Positions 1-64,000 of a stretch of 64,000 bases of DNA are shown one piece after another. The position numbers and the translations under genes are program-made. The stretch lies in assembly GCF_035499775.1 (NCBI RefSeq), contig NZ_DATJYB010000222.1:9502-73501 (forward strand), written 5' to 3'. This DNA comes from Mycobacterium sp. (lineage in GTDB: Bacteria > Actinomycetota > Actinomycetes > Mycobacteriales > Mycobacteriaceae). Position 1 is the first letter of the stretch. Each line of letters begins with the position of its first letter. The notes beneath the pieces are model-generated. The model had not been told where the DNA came from. It ran no database searches and was given only the letters and a program-made list of their open reading frames with translations.

Positions 1-207
1 GGCAAACCCCGACGCATTCGCGAGTCGCATGGATTAATGATTCAGTGAATAGCCGTGGTGATCGGCAGTCGTGGCGACTGTGGGCAGTAGGCTCGACGGG
101 CAAACGTAGGGGAGCTGAGGATGTCAGAAATTATCGTCCCGAACTTCTGTGCACAAATTTCCGGCGGCGTGCCACGCGCGGGCGTCGAGTGAGGCCATGA
201 TATTGCC

Positions 208-2163
208 ATGCTGACCACGACGTATGCCGGGCTCACCGACCTCGGGCGCCAGAGGTCCCGTAACGACGACCGGTGGGGCGCAGACCCGGCGCAGGGCCTC
301 TACATAGTTGCCGACGGGGTGGGCAGCACCACCCATGGAGACATGGCCGCTGAACTGTGCGTCCAGTTGTTGCCGACGTACGTGGGCCGCCACTTCGCCG
401 GGGCCGACTTCCGTGACGGGGAGGTGGCAGCGCGGTTTGGCCGCGCCGTGGTGGAGATGTGCACCGACCTGCACGCGCGCAGCCAGACCGACTCTCAACT
501 CGCCGGCGCCGGCACCACCCTGGTGACCGTCATAATCAACGACGAGCTCGCGGTGATCGCTCATCTCGGTGACAGTCGTGCCTACCTGTACCGAAACCAG
601 CAGATGCAGCGGCTGACCAGCGATCACACTCTCGTGCAGGCGGTAGTGGATGCCGGCGAACTGACCGAAGAGGAGGCCGCACACCACCCGAAACGGTCGA
701 TAGTTACCCGGCAGGTGCTGATGACCCCGCCTGCGAAGCCCGATGTGAGTGTGCAGGAACTGCAGCCCGGTGACCGAATCCTGCTGTGCAGCGACGGTTT
801 ACACGGAGTCGTCGATGACGCGACGCTGGCCGCCATCCTCACCGAACACCCGGATGCGGCCGACGCATGCCAGGCGTTGATCGCGGCCGCCAACCAAGGC
901 GGGGGACCCGACAACATCACCACCGTGGTGATCGATGCCGACGGAGCAGGCGTATCCGCGCCCACGCCCACCGTCCAACCGACAGTGGCCGCCCAGACGG
1001 CGACGATGCCCGCGCCCGTACCCCAACCGAGCGCACCCGCGGCCCCACCGATCCCCGTACCGCCGCCGCCGCCGCAGCAGCAGGCCGTTCCACCCGCGCC
1101 ACCCGCTGGTCACGTTCCTCCCCGGATGGGGCCACCGCCGCCGCAGCCGCCGCAACCGCCAAGCCGACGCCGTGGACTGAAATGGGCCCTGGTCGGCTTG
1201 GTCGTCGTGTTACTGGCCGGCGCCGGCGTCGGCTACCTGCTGTGGGGGCACCAGCCGGCCTCACAACCGCGGGCTACGCAGACCGGGAAGCCGTCGGCCC
1301 AAGCGCCGGCGCCCGCGACGTCAACTCTGCAGTCGCTGCAGCCCGATCCCGCGTTGGGCCGTCAAATTACGCTGCCGTTCGGGGATCTCAAAAACGTCAA
1401 AGCCGTAGCGGTGGATGGCGCGGGCACTGTGTACGTCCTTGCCGTCAAAGGCGACAAAACGGTGGTGTTGAAGCTGATAAAGGGACAATCCGAAGCTGTC
1501 GACATGCAATTCGGCTATCTGACGGATGCTTACGGCATTGCGGTGGACCAGTCCGGGAAGAACGTCTACGTCACCGACCGCGCCAACAATGGTCGGCTGA
1601 TGAGGTGGACGGAAGGGTCGACCGAAGCGGGCGAGCTGCCCCTCCGGATGCAGAACGAGGGCAAGCTGAAGACGCCATACGGTGTAGCGGTCGCCGCCAG
1701 CGGCGTTGTCTACGTCGTCGACACCGAGGGCAACCAGGTGGTAAAGGTTCAGCCCGACGCCTCCGGAGATTCCCCGAACGCGACCGCGCTCCACTTCACC
1801 GGCCTCCATGACCCCGTCGGGGTCGCGGTGAACAGCAACGGAGATGTCTACGTCGTCGACCACAGCAAGAACGTCTACGGCAAGAACCGGTTGGTGAAGC
1901 TGCCGGCGGGCTCGGACAAGCAGGTGGATGTGCCTGCTACCGACCTCGATGAACTCACCGGGGTGGCGGTCAACGGCGACGACGTCTACATCACCGACCG
2001 TCATGACCATCAGGTGTTGAAGGTGTCGGCCGGCTCAACCACCCCGACGATCCTGCCGTTCACGGGGGTCGGCAGGCCCTCTGGTGTGGCCATAGACAGC
2101 AGCGGCAACGTCTACGTCACCGATGACGAGACCCGCAAGGTCCTGGAACTGCCGGCCGGCTAG
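208..2163 (+). CDS. Membrane-anchored PP2C (PPM) Ser/Thr phosphatase with a C-terminal NHL-repeat beta-propeller ectodomain
   Basis: The 651-aa ORF has N-terminal PP2C motifs (GLTDLGRQRSRNDDRW, YIVADGVGS, LCSDGL, GGPDNITTVVI). These are followed by a Pro-rich linker, one TM helix (WALVGLVVVLLAGAGVGYLLW) and about six repeats of the type xVYVxDxxxxxVxKL, as in the PknD sensor. Confidence 0.8.
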   Translation: MLTTTYAGLTDLGRQRSRNDDRWGADPAQGLYIVADGVGSTTHGDMAAELCVQLLPTYVGRHFAGADFRDGEVAARFGRAVVEMCTDLHARSQTDSQLAGAGTTLVTVIINDELAVIAHLGDSRAYLYRNQQMQRLTSDHTLVQAVVDAGELTEEEAAHHPKRSIVTRQVLMTPPAKPDVSVQELQPGDRILLCSDGLHGVVDDATLAAILTEHPDAADACQALIAAANQGGGPDNITTVVIDADGAGVSAPTPTVQPTVAAQTATMPAPVPQPSAPAAPPIPVPPPPPQQQAVPPAPPAGHVPPRMGPPPPQPPQPPSRRRGLKWALVGLVVVLLAGAGVGYLLWGHQPASQPRATQTGKPSAQAPAPATSTLQSLQPDPALGRQITLPFGDLKNVKAVAVDGAGTVYVLAVKGDKTVVLKLIKGQSEAVDMQFGYLTDAYGIAVDQSGKNVYVTDRANNGRLMRWTEGSTEAGELPLRMQNEGKLKTPYGVAVAASGVVYVVDTEGNQVVKVQPDASGDSPNATALHFTGLHDPVGVAVNSNGDVYVVDHSKNVYGKNRLVKLPAGSDKQVDVPATDLDELTGVAVNGDDVYITDRHDHQVLKVSAGSTTPTILPFTGVGRPSGVAIDSSGNVYVTDDETRKVLELPAG

Positions 2164-2205
2164 CGCATCGCACGGGTTGCTGCCGGCCCGCTGTACGATC
2201 GCGCG

Positions 2206-2859
2206 ATGGCGCATCGGGGGCGCAGCTGGGTGGCGGTCGCTTCGGCCATTGCCGTCATGTCGGCGGGCGGCTGCGTCAAAACGACCACAGGCCAAGCGGT
2301 TCGGGCTTCCGGCCAGGCGTCGCACGCGCTCCCGGCGCGCGATCTGCTGTTGCAGGACGGGGAGAACACTCCGCTCGGTCGGGCGACCGCGGCACCGGTG
2401 GGCAATAACTACTTCACCAGCGCCCGCCCGTCCGAATGCTCGGCGGCGATGCTGTTCGAGGGTTCGCCGCTTCGGCCCGCCGGGTCCAAGGATCACGCCG
2501 AGTCGTCCTACAAATTCGACAGCCAGGCGCTGTACGCCGAATCGATCGACGTCTACGACAACCCCCTGAACACTCACGATGTGATCCGGAATGGCTTCAC
2601 TGCGGTGTCCAACTGCCATGGCGACGCCGTCCCCATATCCCCCAGCGGCGAGTTTCCCACGATGCGACTTAGCCGCTTCGCCACGCCGTCAGAGGGCGTC
2701 CTGGTGTGGAAAATGACCCGTCCGGATTGGAACTGTGACTACGGGCTGGCCGTGATCCCGCAGGTAGCCCTGGTGATGGCGGTTTGCGACTTCAAGCCCG
2801 GATTCCCGATGGCGGACTGGGCGGCGAAAAGAAGGGCGCAGCTAGAGAGCCGGGCGTGA
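2206..2859 (+). CDS. Putative secreted/lipoprotein with a PknH_C-like sensor domain
   Basis: The 217-aa ORF has a signal peptide with a lipobox-like AVMSAGGC. Four spaced Cys (SECSAA, SNCHGD, WNCDYG, AVCDF) and an LLLQDGE segment resemble the PknH extracellular / LppH family. This is recognition by eye only. Confidence 0.55.
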   Translation: MAHRGRSWVAVASAIAVMSAGGCVKTTTGQAVRASGQASHALPARDLLLQDGENTPLGRATAAPVGNNYFTSARPSECSAAMLFEGSPLRPAGSKDHAESSYKFDSQALYAESIDVYDNPLNTHDVIRNGFTAVSNCHGDAVPISPSGEFPTMRLSRFATPSEGVLVWKMTRPDWNCDYGLAVIPQVALVMAVCDFKPGFPMADWAAKRRAQLESRA

Positions 2860-2943
2860 TCGCGCTGCGCGCCGGGCGAATACGACGCGCCGAGCCTTCG
2901 CCACACTTATCGTGTTGCTGGACCGCTGTTGCTTGGGAGGCTG

Positions 2944-4737
2944 ATGTTGGAGGGTACGGCGTTCGGACGCTATCGGCTGATCGAGTTGCTGGGCCGCGGC
3001 GGTATGGGCGAGGTGTGGCGGGCCCACGACACCGCCACCGACCGGACGGTCGCCATCAAGCTGTTGCCGGCGCATTTCTCCGACGACGAGGACTTTCAGC
3101 GGCGATTCCGCCGCGAGGCACAAGCCGCGGCACGGCTGAACACCCCGCATGTGGTCCCGATCCACGACTACGGCGAGATCGACGGCCGTTTGTATGTGAA
3201 TATGCGGTTGATCGAGGGTCGCGACCTGCAAACCGTGCTCACCGATGGCCCGATGGATCCGGCTCGCGCGGTGCACATCGTCGGCGGGGTGGCCAAGGCA
3301 TTGCATGCGGCCCACGAGGTCGGTCTGTTGCACCGGGACGTCAAACCCTCCAACATCCTGCTGGACCGCGACGACTTCGCCTACCTGATTGATTTCGGGA
3401 TCGCCCGCGCCCTGGACGAAACGCGAATGACCAAGTCGGGCAATACGATCGGCACCTTCCAATACATCGCGCCCGAGCGTCTGGGCGGCAAGGAGGACGC
3501 CCGCGCCGACATCTACTCGTTGGCCTGCGTCCTATACGAATGCCTCACCGGGACCCCGCCGTTCGGGCAACTCACGATGGCCGAGCTGGTCGTCGCACAC
3601 CTCCAATCCGCACCGCCCCAACCGTCAGCCACCCGACCGGAGGTGCCCGAGCAGATCGACCAGGTGATCGCCAGTGGCATGGCCAAGGACCCCGATCAGC
3701 GGTACGCCACCACCATCGAATTCGCCACCGCCGCCCGCGACGCGATCACGGTGCCAATTCCGACGCCTAAGCCGGCACCTGCGCCGGCACCTGCGCCGCA
3801 ACCGGTCCCCCAGCAGGCCTCGGTGCCCGTCCTACCACCGACGACCCCGGTCCAGCGTCCGGCGCCGCCGATCCCAGTTGATGCGGGTCATCCCGCGCCG
3901 CCCGTCCCGCGGCATCCACCCGTCGAAATGCCGCCGCACCGGCCGGACACGCACGTTGCGCGGCCTTCGCAGCCCTCGACGCGGCGCAAAGGCGTGCTGA
4001 TCGCGGCCGCTTTGGCCGTCGCGGTCGTTGCGGCGCTTGTGGTCTTTGGCCTGACGAACATCGGGAACCATCCGGCCCCCCAAACCGGCGAAACCAGCCA
4101 GACCAGCCAAACCGGTCAGACCGGCCAAAACGCGTTGCCGGACCCCGCCACCCTGCTGGCGCAATCCGTGGTCACCACCCGAGTGCTCAAGAGCGCACAT
4201 GTCGTTCAAGCCGTTGCCGGCAAGATCGAGGGGCTCCCCGTCAAGGCGCTGAATGCTGACGTCACGACGAGCCCCACGGCCGCGGCAACGGGACAGTGGA
4301 CGCTTACCTTCGCCGGATCGGATATCAACGCCAACTTTGTGGTTGTGGACGGGGAGCTCTACACCGATGCCTTGGCTGCGGGTCAATGGAGCGATATGGG
4401 TAAGGCCTCGGACGTCTGGGATCCGACGGTGATCTTGAACCCGGACGTCGGCCTGGCCAAGATACTGTCAGGCTTCAGCAGCCCGAAAGCCGTTGGCCGC
4501 GAAACGATCAACGGCTTCGCGACGGTCAAGATCACCGGTCAGGTCAGCGGCGACGCCGTCATCGCGATGCTCCCGAAGGCCGCGGTGAGCGGACCCGTTC
4601 CGGCCACCGCATGGATCCGGGAGGACGGCGACCACGAGTTGGTCCGGCTGACGCTGGAACCCAGCCCCGGCAACAGCCTCCAGCTCACGCTGTACAACTG
4701 GAATGCGCCCGTCACCGTAACCAAGCCGCCCGTCTGA
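2944..4737 (+). CDS. Transmembrane Ser/Thr protein kinase with an LppX/LprAFG-like C-terminal ectodomain
   Basis: Hanks kinase motifs are present: GRGGMGEVW, VAIK, HRDVKPSNIL, DFGIA and APE. A Pro-rich linker and a TM helix (VLIAAALAVAVVAALVVFGL) follow. The roughly 210-aa ectodomain ends in LQLTLYNWNAPVTVTKPPV, which is reminiscent of LprG/LppX. ATG 2944 is preceded by GGGAGG; an alternative TTG start is at 2929. Confidence 0.85.
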   Translation: MLEGTAFGRYRLIELLGRGGMGEVWRAHDTATDRTVAIKLLPAHFSDDEDFQRRFRREAQAAARLNTPHVVPIHDYGEIDGRLYVNMRLIEGRDLQTVLTDGPMDPARAVHIVGGVAKALHAAHEVGLLHRDVKPSNILLDRDDFAYLIDFGIARALDETRMTKSGNTIGTFQYIAPERLGGKEDARADIYSLACVLYECLTGTPPFGQLTMAELVVAHLQSAPPQPSATRPEVPEQIDQVIASGMAKDPDQRYATTIEFATAARDAITVPIPTPKPAPAPAPAPQPVPQQASVPVLPPTTPVQRPAPPIPVDAGHPAPPVPRHPPVEMPPHRPDTHVARPSQPSTRRKGVLIAAALAVAVVAALVVFGLTNIGNHPAPQTGETSQTSQTGQTGQNALPDPATLLAQSVVTTRVLKSAHVVQAVAGKIEGLPVKALNADVTTSPTAAATGQWTLTFAGSDINANFVVVDGELYTDALAAGQWSDMGKASDVWDPTVILNPDVGLAKILSGFSSPKAVGRETINGFATVKITGQVSGDAVIAMLPKAAVSGPVPATAWIREDGDHELVRLTLEPSPGNSLQLTLYNWNAPVTVTKPPV

Positions 4738-4743
4738 GGGCGA

Positions 4744-5286
4744 CTAGAACCACCCAGAAGCGTCGTCATCCTGGAAACCCCGCCAGAAGCGCACAAAGTG
4801 TTGGAACCATTTGGGGCGCCGGCTCAACCACGGGTCGAACCAATAATCCGAGGCAAACTTCACTATCCCCAGGGCAGTGAGCAGTCCGGCGACCAGACCG
4901 TAGCCGGCAAAGCTCAGTCCCGAGACCGCGGTGTAAGCCTTGTCGCCCAGCACCCGAACATTCAGTGGTGAGTCATGGCTAGAGCGATGCAGCTGTAATC
5001 CCTGCACCTTTCCGGTGTGTGGCTGTCCGCCAACGCTCCACGTGCCCACGCACTCGTAGCCCACCGGCTGGGTACGGCAGTAATTGATCGTTGCCGTCGT
5101 CGATGTGCCGACAAGGTACGCGTAGTAGTCGTAAGCGCCGATGCCGAAGAATCCGAGTGACACTGCCACGCCGGCGATCGCGAACAGCCTTGCCGCCAGA
5201 CGCCGCAAACCGGCCAGGGTGCCGGTGGGGCGGGTGGCAGCCTGGGGCACGCCGCCGACGGGTTCCTCGGGATCGCCGCGATCCAT
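4744..5286 (-). CDS. Hypothetical membrane protein (two TM helices flanking a small Cys-containing loop domain)
   Basis: The 180-aa ORF has TM segments LFAIAGVAVSLGFFGIGAY and GLSFAGYGLVAGLLTALGIV. No competing sense ORF covers this stretch. It is convergent with the kinase gene. Confidence 0.5.
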   Translation of the reverse strand: MDRGDPEEPVGGVPQAATRPTGTLAGLRRLAARLFAIAGVAVSLGFFGIGAYDYYAYLVGTSTTATINYCRTQPVGYECVGTWSVGGQPHTGKVQGLQLHRSSHDSPLNVRVLGDKAYTAVSGLSFAGYGLVAGLLTALGIVKFASDYWFDPWLSRRPKWFQHFVRFWRGFQDDDASGWF

Positions 5287-5325
5287 GAGGAAATCTTGCC
5301 AGGGGGGAGGGCGCCGCGCTGCCGG

Positions 5326-5607
5326 TTACCGGGCGTCCTGATGGGGCTGGCGTTCCGAGGGGACCTCGTCTTTCGAAAGGACGATGGGTAACCCCGTTTC
5401 CGTCAGTTTGTACTCGTCTGATCTCATGACGTACTCGACATGCTGGGGTTGGTACCTGCTCATCTCTGGACCCGGCAGCCCTACCAAGAATCGGTTGCTG
5501 ACTGACTCGGATGGATTGCGGAGTCCCCGCAACTGTGAGAGCGCGAGCCCAAAGGACGCAGCCGTGCCTGCGATGCCCACGCACGCCTCGATGGCTCCGT
5601 TCATCAT
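5326..5607 (-). CDS. Hypothetical small protein (weak call)
   Basis: The 93-aa ORF lies in a visibly lower-GC stretch upstream of uvrC. It has a hydrophobic N-terminus (GAIEACVGIAGTAASFGLAL). I recognise no family. Confidence 0.25.
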   Translation of the reverse strand: MMNGAIEACVGIAGTAASFGLALSQLRGLRNPSESVSNRFLVGLPGPEMSRYQPQHVEYVMRSDEYKLTETGLPIVLSKDEVPSERQPHQDAR

Positions 5608-5749
5608 TACCGCCTAAGGAAAGGTTGAGTTGATGGCAAGAGCTTGAACGGGCGAGCTTCAGGGATTCTCCAGAAATCTTTGAAACGCGCAGTAGTCCGA
5701 GGACGCCCGCCTTTTCAGGTGCCCGTTGAGCGACCACTAGCCTGGATAC

Positions 5750-7693
5750 GTGCCAGATCCCGCAACGTATCGCCCGCCGCCCGGGTCCATCCCGGTCGAG
5801 CCGGGCGTGTACCGGTTCCGGGACTCGCACGGGCGCGTCATCTACGTCGGGAAGGCCAAGAGCCTGCGCAGCCGGCTCACGTCGTACTTCGCCGACGTCG
5901 CGAGCCTGCAACCCCGGACTAGGCAGATGGTGACCACCGCGGCCAAGGTCGAGTGGACGGTGGTCAACACCGAAGTCGAGGCCCTGCAGCTGGAATACAA
6001 CTGGATCAAGGAGTTCGATCCACGCTTCAACATCCGTTACCGGGACGACAAGTCCTACCCGGTGCTGGCCGTCACGCTCAACGAGGAATTTCCGCGGCTG
6101 ATGGTCTATCGTGGCCCGCGGCGCAAGGGCGTGCGCTACTTCGGGCCGTACTCGCATGCGTGGGCGATCCGGGAAACGCTTGATCTGCTCACCCGGGTGT
6201 TTCCGGCGCGAACCTGTTCGGCGGGAGTGTTCAAGCGGCACAAGCAGATCGACCGCCCCTGCCTGCTCGGGTACATCGACAAATGCTCGGCGCCGTGTGT
6301 CGGCCGGGTCAGCGCCGAGCAGCATCGCCAGATCGTCATAGATTTCTGCGACTTCCTGTCCGGCAAGACCGACCGGTTTGCCCGCGAGCTGGAACAGCAG
6401 ATGCAAGCCGCGTCGAACGAACTCGATTTCGAACGGGCCGCGCGCCTCCGTGACGACCTTGGCGCGCTCAAGCGGGCCATGGAGAAGCAGGCGGTGGTGC
6501 TCGGCGACGGCACCGACGCCGACGTCGTGGCTTTCGCCGACGACGACCTGGAAGCGGCGGTGCAGGTGTTCCACGTGCGTGGCGGGCGGGTACGCGGTCA
6601 GCGCGGCTGGATCGTCGAAAAGCCCGGAGACCCAGGTCGTTCCGGCGAGGAGCAGTTGGTCGAGCAGTTCTTGACGCAGTTCTACGGCGATCAGGCCGAG
6701 CTGGGAGACTCGGCCGACGAATCCGCCAACCCGGTTCCCCGTGAGGTGCTGGTGCCGTGCCTGCCGTCCAACGCCGAAGAGTTGGCCAGCTGGCTGTCCG
6801 GACTGCGCGGCTCCCGCGTCGCATTGAGGGTGCCGCGCCGGGGCGACAAGAAGGCGCTGGCCGAGACCGTGCAGCGCAACGCGAAAGAGGCTCTGCAGCA
6901 ACACAAGCTGAAGCGGGCTGGCGACTTCAACGCCAGATCCGCTGCGCTGCAGAATATTCAGGAGGCCCTGGGGTTGGCCAGCGCGCCGCTGCGGATCGAG
7001 TGTGTCGACGTCAGCCACGTGCAGGGCACCGACGTGGTGGGCTCGCTGGTGGTATTCGAAGACGGTCTGCCACGAAAATCGGACTATCGCCACTTCGGCA
7101 TCCGGGAGGCCGCCGGGCAGGGTCGCTCCGACGACGTCGCCTCCATCGCCGAGGTGACCCGGCGACGGTTCCTGCGCCACCTGGGTGATCAGAGCGACCC
7201 GAATCTGCTTTCTCCCGAAGGAAAATCACGCCGTTTCGCCTACCCGCCCAACCTGTTCGTCGTCGATGGCGGCGCGCCACAAGTCAATGCGGCAAGCGCC
7301 GTCCTCGACGAGCTCGGTGTCGCCGATGTCGCGGTGATAGGCCTGGCAAAGCGGCTGGAAGAGGTATGGGTGCCGGCCGAGCCGGACCCGATCATCATGC
7401 CGCGCAACAGCGAGGGGCTGTATCTGTTGCAGCGCGTGCGCGATGAGGCGCACCGATTCGCAATCACCTACCATCGCAGCAAGCGATCCAAACGTATGAC
7501 GGCGTCGGTGCTGGACTCGGTGCCCGGATTGGGAGAGCATCGTCGAAAAGCGCTGGTCACCCATTTCGGATCCATAGCCCGCCTCAAGGAGGCCACCGTC
7601 GACCAGATCACTGCCGTTCCGGGCATCGGCGTGGCCACGGCCACCGCTGTGCTCGAGGCGCTGCGTCCCGACTCGCCCGGAGCCACCGAATGA
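5750..7693 (+). CDS. uvrC: Excinuclease ABC subunit C
   Basis: The 647-aa ORF has a GIY-YIG N-terminus ([25 protein letters not shown]), a UvrBC domain and a C-terminal HhH ([18 protein letters not shown]). It starts at GTG. Confidence 0.95.
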
Positions 7694-8598
7694 CCAACCA
7701 CGCCGGGGACGGCCACCCGGGCCCTGCGAACGGCGGCGGTATCGACGTCGTGCTGGTGACCGGGTTGTCCGGGGCGGGGCGCGGCACCGCGGCCAAGGTA
7801 CTCGAGGATCTCGGCTGGTATGTGGCGGACAACCTGCCACCCCAGCTGATCACCCGGATGGTGGATTTCGGGCTGGCGGCCGGATCGCGGATCACCCAGC
7901 TGGCAGTGGTCATGGATGTGCGCTCGCGCGGATTCACCGGCGACCTGGATTCGGTGCGCAACGAACTGGCTACCCGAGACATCACCCCACGAGTGGTGTT
8001 CATGGAGGCATCCGACGACATGTTGGTACGGCGCTACGAGCAGAACCGCCGCAGCCATCCGCTGCAGGGCCAGCAGACGTTGGCCGAAGGCATTGCCGCC
8101 GAGCGCCGGATGCTGGCCCCGGTCCGGGCCACCGCCGACCTGATCATCGACACGTCGACACTGTCGGTGCGGGGCCTGAGGGAGAGCATCGAGCGCGCGT
8201 TCGGCGGTGATGCCGGGACGTCTACCAGCGTCACCGTCGAGTCCTTCGGCTTCAAGTACGGTCTGCCGATGGACGCCGACATGGTGATGGACGTGCGGTT
8301 TCTGCCGAACCCGCATTGGGTCGACGAGTTGCGCCCCCTGACCGGCCAGCATCCCGCCGTGCGGGACTATGTGCTCGGCCAACCCGGCGCGGCCGAGTTC
8401 CTCGACGCCTACCATCAGTTGCTGTCCTTGGTTGTCGAGGGCTACCGGCGAGAGGGGAAGCGCTACATGACGGTTGCCATCGGCTGCACCGGGGGTAAAC
8501 ATCGCAGCGTGGCGATCGCCGAAGCGTTGATGGGGCTGCTGAGCTCGGATCCGCGACTGTCGGTGCGGGTGCTGCACCGGGATCTGGGTCGCGAATGA
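7690..8598 (+). CDS. rapZ: RNase adapter / nucleotide-binding protein RapZ (Rv1421-like)
   Basis: It has a Walker A motif ([18 protein letters not shown]) and a conserved C-terminal [10 protein letters not shown]. Its start overlaps the uvrC stop by ATGA. Confidence 0.9.
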
Positions 8599-9665
8599 GT
8601 CCACCCTCGCATCCGAGCAATCAAAGTATTGTCGCGTTGGGCGGCGGGCACGGCTTGTACGCGACGCTGTCGGCGGCCCGCCGGCTGACGCCCTATGTCA
8701 CGGCCATCGTCACCGTCGCCGACGACGGTGGCTCCTCGGGCCGGCTGCGCAGCGAACTAGACGTGGTGCCGCCGGGCGATCTGCGAATGGCGTTGGCGGC
8801 GTTGGCATCCGACAGCCCGTATGGGCGGCTGTGGGCGACGATCCTGCAGCATCGGTTCGGCGGCAGCGGCGCCCTGGCCGGACATCCCATCGGCAACCTG
8901 CTGCTGGCCGGGCTCAACGAGGTGCTGGCCGACCCGGTCGCCGCCCTCGACGAACTCGGGCGCATCCTCGGCGTCAAGGGCAGGGTGCTGCCGATGTGCC
9001 CGATCGCCCTGCAGATCGAGGCCGACGTTTCCGGCCTGGAATCCGACCCGAGGATGTTCCGGGTGATCCGCGGCCAGGTGGCGATCGCGACCACGCCGGG
9101 AAAGGTGCGGCGGGTCCGGTTGCTGCCCGCCGACCCTCCGGCGACCCGGCAGGCCGTCGACGCGATCATGGCGGCCGACTTGGTGGTGCTGGGACCCGGG
9201 TCGTGGTTCACCAGCGTGATTCCGCATGTGCTGGTGCCGGGGCTGGCCGCGGCCCTGCAGGCCACCACGGCCCGGCGGGCGCTGGTGCTCAACCTGGTCG
9301 CCGAGCCGGGCGAGACGGCCGGCTTCTCGGTGGAGCGCCATCTGCACGTGATGGCCCAGCATGCGCCCGGGTTCACCGTCCACGACATCATCATCGACGC
9401 CGAACGTGTGCCCAGCGAGCGGGAACGGGATCAACTGCGCCGCACCGCAACATTGCTGCATGCCGAGGTCCACTTCGCCGACGTGGCCAGACCTGGTACA
9501 CCTTTACATGACCCGGGCAAGCTGGCCGCGGCTCTGGACGGTGTGCGGGTGGGCGATGATGGCGCGGCCGGACCTGCGGTGACGGTTACCGACGAGATTC
9601 CGGTCGACGGTGAACGCTCGCAAAGAGCCGCGAAATGGACCGGATCGCAACGGACCGAGGGGTGA
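8595..9665 (+). CDS. yvcK: YvcK/CuvA-family gluconeogenesis factor (Rv1422-like)
   Basis: It has an N-terminal VALGGGHG motif and the 2-phospho-L-lactate-transferase-like family pattern. Its start overlaps the rapZ stop by ATGA. Confidence 0.9.
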   Translation: MSPPSHPSNQSIVALGGGHGLYATLSAARRLTPYVTAIVTVADDGGSSGRLRSELDVVPPGDLRMALAALASDSPYGRLWATILQHRFGGSGALAGHPIGNLLLAGLNEVLADPVAALDELGRILGVKGRVLPMCPIALQIEADVSGLESDPRMFRVIRGQVAIATTPGKVRRVRLLPADPPATRQAVDAIMAADLVVLGPGSWFTSVIPHVLVPGLAAALQATTARRALVLNLVAEPGETAGFSVERHLHVMAQHAPGFTVHDIIIDAERVPSERERDQLRRTATLLHAEVHFADVARPGTPLHDPGKLAAALDGVRVGDDGAAGPAVTVTDEIPVDGERSQRAAKWTGSQRTEG

Positions 9666-9671
9666 CGACGC

Positions 9672-10655
9672 GTGGCGATGACGACCGAAGTCAAGGAAGA
9701 GCTGAGCCGCCTGGTAGTGAAGTCGGTCAGTGCGCGGCGCGCGGAGGTCACGTCCTTGCTGAGGTTCGCCGGCGGGTTGCACATCGTGGGCGGCCGCGTG
9801 GTCGTCGAGGCCGAGGTAGATCTGGGCGGCATCGCCCGGCGGCTGCGCAAGGACATCTTCGACCTTTACGGCTACAACGCCGTCGTGCATGTGTTGTCGG
9901 CCAGCGGGATTCGCAAGAGCACTCGATATGTGTTGCGGGTCGCCAACGACGGTGAAGCACTGGCTCGTCAGACCGGGTTGCTCGACATGCGTGGGCGTCC
10001 GGTGCGCGGTTTGCCGGCCCAGGTTGTCGGCGGCAGTGTCGGCGACGCCGAAGCGGCATGGCGGGGCGCGTTTTTGGCGCACGGTTCGCTGACCGAGCCC
10101 GGCCGTTCGTCGGCGCTGGAAGTCAGTTGCCCGGGTCCTGAGGCTGCGTTAGCGCTGGTGGGCGCGGCCCGCCGGCTCGGGGTCAGCGCCAAGGCGCGTG
10201 AGGTGCGTGGCGCCGACCGGGTGGTGGTGCGCGACGGCGAGGCGATCGGCATGTTGCTGACCCGGATGGGCGCCCAGGACACCCGGGTGGTCTGGGAGGA
10301 GCGCCGGCTGCGTCGCGAGGTGCGCGCCACGGCCAACCGGCTCGCCAATTTCGACGACGCCAATCTGCGCCGCTCGGCGCGGGCCGCAGTCGCGGCGGCC
10401 GCACGGGTGGAGCGGGCGTTGGAGATACTCGGCGACACCGTGCCCGACCACCTCGCCTCGGCCGGCAAACTGCGTGTCGAGCACCGGCAGGCGTCCCTGG
10501 AGGAGCTGGGCCGGCTGGCCGATCCTCCGATGACGAAAGACGCTGTGGCCGGCCGTATTCGGCGATTGTTGTCGATGGCCGATCGCAAGGCGAAGGTCGA
10601 CGGCATCCCCGACACCGAGTCGGCGGTGACGCCCGACCTGCTCGAAGACGCCTGA
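9672..10655 (+). CDS. whiA: Sporulation/cell-division transcription regulator WhiA
   Basis: The 327-aa protein is near-identical, from memory, to M. tuberculosis WhiA ([33 protein letters not shown]...). Confidence 0.95.
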
Positions 10656-10718
10656 CCGGCCGGTGAGATTGTCCGGGATCCCTGAGCGCGGCAGGCGGGC
10701 GGGGGCTACGGTCGTGGC

Positions 10719-12122
10719 ATGAAGCGGCTTTCGAGTGTCGATGCGGCGTTTTGGTCAGCGGAAACTGCTGGCTGGCACATGCATGTGGGTGCGCTGGCGA
10801 TCTGCGATCCCAGCGACGCGCCCGATTACAGCTTTCAACGCCTGCGTGAGCTGCTGATCGAACGGCTGCCCGAGTTGCCGCAGTTGCGCTGGCGGGTCAC
10901 CGGCGCCCCGCTCGGGCTGGACCGGCCCTGGTTCGTCGAGGACGAAGATCTCGACGTCGACTTCCACGTCCGTCGCATCGGTGTCCCCGCGCCCGGCGGG
11001 CGGCGCGAGGTCGACGAGCTGGTCGGCCGCCTGATGTCCTATAAGCTGGACCGCTCGCGACCGCTGTGGGAACTGTGGGTGATCGAGGGTGTGAAGGGCG
11101 GCCGGATTGCCACGCTCACCAAAATGCATCACGCCATCGTCGACGGGGTCTCCGGTGCCGGACTGGGCGAGATCATCCTGGACGTCACGCCCGAACCGCG
11201 GCCGCCGAACAAAGAGACAGTGGGGTCGCTGGTCGGATTCCAGTTGCCGGGGCTGGAACGGCGCGTACTGGGTGCCCTGATCAACGTGGCGGTCAAGACG
11301 CCGTTCCGCGTCACCCGGCTGCTGGAGCAGACCGTGCGTCAGCGGATCGCGGCGCTGGGGGTCAGCAGCAAGCCGCCCGGCTACTTCGACGCGCCCAAGA
11401 CGCGGTTCAACGCGTCAGTGTCGCCGCACCGGCGGATCAGCGGCTGCCGCGTCGAGCTGGCCCGGGTCAAGGCCGTCAAGGATGCCTTCGGAGTGAAGCT
11501 CAACGACGTCGTGCTGGCGCTCGTGGCCGGCGCGGCCCGCGAATACCTGCTCAAGCGTGACGAGCTGCCGGCCAAGCCCCTGATTGCGCAGATTCCCGTC
11601 TCAACCCGTACCGATGCGACGGCGAGCGACGTGGGCAATCAGATCAGCTCGATGACAGCATCTCTGGCCACCGACATCGAAGACCCCGGCGAGCGGCTGA
11701 AGGCCATCCACGAGAGCACTCAGAGCGCCAAACTGATGGCCAAGGCGCTGTCGGCGCATCAGATCATGGGGCTTACCGAGACCACGCCTCCCGGGTTGCT
11801 GCAGCTGGCCGCCCGCGCCTACACCGCCAGCGGGCTGTCGCACAACCTGGCGCCGCTCAATCTGGTCGTGTCCAACGTCCCCGGTCCACCGGTCCCGCTG
11901 TACATGGCCGGGGCCAAACTGGAGTCGCTGGTGCCCCTGGGGCCGCCGGTGATGGACATCGCCTTGAACATCACCTGCTTCTCCTACCAGGACTACCTGG
12001 ACTTCGGCTTCGTCACGACACCCGAGGTGGCCAACGACATCGACGAGATGGCCGACGCCATCGAGCCGGCGCTGGCCGAGCTCGAGCGTGCCGCGGAGCT
12101 GTTGCAGGCAACTAAGGGTTAG
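10719..12122 (+). CDS. Wax ester synthase / diacylglycerol acyltransferase (WS/DGAT, Rv1425-like)
   Basis: The 467-aa ORF carries the catalytic HHxxxDG motif ([11 protein letters not shown]). Confidence 0.9.
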
Positions 12123-13407
12123 CGCCGCCGTTCGAGTTCGGATAGTTCGTCACGTACACCCAGGACAAGAACCGGGCGACCGCCTCGGCGGACTTGTTCG
12201 CCCGCGGTGACCCGAAGATGTCAAAAGCATGCTGCGCGTTGGGCAATTCGGCGTAAGCGACCGGCGACTTCGACACGGCACGCAGCTCGTCGACGAACTC
12301 GCGTGCTTCGCCCACCGGGATCAGGGAGTCGTCGGTGCCGTGCAGGACGAAGAACGGTGGTGCGTCCGGCCCTACATAGGTGACCGGGGAGGCGTCGATG
12401 TAAATGTCGCGGTGCGTACTGATCTTCTTCTTGACGATCAGCCGCGCAAGTACTTCCAGGAATTGCGGACGTCCTGGCTCGTCGATGGAGAACCAGTCGT
12501 AGCGACCGTAGAACGGGACCGCTGCCACCACCGACGTGTCGGCCTGCTCGAAACCTGGCTGGAACTTCGGGTCGTTGGGTGTCAGGGCGGCCAGCGCGGA
12601 CAGGTGGCCGCCGGCCGAACCGCCGCTGATCGCAACGAAATTCGGGTCCCCACCGTAGGCGGCGATGTTCTCTTTGACCCACATCAGGGCGCGTTTGACG
12701 TCGACGATGTGGTCGGGCCAGGTGTGCAGCGGCGACACCCGGTAGTTCATCGACACGCACACCCAGCCGCGCGAAACCAGGTGCTCCATCAAGGGATACG
12801 CCTGCGGACGGCGCCAGCCGATCATCCACGCGCCGCCGGGTACCTGCAGCAGCACCGGCGCCTTGCCGTCCCGCGGCAGGTCGCGGCGACGCCAGATGTC
12901 GGCCAGGTTGGCGCGCCCGTGCGGGCCGTAGCGCACGATGTTCTCTTTGTCGACGTAGCGTCGGCGGGCCACCGTGGCGCGCAGCGGCGGGTTACGCCGA
13001 CCGGTCCGGTGGGTGGGTTCGCTGGGTAGGGCGCGCAGTTCGTCGGTGTAGTCGGGCCCGAGTTGTTCGGTCAGGGCGCTCTGCAGTACGGGCCCCGGGG
13101 TTTTCACGCCGCGGTAGCGGATCACGCCCAGGATCGCCCAGGACGCGGCCGTCAGGGCCAGCGCCACCTTGCCCTTTCGCCCGGCGAAATCACCGCGCAG
13201 GCCGCGACGCGCGGCGTCCACCGCGGAGAGGGCGGCATAAAGGCCCGGTACCTCCGAGGTCGGCCAGCCGAACCAGAATACTGTCGGGCCCGCGTAGGGG
13301 TTGCGGGTGATCGGGTGTAATCCGTTGGCGGCGTTGACAAGTTCCACGGTGGAGCGGGCCAGCGGACGGGGCCGGCGCAGTTGCTTGAGCAGTGGTCGAA
13401 TGTTCAT
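12112..13407 (-). CDS. lipO: Alpha/beta-hydrolase esterase/lipase (Rv1426c LipO-like)
   Basis: This is the C-terminal 431 aa of the 874-aa ORF, starting at [10 protein letters not shown]. It has a VPGGAW oxyanion-hole-like motif and a GGSAGG nucleophile elbow. Its ATG overlaps the fadD stop (ATGA). The N-terminal extension in the ORF track is an Arg/Gly-rich off-frame artefact. Confidence 0.85.
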
Positions 13408-15035
13408 GAGCCGCTCACCCGGCCTTTCAGTTCGTTGCGCAGGATCTTGCCGGTGCTGCCGCGCGGTAGCTCGTCGAGGACCGTGATGTCGCGCGGCACC
13501 TTGTAATTGGCCAGGTTCTCCCGCACGTGTTGCTTGAGGGTGTCGAGGGTCGCCGACGCGTCCGGGGCCAGCACGACGAACGCTGACAGCCGCTGACCGT
13601 ATTGCTCGTCGTCCACGCCGATCACCGCGGCCTCGGCCACCTCGGGATGGGCCGCGAGCGTCTTCTCCACCTCGATCGGGTAGACGTTCTCGCCGCCGGA
13701 GACGATCATCTCGTCGTCGCGGCCCACGACGAACAGCCGCCCGTTCTCGTCGAGGTAGCCGACGTCGCCCGAGGACATGAACCCGGCGTGGAAGTTCTTG
13801 GTGGCACCCGAGGTGTATCCGTCGAACTGGGTGTCGTTGTGCACGTAGATGGTGCCGACTTCGCCGGTCGGCATTTCGTTGAATTCCGCATCCACGATTA
13901 GGATTTCGGTTCCCCCGGCCGGCTTGCCGGCAGTGTCGGGCGCCGCGCGCAAGTCCTCCGGAGTTGCGGTGGCGATCATGCCCGCCTCGGTGGCGTTGTA
14001 GTTGTTGTAAATCACGTCGCCGAACTGGTCCATGAACGAGATGACGACGTCGGGGCGCATCCGCGAACCGGACGCTGCGGCGAAGCGTAATGTCCTGCCG
14101 CTGTAGCGGTTTCGCACCTCGTCGGGCAGATCCATGATGCGGTCGAACATCACCGGTACCACCGCCAGACCCGTCGCTTGGTGGCGGTCGATCAGGTCCA
14201 GGGTGGCCTCCGGGTCGAATTTGCGCCGGGTGACGATCGTGCAGGCCATCGAAGCGGCGAAGATCAACTGCGAAAAGCCCCACGCGTGGAACATCGGCGC
14301 GACGATCACGATGGTCTCCTCGGCCCGCCACGGCGTGCGGTCCAAGATCGCCTTGAGGGTGCCGATTCCGGCGCCGCCGCCAGACTGCTTGGCGCCCTTG
14401 GGACTTCCGGTGGTGCCCGAGGTCAGCAGGATCATCTTGCCCTTGCGGCCGGTGCGTTCGGGCTGTTGTCCGGTGTGATCGGCGATGAGTTTCTCGACCG
14501 TCAGCTCGTGTTGGCCGTCGGTCCAGGCCAGGATGCGGGTGGCGTCGGGTTTGTCGGCCATCGCCCGGTCCACCGTCGCGGTGAACTCCTCGTCGTAGAT
14601 GACGGCCTCGACACCTTCGCGATTGACGACGTCGGCCATGGCCGGACCGGCGAACGACGTGTTGAGCAGCACGACGTCGGAGCCGATCCGGTTGGACGCC
14701 ACCAGCGCCTCGACGAAACCCCGGTGATTGCGGCACATGATCCCGATGACCTGCGGTTGGCCCGAAGGCAACTTCTGCAGGCCCGCGGCCAGCGCATTGA
14801 TCCGCTCGTCGAGCTGTCGCCAGGTCAGCGTGCCCAGTTCGTCGACCAGGCCGGGACGGTCCGGGCAGCGCTGCGCGGCGCCGGCGAAGCCCACGGTCAT
14901 GGCCATGCCCTCGCGACGCATCGCGGCGGCCATCTTGAGATAGCGGTCGGGTCGCATCGGCGCGATCATGCCGGCGCGCCTCAGGGTGCTGATGACTCCG
15001 ACGGCTTGACTGATACGAGATGCCTGAGATGCCAT
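13404..15035 (-). CDS. fadD12: Long-chain fatty-acid--CoA ligase (Rv1427c-like)
   Basis: The 543-aa ORF has the AMP-binding motif LLTSGTTGSPKG and a C-terminal GKILR. Confidence 0.9.
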   Translation of the reverse strand: MASQASRISQAVGVISTLRRAGMIAPMRPDRYLKMAAAMRREGMAMTVGFAGAAQRCPDRPGLVDELGTLTWRQLDERINALAAGLQKLPSGQPQVIGIMCRNHRGFVEALVASNRIGSDVVLLNTSFAGPAMADVVNREGVEAVIYDEEFTATVDRAMADKPDATRILAWTDGQHELTVEKLIADHTGQQPERTGRKGKMILLTSGTTGSPKGAKQSGGGAGIGTLKAILDRTPWRAEETIVIVAPMFHAWGFSQLIFAASMACTIVTRRKFDPEATLDLIDRHQATGLAVVPVMFDRIMDLPDEVRNRYSGRTLRFAAASGSRMRPDVVISFMDQFGDVIYNNYNATEAGMIATATPEDLRAAPDTAGKPAGGTEILIVDAEFNEMPTGEVGTIYVHNDTQFDGYTSGATKNFHAGFMSSGDVGYLDENGRLFVVGRDDEMIVSGGENVYPIEVEKTLAAHPEVAEAAVIGVDDEQYGQRLSAFVVLAPDASATLDTLKQHVRENLANYKVPRDITVLDELPRGSTGKILRNELKGRVSGS

Positions 15036-15038
15036 GGC

Positions 15039-15863
15039 TCAGCCGAGAATCGGGAAACGGCGCTCGTCGGCCAGCTTGTCCAGGCCCTGCTGCATCACCG
15101 ACCGGATGTGCTCGTCGACCTCGTCGACGTCGGGGTCCTCGCCGAACTCCTTCTCGATGTTCACCGCCGGCAGCACCTGCGTGACGATCTTGGCGGGCAG
15201 CGGCAGATTGGGTGGAACGGGGCTTGTCAAGCCAAACGGAAAGCCGAACGACAGCGGCAGAATCTCGCTGCGCAGCAAGCGCTTCAGCCCCAGCCGCCGG
15301 GCCAGCCAGGTTCCCCGGGTCAAGTAGAACTGGGTCTCTTGTCCGCCGATGGAAACCATCGGCACGATGGGCACGCCGGCCTCGATCGCGGTGCGCACGT
15401 AGCCCTTGCGACCGTTGAAGTCGATGACGTTCTCCGACAGCGTCGGGCGGTAGGCGTCGTAGTCGCCGCCGGGAAAGACGACCACCACACCGCCGGAGCG
15501 CAGCGCGTTGGCCGCGTTCTCACGGTTGGCCCGGATGTAGCCGGTGCGCCGGAAAAGGTCTCCGGTCACGCCCATGAACAGGATGTCGTGGCTCAGCGTC
15601 AGGACCGGGCGGTCGTAGCCGAATTTGTCGTAGAAGTCGACGCTGAAGATCGGAACGTCCATCGGAAACTGGCCGCCGGAGTGGTTGGCGACCACTAGTG
15701 CCCCACCGGGCGGGAAGGAATCCAGGCCGTGCACTTCCGAGCGGAAGTACGTCTTCAACACCGGCCGCATCACGCTCATCAGCCGCTTGGTCAGGCCGGG
15801 GTCCCACTTGCCGTGCTCGTGGTCTTCGCTGTCCGTGCTCACGTTCCTCCTTCGCGGCTCCAT
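15039..15863 (-). CDS. Lysophospholipid/glycerolipid acyltransferase-family protein (Rv1428c-like)
   Basis: I call 274 aa starting at MEPRRRNVST. The protein contains VVANHSGG and VVFPGGD blocks. The longer ORF-track start would overlap the divergent regulator gene. Confidence 0.8.
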   Translation of the reverse strand: MEPRRRNVSTDSEDHEHGKWDPGLTKRLMSVMRPVLKTYFRSEVHGLDSFPPGGALVVANHSGGQFPMDVPIFSVDFYDKFGYDRPVLTLSHDILFMGVTGDLFRRTGYIRANRENAANALRSGGVVVVFPGGDYDAYRPTLSENVIDFNGRKGYVRTAIEAGVPIVPMVSIGGQETQFYLTRGTWLARRLGLKRLLRSEILPLSFGFPFGLTSPVPPNLPLPAKIVTQVLPAVNIEKEFGEDPDVDEVDEHIRSVMQQGLDKLADERRFPILG

Positions 15864-16011
15864 CGCCGTCGAGTGCCTAGATCGTAGCGAGAGCACGCCG
15901 CCGGGTTGCCCGGTGCCGATATCGCGGCGAAATCCCCCGTTGGCGCAAGGATGCGAGCACAGTGTGGATGGTGAGCACAGCGCTTCGACAGGAAAGGGCA
16001 GGGGACTGAAA

Positions 16012-17259
16012 GTGGCCGAGACCGTCGCTGGGCCCATTTCGGTGATCGTCGGGCAGATCAACATCGTTCGCGACGAGTTCATCGAGGAATTGCTTGCCGA
16101 GCTGAAGGCGGGGACGGCCGCACTCAACCACGACACTCGGATGCTGCGTTTGTGGAAGGCGAGCATGACCGAGAGCCTCGTCGCAGGCATCCATTACCTG
16201 GAGCGGGATGCGCCAGTGCTGGAGGCCCCGGCGTCCGCGCTGGCGTATGCGCGGGCGTCCGCGCAGCGCGGCGTGCCGCTCTCGGTGCTGGTTCGGAACC
16301 ATCGGATTGGGCTTGCGCGCTTCCTCGACGTCGCGATGCAGTTCGTGCCCTTGCTGGAGCCCGATCAGCAGGTGCCCACGATCATCGAGCTGGTGCAGCG
16401 CTCGAGCAAATTCGTCGACCTGGTGGCAGACCAGTTAACCGTCGCCTACGAGCAGGAGCACGATCGCTGGGTCAGCCGCCGTAGCGGGCTCCAACAACGG
16501 TGGGTCAGCGACCTGTTGGCGGGTGTCCCGGTGGACGTCGCGCGGGCCGAAAAGGCGTTGGGTTACCGGCTGGACGGACCGCACATCGCCGCGGTGGTGT
16601 GCGTCGACGCGACGGTACGCACCAGCGACGTGCTGGCGCTGTTCGACGAGGTGCGTTCGTCGGTAGACGCTGAGCTGGGCACCCGTTCGCTGATGGTGCC
16701 GACGGATGAGCGCGAAGCCCGGCTGTGGTTTTCGCCCGTGTCGGGCCGCGTCCTCGACCTGACCCGCCTGCGTACCGCGTTCGGGTCCGCACGCATCAGG
16801 GCGCATCTGGCGTTCGGTCGGGTGGAGGAGGGGTTGACCGGGTTCCGGGCGTCGTTGAAAGAGGCCGAGCGGGTGAAGGCGGTGGCGCTTGCCGGGGGTC
16901 ACGCGGCCGCCCGAGCCGTCTTCTACGAAGACGTGGCGCCGATCGCGTTGATGGCCGGCGATGTCGACGGGCTGCGGCGCTTCGTCACCGACGTGCTGGG
17001 CGACCTCAGCGTCGATGATGAACGCAACGGGTGGCTCCGTGAGACGCTGCGGGAATTTCTGGCTCGCAACCGCAGTTTCGTAGCGACTGCTGACGCGATG
17101 ATCTTGCACCGCAACACAATCCAGTATCGTGTCGCCCAGGCGATGGAGCTCTGCGGAGAAAACTTCGACGACCCGGAGGCGATCTTCAAGGTGCAGATAG
17201 CGTTAGAGGCTTGCCGGTGGATGGCGCCGGTTGTGCTGCGCGCACAAAGGCGCACTTGA
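16012..17259 (+). CDS. PucR/CdaR-family transcriptional regulator (Rv1429-like)
   Basis: It has a C-terminal PucR HTH (LHRNTIQYRVAQAMELCG). I chose GTG 16012 because it follows GGAAAGGGCAGGGGA. The start is uncertain; in-frame alternatives lie upstream (for example GTG 15964). Confidence 0.75.
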   Translation: MAETVAGPISVIVGQINIVRDEFIEELLAELKAGTAALNHDTRMLRLWKASMTESLVAGIHYLERDAPVLEAPASALAYARASAQRGVPLSVLVRNHRIGLARFLDVAMQFVPLLEPDQQVPTIIELVQRSSKFVDLVADQLTVAYEQEHDRWVSRRSGLQQRWVSDLLAGVPVDVARAEKALGYRLDGPHIAAVVCVDATVRTSDVLALFDEVRSSVDAELGTRSLMVPTDEREARLWFSPVSGRVLDLTRLRTAFGSARIRAHLAFGRVEEGLTGFRASLKEAERVKAVALAGGHAAARAVFYEDVAPIALMAGDVDGLRRFVTDVLGDLSVDDERNGWLRETLREFLARNRSFVATADAMILHRNTIQYRVAQAMELCGENFDDPEAIFKVQIALEACRWMAPVVLRAQRRT

Positions 17260-17348
17260 GCTTCATCACGGCAGCACATGGTGCAGATTGGTGCCACTAC
17301 ATATTGTTGCCTCATTCAACAGAGAACCCCGAGCCAGAAGGGACTGAC

Positions 17349-17771
17349 ATGAACGTCGCAGCGTTGCCTGACGAGCGTGGTATTCGCACGCAGGGTGCGT
17401 ACACCGCCCGCGGTCGCGCTGTCCATTCCGGATCGGTCTACGTTCGGCAAACCAGGCCCATCACGTCGTTGACCCCGCACCGACCGACCGCCACGACGGC
17501 GGACCAGCGGCAGGCCGACTACTACCTGCGCATGTTCACCGAAAGCTATCGGCTGGTCGAGGAGCGCATCGAAAAGTACCAGCGCGAGATCGCCTTCTAT
17601 GAGGCCGCCGGTGACCCCGAGGGGGTTCGCAGTTGTCGGCGCGAGTTACGGGCCGACGAACGGGAGCGCCAGGCGGTCCGGAGGATCATCGTCAACCTGC
17701 GCCGACGGTTCGTCGATGCCCCCGACGAGGTTCCCCTGAACTCTCGGCGGGCGCGGCTTGGGGTCCGCTAG
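17349..17771 (+). CDS. Hypothetical small protein, paralogue of 17990..18253
   Basis: The 140-aa ORF starts at ATG 17349 after AGAAGGGA. It is Arg/Glu-rich and helical, and its C-terminal half aligns by eye with the next small ORF. Confidence 0.45.
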   Translation: MNVAALPDERGIRTQGAYTARGRAVHSGSVYVRQTRPITSLTPHRPTATTADQRQADYYLRMFTESYRLVEERIEKYQREIAFYEAAGDPEGVRSCRRELRADERERQAVRRIIVNLRRRFVDAPDEVPLNSRRARLGVR

Positions 17772-17989
17772 GACCGCATTGCGTCTCGCGTGGTGAGACC
17801 GCGGAAGCGACCGTGCGACTGAGGGGTAGCGCGGAAGGCTAGTCCGTCGGTCGATGCCGCGCCGACCACCCGCGCCTGACCGGGCCAACTTGGCGCATGC
17901 CACGGCTGCGGCGACCGTCCAGCCGAAACTTGGATTTTGCTTTTTCACAATGGGTTTGACGCAGAACCCACCAGTCGAGAGGGATAAAC

Positions 17990-18253
17990 ATGAACCGGCA
18001 TCGCGGTGCGGCCGAGGACGTCGCTATTGCGGTCGGTGCGACGGCGGATGACGCCTCGACCGACCACGTACTGCGGCTGATCTCGCAGATCTCCCGACGG
18101 ACCAACCTCCGGCTCGACATGTACCGGCGGGGGATTGCCGTGGCAGATGCCCGCGGCGATGTCGGATACGCCTGTGCGTTTAAGCATTTGACGCACATCG
18201 ACAAACAGGACCAGGAGATTCTTGAGGGGCTGATCGACCGTCTGCAGCGGTGA
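17990..18253 (+). CDS. Hypothetical small protein, paralogue of 17349..17771
   Basis: The 87-aa ORF is preceded by GAGAGGGA. It shares the pattern D..LR...........R...Y.R.IA...A.GD....L....Q.....L with the previous ORF. Confidence 0.45.
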   Translation: MNRHRGAAEDVAIAVGATADDASTDHVLRLISQISRRTNLRLDMYRRGIAVADARGDVGYACAFKHLTHIDKQDQEILEGLIDRLQR

Positions 18254-18265
18254 TTTCTCGCTGGG

Positions 18266-18322
18266 TTGTGTTTCCGACTGGCTTTTGTGTTTCCGACTGG
18301 CTTTTGTGTTTCCGACTGGCTT
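18266..18322. repeat. Perfect 3 x 19-bp tandem repeat (unit TTGTGTTTCCGACTGGCTT)
   Basis: I counted three identical units directly, at 18266-18284, 18285-18303 and 18304-18322. A partial GGCTT follows. The array ends 20 nt before the GTG at 18343. Confidence 0.95.
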
Positions 18323-18342
18323 GGCTTCCCGAATAGATTGTA

Positions 18343-20130
18343 GTGACCAACTGGTTCACTATCGGGAGGAACGAGGCCGCCATGGGATTCATGTCACCGG
18401 AGCTGCCGGACGTCGACCCTGACACTTGGCCGTCTCGGCCGCGGGCGGAGCGACTGCAAATCGTAACCCGGCACTGGGCGGAACACGGCTTCGGCACACC
18501 GTACGCGGTGTATCTGCTCTACCTGATCAAGATCGGCCTGTACGTCGCGGCTCCCGCGGCGATCATCTCCCTGACTCCCCGTCTGGGCGGGCTCGGCCAC
18601 ATCTCCGAGTGGTGGACGCAGCCGATCGTGTACCAGAAGGTCATCGTCTTCACGCTGCTGTTCGAGGTCATGGGCTTCGGCTGCGGATCCGGCCCGCTGA
18701 CCGGCCGGTTCATGCCGCCGATCGGTGGATTCCTCTATTGGTTGCGGCCCAACACAATTCGTTTGCCCGCCTGGCCGGGCAAGGTTCCGTTAACCAGCGG
18801 CGACACCCGTACCCTCGTCGATGTCGCGCTCTATGCCGTCGTATTGATCAGCGCGGTGTGGGCGCTGCTGTCGCCCGGCTATGGCGGCCCGGTCCCCGGC
18901 ATAGGCGGTGTCGGCCTGATCAACCCCGCCTTGGTGGCGCCGACGATCGTCGCCCTGGCGTTGCTGGGTCTGCGCGACAAGACCATCTTCCTGGCGGCCC
19001 GCGGCGAACATTACTGGCTGAAGTTGTTGGTGTTCTTCTTCCCGTTCGCCGATCAGATCTCGGCATTCAAGATCATCATGCTCTGCCTTTGGTGGGGGGC
19101 CGCGACATCGAAGCTCAACCACCATTTCCCCTACGTCGTGGCCGTGATGACGAGCAACAACGCGCTACTGCGCAGCCGGCTGTTCAACCCCCTCAAGCAT
19201 TTGCTCTACCGCGACCACGTCAACGACCTGCGCCCCACCTGGCTGCCGAAGCTGATGGCCCACGGCGGTGGTACCACGGCGGAATTCATCGTTCCGACGG
19301 TTCTCGTGTTCTTCGCCGGCGATCACCCGTGGCGATGGTTCCTGATCGGGTTCATGGTGCTCTTCCACCTCAACATCATTTCCAACCTCCCGATGGGAGT
19401 CCCGTTGGAATGGAACGTCTTCTTCATCTTCTCGCTGTTCTATCTGTTCGGGCACTACGGTGCGATTCGCGCCACCGACCTTCGGTCACCGTGGCTGCTG
19501 GCCATCTTGGCCGTCGTGGTGGCGGTCGTGATCGTGGGAAACATGTTCCCCGAGAAGATTTCGTTCCTTCCGGCAATGCGCTACTACGCCGGCAACTGGG
19601 CCACCAGCCTGTGGTGCTTCCGCGCCGGCGCCGAGGACAAGATCGAGGCCAACATCGTGAAAAGCTCTGCGCTCGTTGCCAATCAGCTGGCCAAACTCTA
19701 CGGCCCGGCGACCGCCGAACTGATGTCGGACAAGGTGGCGGCGTTCCGGGCCATGCACACGCATGGCCGGGCGCTCAACGGTCTGTTGCCCCGGACCATC
19801 GACGACGAAGCCGACTACAAAGTGCGCGAAGGCGAAGTCGTCGCCGGGCCGCTGGTCGGGTGGAACTTCGGTGAAGGCCACCTACACAATGAGCAGCTGC
19901 TGGAAGCGGTGCAGCGGCGCTGCAACTTCGAGGACGGCGACGTCCGCGTCATCGTCCTCGAGGGCCAGCCGATCCAGACCCAAAAGCAGTGGTACCGCAT
20001 CGTCGACGCCAAGACGGGTTTGATCGAGGCGGGCTATGTCACCGTCGAGGACATGGTGAGTCGGCAGCCGTGGCCGGAACCCGGCGACGAATTCCCGGTC
20101 CATGTTCAGACGCAACGTGCCGCTCGATGA
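18343..20130 (+). CDS. Conserved polytopic membrane protein (Rv1431-like)
   Basis: The 595-aa ORF has many TM segments and sits in the syntenic position before an Rv1432-like oxidoreductase. The start is uncertain, with an alternative ATG at 18382. Confidence 0.8.
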   Translation: MTNWFTIGRNEAAMGFMSPELPDVDPDTWPSRPRAERLQIVTRHWAEHGFGTPYAVYLLYLIKIGLYVAAPAAIISLTPRLGGLGHISEWWTQPIVYQKVIVFTLLFEVMGFGCGSGPLTGRFMPPIGGFLYWLRPNTIRLPAWPGKVPLTSGDTRTLVDVALYAVVLISAVWALLSPGYGGPVPGIGGVGLINPALVAPTIVALALLGLRDKTIFLAARGEHYWLKLLVFFFPFADQISAFKIIMLCLWWGAATSKLNHHFPYVVAVMTSNNALLRSRLFNPLKHLLYRDHVNDLRPTWLPKLMAHGGGTTAEFIVPTVLVFFAGDHPWRWFLIGFMVLFHLNIISNLPMGVPLEWNVFFIFSLFYLFGHYGAIRATDLRSPWLLAILAVVVAVVIVGNMFPEKISFLPAMRYYAGNWATSLWCFRAGAEDKIEANIVKSSALVANQLAKLYGPATAELMSDKVAAFRAMHTHGRALNGLLPRTIDDEADYKVREGEVVAGPLVGWNFGEGHLHNEQLLEAVQRRCNFEDGDVRVIVLEGQPIQTQKQWYRIVDAKTGLIEAGYVTVEDMVSRQPWPEPGDEFPVHVQTQRAAR

Positions 20131-21542
20131 CTAAAGCGGTAGTCGTCGGCGCTGGACCTAACGGGCTGGCCGCGGCGATCCATCTGGCCCGCAACGGTAT
20201 TGACGTCCAGGTGCTGGAGGCCCAGGACACCATCGGCGGGGGAGTGCGCTCGGGTGAGCTGACGGTGCCGGGCGTCATCCACGACCATTGCTCGGCATTT
20301 CACCCGCTGGGCGTGGGTTCGCCGTTCTGGAAGGAGATCAACCTTGCGGGCTACGGCCTGAACTGGAAGTGGCCGGAGATCGACTGCGCGCATCCGCTCG
20401 ACGACGGGAGCGCCGGCGTGCTGTATCAGTCGATCGAGCAGACCGCGAGCGGCATGGGCCCCGACGGCAACCGATGGCGGCGCGCCGTGGGTGACTTGGC
20501 GGCCGGGTTCGATCAGCTTTCCGAAGATCTGCTGCGCCCGGTGATCAACATCCCGCGTCACCCGATTCGTCTGGCCCTGTTCGGCCCGCGCGCGGTGCTG
20601 CCGGCCACCACCATGGCCCGCTGGTTTCGCACCGAGCGGGTGCGCGCACTGTTCGGCGGCGCGGCAGCGCATGCCTTTGCCCGGTTGGACCGGCCGCTGA
20701 CGGCCTCGCTGGGGCTGATGATCCTGGCCAGCGGTCACCGCTACGGCTGGCCCGTCGCGCAAGGCGGATCCGGCTCGATCACCGACGCCCTGGCCGCCGC
20801 CGTGAGCGCGCACGGCGGCACGGTCACGACCGGGGTGACCGTCGCCACGCGAGGCGAGATTCCCGACGCCGACATCGTCATGCTCGACCTCACCCCGGCC
20901 GCCGTGCTGGACCTCTACGGGGACCTCATGCCCGGCCGCGTCAAGCGGTCCTACCGGCGCTATCGGGAGGGGTCGTCGGCGTTCAAGGTGGACTTCGCGA
21001 TCGAGGGCGACATCCCGTGGACCAACCCCGACTGCGGGCGCGCGGGCACGGTCCATCTGGGTGGCACATTCGCCGAGATTGCTGACACCGAATGTCAACG
21101 CGCACAAGGCAAAATGGTGGAACGGCCCTTCGTGCTGCTCGGGCAACAGTACCTGGCCGACCCGTCCCGCAGCGCGGGCGACGTCAACCCGATATACGCC
21201 TACGCGCACGTGCCGTTCGGCTACACCGGCGATGCCACCGGCGCCGTCGTCGAGCAGATAGAGCGGTTCGCTCCGGGATTCCGCGACCGCGTCGTGGCGA
21301 CCGTCAGTACGAGCACCGCCGGACTGCAGGCGGACAACGCCAACTTCATCGGCGGGGACATCATCGGTGGGGCCAATGACCGGCTGCAGATCGTCTTCCG
21401 CCCGCGGGTGGCCGCCAATCCGTACGCGACCGGTGTGCCGGGGGTGTACCTGTGCTCGCAGTCCACGCCGCCGGGCGCCGGGATCCACGGATTGTGCGGC
21501 TACCACGCCGCCGAATCAGCGCTGCGGCGGTTGCGCAAGTAG
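20127..21542 (+). CDS. FAD-dependent oxidoreductase, phytoene-desaturase-like (Rv1432-like)
   Basis: I call 471 aa starting at MTKAVVVGAGPNGLAAAIHLARNG, a Rossmann GxGxxG motif. Its start overlaps the upstream stop by ATGA. Confidence 0.85.
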   Translation: MTKAVVVGAGPNGLAAAIHLARNGIDVQVLEAQDTIGGGVRSGELTVPGVIHDHCSAFHPLGVGSPFWKEINLAGYGLNWKWPEIDCAHPLDDGSAGVLYQSIEQTASGMGPDGNRWRRAVGDLAAGFDQLSEDLLRPVINIPRHPIRLALFGPRAVLPATTMARWFRTERVRALFGGAAAHAFARLDRPLTASLGLMILASGHRYGWPVAQGGSGSITDALAAAVSAHGGTVTTGVTVATRGEIPDADIVMLDLTPAAVLDLYGDLMPGRVKRSYRRYREGSSAFKVDFAIEGDIPWTNPDCGRAGTVHLGGTFAEIADTECQRAQGKMVERPFVLLGQQYLADPSRSAGDVNPIYAYAHVPFGYTGDATGAVVEQIERFAPGFRDRVVATVSTSTAGLQADNANFIGGDIIGGANDRLQIVFRPRVAANPYATGVPGVYLCSQSTPPGAGIHGLCGYHAAESALRRLRK

Positions 21543-21652
21543 CTCACCGGGACGTCCCGACGTCACATGCGTCCATCGATGCCCTTCAACCACATCTGCC
21601 ACAGCCGTGGCGCGGGACTGTTACCGGCGCCGCGAACGTTGCTGATGACTGA

Positions 21653-22726
<1,074 letters not shown>

Positions 22727-22728
22727 CC

Positions 22729-23976
22729 GTGCCAGAGTCCTCGCTTCCAACTCTCAAAGATCTGCTGGCCGAAGGTGTTTCGGGTCGCGGCGTGCTGGTG
22801 CGCAGCGACCTGAACGTCCCACTCGACGACGAGGGCGCCATCACCGACCCGGGCCGGATCACCGCATCGGTGCCGACGTTGAAGGCGCTGGTCGAGGCGG
22901 GCGCGAAGGTGGTGGTGACCGCGCACCTGGGCCGTCCCAAAGACGGCCCCGACCCGAAACTTTCGCTGGCCCCGGTCGCCGCGGCACTCGGCGAGCAGCT
23001 CGGCCGGCATGTACAGCTGGCCGGCGATGTCGTCGGCACCGACGCGCTGGCCCGCGCCGAGGGCCTGACCGACGGCGACATCCTGCTGCTGGAGAACATC
23101 CGTTTCGACCCGCGCGAGACCAGCAAGGACGACAGCCAGCGACTGGCTCTGGCCAAGCAACTCGTCGAATTGGTCTCGCCGGGAGGTGCTTTCGTCTCCG
23201 ACGGCTTCGGGGTGGTGCATCGCAAGCAAGCCTCGGTGTATGACGTCGCGACGCTGGTGCCGCACTACGCCGGCACGCTGGTCGCCGAGGAGATCAAGGT
23301 GCTCGAGCAGCTGACCCACTCGACCAAACGCCCCTACGCGGTGGTGTTGGGCGGGTCGAAGGTGTCCGACAAACTCGGCGTCATCGAATCGCTGGCGACC
23401 AAAGCCGACAGTATCGTGATCGGTGGCGGGATGTGCTTCACGTTCCTTGCCGCGCAAGGTTTTTCGGTCGGAAAGTCGCTGCTGGAAAGCGATATGATCT
23501 ATGTCTGCCGTCGGCTGCTGGACACCTACGCCGACGTGCTGCGACTGCCCAGGGACATCGTGGTGGCGGAGCAGTTCGCGGCGGGTTCGCCGTCGCAGAC
23601 GGTTGCCGCCAACGCGATTCCGGAAGAGCTGATGGGCCTGGATATCGGGCCGGATTCGGTGAAACGCTTTGCGGCCCTGCTGTCCAACGCCAGCACCGTG
23701 TTCTGGAACGGCCCGATGGGTGTGTTCGAGTTCCCGGAGTTCGCCGCGGGCACCCGAGGCGTGGCCGAAGCGATCGCCGCCGCGACCGGCAAGGGCGCAT
23801 TCAGCGTGGTGGGTGGTGGTGACTCGGCGGCCGCGGTGCGCGCGCTGGGCATCCCGGAGGGCGAATTTTCGCACATATCCACCGGCGGCGGAGCGTCGCT
23901 GGAATACCTTGAGGGCAAGACACTTCCCGGTATCCGGGTACTGAGAAGTGAGCAGCCAAGTGAAGGAGACTCGTGA
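22729..23976 (+). CDS. pgk: Phosphoglycerate kinase
   Basis: The 415-aa ORF shows typical PGK conservation ([20 protein letters not shown]). Confidence 0.97.
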
Positions 23977-24758
23977 GTCGCAAGCCACTGATTGCCGGCA
24001 ACTGGAAGATGAATCTCAATCACTTCGAGGCGATCGCGCTGGTGCAAAAGATCGCGTTCGCGCTGCCGGACAAGTACTACGACAAGGTGGACGTCACGGT
24101 GCTGCCGCCGTTCACCAACCTGCGCAGTGTGCAAACCCTGGTCGACGGCGACAAGCTGCGGCTGACCTACGGCGCCCAGGACCTCTCGCCACACGAGCCG
24201 GGCGCCTACACCGGTGACATCAGCGGCACCTTCCTGGCCAAGCTGGGCTGCAGCTTCGTCACCGTCGGGCACTCCGAGCGGCGCACCTACCACAACGAGG
24301 ACGACGCGCTGGTGGCCGCCAAGGCCGCCGCTGCGCTCAAATACGAGCTGACCCCGATCGTGTGCATCGGCGAGCACCTCGACGTCCGCGAGGCCGGCAA
24401 CCACGTCTCGCACAACGTCGAGCAGCTGCGCGGCTCGCTGGCCGGGCTGTCGGCCGAGCAGATCGGCGACGTCGTCATCGCCTACGAGCCGGTCTGGGCG
24501 ATTGGAACCGGGCGGGTGGCCAGTGCGTCCGATGCTCAGGAGGTGTGCGCGGCGATCCGGGCGGAGCTGGGTGCCCTGGCCTCACCGAAGATCGCCGAAA
24601 CCGTGCGGGTGCTCTACGGCGGCTCGGTGAACGCGAAGAATGTGGGCGACATCGTCGGGCAGGACGACGTCGACGGCGGCCTGGTCGGTGGAGCGTCGCT
24701 GGACGGGGAGCAGTTCGCGACGCTGGCGGCCATCGCCGCCGGCGGGCCCCTGCCCTGA
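23973..24758 (+). CDS. tpiA: Triosephosphate isomerase
   Basis: It has AGNWKMN and [11 protein letters not shown] motifs. Its start overlaps the pgk stop by GTGA. Confidence 0.97.
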
Positions 24759-24879
24759 CGGGGCCCCGCGCGGGCGCCACCGTGCGGTTAGCAGGGAAAA
24801 AGACAGTGAGGGCGACAGCGCTCATCGCACCTGCGGTCAAACGGAGAATACGGTGCCGACGGCCACAGAACCCCTGGTG

Positions 24880-25557
24880 CTATGACCTGCCCAACGCCAC
24901 GAGCAGCGGCAACAGTACCAGCAACAAACACACCACCATCAAGGCGATGTAGATGCCCAGGCCGTTGAACTTCTGCGGTGGGGGGCCCAGCGAGCCCCCG
25001 CTGAACGTCCAGATCGGCGCCTTGTATTCGAGGTCAACCACCCGGCCGGGGTAGACGTCGACCGTGGTGTCCGCCGGCCCGATCTTTGACGGCAGGAAGT
25101 ACGGCACGTGGACGTGGACGTGATGCGGTCCCGGGCGAGCCGGCACCACCGTGCGACCCCAGCCGGTGGCCGGAGCCTCGTAACCGTCGACGATGATCTT
25201 CGGCTTGACCAGCAGCAACAGGAATGCCATCGGGAAGAAGCGGGTGGTGACGGCGATGCCTTCGGACGGCTGGCCGTAGCCCTGCGGACCGGGTTGTTGC
25301 ACGTTCGCCGGTTGCCCGGGCGACGGGTAAGAGGATGGCGCCTGCTGCGGGTAAGGGGATGGGGCCTGCGGATAGGGGGGCGGTGCCTGGGGCCTGGGCG
25401 GCGGCGCCTGAGGATACGGCTGGTGCGACCCGGGCGGCTGTCCGTACTGCGGTTGTCCGTACTGCGGCTGTCCGTACTGCGGTTGTCCGTACTGCGGTTG
25501 TCCGTGCGGTGGCTGACCGTGCTGGGGATTCGGCCCAGGTCCCTGGGGATAGTTCAT
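24880..25557 (-). CDS. Pro/Gln-rich repeat membrane protein
   Basis: The 225-aa ORF has an N-terminal low-complexity region with (PQYGQ)x4 and PQAPPPxP repeats. It also has TM segments [11 protein letters not shown] and [23 protein letters not shown]. Confidence 0.6.
25438..25497. repeat. 4 x 15-bp in-frame tandem repeat encoding PQYGQ
   Basis: The units are (C/T)TGTCCGTACTGCGG at 25438, 25453, 25468 and 25483. A degenerate copy follows, extending to about 25512. Confidence 0.9.
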
Positions 25558-25566
25558 CGCGGGTGA

Positions 25567-25806
25567 TCAGTGCACTTTGTACTTGATCGCCAGCTCTACG
25601 CCGATGATGCTCACCAGCCAGATGCCGGTGATGAACAGCGTCAACCGGTCCAGGTTCTTCTCGACGACGGTCGACCCGGACAGGCTGGACTGCACGCCAC
25701 CGCCGAACAGCGTCGACAGGCCGCCGCCCTTCGCACGGTGGAGCAACACCAGCAACACCACCAGCACACTGGTGACCACCAGGGTGATCTGTAGGGCCAA
25801 TACCAT
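25567..25806 (-). CDS. secG: Preprotein translocase subunit SecG
   Basis: I call 79 aa starting at MVLALQITLVVTSVLVVLLVLLHRAKGGGLSTLFGGG. From memory this closely matches M. tuberculosis SecG. The longer ORF-track start is an upstream artefact. Confidence 0.9.
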   Translation of the reverse strand: MVLALQITLVVTSVLVVLLVLLHRAKGGGLSTLFGGGVQSSLSGSTVVEKNLDRLTLFITGIWLVSIIGVELAIKYKVH

Positions 25807-26024
25807 GAGTGGCAGCCTACCGAACGTGATTCGACCCGCCAAAGGCGCCGTGCCGGCGATGAGAGCGCCTGGCCTGCGGTGAGGGCGGATCGATCTCGTG
25901 ACCGAAGCCGGGGAACTCGCAAAATCCGCGCCCCGGGCCGCAGGCTCGACGCGGTAGCCGCAGACTCGACGCCGGCCGAAGCTCCAACAGGCGACTCGGA
26001 CGATTCGCACCGATACTGGGACCC

Positions 26025-28826
26025 ATGGCTGAACCGACCGATTCCGCGCTGGAACCAATCGGTGCTGTGCACCGGACTCGGGTCGGCCGCGAGGCGACCG
26101 AGCCGATGCGCGCCGACATCAGGCTGCTGGGCACCATCCTCGGCGACACCGTGCGCGAGCAGAACGGCGACGAGGTGTTCGACCTCGTCGAACGTGCCCG
26201 GGTGGAAGCGTTCCGGGTGCGTCGCTCCGAGATCGACCGGTCCGAGATGTCGCGCATGTTCGACGGCATCGACATCCGCCAAGCCATCCCGGTCATTCGG
26301 GCGTTCAGTCATTTCGCGCTGTTGGCCAACGTCGCCGAAGACATCCACCGGGAGCGCCGTCGCGGTGTTCACGCCGGGGCCGGCGAGCCGCCCCCGGACA
26401 GCAGCCTGGCCGCCACGTACGCGAAACTCGATGTGGCGGAACTAGATTCAGCCACCGTCGCCGATGCCCTGAAGGGCGCGCTGGTGGCTCCGGTCATCAC
26501 CGCCCATCCCACCGAGACCCGGCGGCGCACCGTCTTCGTCACCCAGCACCGGATCACCCAGCTGATGCGGCTGCACGCGGAGGGACACACCGAGACCGAC
26601 GACGGCCGCAGCATCGAAGTGGAGTTGCGCCGCCAGATCCTGACGCTGTGGCAGACCGCGCTGATCCGGCTGTCCCGGCTGCAGATCACCGACGAGATCG
26701 CGGTTGGGCTGCGCTATTACCAGTCCGCGTTCTTCAAGGTCATTCCGAAGGTCAACGCCGAGGTCCGGGACGCGCTGCGGGATCGCTGGCCCGACGCCGA
26801 CCTGCTTCCCCAGCCGATTCTGCAGCCCGGCTCCTGGATCGGTGGCGACCGCGACGGCAATCCGAACGTGACCGCCGACGTGGTGCGGCTGGCCAGCGGC
26901 AGCGCAGCGTTCACCGCGCTGGCGCACTACCTGGTCGAACTCGACCGTCTCGAGCAGGAGCTGTCGATGTCGTCGCGACTGCTCGCCGTTACTCCGGAGC
27001 TGGCCGCCCTGGCCGACGGCTGCCAGGACAAGGCTCGCGACGACGAGCCGTACCGCCGGGCATTGCGGGTGATCCGCGCCCGGCTCAGCGCGACCGCCGC
27101 CGAAATCCTGGACCAGGAGCCGCAGCACCTACTCGACCTGGGTTTGCCGGCCTATGCCACCCCGGGCGAGTTGCGGGCCGACCTCGACACGATCGATGCT
27201 TCGCTGCGCACCCACGGCAGCGCGCTGTTGGCCGACGACCGCCTGGCCCTGCTGCGGGAAGGCGTGGCGGTCTTCGGGTTTCACCTGTGCGGCCTGGACC
27301 TGCGGCAGAACTCCGATATGCACGAAGAGGTGGTCGCCGAGCTGCTGGCGTGGGCCGGGGTGCACCCGGACTACCGCTCGCTGCCCGAAGACGAACGGGT
27401 CGAGTTGCTGGCCGAAGAACTCAGCACCCGCCGCCCACTGGTCGGCGACCGCGCGCAGCTCTCCGAGTTGGCCCGCGGCGAGCTGGGTGTCGTCGCGGCC
27501 GCCGCCCGCGCGGTCGAGATCTACGGCCCGGCCGCGGTGCCCAACTACGTCATCTCGATGTGCAAGTCGGTCTCGGATGTCTTGGAGGCCGCGATCCTGC
27601 TGAAAGAGGTCGGCCTGTTGGATGCCTCCGGGCCGGAACCCTATGCGCCGGTGGGTATCTCGCCGCTGTTCGAGACGATCGAGGATCTGCAGAACGGGTC
27701 GGCGATCCTGCACGCCATGCTGGAACTTCCGCTGTATCGCGCGATGGTGGCCGCCCGGGGCGAATCCCAGGAAGTCATGCTGGGGTATTCCGATTCCAAC
27801 AAGGACGGCGGGTATCTGGCGGCCAACTGGGCGGTTTACCGGGCCGAGCTGGCCCTCGCCGAAGTTGCCCGCAAGACCGGAATCCGGTTGCGGCTCTTCC
27901 ACGGTCGCGGCGGCACCGTCGGCCGCGGTGGCGGCCCCAGCTACCAGGCCATCCTGGCGCAACCGCCGGGAGCGGTGAACGGCTCGCTGCGTCTGACCGA
28001 GCAGGGTGAGGTGATCGCGGCCAAATACGCCGAACCGCAGATGGCGCGGCGAAATCTGGAGAGCCTGGTGGCAGCCACCCTGGAATCCACGCTGCTGGAC
28101 ATGGAGGGCCTCGGCGACTCCGCGGAGCCCGCTTACGCCGTGCTCGACGAAGTGGCTACCCTCGCGCAGCGCGCTTACGCCGAATTAGTCCACGACACAC
28201 CGGGTTTCGTCGAGTACTTCAAGGCCTCGACGCCGGTGAGCGAGATCGGCTCGCTGAACATCGGCAGCCGGCCCACGTCACGCAAGCCCACCCAGTCGAT
28301 CGCGGACCTGCGCGCCATCCCGTGGGTGCTGGCCTGGAGCCAGTCGCGGGTCATGCTGCCCGGTTGGTACGGCACCGGGTCGGCGTTCGAGCAGTGGATC
28401 GCGGCGGGCCCGGAAAACGAGCGGGTGGCAGTCCTGCGCGACTTGTACGAGCGCTGGCCGTTCTTCCGCAGCGTGCTGTCCAACATGGCGCAGGTGCTGG
28501 CCAAGAGCGACCTGGGCCTGGCCGCCCGCTACGCCGAGCTGGTACCCGATGAGTCGTTGCGGCACAGGGTGTTTGACAAGATCGCCGACGAACACCAGCG
28601 AACCATCGCCATGCACAAGCTCATCACGGGTCAAGAAGACCTGCTGGCCGACAACGTGGCGCTGGCGCGTTCGGTCTTCAACCGATTCCCGTACCTGGAG
28701 CCGCTGAACCACCTTCAGGTGGAGTTGCTGCGCCGGTACCGCTCCGGCGACGACGACGAATTGGTGCAGCGCGGCATTCTGCTGACCATGAACGGGTTGT
28801 CCAGCGCGCTTCGGAATAGCGGGTAA
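26025..28826 (+). CDS. ppc: Phosphoenolpyruvate carboxylase
   Basis: The 933-aa ORF has [18 protein letters not shown] and [14 protein letters not shown] motifs, and a C-terminal [14 protein letters not shown]. Confidence 0.95.
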
Positions 28827-29367
28827 CTCCGGCGATCTACGGCCCGCGCATCCTTGGGCGCCTCGGCATCAATCCCTCGTCGGCGCTGGGCACTATCGAC
28901 CAGGGCAATTCAGCGGCAACTCGGGGGAATTTCAGGTAGTCGACTACTCGCGACAGTTCTTACTGCGTTGGGCAACATACCTCGTGGCTGACCCTACCCA
29001 CCGTCAGGCATCCGAGTATGGAGAACGACGTGTCTCGAACGACGAACAACTCCCATGACTGCGGAGCAGGAGCACAAGTGCACATGCTGCTGGAGCGGAT
29101 GGATACCAGCAACTTCACGCTGATCAACCGTGGCTTCCACTGGGTGCAGCCGGACCCTTACATCCGCTGATCGCGGGGGTCGGAAACTCCGCTGCAAGGA
29201 CTCGAACTTGAACTGGTCGGAAAAATGGATGTGTGGGTGACCTACGACGAATTGCATATTCGATTGTGGCGCACGCGGATTGTGGTCGGATACGATTTCA
29301 GTTCCGCACTCCATTGCAAGCTGGACAGCTGTATGAGAAACAGAGGCCCCTATACAGGAGAACGGCG

Positions 29368-31593
29368 ATGAATAACGTAGGCCCCGAGATAGGGACGCAC
29401 TTCGGACCCTATTTGCTCAAGCGGTTGCTCGGCAGTGGCGGCATGGGGGCCGTGTATGAGGCCCAAGACACCGTCATGGATCGAGTTGTGGCCTTGAAAC
29501 TCATCTCGGGCCCCTACGCGCAGGATCCCGACTATCGGCAGCGGCTACAGCGCGAAGCCCGCATCGCCGGGCGGCTGCAGGACCCCCATGTGGTGCCTGT
29601 CCACTCCACCGGCGAGATCGACGGTCAGCTCTACGTCGATATGCGGCTGATCAACGGCACCCCCCTGGACACAGTCTTGAGGAACTCGGGACCGCTGTCG
29701 CCGGCAAAGGCGGTGTCTGTGGTGGGCCAGATCGCCGCGGCGCTGGATGCCGCCCACGAGGTCGGGGTGCTGCACCGTGACGTGAAACCGGGAAACATCC
29801 TGATCACGGCTCGCGACTTCGCTTACCTGGTGGATTTCGGTATCGCCAACGCCGCCACTGAGCAGAAGTTGACCCAGATAGGCAATGTGCTCGGAACGTG
29901 GACCTACATGGCGCCGGAAAGGTTCCAGGGCGACGGGACCCAGGTGACGGAGCGTGCTGACACCTACGCGCTGGCGTGCGTGTTGTTCGAAGCCCTCACC
30001 GGGGCTCCGCCATTCTCCGGCGACACCGCGAGTCTGGTCGCCGCACACTTGACCCAGCCCGTCCCGCGCATCGGTTCGCGCGTGGGGCTGCCACCGGCAC
30101 TCGACGACGTGATCGCCCGCGGTATGGCCAAACAGCCTCAAGACCGATACGCGACGAGCGGAGAGTTTGCCCGAGCGGCCGAAGCTGCTCTCGCGACCTT
30201 GGGCAGCACGACTACCCGGATCCCGCTGGCGACAGTCACCGATTCGCCCGCACCGACTCTGCCCGCCCAGCACACGCCGCCGAACGTAGCAGCTCCTCCC
30301 ATTCACACCAATCCATACGGTCCTTATGCCGGGTCTTACGTTCCACCGACAACACCTCTTGGACCGCAGCCTGTACCCACGCGCGGCAAGCGGGGGCGGT
30401 GGGTTCTGGTCGCGGCGGCGATTCTCCTCGTCGTCGCCTTGGCGGCGGGATTCGGGATCTGGAAGCTGGTTGGCGGCAAGTCCTCCCGGCCGCAAGGTGT
30501 GGACCTCAGCAAACTCGACGTGGGACATTACGGGACGAAGCCCCGGCCCCTGACCGGTTCCCCGACCGTGGAGGAGGGCCGCTATCTCGAGGCCTTTCGC
30601 CTCGGCGAGGGCATCGTAAATCCCTACGACGTCGACCCCATACTGGATCACGTCGGCGGAGGGGCGCTAACGGAACCTCGGCGGGTCGCCGAGAGAATCA
30701 GCGGCACGCAAACACCCGTCGTGCAGCCGGTGTTGGAAAAGTACAGCATGATTACCACCTTTGCCGTCTCGGCGTTGAGCGACACAGGCAAAGACCGGCT
30801 GCATGTGATGTTGATAAGTTTCCCCAACGCTGACCTCGCCAGGAAGGCCGCCGCCGAGATGGACGCGACCGACTTCGCGGTAAACCCGGAAAACCAGCAG
30901 GCCGCGATCCCTGGGTATCCTCAGGCGAATTCACATTTTTGGCCCAAGTCTCCGACGCTCGTGGCGACCCTGGCACAAGGCAGGTTCGTCGTATGGACGC
31001 AAACCATCAACGCCCCAACGCCCGACCTAGACGCTATGAAGCAGCGGTTGAAACACGTCTTCGATCTACAGGTTCCCTTGATGCAGAAGCTGGCGGGTGC
31101 CTTGGAAGGCGACCTGACCTCGTTGCCGCTTGATCCGGATCAGATGCTCAGTCGAACCTTCGTCGCCGGGGACCAACCGAAGATATCCGATGCTTTTTGG
31201 AGCGCGGGTCCCCGCGCCGTCGGCGTGCTTTGTTCGAACAGCCAAATGCTCAAGGACGGGCTCCTCGGGCAGGCTGGCGTCGACCGATGCTCCCAGGGCG
31301 CCGACGGTTTCCTGCTGCGGGCGAAAGACGAGACTGCTGCTGCGGCGGCTCTGCCCAAGCTGATCGAGACTCGGAAAGAATCCGTCGAACATGACGTCGC
31401 ACCACCGGACGGGCTCGCCAACGCCGCCCGGTGCTTCGAAACGAAGCAAGAGCTCTGGGCCCAGAGCGCGAAGGCTCGCTTCATGTGTTATGTGACGTTT
31501 GGGCGCTACGTCGCCGGGATGACGAGCGGCGAGGAAAAGGACGCGCGCCGGCGCGCTGCTGCCCAGTACGCAATCCTGGTCAACGCCGATTAA
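29368..31593 (+). CDS. Transmembrane Ser/Thr protein kinase with a large uncharacterised ectodomain
   Basis: I call 741 aa from ATG 29368. Kinase motifs are GSGGMGAVY, VALK, HRDVKPGNIL, DFGIA and APE. A TM helix (WVLVAAAILLVVALAAGFGIW) follows. I do not recognise the roughly 340-aa C-terminal domain, which contains 4 Cys. Confidence 0.85.
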   Translation: MNNVGPEIGTHFGPYLLKRLLGSGGMGAVYEAQDTVMDRVVALKLISGPYAQDPDYRQRLQREARIAGRLQDPHVVPVHSTGEIDGQLYVDMRLINGTPLDTVLRNSGPLSPAKAVSVVGQIAAALDAAHEVGVLHRDVKPGNILITARDFAYLVDFGIANAATEQKLTQIGNVLGTWTYMAPERFQGDGTQVTERADTYALACVLFEALTGAPPFSGDTASLVAAHLTQPVPRIGSRVGLPPALDDVIARGMAKQPQDRYATSGEFARAAEAALATLGSTTTRIPLATVTDSPAPTLPAQHTPPNVAAPPIHTNPYGPYAGSYVPPTTPLGPQPVPTRGKRGRWVLVAAAILLVVALAAGFGIWKLVGGKSSRPQGVDLSKLDVGHYGTKPRPLTGSPTVEEGRYLEAFRLGEGIVNPYDVDPILDHVGGGALTEPRRVAERISGTQTPVVQPVLEKYSMITTFAVSALSDTGKDRLHVMLISFPNADLARKAAAEMDATDFAVNPENQQAAIPGYPQANSHFWPKSPTLVATLAQGRFVVWTQTINAPTPDLDAMKQRLKHVFDLQVPLMQKLAGALEGDLTSLPLDPDQMLSRTFVAGDQPKISDAFWSAGPRAVGVLCSNSQMLKDGLLGQAGVDRCSQGADGFLLRAKDETAAAAALPKLIETRKESVEHDVAPPDGLANAARCFETKQELWAQSAKARFMCYVTFGRYVAGMTSGEEKDARRRAAAQYAILVNAD

Positions 31594-31720
31594 GCGCCCG
31601 TCGATGGCTGTCGTGCGCCCCTGACAAAGTCGTCCGGGAGCTCTCAAAATGCTTGGGGCTCAACCCTATGGGGCTGAGCTGTTGATCGCCATGGCGCGAT
31701 TGACCAAGGTGTAAGTCGCC

Positions 31721-33010
31721 TCAACGGCCTCGCAGGTAGTCGACCGGGCACGGTCCTTCGGCCCGCGCCACGCCGCCGATCTGGGCCGGGACCGGCTGTG
31801 GATGCGACGTCCAGCCCGGCGTGAGCTGGTAGCTGCGCAGCAGGTGCGTCGTCGCCGCCGTCATGGCCGCCAGCGAGAACGGCTGGGCCGGGCAGGAGTG
31901 GCGTCCGTGGCCGAAGGCCGTCACCAGCATGGGTGACGGCAGCGCGTTCTGGTTGGTCAGACGGTGGCGGGTCCAGCGATCGGGATCCCAGTGCTCCAGA
32001 CCCGGCGCCGCCGAGGTGTTGAGCAGGGGCAGCAACGTCGCGATGATCCAGCCCGGCGGTACCTGGTAGGTCACGTCGCCGGTGTCGAGGCTGACCGGCG
32101 ACAACACGGCGCGGGTCATGATCGAACGCTGCGCCAGACGCGTCGATTCCAGCGCGCAGCGCTGGGCAAAATCACTGTCGCCATTGCCAATTCGCGCCGA
32201 CGCCGAAGGATGCTCGAGCAGGTCGACCAGCGCCCAGCCAAGCGCCGCCGGCAGATTCGACATGGACGCGACGTGGATCAGCGCGATGTCGAGCGCGATG
32301 CCGCGTGGCTGCTCGCTGCGCTCCCTGTCCGACCACAGGTCCACGATCCTGCCGAACAGACCGTGGCCGTCGGTGTCACCGGCGTTGTATGCGCACACCG
32401 CGTCGGCGATGACGTCGACGACCTCGTCGAGCGCGGCCCGCTCGGCGCGTTTTTCCGTCGCGGCCACCGCCGCCATCCGGTCCGGGTGAACGAACGCATC
32501 GGAGCCGTCCAGTGTGTCGAAGGCACGCACGAGGCGCTCGAAGGCCTCACCCTCGGCCGACCCAGGGCCCGCCCACGAGGCCAACCCCATGCGGTGGGCG
32601 ATCCGTCGGGCGAGGTCGAAGGCGTCCGCCGTTCCGCGCGGTCCCAATTCGGCGCTGGTCTGTTCGAGCGCCCGGTCTAGGTTGGCCAGGTAGACGGCCA
32701 CGTCGTCGCGCCGAAACAGCATGCTGGGCAACACAAGACGCCCGCGGAAGACGTCGTCGGGCAACTTGCGGCGCAACATGAGATAGTCCGCGACGCCCTT
32801 GCTGGCCAGATCCTCGTCGAGCGCATAGAACGATTCGACGCCGGTGAGGGAGAAGGTGAACAGATAGCGGTCCGCACCGCTCTCCACCACGAACGTGTCG
32901 CCGTATCGGGCACGGGCCTCGGCGATAACGCTGACGGCGTCGCCGACTGCGACATCCCAGGGCAGGCCGGTGCCCTGCGCGACCGGCGGAGCGGGGACCG
33001 GATAGGGCAC
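31721..33010 (-). CDS. Cytochrome P450
   Basis: The 429-aa ORF has the heme-binding loop FGHGRHSCPAQ near the C-terminus. It starts at GTG, 3 nt downstream of the previous stop. Confidence 0.85.
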   Translation of the reverse strand: MPYPVPAPPVAQGTGLPWDVAVGDAVSVIAEARARYGDTFVVESGADRYLFTFSLTGVESFYALDEDLASKGVADYLMLRRKLPDDVFRGRLVLPSMLFRRDDVAVYLANLDRALEQTSAELGPRGTADAFDLARRIAHRMGLASWAGPGSAEGEAFERLVRAFDTLDGSDAFVHPDRMAAVAATEKRAERAALDEVVDVIADAVCAYNAGDTDGHGLFGRIVDLWSDRERSEQPRGIALDIALIHVASMSNLPAALGWALVDLLEHPSASARIGNGDSDFAQRCALESTRLAQRSIMTRAVLSPVSLDTGDVTYQVPPGWIIATLLPLLNTSAAPGLEHWDPDRWTRHRLTNQNALPSPMLVTAFGHGRHSCPAQPFSLAAMTAATTHLLRSYQLTPGWTSHPQPVPAQIGGVARAEGPCPVDYLRGR

Positions 33011-33013
33011 GAC

Positions 33014-33403
33014 CTAACGCACAGACCGGTTGCGCAGCCTGTCCATCACGCCGCGCACCGCGTGCTCGGTCACCGACAGCGGGGACATCACCGTCTCGCC
33101 CAGGCTCACGATGTAGTCGATCCGCTCGACGATGGCTTCCACCGGCTCGACGAGAACGATGAGCCGCTTGGCTAGATCGTCCAGGCTGGACAGCGTGCCT
33201 TCCAGATGATCCAGTCCGCCCTCCAACCGGGCCACCGTGGCGTTCAAGGCCGACAGCGAACTGTTCAGCTCGTTCATCGTGGTGCTGAGCCCGTCCAGCA
33301 CGTCTTCGACCTGCTCGACCGTCTTGTCCGCGTTCAACGCGGCTTGGGTGAGGGTCTTCATTCGGCTCCGCGCAGGCGCTGGGCGGTCGCTTCTGTCTGC
33401 CAT
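33014..33403 (-). CDS. Hypothetical coiled-coil protein
   Basis: I call 129 aa starting at MADRSDRP. Heptad-like Leu/Val periodicity is visible (LNSSLSALNATVARLEGGLDHLEGTLSSLDDLAKRL). Alternative starts are 33361 (ATG) and 33466 (GTG). Confidence 0.5.
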   Translation of the reverse strand: MADRSDRPAPARSRMKTLTQAALNADKTVEQVEDVLDGLSTTMNELNSSLSALNATVARLEGGLDHLEGTLSSLDDLAKRLIVLVEPVEAIVERIDYIVSLGETVMSPLSVTEHAVRGVMDRLRNRSVR

Positions 33404-33497
33404 GACGGTCATTATTGCTTTGCCGCCGAGCGTCACGCCAGAGCGACCCCCGACGGCGAGCGTCACGCCAGAGTGACTTTCGAGGGCGAAGGCGGGG

Positions 33498-34241
33498 CTA
33501 GCCAGGAAGCTCGGCCGCGGCCTCCTTGTCGAGCAGCCACAGCGTGGTCTGCAACCCGATGCCGCCGGCCGCAGGTATCGAGACTGGGTCCGCGCCGCCG
33601 ATGGCAGCGGCCACCGCCTCCGCTTTCGCCCCGCCGGACACCATCAGCCAGACCTCGCATGAGCGCTGAATAGCGGGCAATGTCAAGGTGATTCGTTGCG
33701 GCGGCGGTTTCGGGGAGTCTTCGACCGCGACCACCATGCGGGTGGTCTCGCGCACCGCCGGGGTGTCGGGGAACAGCGAGTTGACGTGGCCTTCGGGCCC
33801 CATTCCCAGCAGGTGAACGTCGAAATTCGGCACCGGCTGACCCGGTTCGGCGTTGGCGGCCAAGACCTGTTCATAGGCCAATGCCGCGGCGGCCAGGTCG
33901 CTGCCGAACTCACCGTCGCTGGCCGGCATCGTGTGCACGTTGCTCGACGGGATGTCGACGTGATCGAGCAGGGCTTCGCGTGCCTGCTTGTCATTGCGCT
34001 CGTCGTCGTCCTCGGGAACGTAGCGGTCGTCGCCCCAGAACAGATGCACCCTGGACCAGTCGATCTGCTGCTTGTGCGTGCTCAGATGGCGCAGCAGGGC
34101 GATGCCGTTGCCGCCGCCGGTCAACACGATCAGCGCCCGCCCCCGAGCCGCAACGGCGCCCATGATGGCGTCGATCAGTCGGTTGCCGGCGGCTTCGACG
34201 AGGGTTGCGCTGTCCGGGAAGACCTCTACGACGGTGCTCAT
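33498..34241 (-). CDS. pgl: 6-phosphogluconolactonase
   Basis: I call 247 aa starting at [10 protein letters not shown]. The protein contains LTGGGNG and [10 protein letters not shown] motifs. The ORF-track N-terminal extension overlaps opcA in another frame and is rejected. Confidence 0.9.
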
Positions 34242-35149
34242 ACGTACTGCACCTTCTCGATGCCTTCCAGCGCCGTGAAGTAGATCTCGTCGGGATCCAA
34301 CCGGCGCAGGTCCTCGGCCAGGCACTCCCCGGTTACCCTGCGCGCCAACGGAACCAGCGCATCCGGGCGGGCTGTCCGGCTGAGCGTGGCAGTCACGCCG
34401 TGTTGGGGCCGGCTCAGCACGATGGTCTCGCTCTTGCGCACCAGCTCGACCTTCAGGTCGCCGACGGCTCGGCGCACCGGACCGTCGATCCGCCCGGCCA
34501 GCCAGCCGGCGAGGATATCGAGCGACGGCTCGGTCTTCAACCCGGAGACCAGGGCCGACTCGATCGGCTCGCGCGGCGGCAGGTCGACCGCGGCGGTCAG
34601 CAGCGCCCGCCAGTAGGTGATGCGGCTCCAGGCCAGGTCGGTGTCGCCGGCAGTGTATCCGGGCAGCCGGCTCTTTATGGCCGACAACGGGTCGACTCCG
34701 TTGGTGGCGTCGGTGATCCGCCGAATTGCCAACTTGCCCAACGGATCCTGGGCAGGAACCGCCGGGGCGATGTCGGGCCACCAGGCAACCACCGGGATGT
34801 CGGGGAGCAAGAACGGAATCACCACGCTCTCGGCGTGGTTGGACAGGGCCCCGGACAACCACAACACCACGACCTCTCCGGCGCCCGCGTCGCCACCCAA
34901 CCGCAGTTGGGCATCCAACCGTGGGTTGTCGGCGTAGGGATCGCCCCTCATCGTGACGATGATCCGGCTGGGGTGCTCGTGGCTGGCGGCGTTGGCCGCT
35001 TCGATGGATTCCTCGAACACGGCTTCGCTGTCCGGAGCAATGATCAGCGTCAGCACCCGGCCCATGGTGACGACGCCGGCCTTCTCGCGCAGCTCGTCTA
35101 GCTTCTTGTTGACCGCCGTCGTGGTGGTTTCAGGCAGTTCGATGATCAT
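34238..35149 (-). CDS. opcA: Glucose-6-phosphate dehydrogenase assembly protein OpcA
   Basis: I call 303 aa starting at [22 protein letters not shown]. There are ATGA overlaps with the zwf stop (35146-35149) and the pgl start (34238-34241). Confidence 0.9.
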
Positions 35150-36699
35150 GGTCGCCGCCATTCCCGGCCGGTGCGGCGCAGCATCTCAAAGGCTGACTCC
35201 GGGCCCCAGGTTCCCGCCTCATACGGGTCTGGCGTACCGTGTGCCGCCCAGTTGTCGAGGACGGGATCGAGTATCTCCCAGGCCAATTCGACCTCCTCGT
35301 TGACCGGAAACAGGGACGGCTCACCGAGGAGGACATCGAGGATCAGCCGCTCATAGGCCTCCGGCGACTCCTCGGCGAACGCCGAGCCGTAGGAGAAGTC
35401 CATGTTGACATCGCGGACCTCCATCGCGGTGCCCGGAACCTTGGATCCGAACCGCAAGGTGATGCCCTCGTCCGGCTGCACCCGGATCACCATCGCGTTG
35501 GTGCCCAGCTCGTCGGTCATGCTGGCGTCGAACGGCAGGTGCGGCGCCCGCTTGAAGACCAGCGCGATCTCGGTTACCCTGCGGCCCAGGCGTTTTCCAG
35601 TCCGCAGGTAGAACGGCACGCCGGCCCAGCGCCGGGTGTCGACTTCGAGGGTGATGGCAGCAAACGTCTCGGTGGTGGACTCCTTGGAGAAGCCCTCCTC
35701 GTCGAGCAGCCCGACCACTTTCTCCCCGCCCTGCCAGCCGGCGGCGTACTGGCCGCGACTGGTGGTCTCGTCGAGCGGCTCCGCGAGTTGCGTCGCCGAG
35801 AGCACCTTGATCTTCTCGACCTGCAGCGCTCGCGGTTTGAAGCTGACCGGCTCTTCCATCGCGGTCAGCGCCAGCAGCTGCATCAGGTGGTTCTGGATGA
35901 CGTCGCGGGCTGCGCCGATGCCGTCGTAATAGCCTGCGCGTCCACCCAATCCGATGTCCTCGGCCATGGTGATCTGCACGTGGTCGACGTAGTGCGCATT
36001 CCAGATCGGGTCGAACAGCTGGTTGGCGAAGCGCAGCGCCAGGATGTTCTGCACCGTCTCCTTGCCCAGGTAGTGGTCGATGCGGAAGACCGCCTCCTCC
36101 GGGAAGACGGCGTTGACCGTCTTGTTGAGGTCCTTGGCGCTGGCCAAGTCGTGACCGAACGGCTTCTCGATAACGACTCGAGCCCACCTGTCCTCACGCG
36201 GCCGGGCCAGCCCGGACTTGTGCAGTTTTTCGCACACCAAGGGGAAGGACTTCGGTGGGATCGCCAGGTAGAAGGCGTGATTGCCGCCGGTGCCGCGCTC
36301 GGCGTCCAGCTTGTCCAACGTCTCGGCAAGGTGGCCGAATGCCTCGTCGTCGTCGAAAGATCCTGGTACGAAACGGAATCCTTCGGCCAAGCGGTCCCAG
36401 TTTTCCTGCCGGAACGGGGTCCGGCAGTGCTCTTTGACCGCCTTGTACACCACATCGCCGAAATCCTGGGTGGTCCAGTCCCGGCGGGCGAATCCCACCA
36501 GCGAGAACGACGGCGGCAGCAGCCCACGATTGGCCAGATCGTACACGGCCGGCATCACCTTTTTGCGGGCCAGGTCACCGGTGACGCCGAAAATCACCAT
36601 GCCGCAGGGGCCGGCGATTCTGGGCAGTCGCTTGTCCCGCTTGTCGCGCAGAGGATTACGCCACTGTGCTGCATCCGCCGCGCTGCGGGCTGGGCTCAT
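35146..36699 (-). CDS. zwf: Glucose-6-phosphate 1-dehydrogenase
   Basis: The 517-aa ORF has [10 protein letters not shown] and RIDHYLGKE motifs. Confidence 0.95.
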
Positions 36700-37817
36700 T
36701 TGCCGGCGGAGCTCAGCTGGGTCTGCGTCTCGTCGAGCAGCTGCTGCCAGGATTCCACGAACTTCTCGACGCCTTCGTCTTCGAGTACGACGAACACGTC
36801 GGTCAGGTCGATCCCGACCGCCGCCAACTTGTCGAACACCTCCTGGGCGGCCGGACCGGTGCCGCTGACCGTGTCACCGGTAATAACGCCGTGATCCGCG
36901 ACCGCGTCAATCGTCGTCTCCGGCATGGTGTTCACCGTGTGTGGGGCGACCAGCTCGGTGACGTAGAGGGTGTCGGAGTAGTCGGGGTTCTTGACGCCGG
37001 TGGAAGCCCACAGCGGTCGCTGCACCCGGGCTCCGTCACTCTTGAGCGCCGCGAAGCGTTCGCCGCCGTCGAAGACCTCCTGGTACGCGGCGTAGGCCAG
37101 CCGGGCGTTGGCGACACCAGCCTGGCCGCGCAGCGCGAGCGCATCCTCGGAAGCGATCTTCTCCAGCCTCTTGTCGATCTCGGTGTCCACCCGGGAGACG
37201 AAAAACGAAGCCACCGAATGGATCTTGGACACGTCGTGGCCGGCCTCGCGGGCCTTCTCCAGCCCGGCCAGGTAGGCATCCATCACCGCGCGGTGCCGCT
37301 CCACCGAGAAGATCAGCGTCACGTTCACCGAAATCCCTTCCGCCAGAACGGCGGTGATAGCCGGCAGGCCCGCCTTGGTGGCCGGGATCTTGATCAACAG
37401 GTTCGGCCGGTCGACGATCTTCCACAGCTCGATGGCCTGTTGGACGGTCTTGTCGGTTTCGTTGGCCAGCCGCGGGTCGACCTCGATGGACACTCGGCCG
37501 TCGACGCCGTCCGAGTTCTCCCACTGGGGCCTCAGCACGTCGCACGCATTGCGCACGTCGTCGGTGGTGACGGTACGGATGGTGGCATCGACGTCGGCGC
37601 CGCGCTCGGCCAGCTCGGCGATCTGGGCGTCGTAGGAGTCGCCTTCGGCGAATGCCTTCTGGAAAATGGATGGGTTGGTGGTGACGCCGACGACACTCTT
37701 GGTGTCGATCAGCTCCTGCAGGTTGCCCGATTGCAACCGGTTGCGCGACAAGTCATCTAGCCACACCGATACTCCCGCGGCGCTCAATGCCGCGAGGTTG
37801 GCGTTTTGAGTGGTCAT
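36696..37817 (-). CDS. tal: Transaldolase
   Basis: The 373-aa actinobacterial long-form transaldolase overlaps zwf by ATGA. Confidence 0.95.
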
Positions 37818-37832
37818 CTGAACTACCCTTTC

Positions 37833-39923
37833 TCAGTTATCCACTACTTGTTCCGCGGCATCAGCGACGGCCTCCGCAGTGAAGCCGTACTCACGGAACA
37901 AAGTCTTGTAGTCCGCGGACTCTCCGTAATGCTCGATGGAAACGATCTTTCCAGTGTCCCCGACCAGCTTGTGCCAGCATTGCGCGACGCCGGCCTCGAC
38001 GGCGACCCGAGCCGATACCGACGGCGGCAGCACGCTGTCGCGGTATTGGTAGGGCTGCGACTCGAACCACTCCACACACGGCATGGACACCACCCGGGCG
38101 ACGATGTCCTTGTCCGCCAACAACTTCTGCGCTTCGACCGCCAGCTGGAGCTCGGAGCCGGTGGCGATCAGCACCACGTCCGGTTCTTCGCCGCCGTCGT
38201 CACCCAGGATGTAGCCGCCGCGGGCCACGCCCTCGGCGTTGGTGCCTTCCAGCACCGGCAGGCCCTGCCGGGTCAGGATCAGGCCGACCGGTCCGCTGCC
38301 GTTGCCCCGTTCGAGGATCGTGCGCCAGGCGTACGCGGTCTCGTTGGCGTCGCCCGGGCGCACCACCGACAGCCGTGGGATCGCGCGCAGCGCCGAAAGA
38401 TGCTCGATCGGCTGGTGGGTCGGGCCGTCTTCCCCCAGCCCGATCGAATCGTGCGTCCACACGTAGATGGTGTCGATGTCCATCAGTGAGGCCAGTCGCA
38501 CCGCCGGACGCATGTAATCGGAGAACTGCAGGAACGTGCCGCCGTACGCGCGGGTCGGGCCATGCAACACGATGCCGGACAGGATGGAGCCCATGGCGTG
38601 TTCGCGCACACCGAAATGCAGCGTGCGGCCGTACCAGTGCGCGGTGTAGTCCTTGGTCGAAATCGACGGCGGCCCAAAGGAGTCGACGCCCTTCATGGTG
38701 GTGTTGTTGCTGCCGGCCAGGTCGGCCGAGCCGCCCCACAGCTCGGGCAGCTTCGGGCCTACCGCCGACAGCACCTCGCCGGAGGCGGCCCGGGTGGCCA
38801 GCGCCTTGGACCCGGGTTCCCAGTGCGGCATTTCGGCGTCCCAGCCGTCGGGCAGCTGCCCGACGATCAACCGGTCCAGCAGCGCCTTGCGTTCGGGTTC
38901 GCGCGCTGCCCAGGCCTCGAACTGAGGCTGCCAGCGGTCGTGGGCCTCTTTGCCCCGCGCCACCAGCCCGCGGGTGTGGGTGATGACGTCCTCGCGTACC
39001 TCGAAGGTCTTGTCGGGGTCGAAGCCGAGGATCCTCTTGACGGCGGCCACCTCTTCGTCGCCGAGAGCCGCGCCGTGCGCCTTGCCGGTGTTCATCAACT
39101 TCGGTGCCGGATAGCCGATGATGGTGCGCAGCGAGATGAACGACGGCCGGTCGGTGGCGGCCTTCGCGTTGGCGATGGCCTCCTCGATACCGACGACGTT
39201 CTCGCCGCCCTCCACCTCTTGCACGTGCCAGCCGTAGGCGCGGTAGCGGGCGGCGGTGTCCTCGCACAGCGCGATGTTGGTGTCGTCCTCGATGGAGATC
39301 TGGTTGTGGTCGTAGAACACGATGAGATTGCCCAGCTGCTGGACGGCGGCCAGCGACGACGCCTCCGACGTCACCCCCTCCTCGATGTCGCCGTCGGAGG
39401 CGATCACGTAGATGTGGTGGTCGAACGGGCTGGTTCCCGGCTCGGCGTCGGGGTCGAACAGCCCGCGCTCGTAACGCGCGGCCATCGCCATCCCGACCGC
39501 CGACGCCAGACCCTGGCCCAGCGGGCCGGTGGTGATCTCAACACCCTTGGTGTGCCTGAACTCCGGGTGCCCGGGGGTCTTGGATCCCCAAGTGCGCAGC
39601 GCCTCGATGTCGGACAGCTCCAGGCCGAACCCGCCGAGATAGAGCTGCAGGTACAGGGTCAGGCTGCTGTGGCCGCAAGACAGCACGAACCGGTCGCGGC
39701 CCAGCCAGTGGGTGTCGCTGGGGTCGTGTCGCATCGTGCGCTGGAACAGGGTGTAGGCCAGCGGGGCCAGGCTCATCGCCGTGCCGGGGTGGCCGTTGCC
39801 GACCTTTTGTACCGCGTCAGCGGCCAACACCCTGATGGTGTCGACCGCAGCCGAATCGATCTCGGTCCAGTCGTCGGGGTGGCGGGGTTGGGTGAGCGTC
39901 GAGATCTCTTCGAGTGTGGTCAC
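37833..39923 (-). CDS. tkt: Transketolase
   Basis: The 696-aa ORF has GHPG and THDSIGLGEDGPTHQP motifs. Confidence 0.95.
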   Translation of the reverse strand: MTTLEEISTLTQPRHPDDWTEIDSAAVDTIRVLAADAVQKVGNGHPGTAMSLAPLAYTLFQRTMRHDPSDTHWLGRDRFVLSCGHSSLTLYLQLYLGGFGLELSDIEALRTWGSKTPGHPEFRHTKGVEITTGPLGQGLASAVGMAMAARYERGLFDPDAEPGTSPFDHHIYVIASDGDIEEGVTSEASSLAAVQQLGNLIVFYDHNQISIEDDTNIALCEDTAARYRAYGWHVQEVEGGENVVGIEEAIANAKAATDRPSFISLRTIIGYPAPKLMNTGKAHGAALGDEEVAAVKRILGFDPDKTFEVREDVITHTRGLVARGKEAHDRWQPQFEAWAAREPERKALLDRLIVGQLPDGWDAEMPHWEPGSKALATRAASGEVLSAVGPKLPELWGGSADLAGSNNTTMKGVDSFGPPSISTKDYTAHWYGRTLHFGVREHAMGSILSGIVLHGPTRAYGGTFLQFSDYMRPAVRLASLMDIDTIYVWTHDSIGLGEDGPTHQPIEHLSALRAIPRLSVVRPGDANETAYAWRTILERGNGSGPVGLILTRQGLPVLEGTNAEGVARGGYILGDDGGEEPDVVLIATGSELQLAVEAQKLLADKDIVARVVSMPCVEWFESQPYQYRDSVLPPSVSARVAVEAGVAQCWHKLVGDTGKIVSIEHYGESADYKTLFREYGFTAEAVADAAEQVVDN

Positions 39924-40203
39924 AGAGCAGTCCTTGGGTCAGTCCGTGGATGCGTGAAGCTGATCAATCCTCAACCCTAGTGCCGGAGTGCCGGCTATTG
40001 CAGTGCAGGATTTGGGGTACCCTCCGCGGCGCTGAAAAATCCGTTGTGAAAATTACGCGCCGGGCGGTTACTCTGTGCGATCTATTCGGTATTCCGGGAA
40101 AAATCTGGGTGAATAGACCCGCGGCGCGGCGACGGTGGGCATGCTGTCTACCATCGTGTGTAGTAGAAGCTGCGCGCTGCTGCGACCCCGAGGAGTTAAA
40201 GCG

Positions 40204-41175
40204 TTGAGCGTTCGCGGGCGCGTTGCGCCAGGCCGGTCCGGAGGCACCGGCCGGCGTCGATTCGGGTCGGATAGCGGCGTGCGGAAAAATCGGGCTCTCA
40301 GCACGGTTTTGGCTTACCTGGCGTTGACCAAGCCGCGGGTCATCGAGCTGCTGTTGGTCACGGCGATACCGGCGATGCTGCTCGCCCATCGGGGCCAGGT
40401 GAACCCGCTGCTCATCCTCGACACGTTGATCGGCGGCATGATGGCCGCAGGCGGCGCCAACACGCTCAACTGTGTGGCCGACGCCGATATCGACAAGGTG
40501 ATGAAGCGGACCGCGCGGCGGCCGTTGGCCCGCGAGGCGGTGTCCCGGCGAAATGCTCTGGTGCTCGGGCTGGTTTTGAGCGTCGGCTCGTTCTTCTGGC
40601 TGTGGTGGACCACCAATCTGCTGTCCGGCCTGCTGGCGCTGGCGACCATCGCGTTCTACGTGTTCGTCTACACGCTGCTGCTCAAGCGCCGCACGTCGCA
40701 AAACGTGGTGTGGGGCGGTGCGGCCGGCTGCATGCCGGTGATGATCGGTTGGTCGGCGGTCACCGGCACCATCGGCTGGCCGGCGCTGGCGATGTTCGCG
40801 ATCATCTTCTTCTGGACCCCACCGCACACCTGGGCCCTGGCGATGCGGTACAAGGACGACTACAAAGCCGCCGGCGTCCCGATGCTTCCGGCGGTTGCCA
40901 CCGAGCGGCAAGTCACCAAGCAGATTCTGATCTACACCTGGCTGACGGTGCTGGCCACGATGGTGCTGGCGCTGGCGACGGGCTGGCTGTACGCCGCGGT
41001 CGCACTGGTGGCTGGGGTGTGGTTCCTGGCCATGGCGCATCAGTTGTACGCCGGGGTCCGCGCGGGCGAGCCGGTCAAGCCGCTGCGGCTGTTCCTGCAG
41101 TCGAACAACTACCTGGCGTTGGTGTTCTGCGCGCTGGCGGTCGACTCGGTGATCGCGCTGCCGACCCTGCTGTGA
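40204..41175 (+). CDS. ctaB: Protoheme IX farnesyltransferase (heme O synthase)
   Basis: It has the UbiA-family motif [21 protein letters not shown] chose the TTG 40204 start (SVRGRVAP...) by resemblance to M. tuberculosis CtaB. The ORF track allows 40135. Confidence 0.9.
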
Positions 41176-41233
41176 CGAGCAGTCGCAAAAGCACCCATTT
41201 CGGGCCGAAAATGGGTGCTTTTGCGTCTGCTCG
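41176..41233. terminator. Long stem-loop (24/25-bp stem, 8-nt loop) between convergent ctaB and qor; probable bidirectional terminator
   Basis: CGAGCAGTCGCAAAAGCACCCATTT pairs with AAATGGGTGCTTTTGCGTCTGCTCG around the loop cgggccga, with one mismatch. The stem starts 1 nt after the ctaB stop and ends 10 nt before the qor stop. There is no U-tract. Confidence 0.6.
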
Positions 41234-41243
41234 CCAGTGAAAC

Positions 41244-42224
41244 TTAAGGCAGCAGCACGATCGAGCCGGTGGTCTTCCGGCCCTGCAGATCCCGATGGGC
41301 GCGCGCCGCGTCGGCCAGCGGATAGCGTCCGCCGACTTCGGCGGTGACTGCACCGCTGCCGATCACGTCGAACAGTTCCCCGGCCCGCCAGGTGAATTCC
41401 TCGCCGGTGCGGATGAAATGGGCCAGCGAGGGCCGGGTCAGATACACCGAGCCGGCGTAGTTGAGGCGTTGCGGATCGAACGGCGGCACGGGTCCGCTGG
41501 CGGCGCCGAACAGTGCCAGCGTCCCGCGCACGGCCAGGCTGGCCAGGCTGGCGTCGAACGTGGTGGCGCCGACGCCGTCGTACACCGCGGCCACCCCGGC
41601 ACCGCCGGTCAGTGCCCGCACCTGATCGCCGAACTGGGCGGCGTCGGCTGGGTAGGGCAGTACCTCTGCGGCGCCGGCCTGCCGGGACAGTCGCTCCTTG
41701 TCCGAAGTCGACACGGTGGTGATCACTCGCGCACCCAGGTAGGTGGCCCACTGCGTCAGGATCAGCCCGACCCCGCCCGCCCCGGCGTGCACCAGCACGG
41801 CGTCGCCGCTTTGCACCGGATACACCGACTTGAGCAGGTAGTGCGCAGTCAGGCCCTTGAGCAGTACCGAGGCCGCCACGTCGGAGGCCACGCTGTCGGG
41901 CACCTTCGCGGTCAAAAACGCCGGGGCAACGCAGAATTCGGCGTAGCCGCCGTTCGCCGACGCGCTGACCACCCGGTCGCCGACGGCCAGGCCGGCTGTG
42001 TCGGCCCCCTCTCCCACAGCGACGACGGTGCCGCACACCTCCGAGCCGATGACGAACGGCAACGGGCGCGGGTACTGGCCCGAGCGGAAGTAGGTGTCGA
42101 TGAAGTTGACGCCGACGGCGTCGGCCTTGATCAACAGCTCGCCATGGCCGGGGGTGGGTTGGGGGACGTCGACGTAGCGTAGGACATCGGGGCCGCCGGT
42201 TTCGGTGACTTGGATCGCATACAT
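41244..42224 (-). CDS. qor: NADPH:quinone oxidoreductase (zeta-crystallin family)
   Basis: I call 326 aa starting at MYAIQVTETGGPDVL. It is an MDR-family protein with the VLVHAGAGGVG nucleotide-binding motif. Confidence 0.85.
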   Translation of the reverse strand: MYAIQVTETGGPDVLRYVDVPQPTPGHGELLIKADAVGVNFIDTYFRSGQYPRPLPFVIGSEVCGTVVAVGEGADTAGLAVGDRVVSASANGGYAEFCVAPAFLTAKVPDSVASDVAASVLLKGLTAHYLLKSVYPVQSGDAVLVHAGAGGVGLILTQWATYLGARVITTVSTSDKERLSRQAGAAEVLPYPADAAQFGDQVRALTGGAGVAAVYDGVGATTFDASLASLAVRGTLALFGAASGPVPPFDPQRLNYAGSVYLTRPSLAHFIRTGEEFTWRAGELFDVIGSGAVTAEVGGRYPLADAARAHRDLQGRKTTGSIVLLP

Positions 42225-42243
42225 GTGGTTATCTTGCCCTGCC

Positions 42244-43119
42244 ATGAAGCTCGCCCGACCGAATACCTTCCACCCCCGCATCGTGCTGGCAGGGTGGACA
42301 CAACAAGTCGCCGGGGACGGTGACGACGCCGGCCTGATCGCCGCGCTGCGACACCGCGGTCAGCATGCGCACTGGATGTCCTGGGACGATCCCGAGATCA
42401 GTCGCGCGGATCTGGTGATACTGCGGGCCACTCACGATTACGCGGATCGGCTCGGCGAATTCCTGGCCTGGACCATCGGCGTGAAGAACCTGCTGAACCC
42501 ACCCGGCGCGGTGGCCTGGAATGCGGACCGGCGATACCTGGATGAGCTGGCGGGTCAAGGAGTTCCGACGGTGCCGGGAGAGGTCTTCGCGCCGGGTGAC
42601 AAGGTTCGGCTGCCGCGCGACGGTCACGCCTTCGTCAGCGCGACCATCGGATCGGGCGCGCAGCGCTGCACCGACCGGTCCGCGGCCGCCGAGCGCGCCG
42701 CCGAACTGCACGAAGCCGGCCGGAGCGTGTTGGTGCAACCCTGCGGATCGGATCCGGAGACTGTGCTGGTGTTCCTCTGCGGCGAGCCGTCGCACGCATT
42801 CACCAAGCATTCCGAGGGGGACGGCACCTTGCATCAGGCCGAGCCCGACTTCGAGATCTGGGATGTCGGTGCTGCCGCGCTGACCACCGCGGCGGGCCAA
42901 GTCACTATCGACGCAAGCGAATTGCTCTACGCGCGGGCCCACGTGATCGGTAGCCCCGACGACCCGCGGCTGCTGGAACTGCAGTTGGTGGAGCCCTCGC
43001 TGGGCTGGCGGGCGTTGGACGCCGAAACCCGCGATCTTGCCCAGCGCGAGTTCGCGCTGGGCGTCGAGTCAGCTTTGGAGCGGCTCGGGCTTGGCCCGTT
43101 CTCGCATCGAAGCCCATAG
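42244..43119 (+). CDS. Conserved hypothetical protein (Rv1455-like)
   Basis: I call 291 aa starting at MKLARPNTFHP, in the syntenic position. It may have an ATP-grasp-like fold, but I cannot verify that. Confidence 0.6.
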   Translation: MKLARPNTFHPRIVLAGWTQQVAGDGDDAGLIAALRHRGQHAHWMSWDDPEISRADLVILRATHDYADRLGEFLAWTIGVKNLLNPPGAVAWNADRRYLDELAGQGVPTVPGEVFAPGDKVRLPRDGHAFVSATIGSGAQRCTDRSAAAERAAELHEAGRSVLVQPCGSDPETVLVFLCGEPSHAFTKHSEGDGTLHQAEPDFEIWDVGAAALTTAAGQVTIDASELLYARAHVIGSPDDPRLLELQLVEPSLGWRALDAETRDLAQREFALGVESALERLGLGPFSHRSP

Positions 43120-44031
43120 TGCAGCGGTGGCCGCGGTGCAGGCCGCGGCGCCGGCCACGTGGACTGCGACCAACGCGGCCGGCACACCGGTGAAGTACTG
43201 CGTGGTGCCGACGGCCGCCTGCGCGAAGACCAGGGCGACCAGCACTGCCAGGCGCACCATGATGGCCCGGGCGGCGCCGACGGCCAGCAGCCCGAAGCCC
43301 AGCCCGACCAGCAGCGCCAGGTAGGACACCAGCAGCGACGAATGCATGTGCACCAGCGTGGTGATCTCGACTCTCAGTCGCGGCACGGTCCGGCTGGGGC
43401 TCCGGTCGCCGGCGTGCGGGCCGGCCGCGGTCACGAGGGTTCCGGTCACCAGGACCGCCGCCAGATTCAGCGCGCTGAGCGCCGTGAGGGCACGCAGCGG
43501 CTTGGCCACCCGGGTATGGACACCGGCCCCGTTGTAATCGGGCTCGCCGACCTTGACGTAGAGCAGCACCGACAGCCACACCATCGTCATCGACGCCAGC
43601 AGGTGAATGGCCACCGTCCACCACAGCAGCCCGGTGCGCACGGTGATGCCGCCGATCACCGCCTGCACGACCGTCGACGCGGGCATCAGCCAGGCATAGA
43701 CCAGCACCTCGGTGCGGCGACGGGCCCGCGTGACGGCCAGCACGGCCAATATCGCGGTGATCACCACCGCGAAGGTGATCATCCGGTTGCCGAACTCGAC
43801 CGCCTGATGGACCCGCGGCACCTCGGCGACCGCCACCGGGACGAAGCTGCCCGGAAAGCATTGCGGCCAGGTCGGGCAGCCCAGCCCGGACGCGGTGACG
43901 CGGACGATCGCCCCGGTGACCGCGATGCCGCCCTGAGTCAGGATGACGGCCGCGGCGATGATCCGCTGCACGCGCAGGCTGGGGTCGGGGAGCAGATCCA
44001 CCAACCGCAGCAGCACTTGTCCGACGCGCAC
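43069..44031 (-). CDS. ctaA: Heme A synthase (COX15/CtaA family, Rv1456c-like)
   Basis: I call 320 aa from GTG 44031. It has a CPTWPQC motif, multiple TM helices and conserved His residues. The longer ORF-track N-terminus is Arg/Gly-rich off-frame-type sequence. Confidence 0.8.
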   Translation of the reverse strand: MRVGQVLLRLVDLLPDPSLRVQRIIAAAVILTQGGIAVTGAIVRVTASGLGCPTWPQCFPGSFVPVAVAEVPRVHQAVEFGNRMITFAVVITAILAVLAVTRARRRTEVLVYAWLMPASTVVQAVIGGITVRTGLLWWTVAIHLLASMTMVWLSVLLYVKVGEPDYNGAGVHTRVAKPLRALTALSALNLAAVLVTGTLVTAAGPHAGDRSPSRTVPRLRVEITTLVHMHSSLLVSYLALLVGLGFGLLAVGAARAIMVRLAVLVALVFAQAAVGTTQYFTGVPAALVAVHVAGAAACTAATAALWASMRERAKPEPLQS

Positions 44032-44177
44032 CGCCCGATCGTAACGACGACTACGCCGCGTAGTAGAAAACGGGTGTTGAGTCAGCGGCTGTGGCGGCGA
44101 AGTGCGAGTAGGGCGCGCCGCCAGCGCAGAGTCAACACGTCGCTTGAGGGACGAGAGGCCGCAGAGTCGCAGCGCAC

Positions 44178-44966
44178 TCAGGTGAAGCGGAACCAGCGCA
44201 GCGCGGCCAGGGTGGCCAACCCGCCCCACACCGCCAGGACGACGATCCCGAACCCGTCCACTCGCACCGTCATCGCCTGGGTCAGCGCCTCGGTGAGCGC
44301 GCCGGACGGGGTGAGCCGGGCGGCCCACTTGACGCCCGACGGGATCATGCTCGTCTCGAGGGTCAGCGCTCCGAACCCGGCGAAGACGAACCACATCAGG
44401 TTGGCGACCGCGAGGACGATCTCGGCCCGCAGCGTGCCGCCGAGCAGTAGACCCAGCGCCGCGAACGCCGCAGTGCCCAAAGCGATCACCACCGCGCCCA
44501 ACGCCAGCGCGGCCGGTTGCGGTTGCCAGTCGAGCGCAAACCCGATGGTGCCCAAGATGATTGCCTGCAGAAACACCACCGCGACGACGGCCAGGGATTT
44601 GCCGGCGATGATCCCCCAGACGGGCAGCGCGGTGGCCCCGAGCCGTTTCAGCGCGCCGTAGCGGCGATCGAACGCGACGGCGATGGCCTGCCCGGTGAAC
44701 GCGGTCGAGACCACCGCCAGCGCCATGATCGCCGGCACGAACGTCGCTGCCCTGTTGTGCCCGAACGATCCGAGCGGCAGCAGCGTGAGCCCGACCAGCA
44801 GCGTGATCGGGATGAACATGGTCAACAGCAGTTGCTCGCCGTTGCGCAGCAGCAGCTTCAACTCCAGCGTGAACTGTGCCGCGAGCATCCGGCCCACCGC
44901 ATTGGGGCGCGGGTCCGGGGTGAAGATGCCGGCCGGGAACGACGGGGCGTGCGTTTCGTCTGTCAC
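44178..44966 (-). CDS. ABC transporter permease (ABC-2 type, Rv1457c-like)
   Basis: I call 262 aa starting at VTDETHAPSF, with six predicted TM segments. Its start overlaps the ATPase stop by GTGA. Confidence 0.85.
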   Translation of the reverse strand: MTDETHAPSFPAGIFTPDPRPNAVGRMLAAQFTLELKLLLRNGEQLLLTMFIPITLLVGLTLLPLGSFGHNRAATFVPAIMALAVVSTAFTGQAIAVAFDRRYGALKRLGATALPVWGIIAGKSLAVVAVVFLQAIILGTIGFALDWQPQPAALALGAVVIALGTAAFAALGLLLGGTLRAEIVLAVANLMWFVFAGFGALTLETSMIPSGVKWAARLTPSGALTEALTQAMTVRVDGFGIVVLAVWGGLATLAALRWFRFT

Positions 44967-45916
44967 TGCCGCAACTTCCTGCCGGTGAGATCCAGGAACA
45001 CATCCTCGAGGCTGCGCTGCTCGACCCGCATGTCGGTGGCCAGCACATTGATCTGCGCGCACCACGCCGTGACCGTTGCCAGCACCTGCGGATCGACCGG
45101 GCCTTCGACCAGGTACTCGCCCGGCGTCAACTCGGTGGCCTTGTAGTCCTCGGGTAGCGCGGAGGTCAGCAGCGACAGGTCGAGCCGGGGCGGCGCGGTG
45201 AACCGCAGCTGGTCTTTGGCGCCACTGCGCATCAGTTCCGTCGGCGTGCCGGCGGCGACGGTCACCCCGTTGTCGATGATCACCAGCCGGTCGGCGAGTT
45301 CCTCGGCCTCCTTGAGCTGGTGGGTGGTCAGCACCACGGTCACGCCGTCCCGACGCAGCGCGTCGATCAGCTCCCACACCAGCAGCCGGGCATGGGCGTC
45401 CATGCCTGCGGTGGGCTCGTCGAGGAAGACCAGCTCGGGACGGCCGACCAGGGCGCAGGCCAGCGCGAGGCGTTGCTGCTGTCCGCCGGACAGTCGTCGA
45501 TAGGTGGTGCGCGCGGCTTCGGTGAGCCCGAGGGTGTCCAGCAGCCAGTGCGGGTCCAGCGGATCGGCGGCGTAGGCCGCCACCAGGTTGAGCATCTCGC
45601 CGGCCCGTGCCGCCGGGTAGCCGCCGCCGCCCTGCAACATCACCCCGATGCGCGGGCGCAGCCGGGCGTTGTCGGTGATCGGGTTCAGCCCGAGCACCTC
45701 GATGGTTCCGGCGTCGGGCCGCACGAAGCCTTCGCACATCTCGACCGTCGTCGTCTTGCCGGCGCCGTTGGGACCCAGCAGGGCCAGCACTTCGGCGGCC
45801 TGCACGTCCAGATCGAGGTTGGAAACGGCTTCAAAAACAGCCCCGGCCGACCCGTACCGCTTACTGACCCCACGCAGCGAAACCACTGTGTCGGGGGTCG
45901 GGGGGGTCGAGCTCAC
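44963..45916 (-). CDS. ABC transporter ATP-binding protein (Rv1458c-like)
   Basis: It has Walker A (GPNGAGKTT), the signature LSGGQQQRL and Walker B (VFLDEPT). Confidence 0.9.
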   Translation of the reverse strand: MSSTPPTPDTVVSLRGVSKRYGSAGAVFEAVSNLDLDVQAAEVLALLGPNGAGKTTTVEMCEGFVRPDAGTIEVLGLNPITDNARLRPRIGVMLQGGGGYPAARAGEMLNLVAAYAADPLDPHWLLDTLGLTEAARTTYRRLSGGQQQRLALACALVGRPELVFLDEPTAGMDAHARLLVWELIDALRRDGVTVVLTTHQLKEAEELADRLVIIDNGVTVAAGTPTELMRSGAKDQLRFTAPPRLDLSLLTSALPEDYKATELTPGEYLVEGPVDPQVLATVTAWCAQINVLATDMRVEQRSLEDVFLDLTGRKLRQ

Positions 45917-47610
45917 GTGGAATCAGCGTAGGCGTCGGGTGCCGCAGTCGGCCGCGGGGCCTCGGGCGGTTCCGGGGACTCCGCTTTCGGAGCGGGTTCC
46001 GGGCCGGGGGCCGGGACCGGCTGCAGCGGTCGCCACGGCAGGCGCGTGTAGGTCAGCGCAATCAGCACCACCACGATGATTGTGCTGGCCACCGTGGCGT
46101 CGACGATCTGGAACAGCGCGAAGCGGTCGCCGTTCGCCGTCGGGCCGAAGATACCCACCACGAGAGTGACCACGATTGCCGCCACCCGGAAGCCGGTGCG
46201 GGTGGCCCAGGCGGCCAGCGGGATGATGGCCCACAACAGATACCACGGCTGCACCACGGGAAACAGCAGCACCGTGACACCCAGCGCCACGCCCAGGCCG
46301 CCGATCGGGTGCAGCCTGCCGCGGAACACCGCCAGCAACAGCCAGACCACCATCACCATGATGATCAGCACGCCGATGGCGCGCGTCAGTGACAACACTG
46401 CGGTGGTGTGATCACCCAGGCCCAGCAGGATCCCGACCTGGCCGGTGCCCAGCGCCAGCAGGGTCGGTGGCGACATCCAGCTGCGCACCACGTTGGCGGT
46501 GCCCAGCGTGTAGATCCAGCCGAACCCGAGCCCGCTGACCCAGCCGACGATTGCCATCACCGCCAGCGCCAGCCCCGCCATTGCGGTGCCGCTCGCCAGG
46601 AGCGCTTTCAGGCTGCCGCCGCACCGGTGCGCCAGTGCCATCGTGACGAAGCCCAGCGCCAGCAGCGACGGCAGCTTCACCTGCGACGACAGCACGATCA
46701 GGACCGAACCTGCCAACAGCATGCCCAGCGGTTCCCAGTCCGGTCCCAATCGCCAGGACTTGGGCATCAGCCGCGCCGAGTCGATGCCGCGCAGCGCGAA
46801 CTCCGCGCCGGTCAGCATCAGGCCGAGCATCAGCGCCTCGTTGTGGATGCCGGCGACCAGATGCATGATCAGCAGCGGATTGGCCGCACCCAGCCACAGC
46901 GCACTGACCTCGGCGACGCCGCAGCGCCGGGCCAGCCGGGGGACCGCCCACACGATCAGGCCGACGCCGACCAGCACCACCACCCGATGACACAGCACGG
47001 CGGCGACGATGTTTTCGCCGGTCAAGGCCGAGATGCCGCGCCCAATCCACAAGAACAGCGGGCCGTAGGGCGCCGGCGTCTCCCGCCACAGGCTGGGGAC
47101 CGAAAGGGTGAACACGTGGCCGAGGCCGAGGCCGGACGCCGGGCCCACCCGGTAGGGGTCGAGGCCTTCCAGTGAGATCTCGCTCTGGGCCAGGTAGGAG
47201 TAGACATCCTTGCTGTACATCGGCGGCGCGATCAGCAGCGGCAGTATCCACAACAGCAGGGTGCGATCGAGTTCGCCGCGCGACATCCGCCGGTCGCCGA
47301 GGGCGAACCGACCGAGCATCAACCAGGCCAGCGCCATCATGACCGCTCCGGTCGTCGTCATCGTCAACGACACGGTCTGGATGCGTGACGGCAGGTTGAG
47401 CAGCCGGACCCCGAACGTCGGGTCCTGCACGACGGGCCTGGCCCCGGCGCCCAGGGCGCCGATCGCCATCAGCACCGTTCCGGTGGCCCCGAACAGCCGG
47501 GTGCGCTGCAGCGCGGTGAGCTCGGTATCGTTCAGCGGCGAGCCCACCGCCTGCTCATCACCATGCAGACTGGCGATCGAGGAGCTCAGCGTGTGGTGGC
47601 GGGCAGCCAT
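45913..47610 (-). CDS. mptB: Polyprenol-phosphate-mannose-dependent alpha-(1->6)-mannosyltransferase-like membrane protein (Rv1459c/MptB-like)
   Basis: The 565-aa polytopic membrane protein is syntenic with Rv1459c, upstream of the ABC pair. The function is assigned by position and general resemblance only. Confidence 0.7.
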   Translation of the reverse strand: MAARHHTLSSSIASLHGDEQAVGSPLNDTELTALQRTRLFGATGTVLMAIGALGAGARPVVQDPTFGVRLLNLPSRIQTVSLTMTTTGAVMMALAWLMLGRFALGDRRMSRGELDRTLLLWILPLLIAPPMYSKDVYSYLAQSEISLEGLDPYRVGPASGLGLGHVFTLSVPSLWRETPAPYGPLFLWIGRGISALTGENIVAAVLCHRVVVLVGVGLIVWAVPRLARRCGVAEVSALWLGAANPLLIMHLVAGIHNEALMLGLMLTGAEFALRGIDSARLMPKSWRLGPDWEPLGMLLAGSVLIVLSSQVKLPSLLALGFVTMALAHRCGGSLKALLASGTAMAGLALAVMAIVGWVSGLGFGWIYTLGTANVVRSWMSPPTLLALGTGQVGILLGLGDHTTAVLSLTRAIGVLIIMVMVVWLLLAVFRGRLHPIGGLGVALGVTVLLFPVVQPWYLLWAIIPLAAWATRTGFRVAAIVVTLVVGIFGPTANGDRFALFQIVDATVASTIIVVVLIALTYTRLPWRPLQPVPAPGPEPAPKAESPEPPEAPRPTAAPDAYADST

Positions 47611-47753
47611 CAGAGCAGCCTAGCCCTGTCAACGATGCGAGCCGCGGAAACGGCCCGCTGGGGAGGAGGGCCGTCGGATGTCGCCGCGGAGCGGTGTGAC
47701 CAGCACAACCCCGCGCTCAGGGCACCCTTGCTGGACCGATCTCCGGAATTGCG

Positions 47754-47770
47754 TCACACTGGTGTTGTGA
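47754..47770. promoter_or_regulatory. Inverted repeat TCACA-N7-TGTGA (contains ACACT-N5-TGTGA) upstream of, or overlapping, the sufR start
   Basis: The sequence reads gcgTCACActggtgtTGTGAaaatc. From memory it resembles the SufR operator half-sites reported for M. tuberculosis Rv1460. Confidence 0.35.
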
Positions 47771-48480
47771 AAATCCGATCCGAGCTGGATCCTGCCGTGC
47801 CTGCGGTTGGTGCTGCGGGAACGGATGGTCACACCCGCCGCGCCATCGTGCGCCTGCTGCTGGAATCCGGATCGATCACCGCCAGTGAGATCGGCGACCG
47901 ACTGGGCCTGGCGGCCGCCGGCGTGCGGCGTCATCTCGACGCGCTGATCGAGGCCGGCGACGCCGAATCCGCGCCCGCTGCGGCATGGCAGCAGGCGGGA
48001 CGGGGGCGGCCGGCGAAGCGCTTCCGGCTGACGGCCGCCGGCCGGGCCAAGCTCGACCACGCCTATGACGACCTGGCCGCCGCGGCCATGCGCCAGCTGC
48101 GCGAGATCGGCGGCGAGGACGCCGTTCGGACGTTCGCGCGCCGGCGCATCGACTCGATCCTGGCCGGCGTCGAGGGGGCCGGCAGCGCCGGCGACGACGA
48201 TGTCGAGGCGGCCGCCGACCGGGTCGCCGCAGCGCTGACCAAGGCCGGTTACGTCGCGACCACCACGCGGGTCGGCGGACCCATCCACGGCGTGCAGATC
48301 TGTCAGCACCACTGTCCGGTTTCGCACGTCGCCGAGGAATTTCCGGAGTTGTGCGAAGCCGAACAGCAGGCGATGGCCGAGGTGCTCGGGACCCACGTCC
48401 AGCGCCTGGCGACCATCGTCAACGGCGACTGCGCCTGCACCACCCACGTGCCGCTCACGCCCGCGGCCGGCAAGACCTAG
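47767..48480 (+). CDS. sufR: Fe-S cluster-sensing transcriptional repressor SufR (Rv1460-like)
   Basis: It has a winged HTH (RRAIVRLLLESGSITASEIGDRLGLAAAGVRRHLDAL) and C-terminal Cys ligands (CQHHCPVSHV...CEAE...CAC). The start is uncertain: GTG 47767 gives 237 aa and ATG 47635 gives 281 aa. Confidence 0.75.
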   Translation: MKIRSELDPAVPAVGAAGTDGHTRRAIVRLLLESGSITASEIGDRLGLAAAGVRRHLDALIEAGDAESAPAAAWQQAGRGRPAKRFRLTAAGRAKLDHAYDDLAAAAMRQLREIGGEDAVRTFARRRIDSILAGVEGAGSAGDDDVEAAADRVAAALTKAGYVATTTRVGGPIHGVQICQHHCPVSHVAEEFPELCEAEQQAMAEVLGTHVQRLATIVNGDCACTTHVPLTPAAGKT

Positions 48481-48537
48481 CACGAAACGGCGCCCAGCCC
48501 GCGCCGAATACAGCACGAGCATCAAAGGAGTGTCCAC

Positions 48538-51500
48538 ATGACACTGACGCCAGAGGCCAGCAGGACCGCTGCCGCACCGTTGACTCAGGACGAGGCCATC
48601 GCCTCCCTGGGCAACTACGGCTACGGCTGGTCGGACTCCGACGTCGCAGGCGCCAGCGCACAGCGCGGCCTCTCCGAGGCCGTCGTGCGCGACATCTCGG
48701 CGAAGAAGAACGAGCCCGAGTGGATGCTGAAGACCCGGCTGAAGGCGCTGGGCATCTTCGACCGCAAGCCGATGCCGAACTGGGGTTCCAACCTGGAGGG
48801 CATCGACTTCGACAACATCAAGTACTTCGTGCGCTCGACCGAGAAGCAGGCCGCCTCTTGGGAAGAGCTGCCGGAAGATATCCGCAACACCTACGACCGG
48901 CTGGGAATCCCGGAGGCGGAAAAGCAGCGCCTTGTTGCCGGCGTTGCGGCCCAGTACGAGTGCCTCGCCGGTGAAACTTTGGTATGGACCGCCAACCGCG
49001 GGCAGGTCCCGATCAAGGAGATCGAGTTCGGCGATCGGGTGTTCTCCTACGACGAGTCTGCCGAGCAGTTTGTCGTCGCGCCGGTCAAGGCGGCAGCGCA
49101 GACCGACACCCGGCTGACATATGAGATCAAGACCACTCGGCTCAGCATCCGTGCCACTGATAACCACCCCATGCTGGTGCTGCGCGACGAGCGCAAGGAG
49201 GGCCGCCAGCGTGCCCGCTATGCGCGGCGTTGGGTCACAGTGGGAGAACTGAAGGCAGGCGATTTCATCGCAGTGCCACGAACCGTTCCGGATTTCGGTG
49301 TCGCGGCTGAACTTCCGATCATCGCCGGATTGACAGCTCCAGAGACCAGTTCGATCGACCTGATGTGGCTGCTGGGCTTGTACGTCGGCGACGGCAACCT
49401 GCATCTGTCGACCAAGACGTATCGCGTTCAGTTCGCAATCCCGGCAACCGATGTTGAGTTGCGCGCGGAGTTGACCCGGGTCATCAAGGAACTATTCGGG
49501 TTGCGTTGCATCGAGGCTGACGAATACCGCGTCGTTGTCAACTCAAAGGCGTTGACGGAGTGGATCGTTGCGCTGGGATTCAGCGGATTGTCGCTGACCA
49601 AGCGGGTGCCCGAGTGGGTCTACGGGCTGCCGGTTGACCAGCGGCTGGCATTCCTCGGCGGCTGGGTTGACGCCGACGGCTACGTCCAGCCGGAACGATG
49701 TGGCTCCGTGATGCTTACCTGTGCCAATGAGCCTCTCATCAATCAAGCCCGGGAGCTTGCCGAACTTTCCGGGCTGCGCGCGGGCGGGCCTTGGTCGTTC
49801 ACTCAGCCGTACCGGCACGCCCCGGAACGCATGCAGATTGCTTGGCGCCTAGGGATTTCCGGTGACTTCGAGCGCCTCGGATGCCGCAATCTGAAGCGAA
49901 CAGACCGCTTCGGTCGCCGCCGCTACGTGCATTCGTCCAACAGTTCGCACGGGACGACGATCCGAGCGCACACCAACGATTGGCTTGGCTTCGAGCGGGT
50001 CAAGTCAATCGAACCGTATGCCATCGAGCCGGTGTATGACATCGAGGTCGACGGTCCACATAATTTTGTGGCTGCAGGACTCGTGGTACACAACTCCGAG
50101 GTGGTCTACCACCAGATCCGAGAGGACCTGGAAGCCCAAGGCGTTATCTTCCTGGACACCGATACTGGTTTGCGGGAGCATCCGGAGATTTTCCAGAAAT
50201 ATTTTGGAACAGTAATTCCGGCAGGCGATAATAAGTTTTCTGCATTGAATACTGCGGTGTGGAGTGGCGGTTCTTTTATTTACGTCCCGCCGGGTGTGCG
50301 CGTCGACATCCCGCTGCAGGCGTATTTCCGGATCAACACCGAGAACATGGGCCAGTTCGAGCGAACGCTGATCATCGCCGACGAGGGCTCCTACGTGCAT
50401 TACGTCGAGGGCTGCCTGCCGGCAGGTGAGCTGATCACGACCGCGGACGGCGACCTGCGGCCCATCGAGTCGATTCGCGTCGGTGATTACGTCACTGGCC
50501 ACGATGGCCGGCCGCATCGCGTCACCGCGGTGCAAATGCGCGACCTCAATGGCGAATTGTTCACCTTCACGCCGATGTCGCCCGCCAACAAATTCTCCGT
50601 CACAGCAGAGCACCCCTTGCTCGTCGTCCCGCGCGCCGAGGTGCGCGTCATGCGCAAGGAACGCAACGGATGGAAGGCGGAAGTCAATAGTGCCAAGCTG
50701 CGTGTTGCCGAGCCGCGGTGGATCGCGGCAAAGGACGTGGCCGAGGGCGACTTCCTGATTTACCCCAAGCCGAAGCCGATCCCGCACAAGACGGTGCTGC
50801 CGCTCGAGTTCGCGCGGCTCGCCGGCTACTACCTGGCCGAGGGTCACGCGTGCCTCACCAACAACTGTGAGTCGCTGATCTTCTCGTTCCACAGTGATGA
50901 ATTCGAATACGTCGAGGACGTGCGCCAGGCGTGCAAGTCGCTCTACGAGAAGTCTGGTTCGGTATTGGTCGAGGAGCACAAGCACTCGGCGCGCGTGACC
51001 GTCTACACGAAGGCGGGCTACGCCGCGATGCGCGACAACGTCGGCATCGGATCGTCGAAAAAGAAGTTGTCCGATCTCCTGATGCGTCAGGACGAGATCT
51101 TCCTACGCGAGTTGGTGGACGCCTATGTCAACGGCGACGGCAACATCATCGAACGCGGCGGCGCGCTCTGGAAGCGGGTTCACACGACGTCACGTGTCTG
51201 GGCGTTCCAGCTGCAGTCGATCCTGGCGCGACTGGGTCACTACGCCACCGTCGAGCTGCGCCGGCCGGCAGGTCCGGGTGTCATCATGGGCCGCAATGTC
51301 ATGCGCAAGGACATCTACCAGGTCCAGTGGACCGAGGGTGGCCACGGACCCAAGCAGGCCCGCGACTGCGGCGACTACTTCGCCGTGCCGATCAAGAAGC
51401 GCGCGGTGCGAGAGGCGCACGAGCCCGTGTACAACCTCGACGTCGAAGCGCCCGACAGCTACCTCGCCTACGGCTTCGCGGTGCACAACTGCACCGCGCC

Positions 51501-52197
51501 CATTTACAAATCGGACTCGTTGCACTCGGCAGTGGTCGAGATAGTCGTGAAACCCCATGCACGCGTTCGCTACACCACGATCCAGAACTGGTCGAACAAC
51601 GTCTACAACCTGGTCACCAAGCGCGCCCGCGCCGAGGCCGGAGCCACCATGGAGTGGGTCGACGGCAACATCGGGTCCAAGGTGACCATGAAGTACCCGG
51701 CGGTCTGGATGACCGGCGAGCACGCCAAGGGTGAGGTGCTCTCGGTGGCGTTCGCCGGCGAAGACCAGCACCAGGACACCGGCGCCAAGATGCTGCACCT
51801 GGCGCCCAACACGTCGAGCAACATCGTGTCCAAGTCGGTCGCGCGCGGCGGCGGCCGCACCTCCTATCGAGGGCTGGTGCAAGTCAACAAGGGCGCGCAC
51901 GGCTCCAAGTCCAGCGTGAAATGCGATGCGCTGCTGGTTGATACGATCAGCCGCAGCGACACCTACCCTTACGTCGACATCCGCGAGGACGACGTCACGA
52001 TGGGCCACGAGGCCACCGTGTCCAAGGTCAGCGAGAACCAGCTGTTCTACCTGATGAGCCGCGGGCTCACCGAGGACGAGGCCATGGCGATGGTGGTGCG
52101 CGGGTTCGTCGAGCCGATCGCCAAGGAACTGCCGATGGAGTACGCGCTGGAGCTCAACCGGCTGATCGAGCTGCAGATGGAGGGCGCGGTCGGATGA
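48538..52197 (+). CDS. sufB: Fe-S cluster assembly protein SufB precursor containing two inteins (mature extein about 482 aa)
   Basis: The 1219-aa ORF is preceded by AAAGGAG. After removing 48961..50094 and 50413..51489, the sequence is colinear with conserved SufB (..AAQYE|SEVVYHQIREDL.. and ..SYVHYVEG|CTAPIYKSDSLHSAVVEIV..). Confidence 0.95.
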   Translation: MTLTPEASRTAAAPLTQDEAIASLGNYGYGWSDSDVAGASAQRGLSEAVVRDISAKKNEPEWMLKTRLKALGIFDRKPMPNWGSNLEGIDFDNIKYFVRSTEKQAASWEELPEDIRNTYDRLGIPEAEKQRLVAGVAAQYECLAGETLVWTANRGQVPIKEIEFGDRVFSYDESAEQFVVAPVKAAAQTDTRLTYEIKTTRLSIRATDNHPMLVLRDERKEGRQRARYARRWVTVGELKAGDFIAVPRTVPDFGVAAELPIIAGLTAPETSSIDLMWLLGLYVGDGNLHLSTKTYRVQFAIPATDVELRAELTRVIKELFGLRCIEADEYRVVVNSKALTEWIVALGFSGLSLTKRVPEWVYGLPVDQRLAFLGGWVDADGYVQPERCGSVMLTCANEPLINQARELAELSGLRAGGPWSFTQPYRHAPERMQIAWRLGISGDFERLGCRNLKRTDRFGRRRYVHSSNSSHGTTIRAHTNDWLGFERVKSIEPYAIEPVYDIEVDGPHNFVAAGLVVHNSEVVYHQIREDLEAQGVIFLDTDTGLREHPEIFQKYFGTVIPAGDNKFSALNTAVWSGGSFIYVPPGVRVDIPLQAYFRINTENMGQFERTLIIADEGSYVHYVEGCLPAGELITTADGDLRPIESIRVGDYVTGHDGRPHRVTAVQMRDLNGELFTFTPMSPANKFSVTAEHPLLVVPRAEVRVMRKERNGWKAEVNSAKLRVAEPRWIAAKDVAEGDFLIYPKPKPIPHKTVLPLEFARLAGYYLAEGHACLTNNCESLIFSFHSDEFEYVEDVRQACKSLYEKSGSVLVEEHKHSARVTVYTKAGYAAMRDNVGIGSSKKKLSDLLMRQDEIFLRELVDAYVNGDGNIIERGGALWKRVHTTSRVWAFQLQSILARLGHYATVELRRPAGPGVIMGRNVMRKDIYQVQWTEGGHGPKQARDCGDYFAVPIKKRAVREAHEPVYNLDVEAPDSYLAYGFAVHNCTAPIYKSDSLHSAVVEIVVKPHARVRYTTIQNWSNNVYNLVTKRARAEAGATMEWVDGNIGSKVTMKYPAVWMTGEHAKGEVLSVAFAGEDQHQDTGAKMLHLAPNTSSNIVSKSVARGGGRTSYRGLVQVNKGAHGSKSSVKCDALLVDTISRSDTYPYVDIREDDVTMGHEATVSKVSENQLFYLMSRGLTEDEAMAMVVRGFVEPIAKELPMEYALELNRLIELQMEGAVG
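48961..50094 (+). mobile_element. SufB intein 1 (378 aa) with a LAGLIDADG homing-endonuclease domain
   Basis: It starts with Cys1 (CLAGETLVWT) and has block B ATDNHP. The LAGLIDADG motifs are LLGLYVGDGNL and FLGGWVDADGYV. It ends VYDIEVDGPHNFVAAGLVVHN, followed by Ser+1. The insertion is in frame. Confidence 0.9.
50413..51489 (+). mobile_element. SufB intein 2 (359 aa) with a LAGLIDADG homing-endonuclease domain
   Basis: It starts with Cys1 (CLPAGELITT) and has block B TAEHP. The LAGLIDADG motifs are LAGYYLAEGHA and LVDAYVNGDGNI. It ends VYNLDVEAPDSYLAYGFAVHN, followed by Cys+1. From memory, the length and the Cys1/Cys+1 pair match the M. tuberculosis SufB intein. Confidence 0.9.
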
Positions 52198-53344
52198 CCG
52201 CTGCATTGAATAAGGGGGAGTTGTTCTCCTCCTTCGATGTTGACGCGTTCGAGGTTCCGCACGGCCGCGACGAGCTCTGGCGATTCACCCCGCTGAGGCG
52301 ACTGCGTGGCCTGCACGACGGGTCCGCTAACGCCACCGGAAGCGCTCAGATCGCCGTCAGCGAGCTGCCCGGCGTGCGGACCGAGACGGTGCGCCGCGGC
52401 GACGATCGCCTCGGGCAAGGCGGGGTTCCTGCTGACCGCGTTGCAGCCCAAGCGTTTTCGTCGTTCAACTCGGCAACGCTGATCACCGTCGGACGCGACA
52501 CGCAGATCGCCGAACCGGTCAACGTCGCCGTCACCGGACCCGGCACAGGCGCGGTGGCCTACGGGCACCTGCAGATCCGGGTCGAAGAGCTCGGCGAGGC
52601 CGTCGTCATCATCGACCACCGGGGCAGTGGAACCTACGCGGACAACGTCGAATTCGTCGTCGGCGACGCCGCGCGACTCACCGTCGTGTGGATCGCCGAC
52701 TGGGCCGACGACACGGTGCACCTCAGCGCCCACCACGCAAAGCTCGGCAAGGACGCGGTGCTGCGCCACGTCACCGTCACGCTCGGCGGCGAGGTGGTGC
52801 GGTTGTCGGCCAACGTGCGGTTCAACAGCACCGGCGGGGACGCCGAGCTCCTGGGCCTGTACTTCGCCGACGACGGTCAGCACCTCGAATCGAGGCTGCT
52901 GGTCGACCACGCCCACCCCGACTGCAGGTCCAACGTGCTGTACAAGGGTGCGCTGCAAGGAGATCCGGCGTCGAACCTGCCCGACGCGCACACCGTCTGG
53001 ATAGGCGACGTGCTGATCCGGGCCGAGGCCACCGGAACCGACACCTTCGAGGTGAACCGCAACCTGGTGCTCACCGACGGCGCCCGCGCCGACTCGGTGC
53101 CCAACCTGGAAATCGAGACCGGCGAGATCGTCGGCGCCGGACACGCCAGCGCCACCGGACGATTCGACGACGAGCAACTGTTCTACCTGCGTTCCCGCGG
53201 CATCCCCGAAGAGCAGGCCCGCCGGTTGGTGGTGCGCGGCTTCTTCGGCGAGATCATCTCCAAGATCGCGGTGCCCGATGTCCGGGACCGCCTGACCGCA
53301 GCCATCGAACACGAACTGGAAATCACGGAAAAGACTGCTACCTC

Positions 53345-53348
<4 letters not shown>
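52194..53348 (+). CDS. sufD: Fe-S cluster assembly protein SufD
   Basis: The 384-aa ORF overlaps sufB by ATGA. It has a beta-helix-type repeat sequence and a conserved C-terminal FYLRSRGI. Confidence 0.9.
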
Positions 53349-55842
<2,494 letters not shown>

Positions 55843-55868
<26 letters not shown>

Positions 55869-56190
55869 CGAACTGCTCTTCGATATCGAGGAGGCGATGC
55901 GTGACGTGGTCGACCCCGAACTGGGCATCAACGTCGTCGACCTTGGGTTGGTCTATGGCCTGAACCTGGAATCGGGTGACGAGGGCAAGGTCGCGCTGAT
56001 CGACATGACGCTGACATCCGCCGCCTGCCCGCTCACCGACGTCATCGAAGACCAGTCGCGCTCGGCGCTCGTCGGCAGCGGTCTGGTCAACGAAATCCGG
56101 ATCAACTGGGTGTGGAACCCGCCCTGGGGCCCGGACAAGATCACCGAGGACGGGCGCGAGCAACTCCGCGCGCTGGGCTTCACTGTCTGA
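55843..56190 (+). CDS. sufT: DUF59/SufT-family Fe-S assembly protein (Rv1466-like)
   Basis: I call 115 aa starting at MSETSAPDDE. It has DPELGINVVDLGLVY and TLTSAACP motifs, and overlaps the sufU 3' end by 26 nt. Confidence 0.85.
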
Positions 56191-56220
56191 ATCAGTAACG
56201 CCGTCAAGCGAGTCCGCCCG

Positions 56221-57027
56221 CTAGCGGTGGTGCGGAATCGGGATCGGCGGCAGGTGCGGGAGATGAGGGTGGGGGCGCCCCATCGGCGGGCACGGTTGCA
56301 GGCTGATGGCCGTCGCGTGCAACGCTCCATCGCTTTCGGTGCCCTGCGCCGCCAAGCACTTCCCGTTCTGGATCGAGTGATCGTTGGTGACTGTGTCTTT
56401 CGTGTAGGAAGTCGAGCCGGTCACGGCCACATTGGTGGAAGTGGGTTGGCCGTCAGGACCGATGCGGTTGACGACGATGGTGTTGTCCGCGACGGAGCCC
56501 ACCTGGCCGAAGACGCCGGTGGGTGCGGCGGGCGGCGGGGCGGCAGGTTTGCCGCTTGGTTCCTCCTCCGGGGGCGGTACGCACTTGCCATCGACGGCAG
56601 GGCTGATCAGCACGGATTCCGCGGTGATGGCACCCGGAGCTCCTCCCGGCGCGGCGTGTGCGCTGATGCAACTGCCCGCGGTGACGTCGGTCAGGTGAGC
56701 CGGCCCGGCCTCGCTGATCACAGTCGCCGGTTCGAAGTCCACCGTCGCCGATCCGCTCCGGGTTCTGAGGTGGATCACGCCGCCCGATACCGAGTTGACC
56801 ATGCCCTCGACACGGTCCTTGGGCGCTGGCGCCAGCGGTGGCGGTGGCGGCTTCGGCGACGAACTGGGCCCTGAACTGGGTCCTGAGCTCGGCGCCGAAC
56901 TGGGCGCCGAACTGGTCGGGCCGGCCGACGACGAGGGGTTCCCGCCGTTGCTCGATGTGCCGCACGCAGACACGCACACCAAAGCGACCGCGAGGACCGC
57001 GACTCGAGTCCCTCGTGCGCTTTGCAT
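56221..57027 (-). CDS. Lipoprotein with two tandem beta-rich domains, Ser/Pro linkers and a His/Pro-rich tail (paralogue of 57077..57877)
   Basis: I call 268 aa starting at MQSARGTRVAVLAVALVCVSAC, which carries the lipobox VSAC. The domain is internally duplicated, and the C-terminus reads HPHLPHLPPIPIPHHR. Confidence 0.65.
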   Translation of the reverse strand: MQSARGTRVAVLAVALVCVSACGTSSNGGNPSSSAGPTSSAPSSAPSSGPSSGPSSSPKPPPPPLAPAPKDRVEGMVNSVSGGVIHLRTRSGSATVDFEPATVISEAGPAHLTDVTAGSCISAHAAPGGAPGAITAESVLISPAVDGKCVPPPEEEPSGKPAAPPPAAPTGVFGQVGSVADNTIVVNRIGPDGQPTSTNVAVTGSTSYTKDTVTNDHSIQNGKCLAAQGTESDGALHATAISLQPCPPMGRPHPHLPHLPPIPIPHHR

Positions 57028-57076
57028 GTATGCGGATACCCGCAGCACCGTTGCTCTCACATGTCGTCGGTAGCGG

Positions 57077-57877
57077 TCACCTGTCGTGGTCGTGACCGCA
57101 CTTGCCATTGGTGGCCTGTCGCAGGTCGATCGTCGTCGCCTGCAGCGCGCCGCCGCTGTCCTTGGTTCCCTTCGCCGTCATGCACTTGCCCTGCGTGATC
57201 GCCTGAATGTTGGCCGGGGCCTCCTTGGTGTAACTGGTCTTGTCGTTGACCGTCGCGGCAGCTTGTGAGGTATTGCCGCCGGCATCGGTGGTGGTGACAT
57301 TGATCGTGTTACCCGAAACCGAAGCGACCGTGCCCACGATGTTCGACCTCTTGGCCGGCTTTGTCGTCGTCGTGGGGCTGGGCGTCGTCGTCGTCGGGCT
57401 GGACGGCGGCGTGGTCGTCGATTCTGGCGCGGGCTCCTTGCCTTGTGGGCATTTGCCGTCGACGGCGGGGCTGATCCGCACGGACGCCGCGGTGACCGGG
57501 TTGCTGCGACGCGAGTCGTGGGTTGCGTGAATGCTGACGCAGCTGCCCTGGGTGACGTCGTTCAGCGCAGCCGAACTGGTCTCGGTGACCTTGGTCGACC
57601 CGCCGAAATTCACCGTCGTGTTCCCGCCATGCTGGGTCACCTGCGCCGAGTTGTTGGCCACCGACGCGATCAGTCCGTTGACTTCCGCTTCGCCACCGGG
57701 CGTTGACGAAGTCGGCGATCCCGACGTGGTTGTCGTGGGGGAGGACGAGACAGTGCTTGACGAGGTGGTCCCGCTTGGTGGTGGGCTCGTCGAACTGCAC
57801 GCCGCGAGGGACAGTGCGGCGGCGCCGGTAACGGCGAGGACCGCGACTCGCGCGAGTCGGGGGGTGGCACGCATCAA
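57077..57877 (-). CDS. Lipoprotein with two tandem beta-rich domains and Ser/Thr/Pro linkers (paralogue of 56221..57027)
   Basis: The 266-aa ORF has a signal peptide with the lipobox LAAC. It contains two copies of a roughly 80-aa domain, each ending in GKC. The C-terminus reads GKCGHDHDR. Confidence 0.7.
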   Translation of the reverse strand: MMRATPRLARVAVLAVTGAAALSLAACSSTSPPPSGTTSSSTVSSSPTTTTSGSPTSSTPGGEAEVNGLIASVANNSAQVTQHGGNTTVNFGGSTKVTETSSAALNDVTQGSCVSIHATHDSRRSNPVTAASVRISPAVDGKCPQGKEPAPESTTTPPSSPTTTTPSPTTTTKPAKRSNIVGTVASVSGNTINVTTTDAGGNTSQAAATVNDKTSYTKEAPANIQAITQGKCMTAKGTKDSGGALQATTIDLRQATNGKCGHDHDR

Positions 57878-57946
57878 CGTTTCTCCGATCGTGAAAAGGT
57901 CTCGACGATCGGGTTTACCCGATGGAGCTGTGCGCAGACTGTGTCT

Positions 57947-59779
57947 TCAGAAGGCATCCTCCGGCAGCCGCATAATGTCGTCGTCGAGTGTCTCGATGAC
58001 GTTACGCAGCGCCGTCAGCTTGGGAAGCATGTTCTTGGCAAAGAACGCCGAGGTCGCGATCTTCCCCTTATAGAACGCCTCGTCGCTTGCCGAAGGCCCG
58101 CTCTGCAGCGCGGCGTGCGCGACGTCGGCTTGCTTGAGTAGCAGCCAGCCGATCAGCAGGTCTCCGACGGCGAGCAGGTACCGCACCGACCCGAGGCCCA
58201 CCTTGTAGATGTCGGTCGGGTTTTCCGCGGCGGACATCAGGTAACCGGTCAGGGCCTCCGTCATCGCGGTGACGTCCTCGAGCGCGGCCTGCAGGTGCTC
58301 GACGTGCGACTTCAGCGACTCGTCGCAGGTGTCGATGGTGCGGGTGATCTGGGCCGTCACATGCTGCAGGGAGCTGCCGTGGTCGCGGATGATCTTGCGG
58401 AAGAAGAAGTCCAGCGCCTGGATGGCCGTGGTGCCCTCGTAGAGTGAGTCGATCTTGGCATCGCGCAGGTACTGCTCGATTGGGTAGTCGGTCAAGAAAC
58501 CCGAGCCGCCCAGTGTCTGCAGCGATTCGGTCAGGATCTCGAAGGCCCGTTCCGAACTCGCTCCCTTGACGATCGGCAGCAGCAGATCGTCGACGCGGTG
58601 TGCCATGCTCAGATCTGCACCCGAAACCCGTTGTGCGACTTCACTATCCTGATGCGCCGCTGCATACAGATACAACGCCCGCAGGCCCTCGGCGTAGGCC
58701 TTCTGGGTCATCAGACTGCGCCGCACGTCGGGGTGGTGCATGATCGTGACCCGCGGCGCGGTCTTGTCGGTCATCTGAGTCATGTCCGCGCCCTGGATCC
58801 GCTCCTTCGCGTAGGCCAGTGCGTTCAGGTAGCCGGTGGACAGGGTGCCGGCGGCCTTGACGCCGATGGTCATGCGGGCGTTCTCGATCACGGTGAACAT
58901 CTGCGCGATGCCGTTGTGTTTGTCGCCCACCAGGTAGCCGACCGCGGGCACATCGGTGATGCCGAAGGACACCTCGCACGTCGGGGAGGACTTCAGGCCC
59001 ATCTTGTGCTCCAGCCCGGTGACGAAAACCCCGTTGCGCGGACCGAGTTCGAGCGTGTCCGGGTCGAAGAGGTAGTTCGGCACGTAGAACAGGCTCAACC
59101 CTTTGGTGCCCGGGCCGGCGCCTTCGGGCCGGGCCAGCACCAGATGGAAGATGTTCTCGGCGGTATCGCCGACATCGCCGCCGGAGATGAACCGCTTGAC
59201 ACCCTCGATGTGCCAGGTGCCGTCGGGCTGTTCGAAGGCTTTGGCGCGTGCGGCACCGACGTCGGAACCCGCGTCGGGTTCGGTGAGCACCATGGTGCCC
59301 TGCCAGCCGCGCTCCAGGCCTTCTGCCGCCCAGCGCTTCTGCTGGTCGTTGCCTTCGGCGTAGAGCGCCCGGGACATCGGCGGCCCCATCACGTAGAAGC
59401 ACGCGGAGGCGTTGGCGGAGAAGATCATCTCGGCGACCGCCCAGGTCAGCGGCGGGGGTGCGGCGATACCACCGATATCCTCGGCCAGACCCAGGCGCCA
59501 CCACCCGGCCTCTTTGATCGCATCCACGGATTTCAGCAACTCGGGGTCGGGCAGGCTGATGCTGTGTGTCTCCGGGTCGAATACCGGCGGGTTACGGTCC
59601 GCGGAGGCGTAGGACTCGGCGATCGGCCCTTCGGCCAGGCGTGCGGCTTCGGCCAAGATCGTCCGGACGGTGTCTTCGTCCAACTCGCTGTACGGTCCGG
59701 CGCCCAGCACGGCGCCTATGTCGAGGACCTCGAATAGGTTGAACTCAAGATCGCGGATGTTGGCGATGTAGTGGCCCAA
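57947..59779 (-). CDS. fadE15: Acyl-CoA dehydrogenase, long type (Rv1467c-like)
   Basis: The 610-aa ORF has ACAD N-terminal, middle and C-terminal domain conservation plus a C-terminal extension. It is in the syntenic position. Confidence 0.9.
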
Positions 59780-59872
59780 TGCAGTTCCCTCTGATCGTTG
59801 AGAAGGCGGCTGATTTCGAGCTAAGTCTGTCTGACTTGGGAAAATGTACGCAACCGTAACCTGCTCACGCTA

Positions 59873-60235
59873 CTAAGCCGTGGTGTCGCGAGCGCCGAGC
59901 CCGAGGTGCTCGACGTGATAGACCGCCTCGTCGAGCAGGGCGGCGACGTGGTCGTCGTACAGCCGGTAGACGACGCTGCGTCCGTTTCGGTCGCGAGCGA
60001 CCAGGCCGAGGTTGCGCAGCAACCGGAGCTGGTGTGAGACCGAGGGCTGTTCCATCCGGACCGCGGTCGCCAGGTCGGTGACCGAGCAGGGTGATTGCCG
60101 TAGCCGGGTCAGGATGAGCAGGCGCGTCGGAGATGCCAGGGCCTGCAGCGTGTCCGCGACTCTGGCGGCCGCCGCATGGTCCAGGGTCGGTGGCCGGCCA
60201 GCATGGTAAGGCTTGCCTCGCTTGCCTTGTGCCAT
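59873..60235 (-). CDS. ArsR/SmtB-family metal-sensing repressor, NmtR-like
   Basis: The 120-aa protein closely resembles my memory of M. tuberculosis NmtR (VADTLQALASPTRLLILTRL...VTDLA...MEQPSVSHQLRLLRNLGLV...VYRLYDDHVAALLDEAVYHVEHL). Alpha5-type ligands D/H...H..H are present. Confidence 0.85.
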   Translation of the reverse strand: MAQGKRGKPYHAGRPPTLDHAAAARVADTLQALASPTRLLILTRLRQSPCSVTDLATAVRMEQPSVSHQLRLLRNLGLVARDRNGRSVVYRLYDDHVAALLDEAVYHVEHLGLGARDTTA

Positions 60236-60269
60236 AGGTCAATTCAATCACATACCGAAATAAAACCGA

Positions 60270-60295
60270 GACATATGTAGATGTCTACATCTATA
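60270..60295. promoter_or_regulatory. 12-2-12 imperfect inverted repeat (perfect 7-2-7 core ATGTAGA-TG-TCTACAT) in the AT-rich divergent promoter region; candidate ArsR/SmtB operator
   Basis: The sequence GACATATGTAGA TG TCTACATCTATA was read directly. It lies between the regulator start (60235) and the ATPase start (60348). Confidence 0.45.
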
Positions 60296-60347
60296 CACTT
60301 TGCTTGTTCTTTGTCGAACCCCACCACCCCCTTGTGAGGCCGCCGGC

Positions 60348-62327
60348 ATGACTCTGACCGCTCTCGACGTGACCGCTCAAGAGGCTTGTTTCGATCGTGA
60401 TCGAATTGCAAAGCCTTTGAGTTGGCGAGCGGCTCTGTGGTCCGTGCTTTCGGTGCGGTGGGCGGCTGTCGCGTTGGCGCTGTTTTTGATCGGGCTGATC
60501 GCTCAGCTCAACGGTGCCCCCCAGACCGTGTGGTGGTCGCTGTATCTGGCTTGCTATCTCACCGGCGGATGGGGCTCGGCATGGGCCGGCGCGCAAGCGT
60601 TGCGGAAGAAGGCCCTCGACGTGGACCTGCTGATGATCGTCGCGGCGATCGGAGCGGTCGCGATCGGGCAGATCTTCGACGGCGCCCTGCTGATCGTCAT
60701 CTTCGCCACCTCCGGCGCGCTCGACGACGTGGCGACCAAACACACCGCGGATTCGGTCAAGGGACTACTGGGCCTCGCGCCGGATCAGGCCGTCGTGCTC
60801 GATGGTGACGGACGCGAGCGGGTGGTGCCGGCCGGTGAGCTGGTCGTGGGCGACCGGGTGGTGGTGCGACCGGGGGAGCGGATTCCCGGCGACGGCGTCG
60901 TGGTGTCCGGGTCTTCCGAGGTGGACCAATGCTCCATCACCGGTGAGTCGATGCCGGCCGCCAAATGCTGCGGCGACGAGGTGTTCGCCGGCACCGTCAA
61001 CGGGTCTGGGGTGCTGCACTTGGTGGTCACCCGTGATCCGTCCAACTCCGTCGTCTCGCGCATTGTCGAACTGGTGGCTGAAGCATCGGCCACCAAGGCC
61101 AAGACCCAGCTGTTCATCGAGAAGATCGAGCAGCGCTATTCGGTCGGGGTAGTGGTCGCCACCATCGCGCTCATCGTCATTCCGCTGCTGATGGGCACCC
61201 ACCTGCAAGCGGTGCTGCTGCGCGCCATGACGTTCATGATCGTGGCCTCGCCGTGTGCCGTGGTGCTGGCCACCATGCCGCCGCTGCTGTCGGCGATCGC
61301 CAACGCGGGGCGGCACGGGGTACTGGTCAAGTCGGCGGTCGTCGTCGAGCACCTCGCCGACACCAGCGTCGTCGCGCTGGACAAGACCGGCACCCTGACC
61401 TGCGGCGTCCCGCGACTCACCACCGTTGAAGCTCTGGCACCGCTGGACACCACCGGCCGCAACGGAATAGACGCCCAGCGACTACTCCAATTGGCCGCTG
61501 CCGCAGAACAATCCAGCGAGCACCCACTGGGGCGGGCGATCGTCGAGGATGCTCGGATGCGTGGCATGGTCATCCCGCCCGCCGAAGATTTCCGCGCGCT
61601 GCCGGGTCGCGGGGTGCGCGCCACCGTGGGTCACGATTTCGTCGAGATCTGCAGCCCGCACAGCTACCGGGGCGCACCGGTGGCCCAACTGACGCCGATC
61701 CTGGAGTCCGGCGCCACCGCTGCCATCGTGTTGGTCAACGGCGTCGCGGTCGGTGTGCTGGGCCTGACCGATCAGGTTCGGGCCGACGCCGCACGCTCCG
61801 TTGCATCGCTGTCCGCGCTGACCTCGGCGCCGCCGGTGCTGCTGACCGGTGACAATGCGCGCGCGGCGCGACGGGTGGCCCAGCAGGCCGGGATTACCGA
61901 CGTGCGAGCGGCGCTGTTGCCCGAGCAGAAGGTCGACGCGGTCCGCGCTCTGCAGGCCGGCGGTCACCGGGTGCTGGTTGTGGGCGACGGAGTGAACGAC
62001 GCTCCGGCCATGGCGGCGGCCCGCACGTCGGTGGCGATGGGGGCCGGCGCCGACCTCACCCTGCAGACCGCCGACGGTGTGACGGTCCGCGACGAGCTGC
62101 ACACCATCCCGACCATCATCGGGTTGGCCCGGCGGGCGCGCCGGGTTGTGGTCGTCAACCTCGGCATCGCGGCCGGCTTTATCAGCGTTCTGGTGCTGTG
62201 GGATCTGTTCGGGCAGCTGCCGCTGCCGCTGGGCGTGGCCGGTCACGAAGGGTCCACGTTGATCGTCGCGCTCAACGGGATGCGCCTGCTGACCAACCAC
62301 TCGTGGCGGCTCGCGGCGGCTGCCTAG
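60348..62327 (+). CDS. ctpD: P1B-type heavy-metal ATPase, Co/Ni (P1B-4)-like (Rv1469 CtpD-like)
   Basis: I call 659 aa starting at MTLTALDV. It has an SPC motif in the TM region (MIVASPCAVVLA), DKTGTLT, GDGVNDAPA and HEGSTLIVALNGMRL. There is no N-terminal CxxC metal-binding domain. Confidence 0.9.
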   Translation: MTLTALDVTAQEACFDRDRIAKPLSWRAALWSVLSVRWAAVALALFLIGLIAQLNGAPQTVWWSLYLACYLTGGWGSAWAGAQALRKKALDVDLLMIVAAIGAVAIGQIFDGALLIVIFATSGALDDVATKHTADSVKGLLGLAPDQAVVLDGDGRERVVPAGELVVGDRVVVRPGERIPGDGVVVSGSSEVDQCSITGESMPAAKCCGDEVFAGTVNGSGVLHLVVTRDPSNSVVSRIVELVAEASATKAKTQLFIEKIEQRYSVGVVVATIALIVIPLLMGTHLQAVLLRAMTFMIVASPCAVVLATMPPLLSAIANAGRHGVLVKSAVVVEHLADTSVVALDKTGTLTCGVPRLTTVEALAPLDTTGRNGIDAQRLLQLAAAAEQSSEHPLGRAIVEDARMRGMVIPPAEDFRALPGRGVRATVGHDFVEICSPHSYRGAPVAQLTPILESGATAAIVLVNGVAVGVLGLTDQVRADAARSVASLSALTSAPPVLLTGDNARAARRVAQQAGITDVRAALLPEQKVDAVRALQAGGHRVLVVGDGVNDAPAMAAARTSVAMGAGADLTLQTADGVTVRDELHTIPTIIGLARRARRVVVVNLGIAAGFISVLVLWDLFGQLPLPLGVAGHEGSTLIVALNGMRLLTNHSWRLAAAA

Positions 62328-62411
62328 GCTGTAGCGTGGGATACCTTCGCGCTGCCCTGGAAAAGACGCGGGGAGTCGGTAGGGAAATGGTATCCGGGAG
62401 ATAGGCCCATC

Positions 62412-63026
62412 TTGTACGCACGCTCTACCACCATCCACGCGCAACCTGCGGCGATCGACGCTGGAATAGCGCACTTTCGCGATGCCACGTGGCCCACGCT
62501 CCAGCGCATCGACGGTTGTCTCGGCATGTCCCTACTGGTCGACCGAGGGTCCGGCAGATGCGTAGCGACCAACTCCTGGCGGACCAAGGAGGCGATGCAC
62601 GCCAGCGCCAATCAGATGTTGGCGGCACACAAGCGGGCCGCCCAGATTCTGCGCGGCCCGCCGATCGACAACCACTGGCAGATCGCCGTCATGCGCCGCG
62701 ATCGCCATTCAAGTCCTGGTGTCTGCGTGCGTGCCACCTGGCTCAAAGCGCGGCCCGAGCTGTTCGACAGCGCCATCGATTTCTACCAGCGGGCGATGCT
62801 GCCGGCCATCGAGGATTTCGACGGCTTCTGCAGTGCCAGCCTGATGGTCGACCCCACAGCCGCGCGGGCGGTGTCATCGGTGACCTTCGACAGCGTGGAA
62901 ACGATGCAACAAAGCGCCGACGCGACCGACTCGTTGCGAACGGCGATGCTCGGCGACCTCAACCTTGACCAGGACGACGTCGGCGAGTTCGAGCTGGCAA
63001 TCGCTCACCTGAGGGTGGCGGGCTGA
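62412..63026 (+). CDS. Hypothetical protein, probably two tandem ABM/dimeric alpha-beta-barrel-like domains
   Basis: The 204-aa ORF starts at TTG. Its two halves share the pattern (..I....F......LP.I....GF...SL.VD...G...S...W.S.E.M...). The family assignment is tentative. Confidence 0.5.
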   Translation: MYARSTTIHAQPAAIDAGIAHFRDATWPTLQRIDGCLGMSLLVDRGSGRCVATNSWRTKEAMHASANQMLAAHKRAAQILRGPPIDNHWQIAVMRRDRHSSPGVCVRATWLKARPELFDSAIDFYQRAMLPAIEDFDGFCSASLMVDPTAARAVSSVTFDSVETMQQSADATDSLRTAMLGDLNLDQDDVGEFELAIAHLRVAG

Positions 63027-63076
63027 AGGCCGAACTGCACCGGGAACATCGGGCCGTCGCACCGCGTTACGGGGAC

Positions 63077-63439
63077 GTGACTACCCAAGACCTCACTGCT
63101 GAGCAGTTCAACGAAACCATCAACGGCAACGACATCGTGCTGGTCGACTTCTGGGCGTCCTGGTGCGGACCGTGTCGAGCGTTCGCCCCGACGTTCGAGG
63201 CGTCGTCCAAGAAACACCCCGATGTGGTGCACGCCAAAGTCGACACCGAAGCCGAACAACAGCTGGCCGCGGCCGCCCAGATCCGGTCCATCCCGACGCT
63301 GATGGCCTTCAAGAAGGGCAAACTGCTGTTCAACCAGCCCGGCGCGCTGCCGCCGGCAGCCTTGGAGGACCTGGTTCAGCAGGTCAAAGCCTTCGATGTG
63401 GACGCCGCGAACGACGAGGCCGGGGCGCAAGAAGTCTGA
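63077..63439 (+). CDS. trxA: Thioredoxin
   Basis: The 120-aa ORF has the active site FWASWCGPCRAF and starts at GTG. Confidence 0.9.
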   Translation: MTTQDLTAEQFNETINGNDIVLVDFWASWCGPCRAFAPTFEASSKKHPDVVHAKVDTEAEQQLAAAAQIRSIPTLMAFKKGKLLFNQPGALPPAALEDLVQQVKAFDVDAANDEAGAQEV

Positions 63440-63478
63440 CCCAGCGCCTTCTCAGGAAACACGCGCTACCTTTCTAAG

Positions 63479-64000
63479 GTGAATTTGGTCCTCGTTGAAA
63501 ATCCGCGTCCCGGGGTCGCGCTGATAACCCTCAACCGGCCCGAGCGGATGAATTCGATGGCGTTCGACGTCATGGTGCCGTTCAAAGAGGCCCTGGAGCA
63601 GGTCACCTACGACAACTCTGTTCGCGTGGTCGTACTGACCGGCGCGGGCCGGGGGTTCTCGTCGGGCGCCGACCACAAGTCCGCGGGCACGGTGCCCAAC
63701 GTCGAGGGCCTCACCCGGCCGACGTATGCGCTGCGGTCCATGGAGTTGCTCGACGACGTCATCCTGGCGCTGCGTCGGCTGCACCAACCGGTGATCGCCG
63801 CGGTCAACGGCCCGGCGATCGGCGGCGGACTGTGCCTGGCATTGGCCGCCGACATCCGGGTCGCCTCGACCAGCGCCTATTTCCGGGCCGCGGGTATCAA
63901 CAACGGGCTGACCGCCAGCGAACTGGGCCTGAGCTACCTGTTGCCCAGGGCCATCGGATCGTCGCGCGCATTCGAGATCATGCTGACCGGTCGCGACGTC
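63479..64000 (+). CDS. echA12: Enoyl-CoA hydratase/isomerase family protein (5' part, runs off the window; Rv1472-like)
   Basis: The frame is open from GTG 63479 to the window end. The translation VNLVLVENPRPGVALITLNRPERMNSM...VVLTGAGRGFSSGAD...AAVNGPAIGGGLCLALAADIR is a crotonase fold. Confidence 0.85.
   Translation, partial: MNLVLVENPRPGVALITLNRPERMNSMAFDVMVPFKEALEQVTYDNSVRVVVLTGAGRGFSSGADHKSAGTVPNVEGLTRPTYALRSMELLDDVILALRRLHQPVIAAVNGPAIGGGLCLALAADIRVASTSAYFRAAGINNGLTASELGLSYLLPRAIGSSRAFEIMLTGRDV

Follow-up and report, generated by a model that had tools for sequence, protein, structure and literature searches.

Two unrelated predicted class-1 inteins occupy separate sites in the sufB gene of an uncultured Mycobacterium

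SufB is the essential Fe-S scaffold of mycobacteria, and the intein of M. tuberculosis SufB is under study as a stress sensor and drug target. In the 64,000-nucleotide window analyzed here (the whole stretch of Mycobacterium DNA under study), sufB is interrupted twice, which raises the questions of whether both insertions are inteins able to splice and what keeps two of them in a single gene. The 1219-aa reading frame reported in the initial annotation was recovered, running open from an ATG start; a GGAG Shine-Dalgarno sequence lies ~9 nt 5' of the start codon, and the stop codon of sufB shares the sequence ATGA with the start codon of sufD. Pfam analysis of the precursor identified SUFBD_core (8e-85) together with SufBD_N. 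The exact 1219-aa protein was matched only on one ENA metagenome contig (ERZ27256576 k141_3614156). The context is a canonical suf operon, sufR–sufB–sufD–sufC–sufS–sufU–sufT, composed of the following genes:

47797..48480, + strand: sufR-like HTH regulator gene directly 5' of sufB (227 aa; HTH_20/HTH_24; translation checked)
48538..52197, + strand: sufB precursor ORF (ATG start, 1219 codons plus stop, open throughout)
52194..56190, + strand: rest of the suf operon, 3' of sufB (called genes, domains and translations checked), made up of the five genes below
52194..53348, + strand: sufD (SUFBD_core)
53345..54127, + strand: sufC (ABC_tran)
54130..55383, + strand: sufS (Aminotran_5)
55380..55868, + strand: sufU (NifU_N)
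55843..56190, + strand: sufT (FeS_assembly_P)

The precursor itself divides into three extein segments and two inserts:

48538..48960, + strand: N-extein, SufB aa 1-141, ending in AAQYE (junction aligned with E. coli SufB D147|S148)
48961..50094, + strand: intein 1 (site a), 378 aa, predicted class-1 intein with LAGLIDADG endonuclease domain, Cys1/Ser+1 (Pfam, family alignment, AF2/Foldseek)
50095..50412, + strand: middle extein, SufB aa 142-247, 106 aa, SEVV to YVEG (counted from intein 2, position -5 is His and -38 is Arg)
50413..51489, + strand: intein 2 (site c), 359 aa, orthologue of the M. tuberculosis SufB (Pps1) intein, Cys1/Cys+1 (identity, Pfam, AF2/Foldseek)
51490..52197, + strand: C-extein, SufB aa 248-482 plus stop; its first residue, Cys+1, is aligned with E. 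coli SufB C254

In-frame translation placed the junctions of both inserts, and the 106 codons that separate them, where the initial annotation had set them. Its proposal that excision restores a contiguous SufB agrees with the alignment of the 482-aa product, obtained by removing both inteins, to E. coli SufB (5awf_A): a single unbroken alignment extends over residues 35-482 and crosses both junctions (E 1e-112), and at the site-a junction the exteins align with D147|S148 without a gap. The equivalents of E. coli SufB C254, C405 and H433/E434 are all aligned and identical in the excised protein; C254 is the persulfide acceptor of E. coli SufB, and the functional roles of C405 and H433/E434 are described in the same sources (PMC5571166, PMC13228346). 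Judged by its core domain, full-length similarity, functional residues, and operon, the product of the ORF is assigned as the SufB scaffold of the SUF Fe-S assembly system.

Intein 1 reads in frame through 378 codons, from CLAGETLV to GLVVHN, followed by SEVV, and contains these motifs:

49156..49167, + strand: block B, TDNH, aa 66-69 (T66, D67, N68 and H69 invariant in the site-a alignment)
49369..49395, + strand: first LAGLIDADG motif, LLGLYVGDG, with acidic D144 as the C-terminal residue of predicted helix 132-144
49651..49680, + strand: second LAGLIDADG motif, FLGGWVDADG, with acidic D239 (invariant) as the last residue of predicted helix 225-239
50032..50094, + strand: blocks F and G, VYDIEVDGPHNFVAAGLVVHN (D360, H367, N368, H377 and N378 invariant)

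A 30-sequence alignment of the site-a family shows C1, T66 through H69, D239, H377 and N378 to be invariant, with D144 conserved in ≥90% of relatives. Pfam detected Intein_splicing (2e-18; 67 bits against a cutoff of 35.8), LAGLIDADG_3 (5e-8) and Hint, and the AF2 model (pLDDT 89) had TliVMA as its best Foldseek match (6e-23), with PI-SceI and mini-inteins also matched. Sequence and predicted fold together identify intein 1 as a putative class-1 intein, with Cys1, TxxH, a terminal HN followed by Ser+1, a HINT fold, and in-frame boundaries whose removal leaves SufB contiguous.

The AAQYE|SEVV site is common to intein 1 and the site-a SufB inteins of M. triplex, M. kyorinense, M. genavense, M. 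asiaticum, M. persicum, M. attenuatum and M. palustre, which are likewise 378 aa long, 83-88% identical to it, and invariant in their catalytic residues; the best identity obtained for intein 1 is 89%. In these seven species the site-a intein is the sole SufB intein, except in one of two M. asiaticum strains (1165133.8), whereas in the studied allele it co-occurs with an M. tuberculosis-type intein. The site-a group may also include PI-MgaI, the Pps1 intein of M. gastri, which is reported to be an active endonuclease. The SufB insertion site of M. triplex and M. xenopi has been described as different from that of M. tuberculosis (PMC8891592).

Intein 2 comprises 359 codons in frame, from CLPAGELI to GFAVHN, followed by CTAP:

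50602..50613, + strand: block B, TAEH, aa 64-67 (T64, E66 and H67 invariant in the site-c alignment)
50818..50844, + strand: first LAGLIDADG motif, LAGYYLAEG, with acidic E143 as the last residue of predicted helix 131-143
51112..51141, + strand: second LAGLIDADG motif, LVDAYVNGDG, with acidic D242 as the last residue of predicted helix 228-242
51427..51489, + strand: blocks F and G, VYNLDVEAPDSYLAYGFAVHN (H358 and N359 invariant)

Its catalytic residues are invariant across an alignment of 21 site-c inteins. The resemblance to the SufB (Pps1) intein of M. tuberculosis proposed in the initial annotation proved accurate: compared with the intein in P0032, whose cluster corresponds to M. tuberculosis SufB, 334 of the 359 residues are identical (93%) with zero gaps. 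The two have in common the YVEG|CTAP site, the length of 359 aa, the Cys1/Cys+1 pair, TAEH as block B, the two LAGLIDADG motifs, and HN at the C terminus. In M. tuberculosis (Rv1461) the 359-aa intein resides in an 846-aa precursor (PMC8891592), whereas the studied gene carries a second intein 106 codons upstream. Pfam detected Hom_end_hint (2e-8; 35.1 bits against a cutoff of 32.1), while Intein_splicing scored 23.6 bits, under the Pfam cutoff; the AF2 model (pLDDT 87) matched PI-SceI in Foldseek (1.5e-17). Cys1, TxxH, the terminal HN, Cys+1, and the HINT fold of the model mark intein 2, too, as a putative class-1 intein, and the splicing blocks originally attributed to both inserts, including Ser+1 and Cys+1, are all present in the motifs and alignments. 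The N-extein residues His-5 and His-38 are reported to be conserved and to assist splicing of M. tuberculosis SufB (PMC8891592). Here His-5 is retained and Arg occupies position -38; both positions are accessory rather than intein-defining, and because of the His-38 to Arg change the kinetics of intein 2 may differ from those of the M. tuberculosis intein.

Each intein carries two LAGLIDADG helices that end in acidic residues, D144/D239 in intein 1 and E143/D242 in intein 2, consistent with their first description. LAGLIDADG_3 scores of 33.6 and 23.5 bits were obtained against a Pfam cutoff of 22.5. Both AF2 models matched full-length, endonuclease-bearing inteins (TliVMA, PI-SceI, PI-PkoII and PI-PfuI; Foldseek E 1e-17 to 1e-23) and also I-DmoI, I-AniI and I-SceI, and the models predict a double-motif LAGLIDADG endonuclease domain of alpha-beta-beta-alpha-beta-beta-alpha fold in both inteins, which are only ~21% identical to each other. 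In comparisons with close relatives, dN/dS was ~0.04-0.16 in the Hint part as well as in the endonuclease part of each intein, values that are rough because dS is near saturation (0.7-1.9). The endonuclease domains look intact and under purifying selection, which would fit continued homing into empty alleles, but the selection could also stem from a structural role and not from active homing.

We consider it very probable that this sufB carries two unrelated full-length class-1 inteins that excise themselves and persist mainly as selfish elements. The gene of the uncultured host would have been invaded at two separate sites, and translation would give a 1219-aa precursor from which each intein would remove itself by the canonical four-step reaction: an N-S acyl shift at Cys1, trans-esterification to the +1 residue (Ser for intein 1, Cys for intein 2), cyclization of the terminal Asn, and an acyl rearrangement yielding the 482-aa SufB. 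As follows from the sequence, maturation would need two splicing events with different +1 nucleophiles. For intein 2, the M. tuberculosis precedent makes a trap by a Cys1-Cys+1 disulfide plausible. Both insertions map to the sulfur-acceptor part of SufB; the +1 nucleophile of intein 2 would be the cysteine aligned with the persulfide acceptor C254 of E. coli, and intein 1 lies in the flexible segment adjoining the persulfide-acceptor pocket. This location explains why the unspliced precursor, or a half-spliced product, should be inactive and why both splicings would be needed.

The double architecture is not confined to the studied contig. About 24 of the best 120 protein matches carry a double-intein SufB, and among 80 species-level genomes with intein 1 there are 10 complete double alleles and one truncated allele (L039); many metagenome genomes carry the double allele as well. 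The SufB of M. shinjukuense (WP_083049212.1, 1223 aa) has the same a+c architecture and is 90% identical over its full length, and M. asiaticum 1165133.8 also has the a+c arrangement, both representing species-level lineages different from the studied one. There are also two SufBs with three inteins. Whether the double allele had been described was left open at first: it is already present in public sequences (M. shinjukuense and M. asiaticum), although no publication describing a double-intein SufB allele was found in the literature searched. The studied allele is therefore not unique, and it is an example rather than a discovery; as annotation it is ordinary, with its intein families, sites and double architecture all already in public databases.

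The same distribution bears on the integrity of the contig. Site-a-only and site-c-only alleles of two co-occurring mycobacteria could have been joined during assembly across the 318-bp middle extein, which is highly conserved (up to 97% aa identity with the closest relative, L013), and the source is a k141 metagenome contig. Such a chimera is nevertheless highly improbable, given that isolate genomes, among them the complete one of M. shinjukuense and that of M. asiaticum 1165133.8, have the a+c architecture, that intein 2 and the exteins have equal GC3, and that all segments are similarly diverged from the same relatives.

On the extein tree, the nearest neighbour of the studied allele is M. 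asiaticum 1165133.8, and site-c carriers are scattered among site-a-only sisters, a patchiness consistent with a mobile element having been gained or lost. Distances between inteins correlate with those between exteins (rho 0.66-0.80). This correlation would also be compatible with fixed relics, i.e., inteins that still splice but have inactive endonucleases and are inherited vertically since imprecise loss would kill an essential gene. Decay does occur in the site-a family, as indicated by endonuclease-domain deletions in L061 (46 aa), L054 (12 aa plus a D to N change) and L058 (7 aa). In the studied allele, however, all four LAGLIDADG motifs keep their acidic residues in full-length domains, and dN/dS is as low in the endonuclease as in the splicing parts; together with the patchy site c, this makes the relic explanation rather doubtful.

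Selfish persistence of both inteins may also be weighed against a conditional switch, in which the host keeps both because two different signals gate SufB maturation. Intein 2 would then be trapped by a reversible Cys1-Cys+1 disulfide under oxidative or nitrosative stress, and intein 1, which could not form this disulfide because of its Ser at +1, would respond to another cue or splice constitutively. Splicing of the M. tuberculosis SufB intein has been described (PMC8891592, PMC8529194), and oxidation inhibits it via a Cys1-Cys+1 disulfide (PMC8529194); the same residues occur in intein 2. The persulfide-acceptor location of both inteins, the recurrence of the double allele in many lineages, and the correlated intein and extein distances likewise speak for a switch, as do the different stress responses of the two inteins of M. 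smegmatis DnaB (PMC6195587). However, one intein suffices in close relatives, and M. smegmatis SufB is intein-free (PMC8891592); site c is patchy among sister lineages, as a mobile element would be; and the endonuclease domains are still in place, a trait that published work associates with mobile rather than domesticated inteins. Since host benefit and selfish persistence look alike in the present evidence, we regard the switch as unlikely. A naturally maintained two-input gate on the only Fe-S assembly scaffold, with activity only if both conditions are permissive, seems distinctly improbable; in such a gate, the Arg that replaces His-38 could tune intein 2 further.

The allele pairs an M. 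tuberculosis-type intein with a chemically different Cys1/Ser+1 intein and so offers a natural test system for whether the two splice independently, in which order, and with differing redox or metal sensitivity. M. smegmatis DnaB is likewise an essential mycobacterial protein with two unrelated inteins (DnaBi1 and DnaBi2), both of which must splice and which differ in stress sensitivity (PMC6195587). The host protein differs, and DnaBi1 is a mini-intein of class 3 that lacks an endonuclease; the two SufB inteins are full length and of predicted class 1.

The sufB gene of the window is interrupted by two full-length inteins, and the initial annotation, which had read this arrangement from the bare nucleotides, is correct in observation and interpretation. 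The gene and its insertions are laid out as follows.

48538..52197, + strand: sufB precursor ORF, ATG start, 1219 codons
48961..50094, + strand: intein 1, 378 aa, in frame, CLAGETLV...GLVVHN then SEVV
50413..51489, + strand: intein 2, 359 aa, in frame, CLPAGELI...GFAVHN then CTAP

The annotated ORF of 1219 aa is borne out by the ATG-started frame, which has a GGAG ribosome-binding site upstream, overlaps the start of the next gene in an ATGA, and shows no sign of being a pseudogene. It lies within a canonical mycobacterial operon, sufR-sufB-sufD-sufC-sufS-sufU-sufT, with an mptB-like gene, an ABC transporter, ctaA and transketolase upstream of the operon. Both proposed insertions fall exactly in frame at their predicted boundaries and are spaced by 106 codons. 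Excision of both leaves a SufB of 482 aa that aligns with E. coli SufB (5awf_A) in one stretch (residues 35-482 vs 28-495, E 1e-112), gap-free at both junctions, as expected from the claim that excision restores a contiguous protein; the match of the unexcised precursor to E. coli SufB is split into three separate pieces. Misplaced junctions or missing splicing blocks, either of which would speak against the annotation, were looked for by alignment, and junctions and blocks stand.

The order of motifs in intein 1 is C1, TDNH, LLGLYVGDG, FLGGWVDADG and VYDIEVDGPHNF...VVHN, then Ser; in intein 2 it is C1, TAEH, LAGYYLAEG, LVDAYVNGDG and VYNLDVEAPDSY...AVHN, then Cys. The annotated C1, TxxH, HN, +1 Ser/Cys and paired LAGLIDADG motifs were thus all found. 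Pfam assigned Intein_splicing (2e-18), LAGLIDADG_3 and Hint to intein 1, and Hom_end_hint (above cutoff), LAGLIDADG_3 and Hint_2 to intein 2; the Hint domain is absent from ten other long ORFs of the window. Across 30 aligned inteins from the same site as intein 1, C1, T66-D-N-H69, D239, D360, H367, N368, H377 and N378 never vary, and at least 90% of the sequences retain D144; across 21 aligned inteins from the site of intein 2, the invariant residues are C1, T64, E66, H67, H358 and N359, with E143 and D242 retained in at least 90%. AlphaFold2 models, built with alignments to full-length database proteins, reached a pLDDT of 89 for intein 1 and 87 for intein 2 (pTM 0.86 for both), and every LAGLIDADG acidic residue is predicted at the C-terminal end of its helix. 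The top Foldseek matches in the PDB were full-length endonuclease-bearing inteins (TliVMA, PhoVMA, PI-SceI, PI-PkoII and PI-PfuI; E 1e-11 to 6e-23), with mini-inteins and free LAGLIDADG enzymes such as I-DmoI ranked lower. With a mutual identity of only ~21%, the two inteins are regarded as independent invaders. A search of a phage collection with both inteins gave no close phage source of either, the best phage intein being only 26% identical.

To describe the distribution of inteins, sites were labelled a to d in this analysis, in N-to-C order along SufB, intein 1 occupying site a and intein 2 site c. Among the best 120 protein matches, inteins were present at both a and c in 27 (24 from the BLAST tally and 3 re-placed at these sites by gapped alignment), at a only in 90, and at c only in one cluster, the M. 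tuberculosis complex; two carried three inteins. Apparent further sites at extein positions 166, 174 and 270 were BLAST extension artefacts that gapped alignment returned to sites a and c. In 80 species-level genomes with intein 1, the a+c arrangement occurs in ten complete sufB genes, including M. asiaticum 1165133.8, and in one further locus (L039) whose contig ends inside intein 2, besides one a+b+c and one a+b gene. On the question raised in the annotation, whether the double allele had been described, the arrangement is not new at the level of sequence, being already public in M. asiaticum 1165133.8 and in M. shinjukuense (WP_083049212.1, 1223 aa, complete genome), whose double-intein SufB is 90% identical over its full length. 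The window allele therefore combines two known SufB intein sites in a pairing that other sequenced mycobacteria already carry. A literature search found no paper on SufB with two inteins, and the legend of one review figure mentions mycobacterial DnaB, RecA and SufB coloured by 'one' or 'two' inteins; the class is public as sequence but apparently undiscussed in the literature. The exact SufB protein of the window was found only on an ENA metagenome contig (ERZ27256576 k141_3614156, 76.5 kb).

Three full-length inteins occur at sites a, b and c of a 1601-aa SufB (P0001, L014:6001-9705, Mycobacterium sp. MAG PQ1_20S_bin_1, WP_343600680.1), with a 392-aa intein at site b (VWSGG|SFIY), and at a, c and d of a 1618-aa SufB on an ENA contig (P0030), with a 407-aa intein at site d (GNIG|SKVT). 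A Jiangellaceae MAG (L070) has inteins at a+b. SufB thus has at least four intein sites in Actinomycetota. Site b may correspond to the M. leprae SufB site, going by the literature label 'SufB-b in M. leprae' and a length of 386 aa; when the middle P0001 intein was used as a protein query, six unnamed or MAG matches came back and none from M. leprae. Contigs with Mycobacterium-like, intein-bearing sufB (L034, L043, P0008) also appear in MAGs named 'Candidatus Sericytochromatia' or 'Candidatus Melainabacteria', most likely through binning contamination or mislabelling.

Site a (AAQYE|SEVV) is the commonest among the relatives retrieved. With one genome per species, its intein was found at 75-89% identity in M. 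triplex, M. kyorinense, M. genavense, M. asiaticum, M. persicum, M. attenuatum, M. palustre, M. helveticum and many metagenome genomes, and at ~60% in Pseudonocardiaceae, Frankiaceae, Jiangellaceae and other Actinomycetota. The best identity to intein 1 among GTDB species representatives was 89%, with no species-level match in the genome collection, and a protein search with intein 1 alone returned mostly SufB fragments and no further named species. SufB inteins of M. triplex, M. xenopi and M. leprae are reported at sites other than that of M. tuberculosis (PMC8891592).

Intein 2 had been likened to the M. tuberculosis SufB intein, and the comparison holds: 334 of 359 residues are identical (93%) without a gap to the intein of P0032, whose cluster is M. 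tuberculosis SufB, and site, length and the Cys1/Cys+1 pair are shared. As published, that intein makes up 359 aa of an 846-aa precursor and has C1, C+1, His67, His358 and Asn359, and His-38 of its N-extein is reported to be conserved and to aid N-cleavage (PMC8891592). At position -38 the window has Arg (50299-50301, precursor aa 588), whereas M. tuberculosis has His. In the 19 other site-c carriers (20 with the window, from motif-search matches) this position is His in 17, Gln in one, Lys in one and Arg in none; E. coli SufB likewise has Arg.

In the alignment with E. coli SufB, the counterpart of the +1 Cys of intein 2 is C254, the initial persulfide acceptor from SufE (PMC5571166, PMC13228346). 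The insertion point of intein 1 corresponds to D147|S148, within a flexible segment (residues 78-158) adjacent to the C254 pocket of E. coli SufBC2D. Each insertion therefore interrupts the scaffold in its sulfur-entry part; equivalents of C405 and H433/E434 are also conserved in the window SufB. Unspliced M. tuberculosis SufB is cited in PMC8529194 as not binding SufC and SufD. Precursor or half-spliced SufB would likewise be expected to be inactive, and both class-1 splicing reactions would have to be completed for an active protein. A Cys1-Cys+1 disulfide trap, described for the M. tuberculosis intein (PMC8529194), would be chemically possible in intein 2; in intein 1 it is not possible, because its +1 residue is Ser. 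A two-signal switch of benefit to the host may be envisaged by analogy to the SufB intein of M. tuberculosis and the M. smegmatis pair DnaBi1/DnaBi2. As a model of dual conditional splicing the window allele could be useful, but it would not surprise a specialist.

dN/dS of the two inteins, compared with 11 double-intein relatives (ranges from the eight closest; rough values, given a dS close to saturation)
Intein 1, splicing part: 0.05-0.13
Intein 1, endonuclease part: 0.04-0.11
Intein 2, splicing part: 0.05-0.11
Intein 2, endonuclease part: 0.06-0.16

The endonuclease domains, like the splicing domains, are clearly constrained at the amino-acid level. Low dN/dS and intact LAGLIDADG motifs disfavour the reading that the inteins are splicing-competent with dead endonucleases. 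Some other site-a inteins have deletions in the endonuclease region (46 aa in L061:6001-6996, 12 aa in L054:6001-7098 and 7 aa in L058:6001-7113), and in L054 Asn replaces the first LAGLIDADG Asp; these endonucleases look like decaying ones, in line with the homing-cycle model. Unlike them, the inteins of the window are full length.

Intein and extein distances are correlated (Spearman rho: intein 1, 0.66; intein 2, 0.80), with inteins diverging two to three times faster than exteins and dS in both inteins at two to four times the C-extein value. Third-position GC is 0.74 in intein 1, 0.85 in the exteins and 0.855 in intein 2, and the deficit of site-a inteins is family-wide (mean 0.10, 74 loci). 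This deficit and the high intein dS could possibly stem from codon selection being weaker or from a history that is partly separate. An assembly chimera is an unlikely origin of the two-intein allele, since isolate genomes share the a+c architecture and all segments are similarly diverged from the same relatives. In the extein tree, the a+c alleles are dispersed, with a-only lineages as their sisters, and the nearest neighbour of the window is M. asiaticum 1165133.8, which is also a+c. Repeated gain or loss of the site-c intein on a mostly vertical background would fit this distribution; the tree, built from ~450 conserved residues of a sample conditioned on intein 1, therefore gives no count of gains or losses. 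Two genomes labelled M. asiaticum, strain 1081914.2 (L005, a only) and strain 1165133.8 (L013, a+c), are not sisters on this tree, and the label therefore probably covers more than one lineage.

Across the whole 64-kb window (1-64000), scans gave neither a tRNA gene nor an Rfam family at the gathering threshold. Three signalling ORFs combine domains in unusual ways: in one a Ser/Thr kinase is fused to an LppX_LprAFG lipoprotein domain (2929-4737, + strand), one is a PP2C phosphatase with NHL beta-propeller repeats (208-2163, + strand), and one has a Ser/Thr kinase together with DUF7373 N- and C-terminal domains (29233-31593, + strand).
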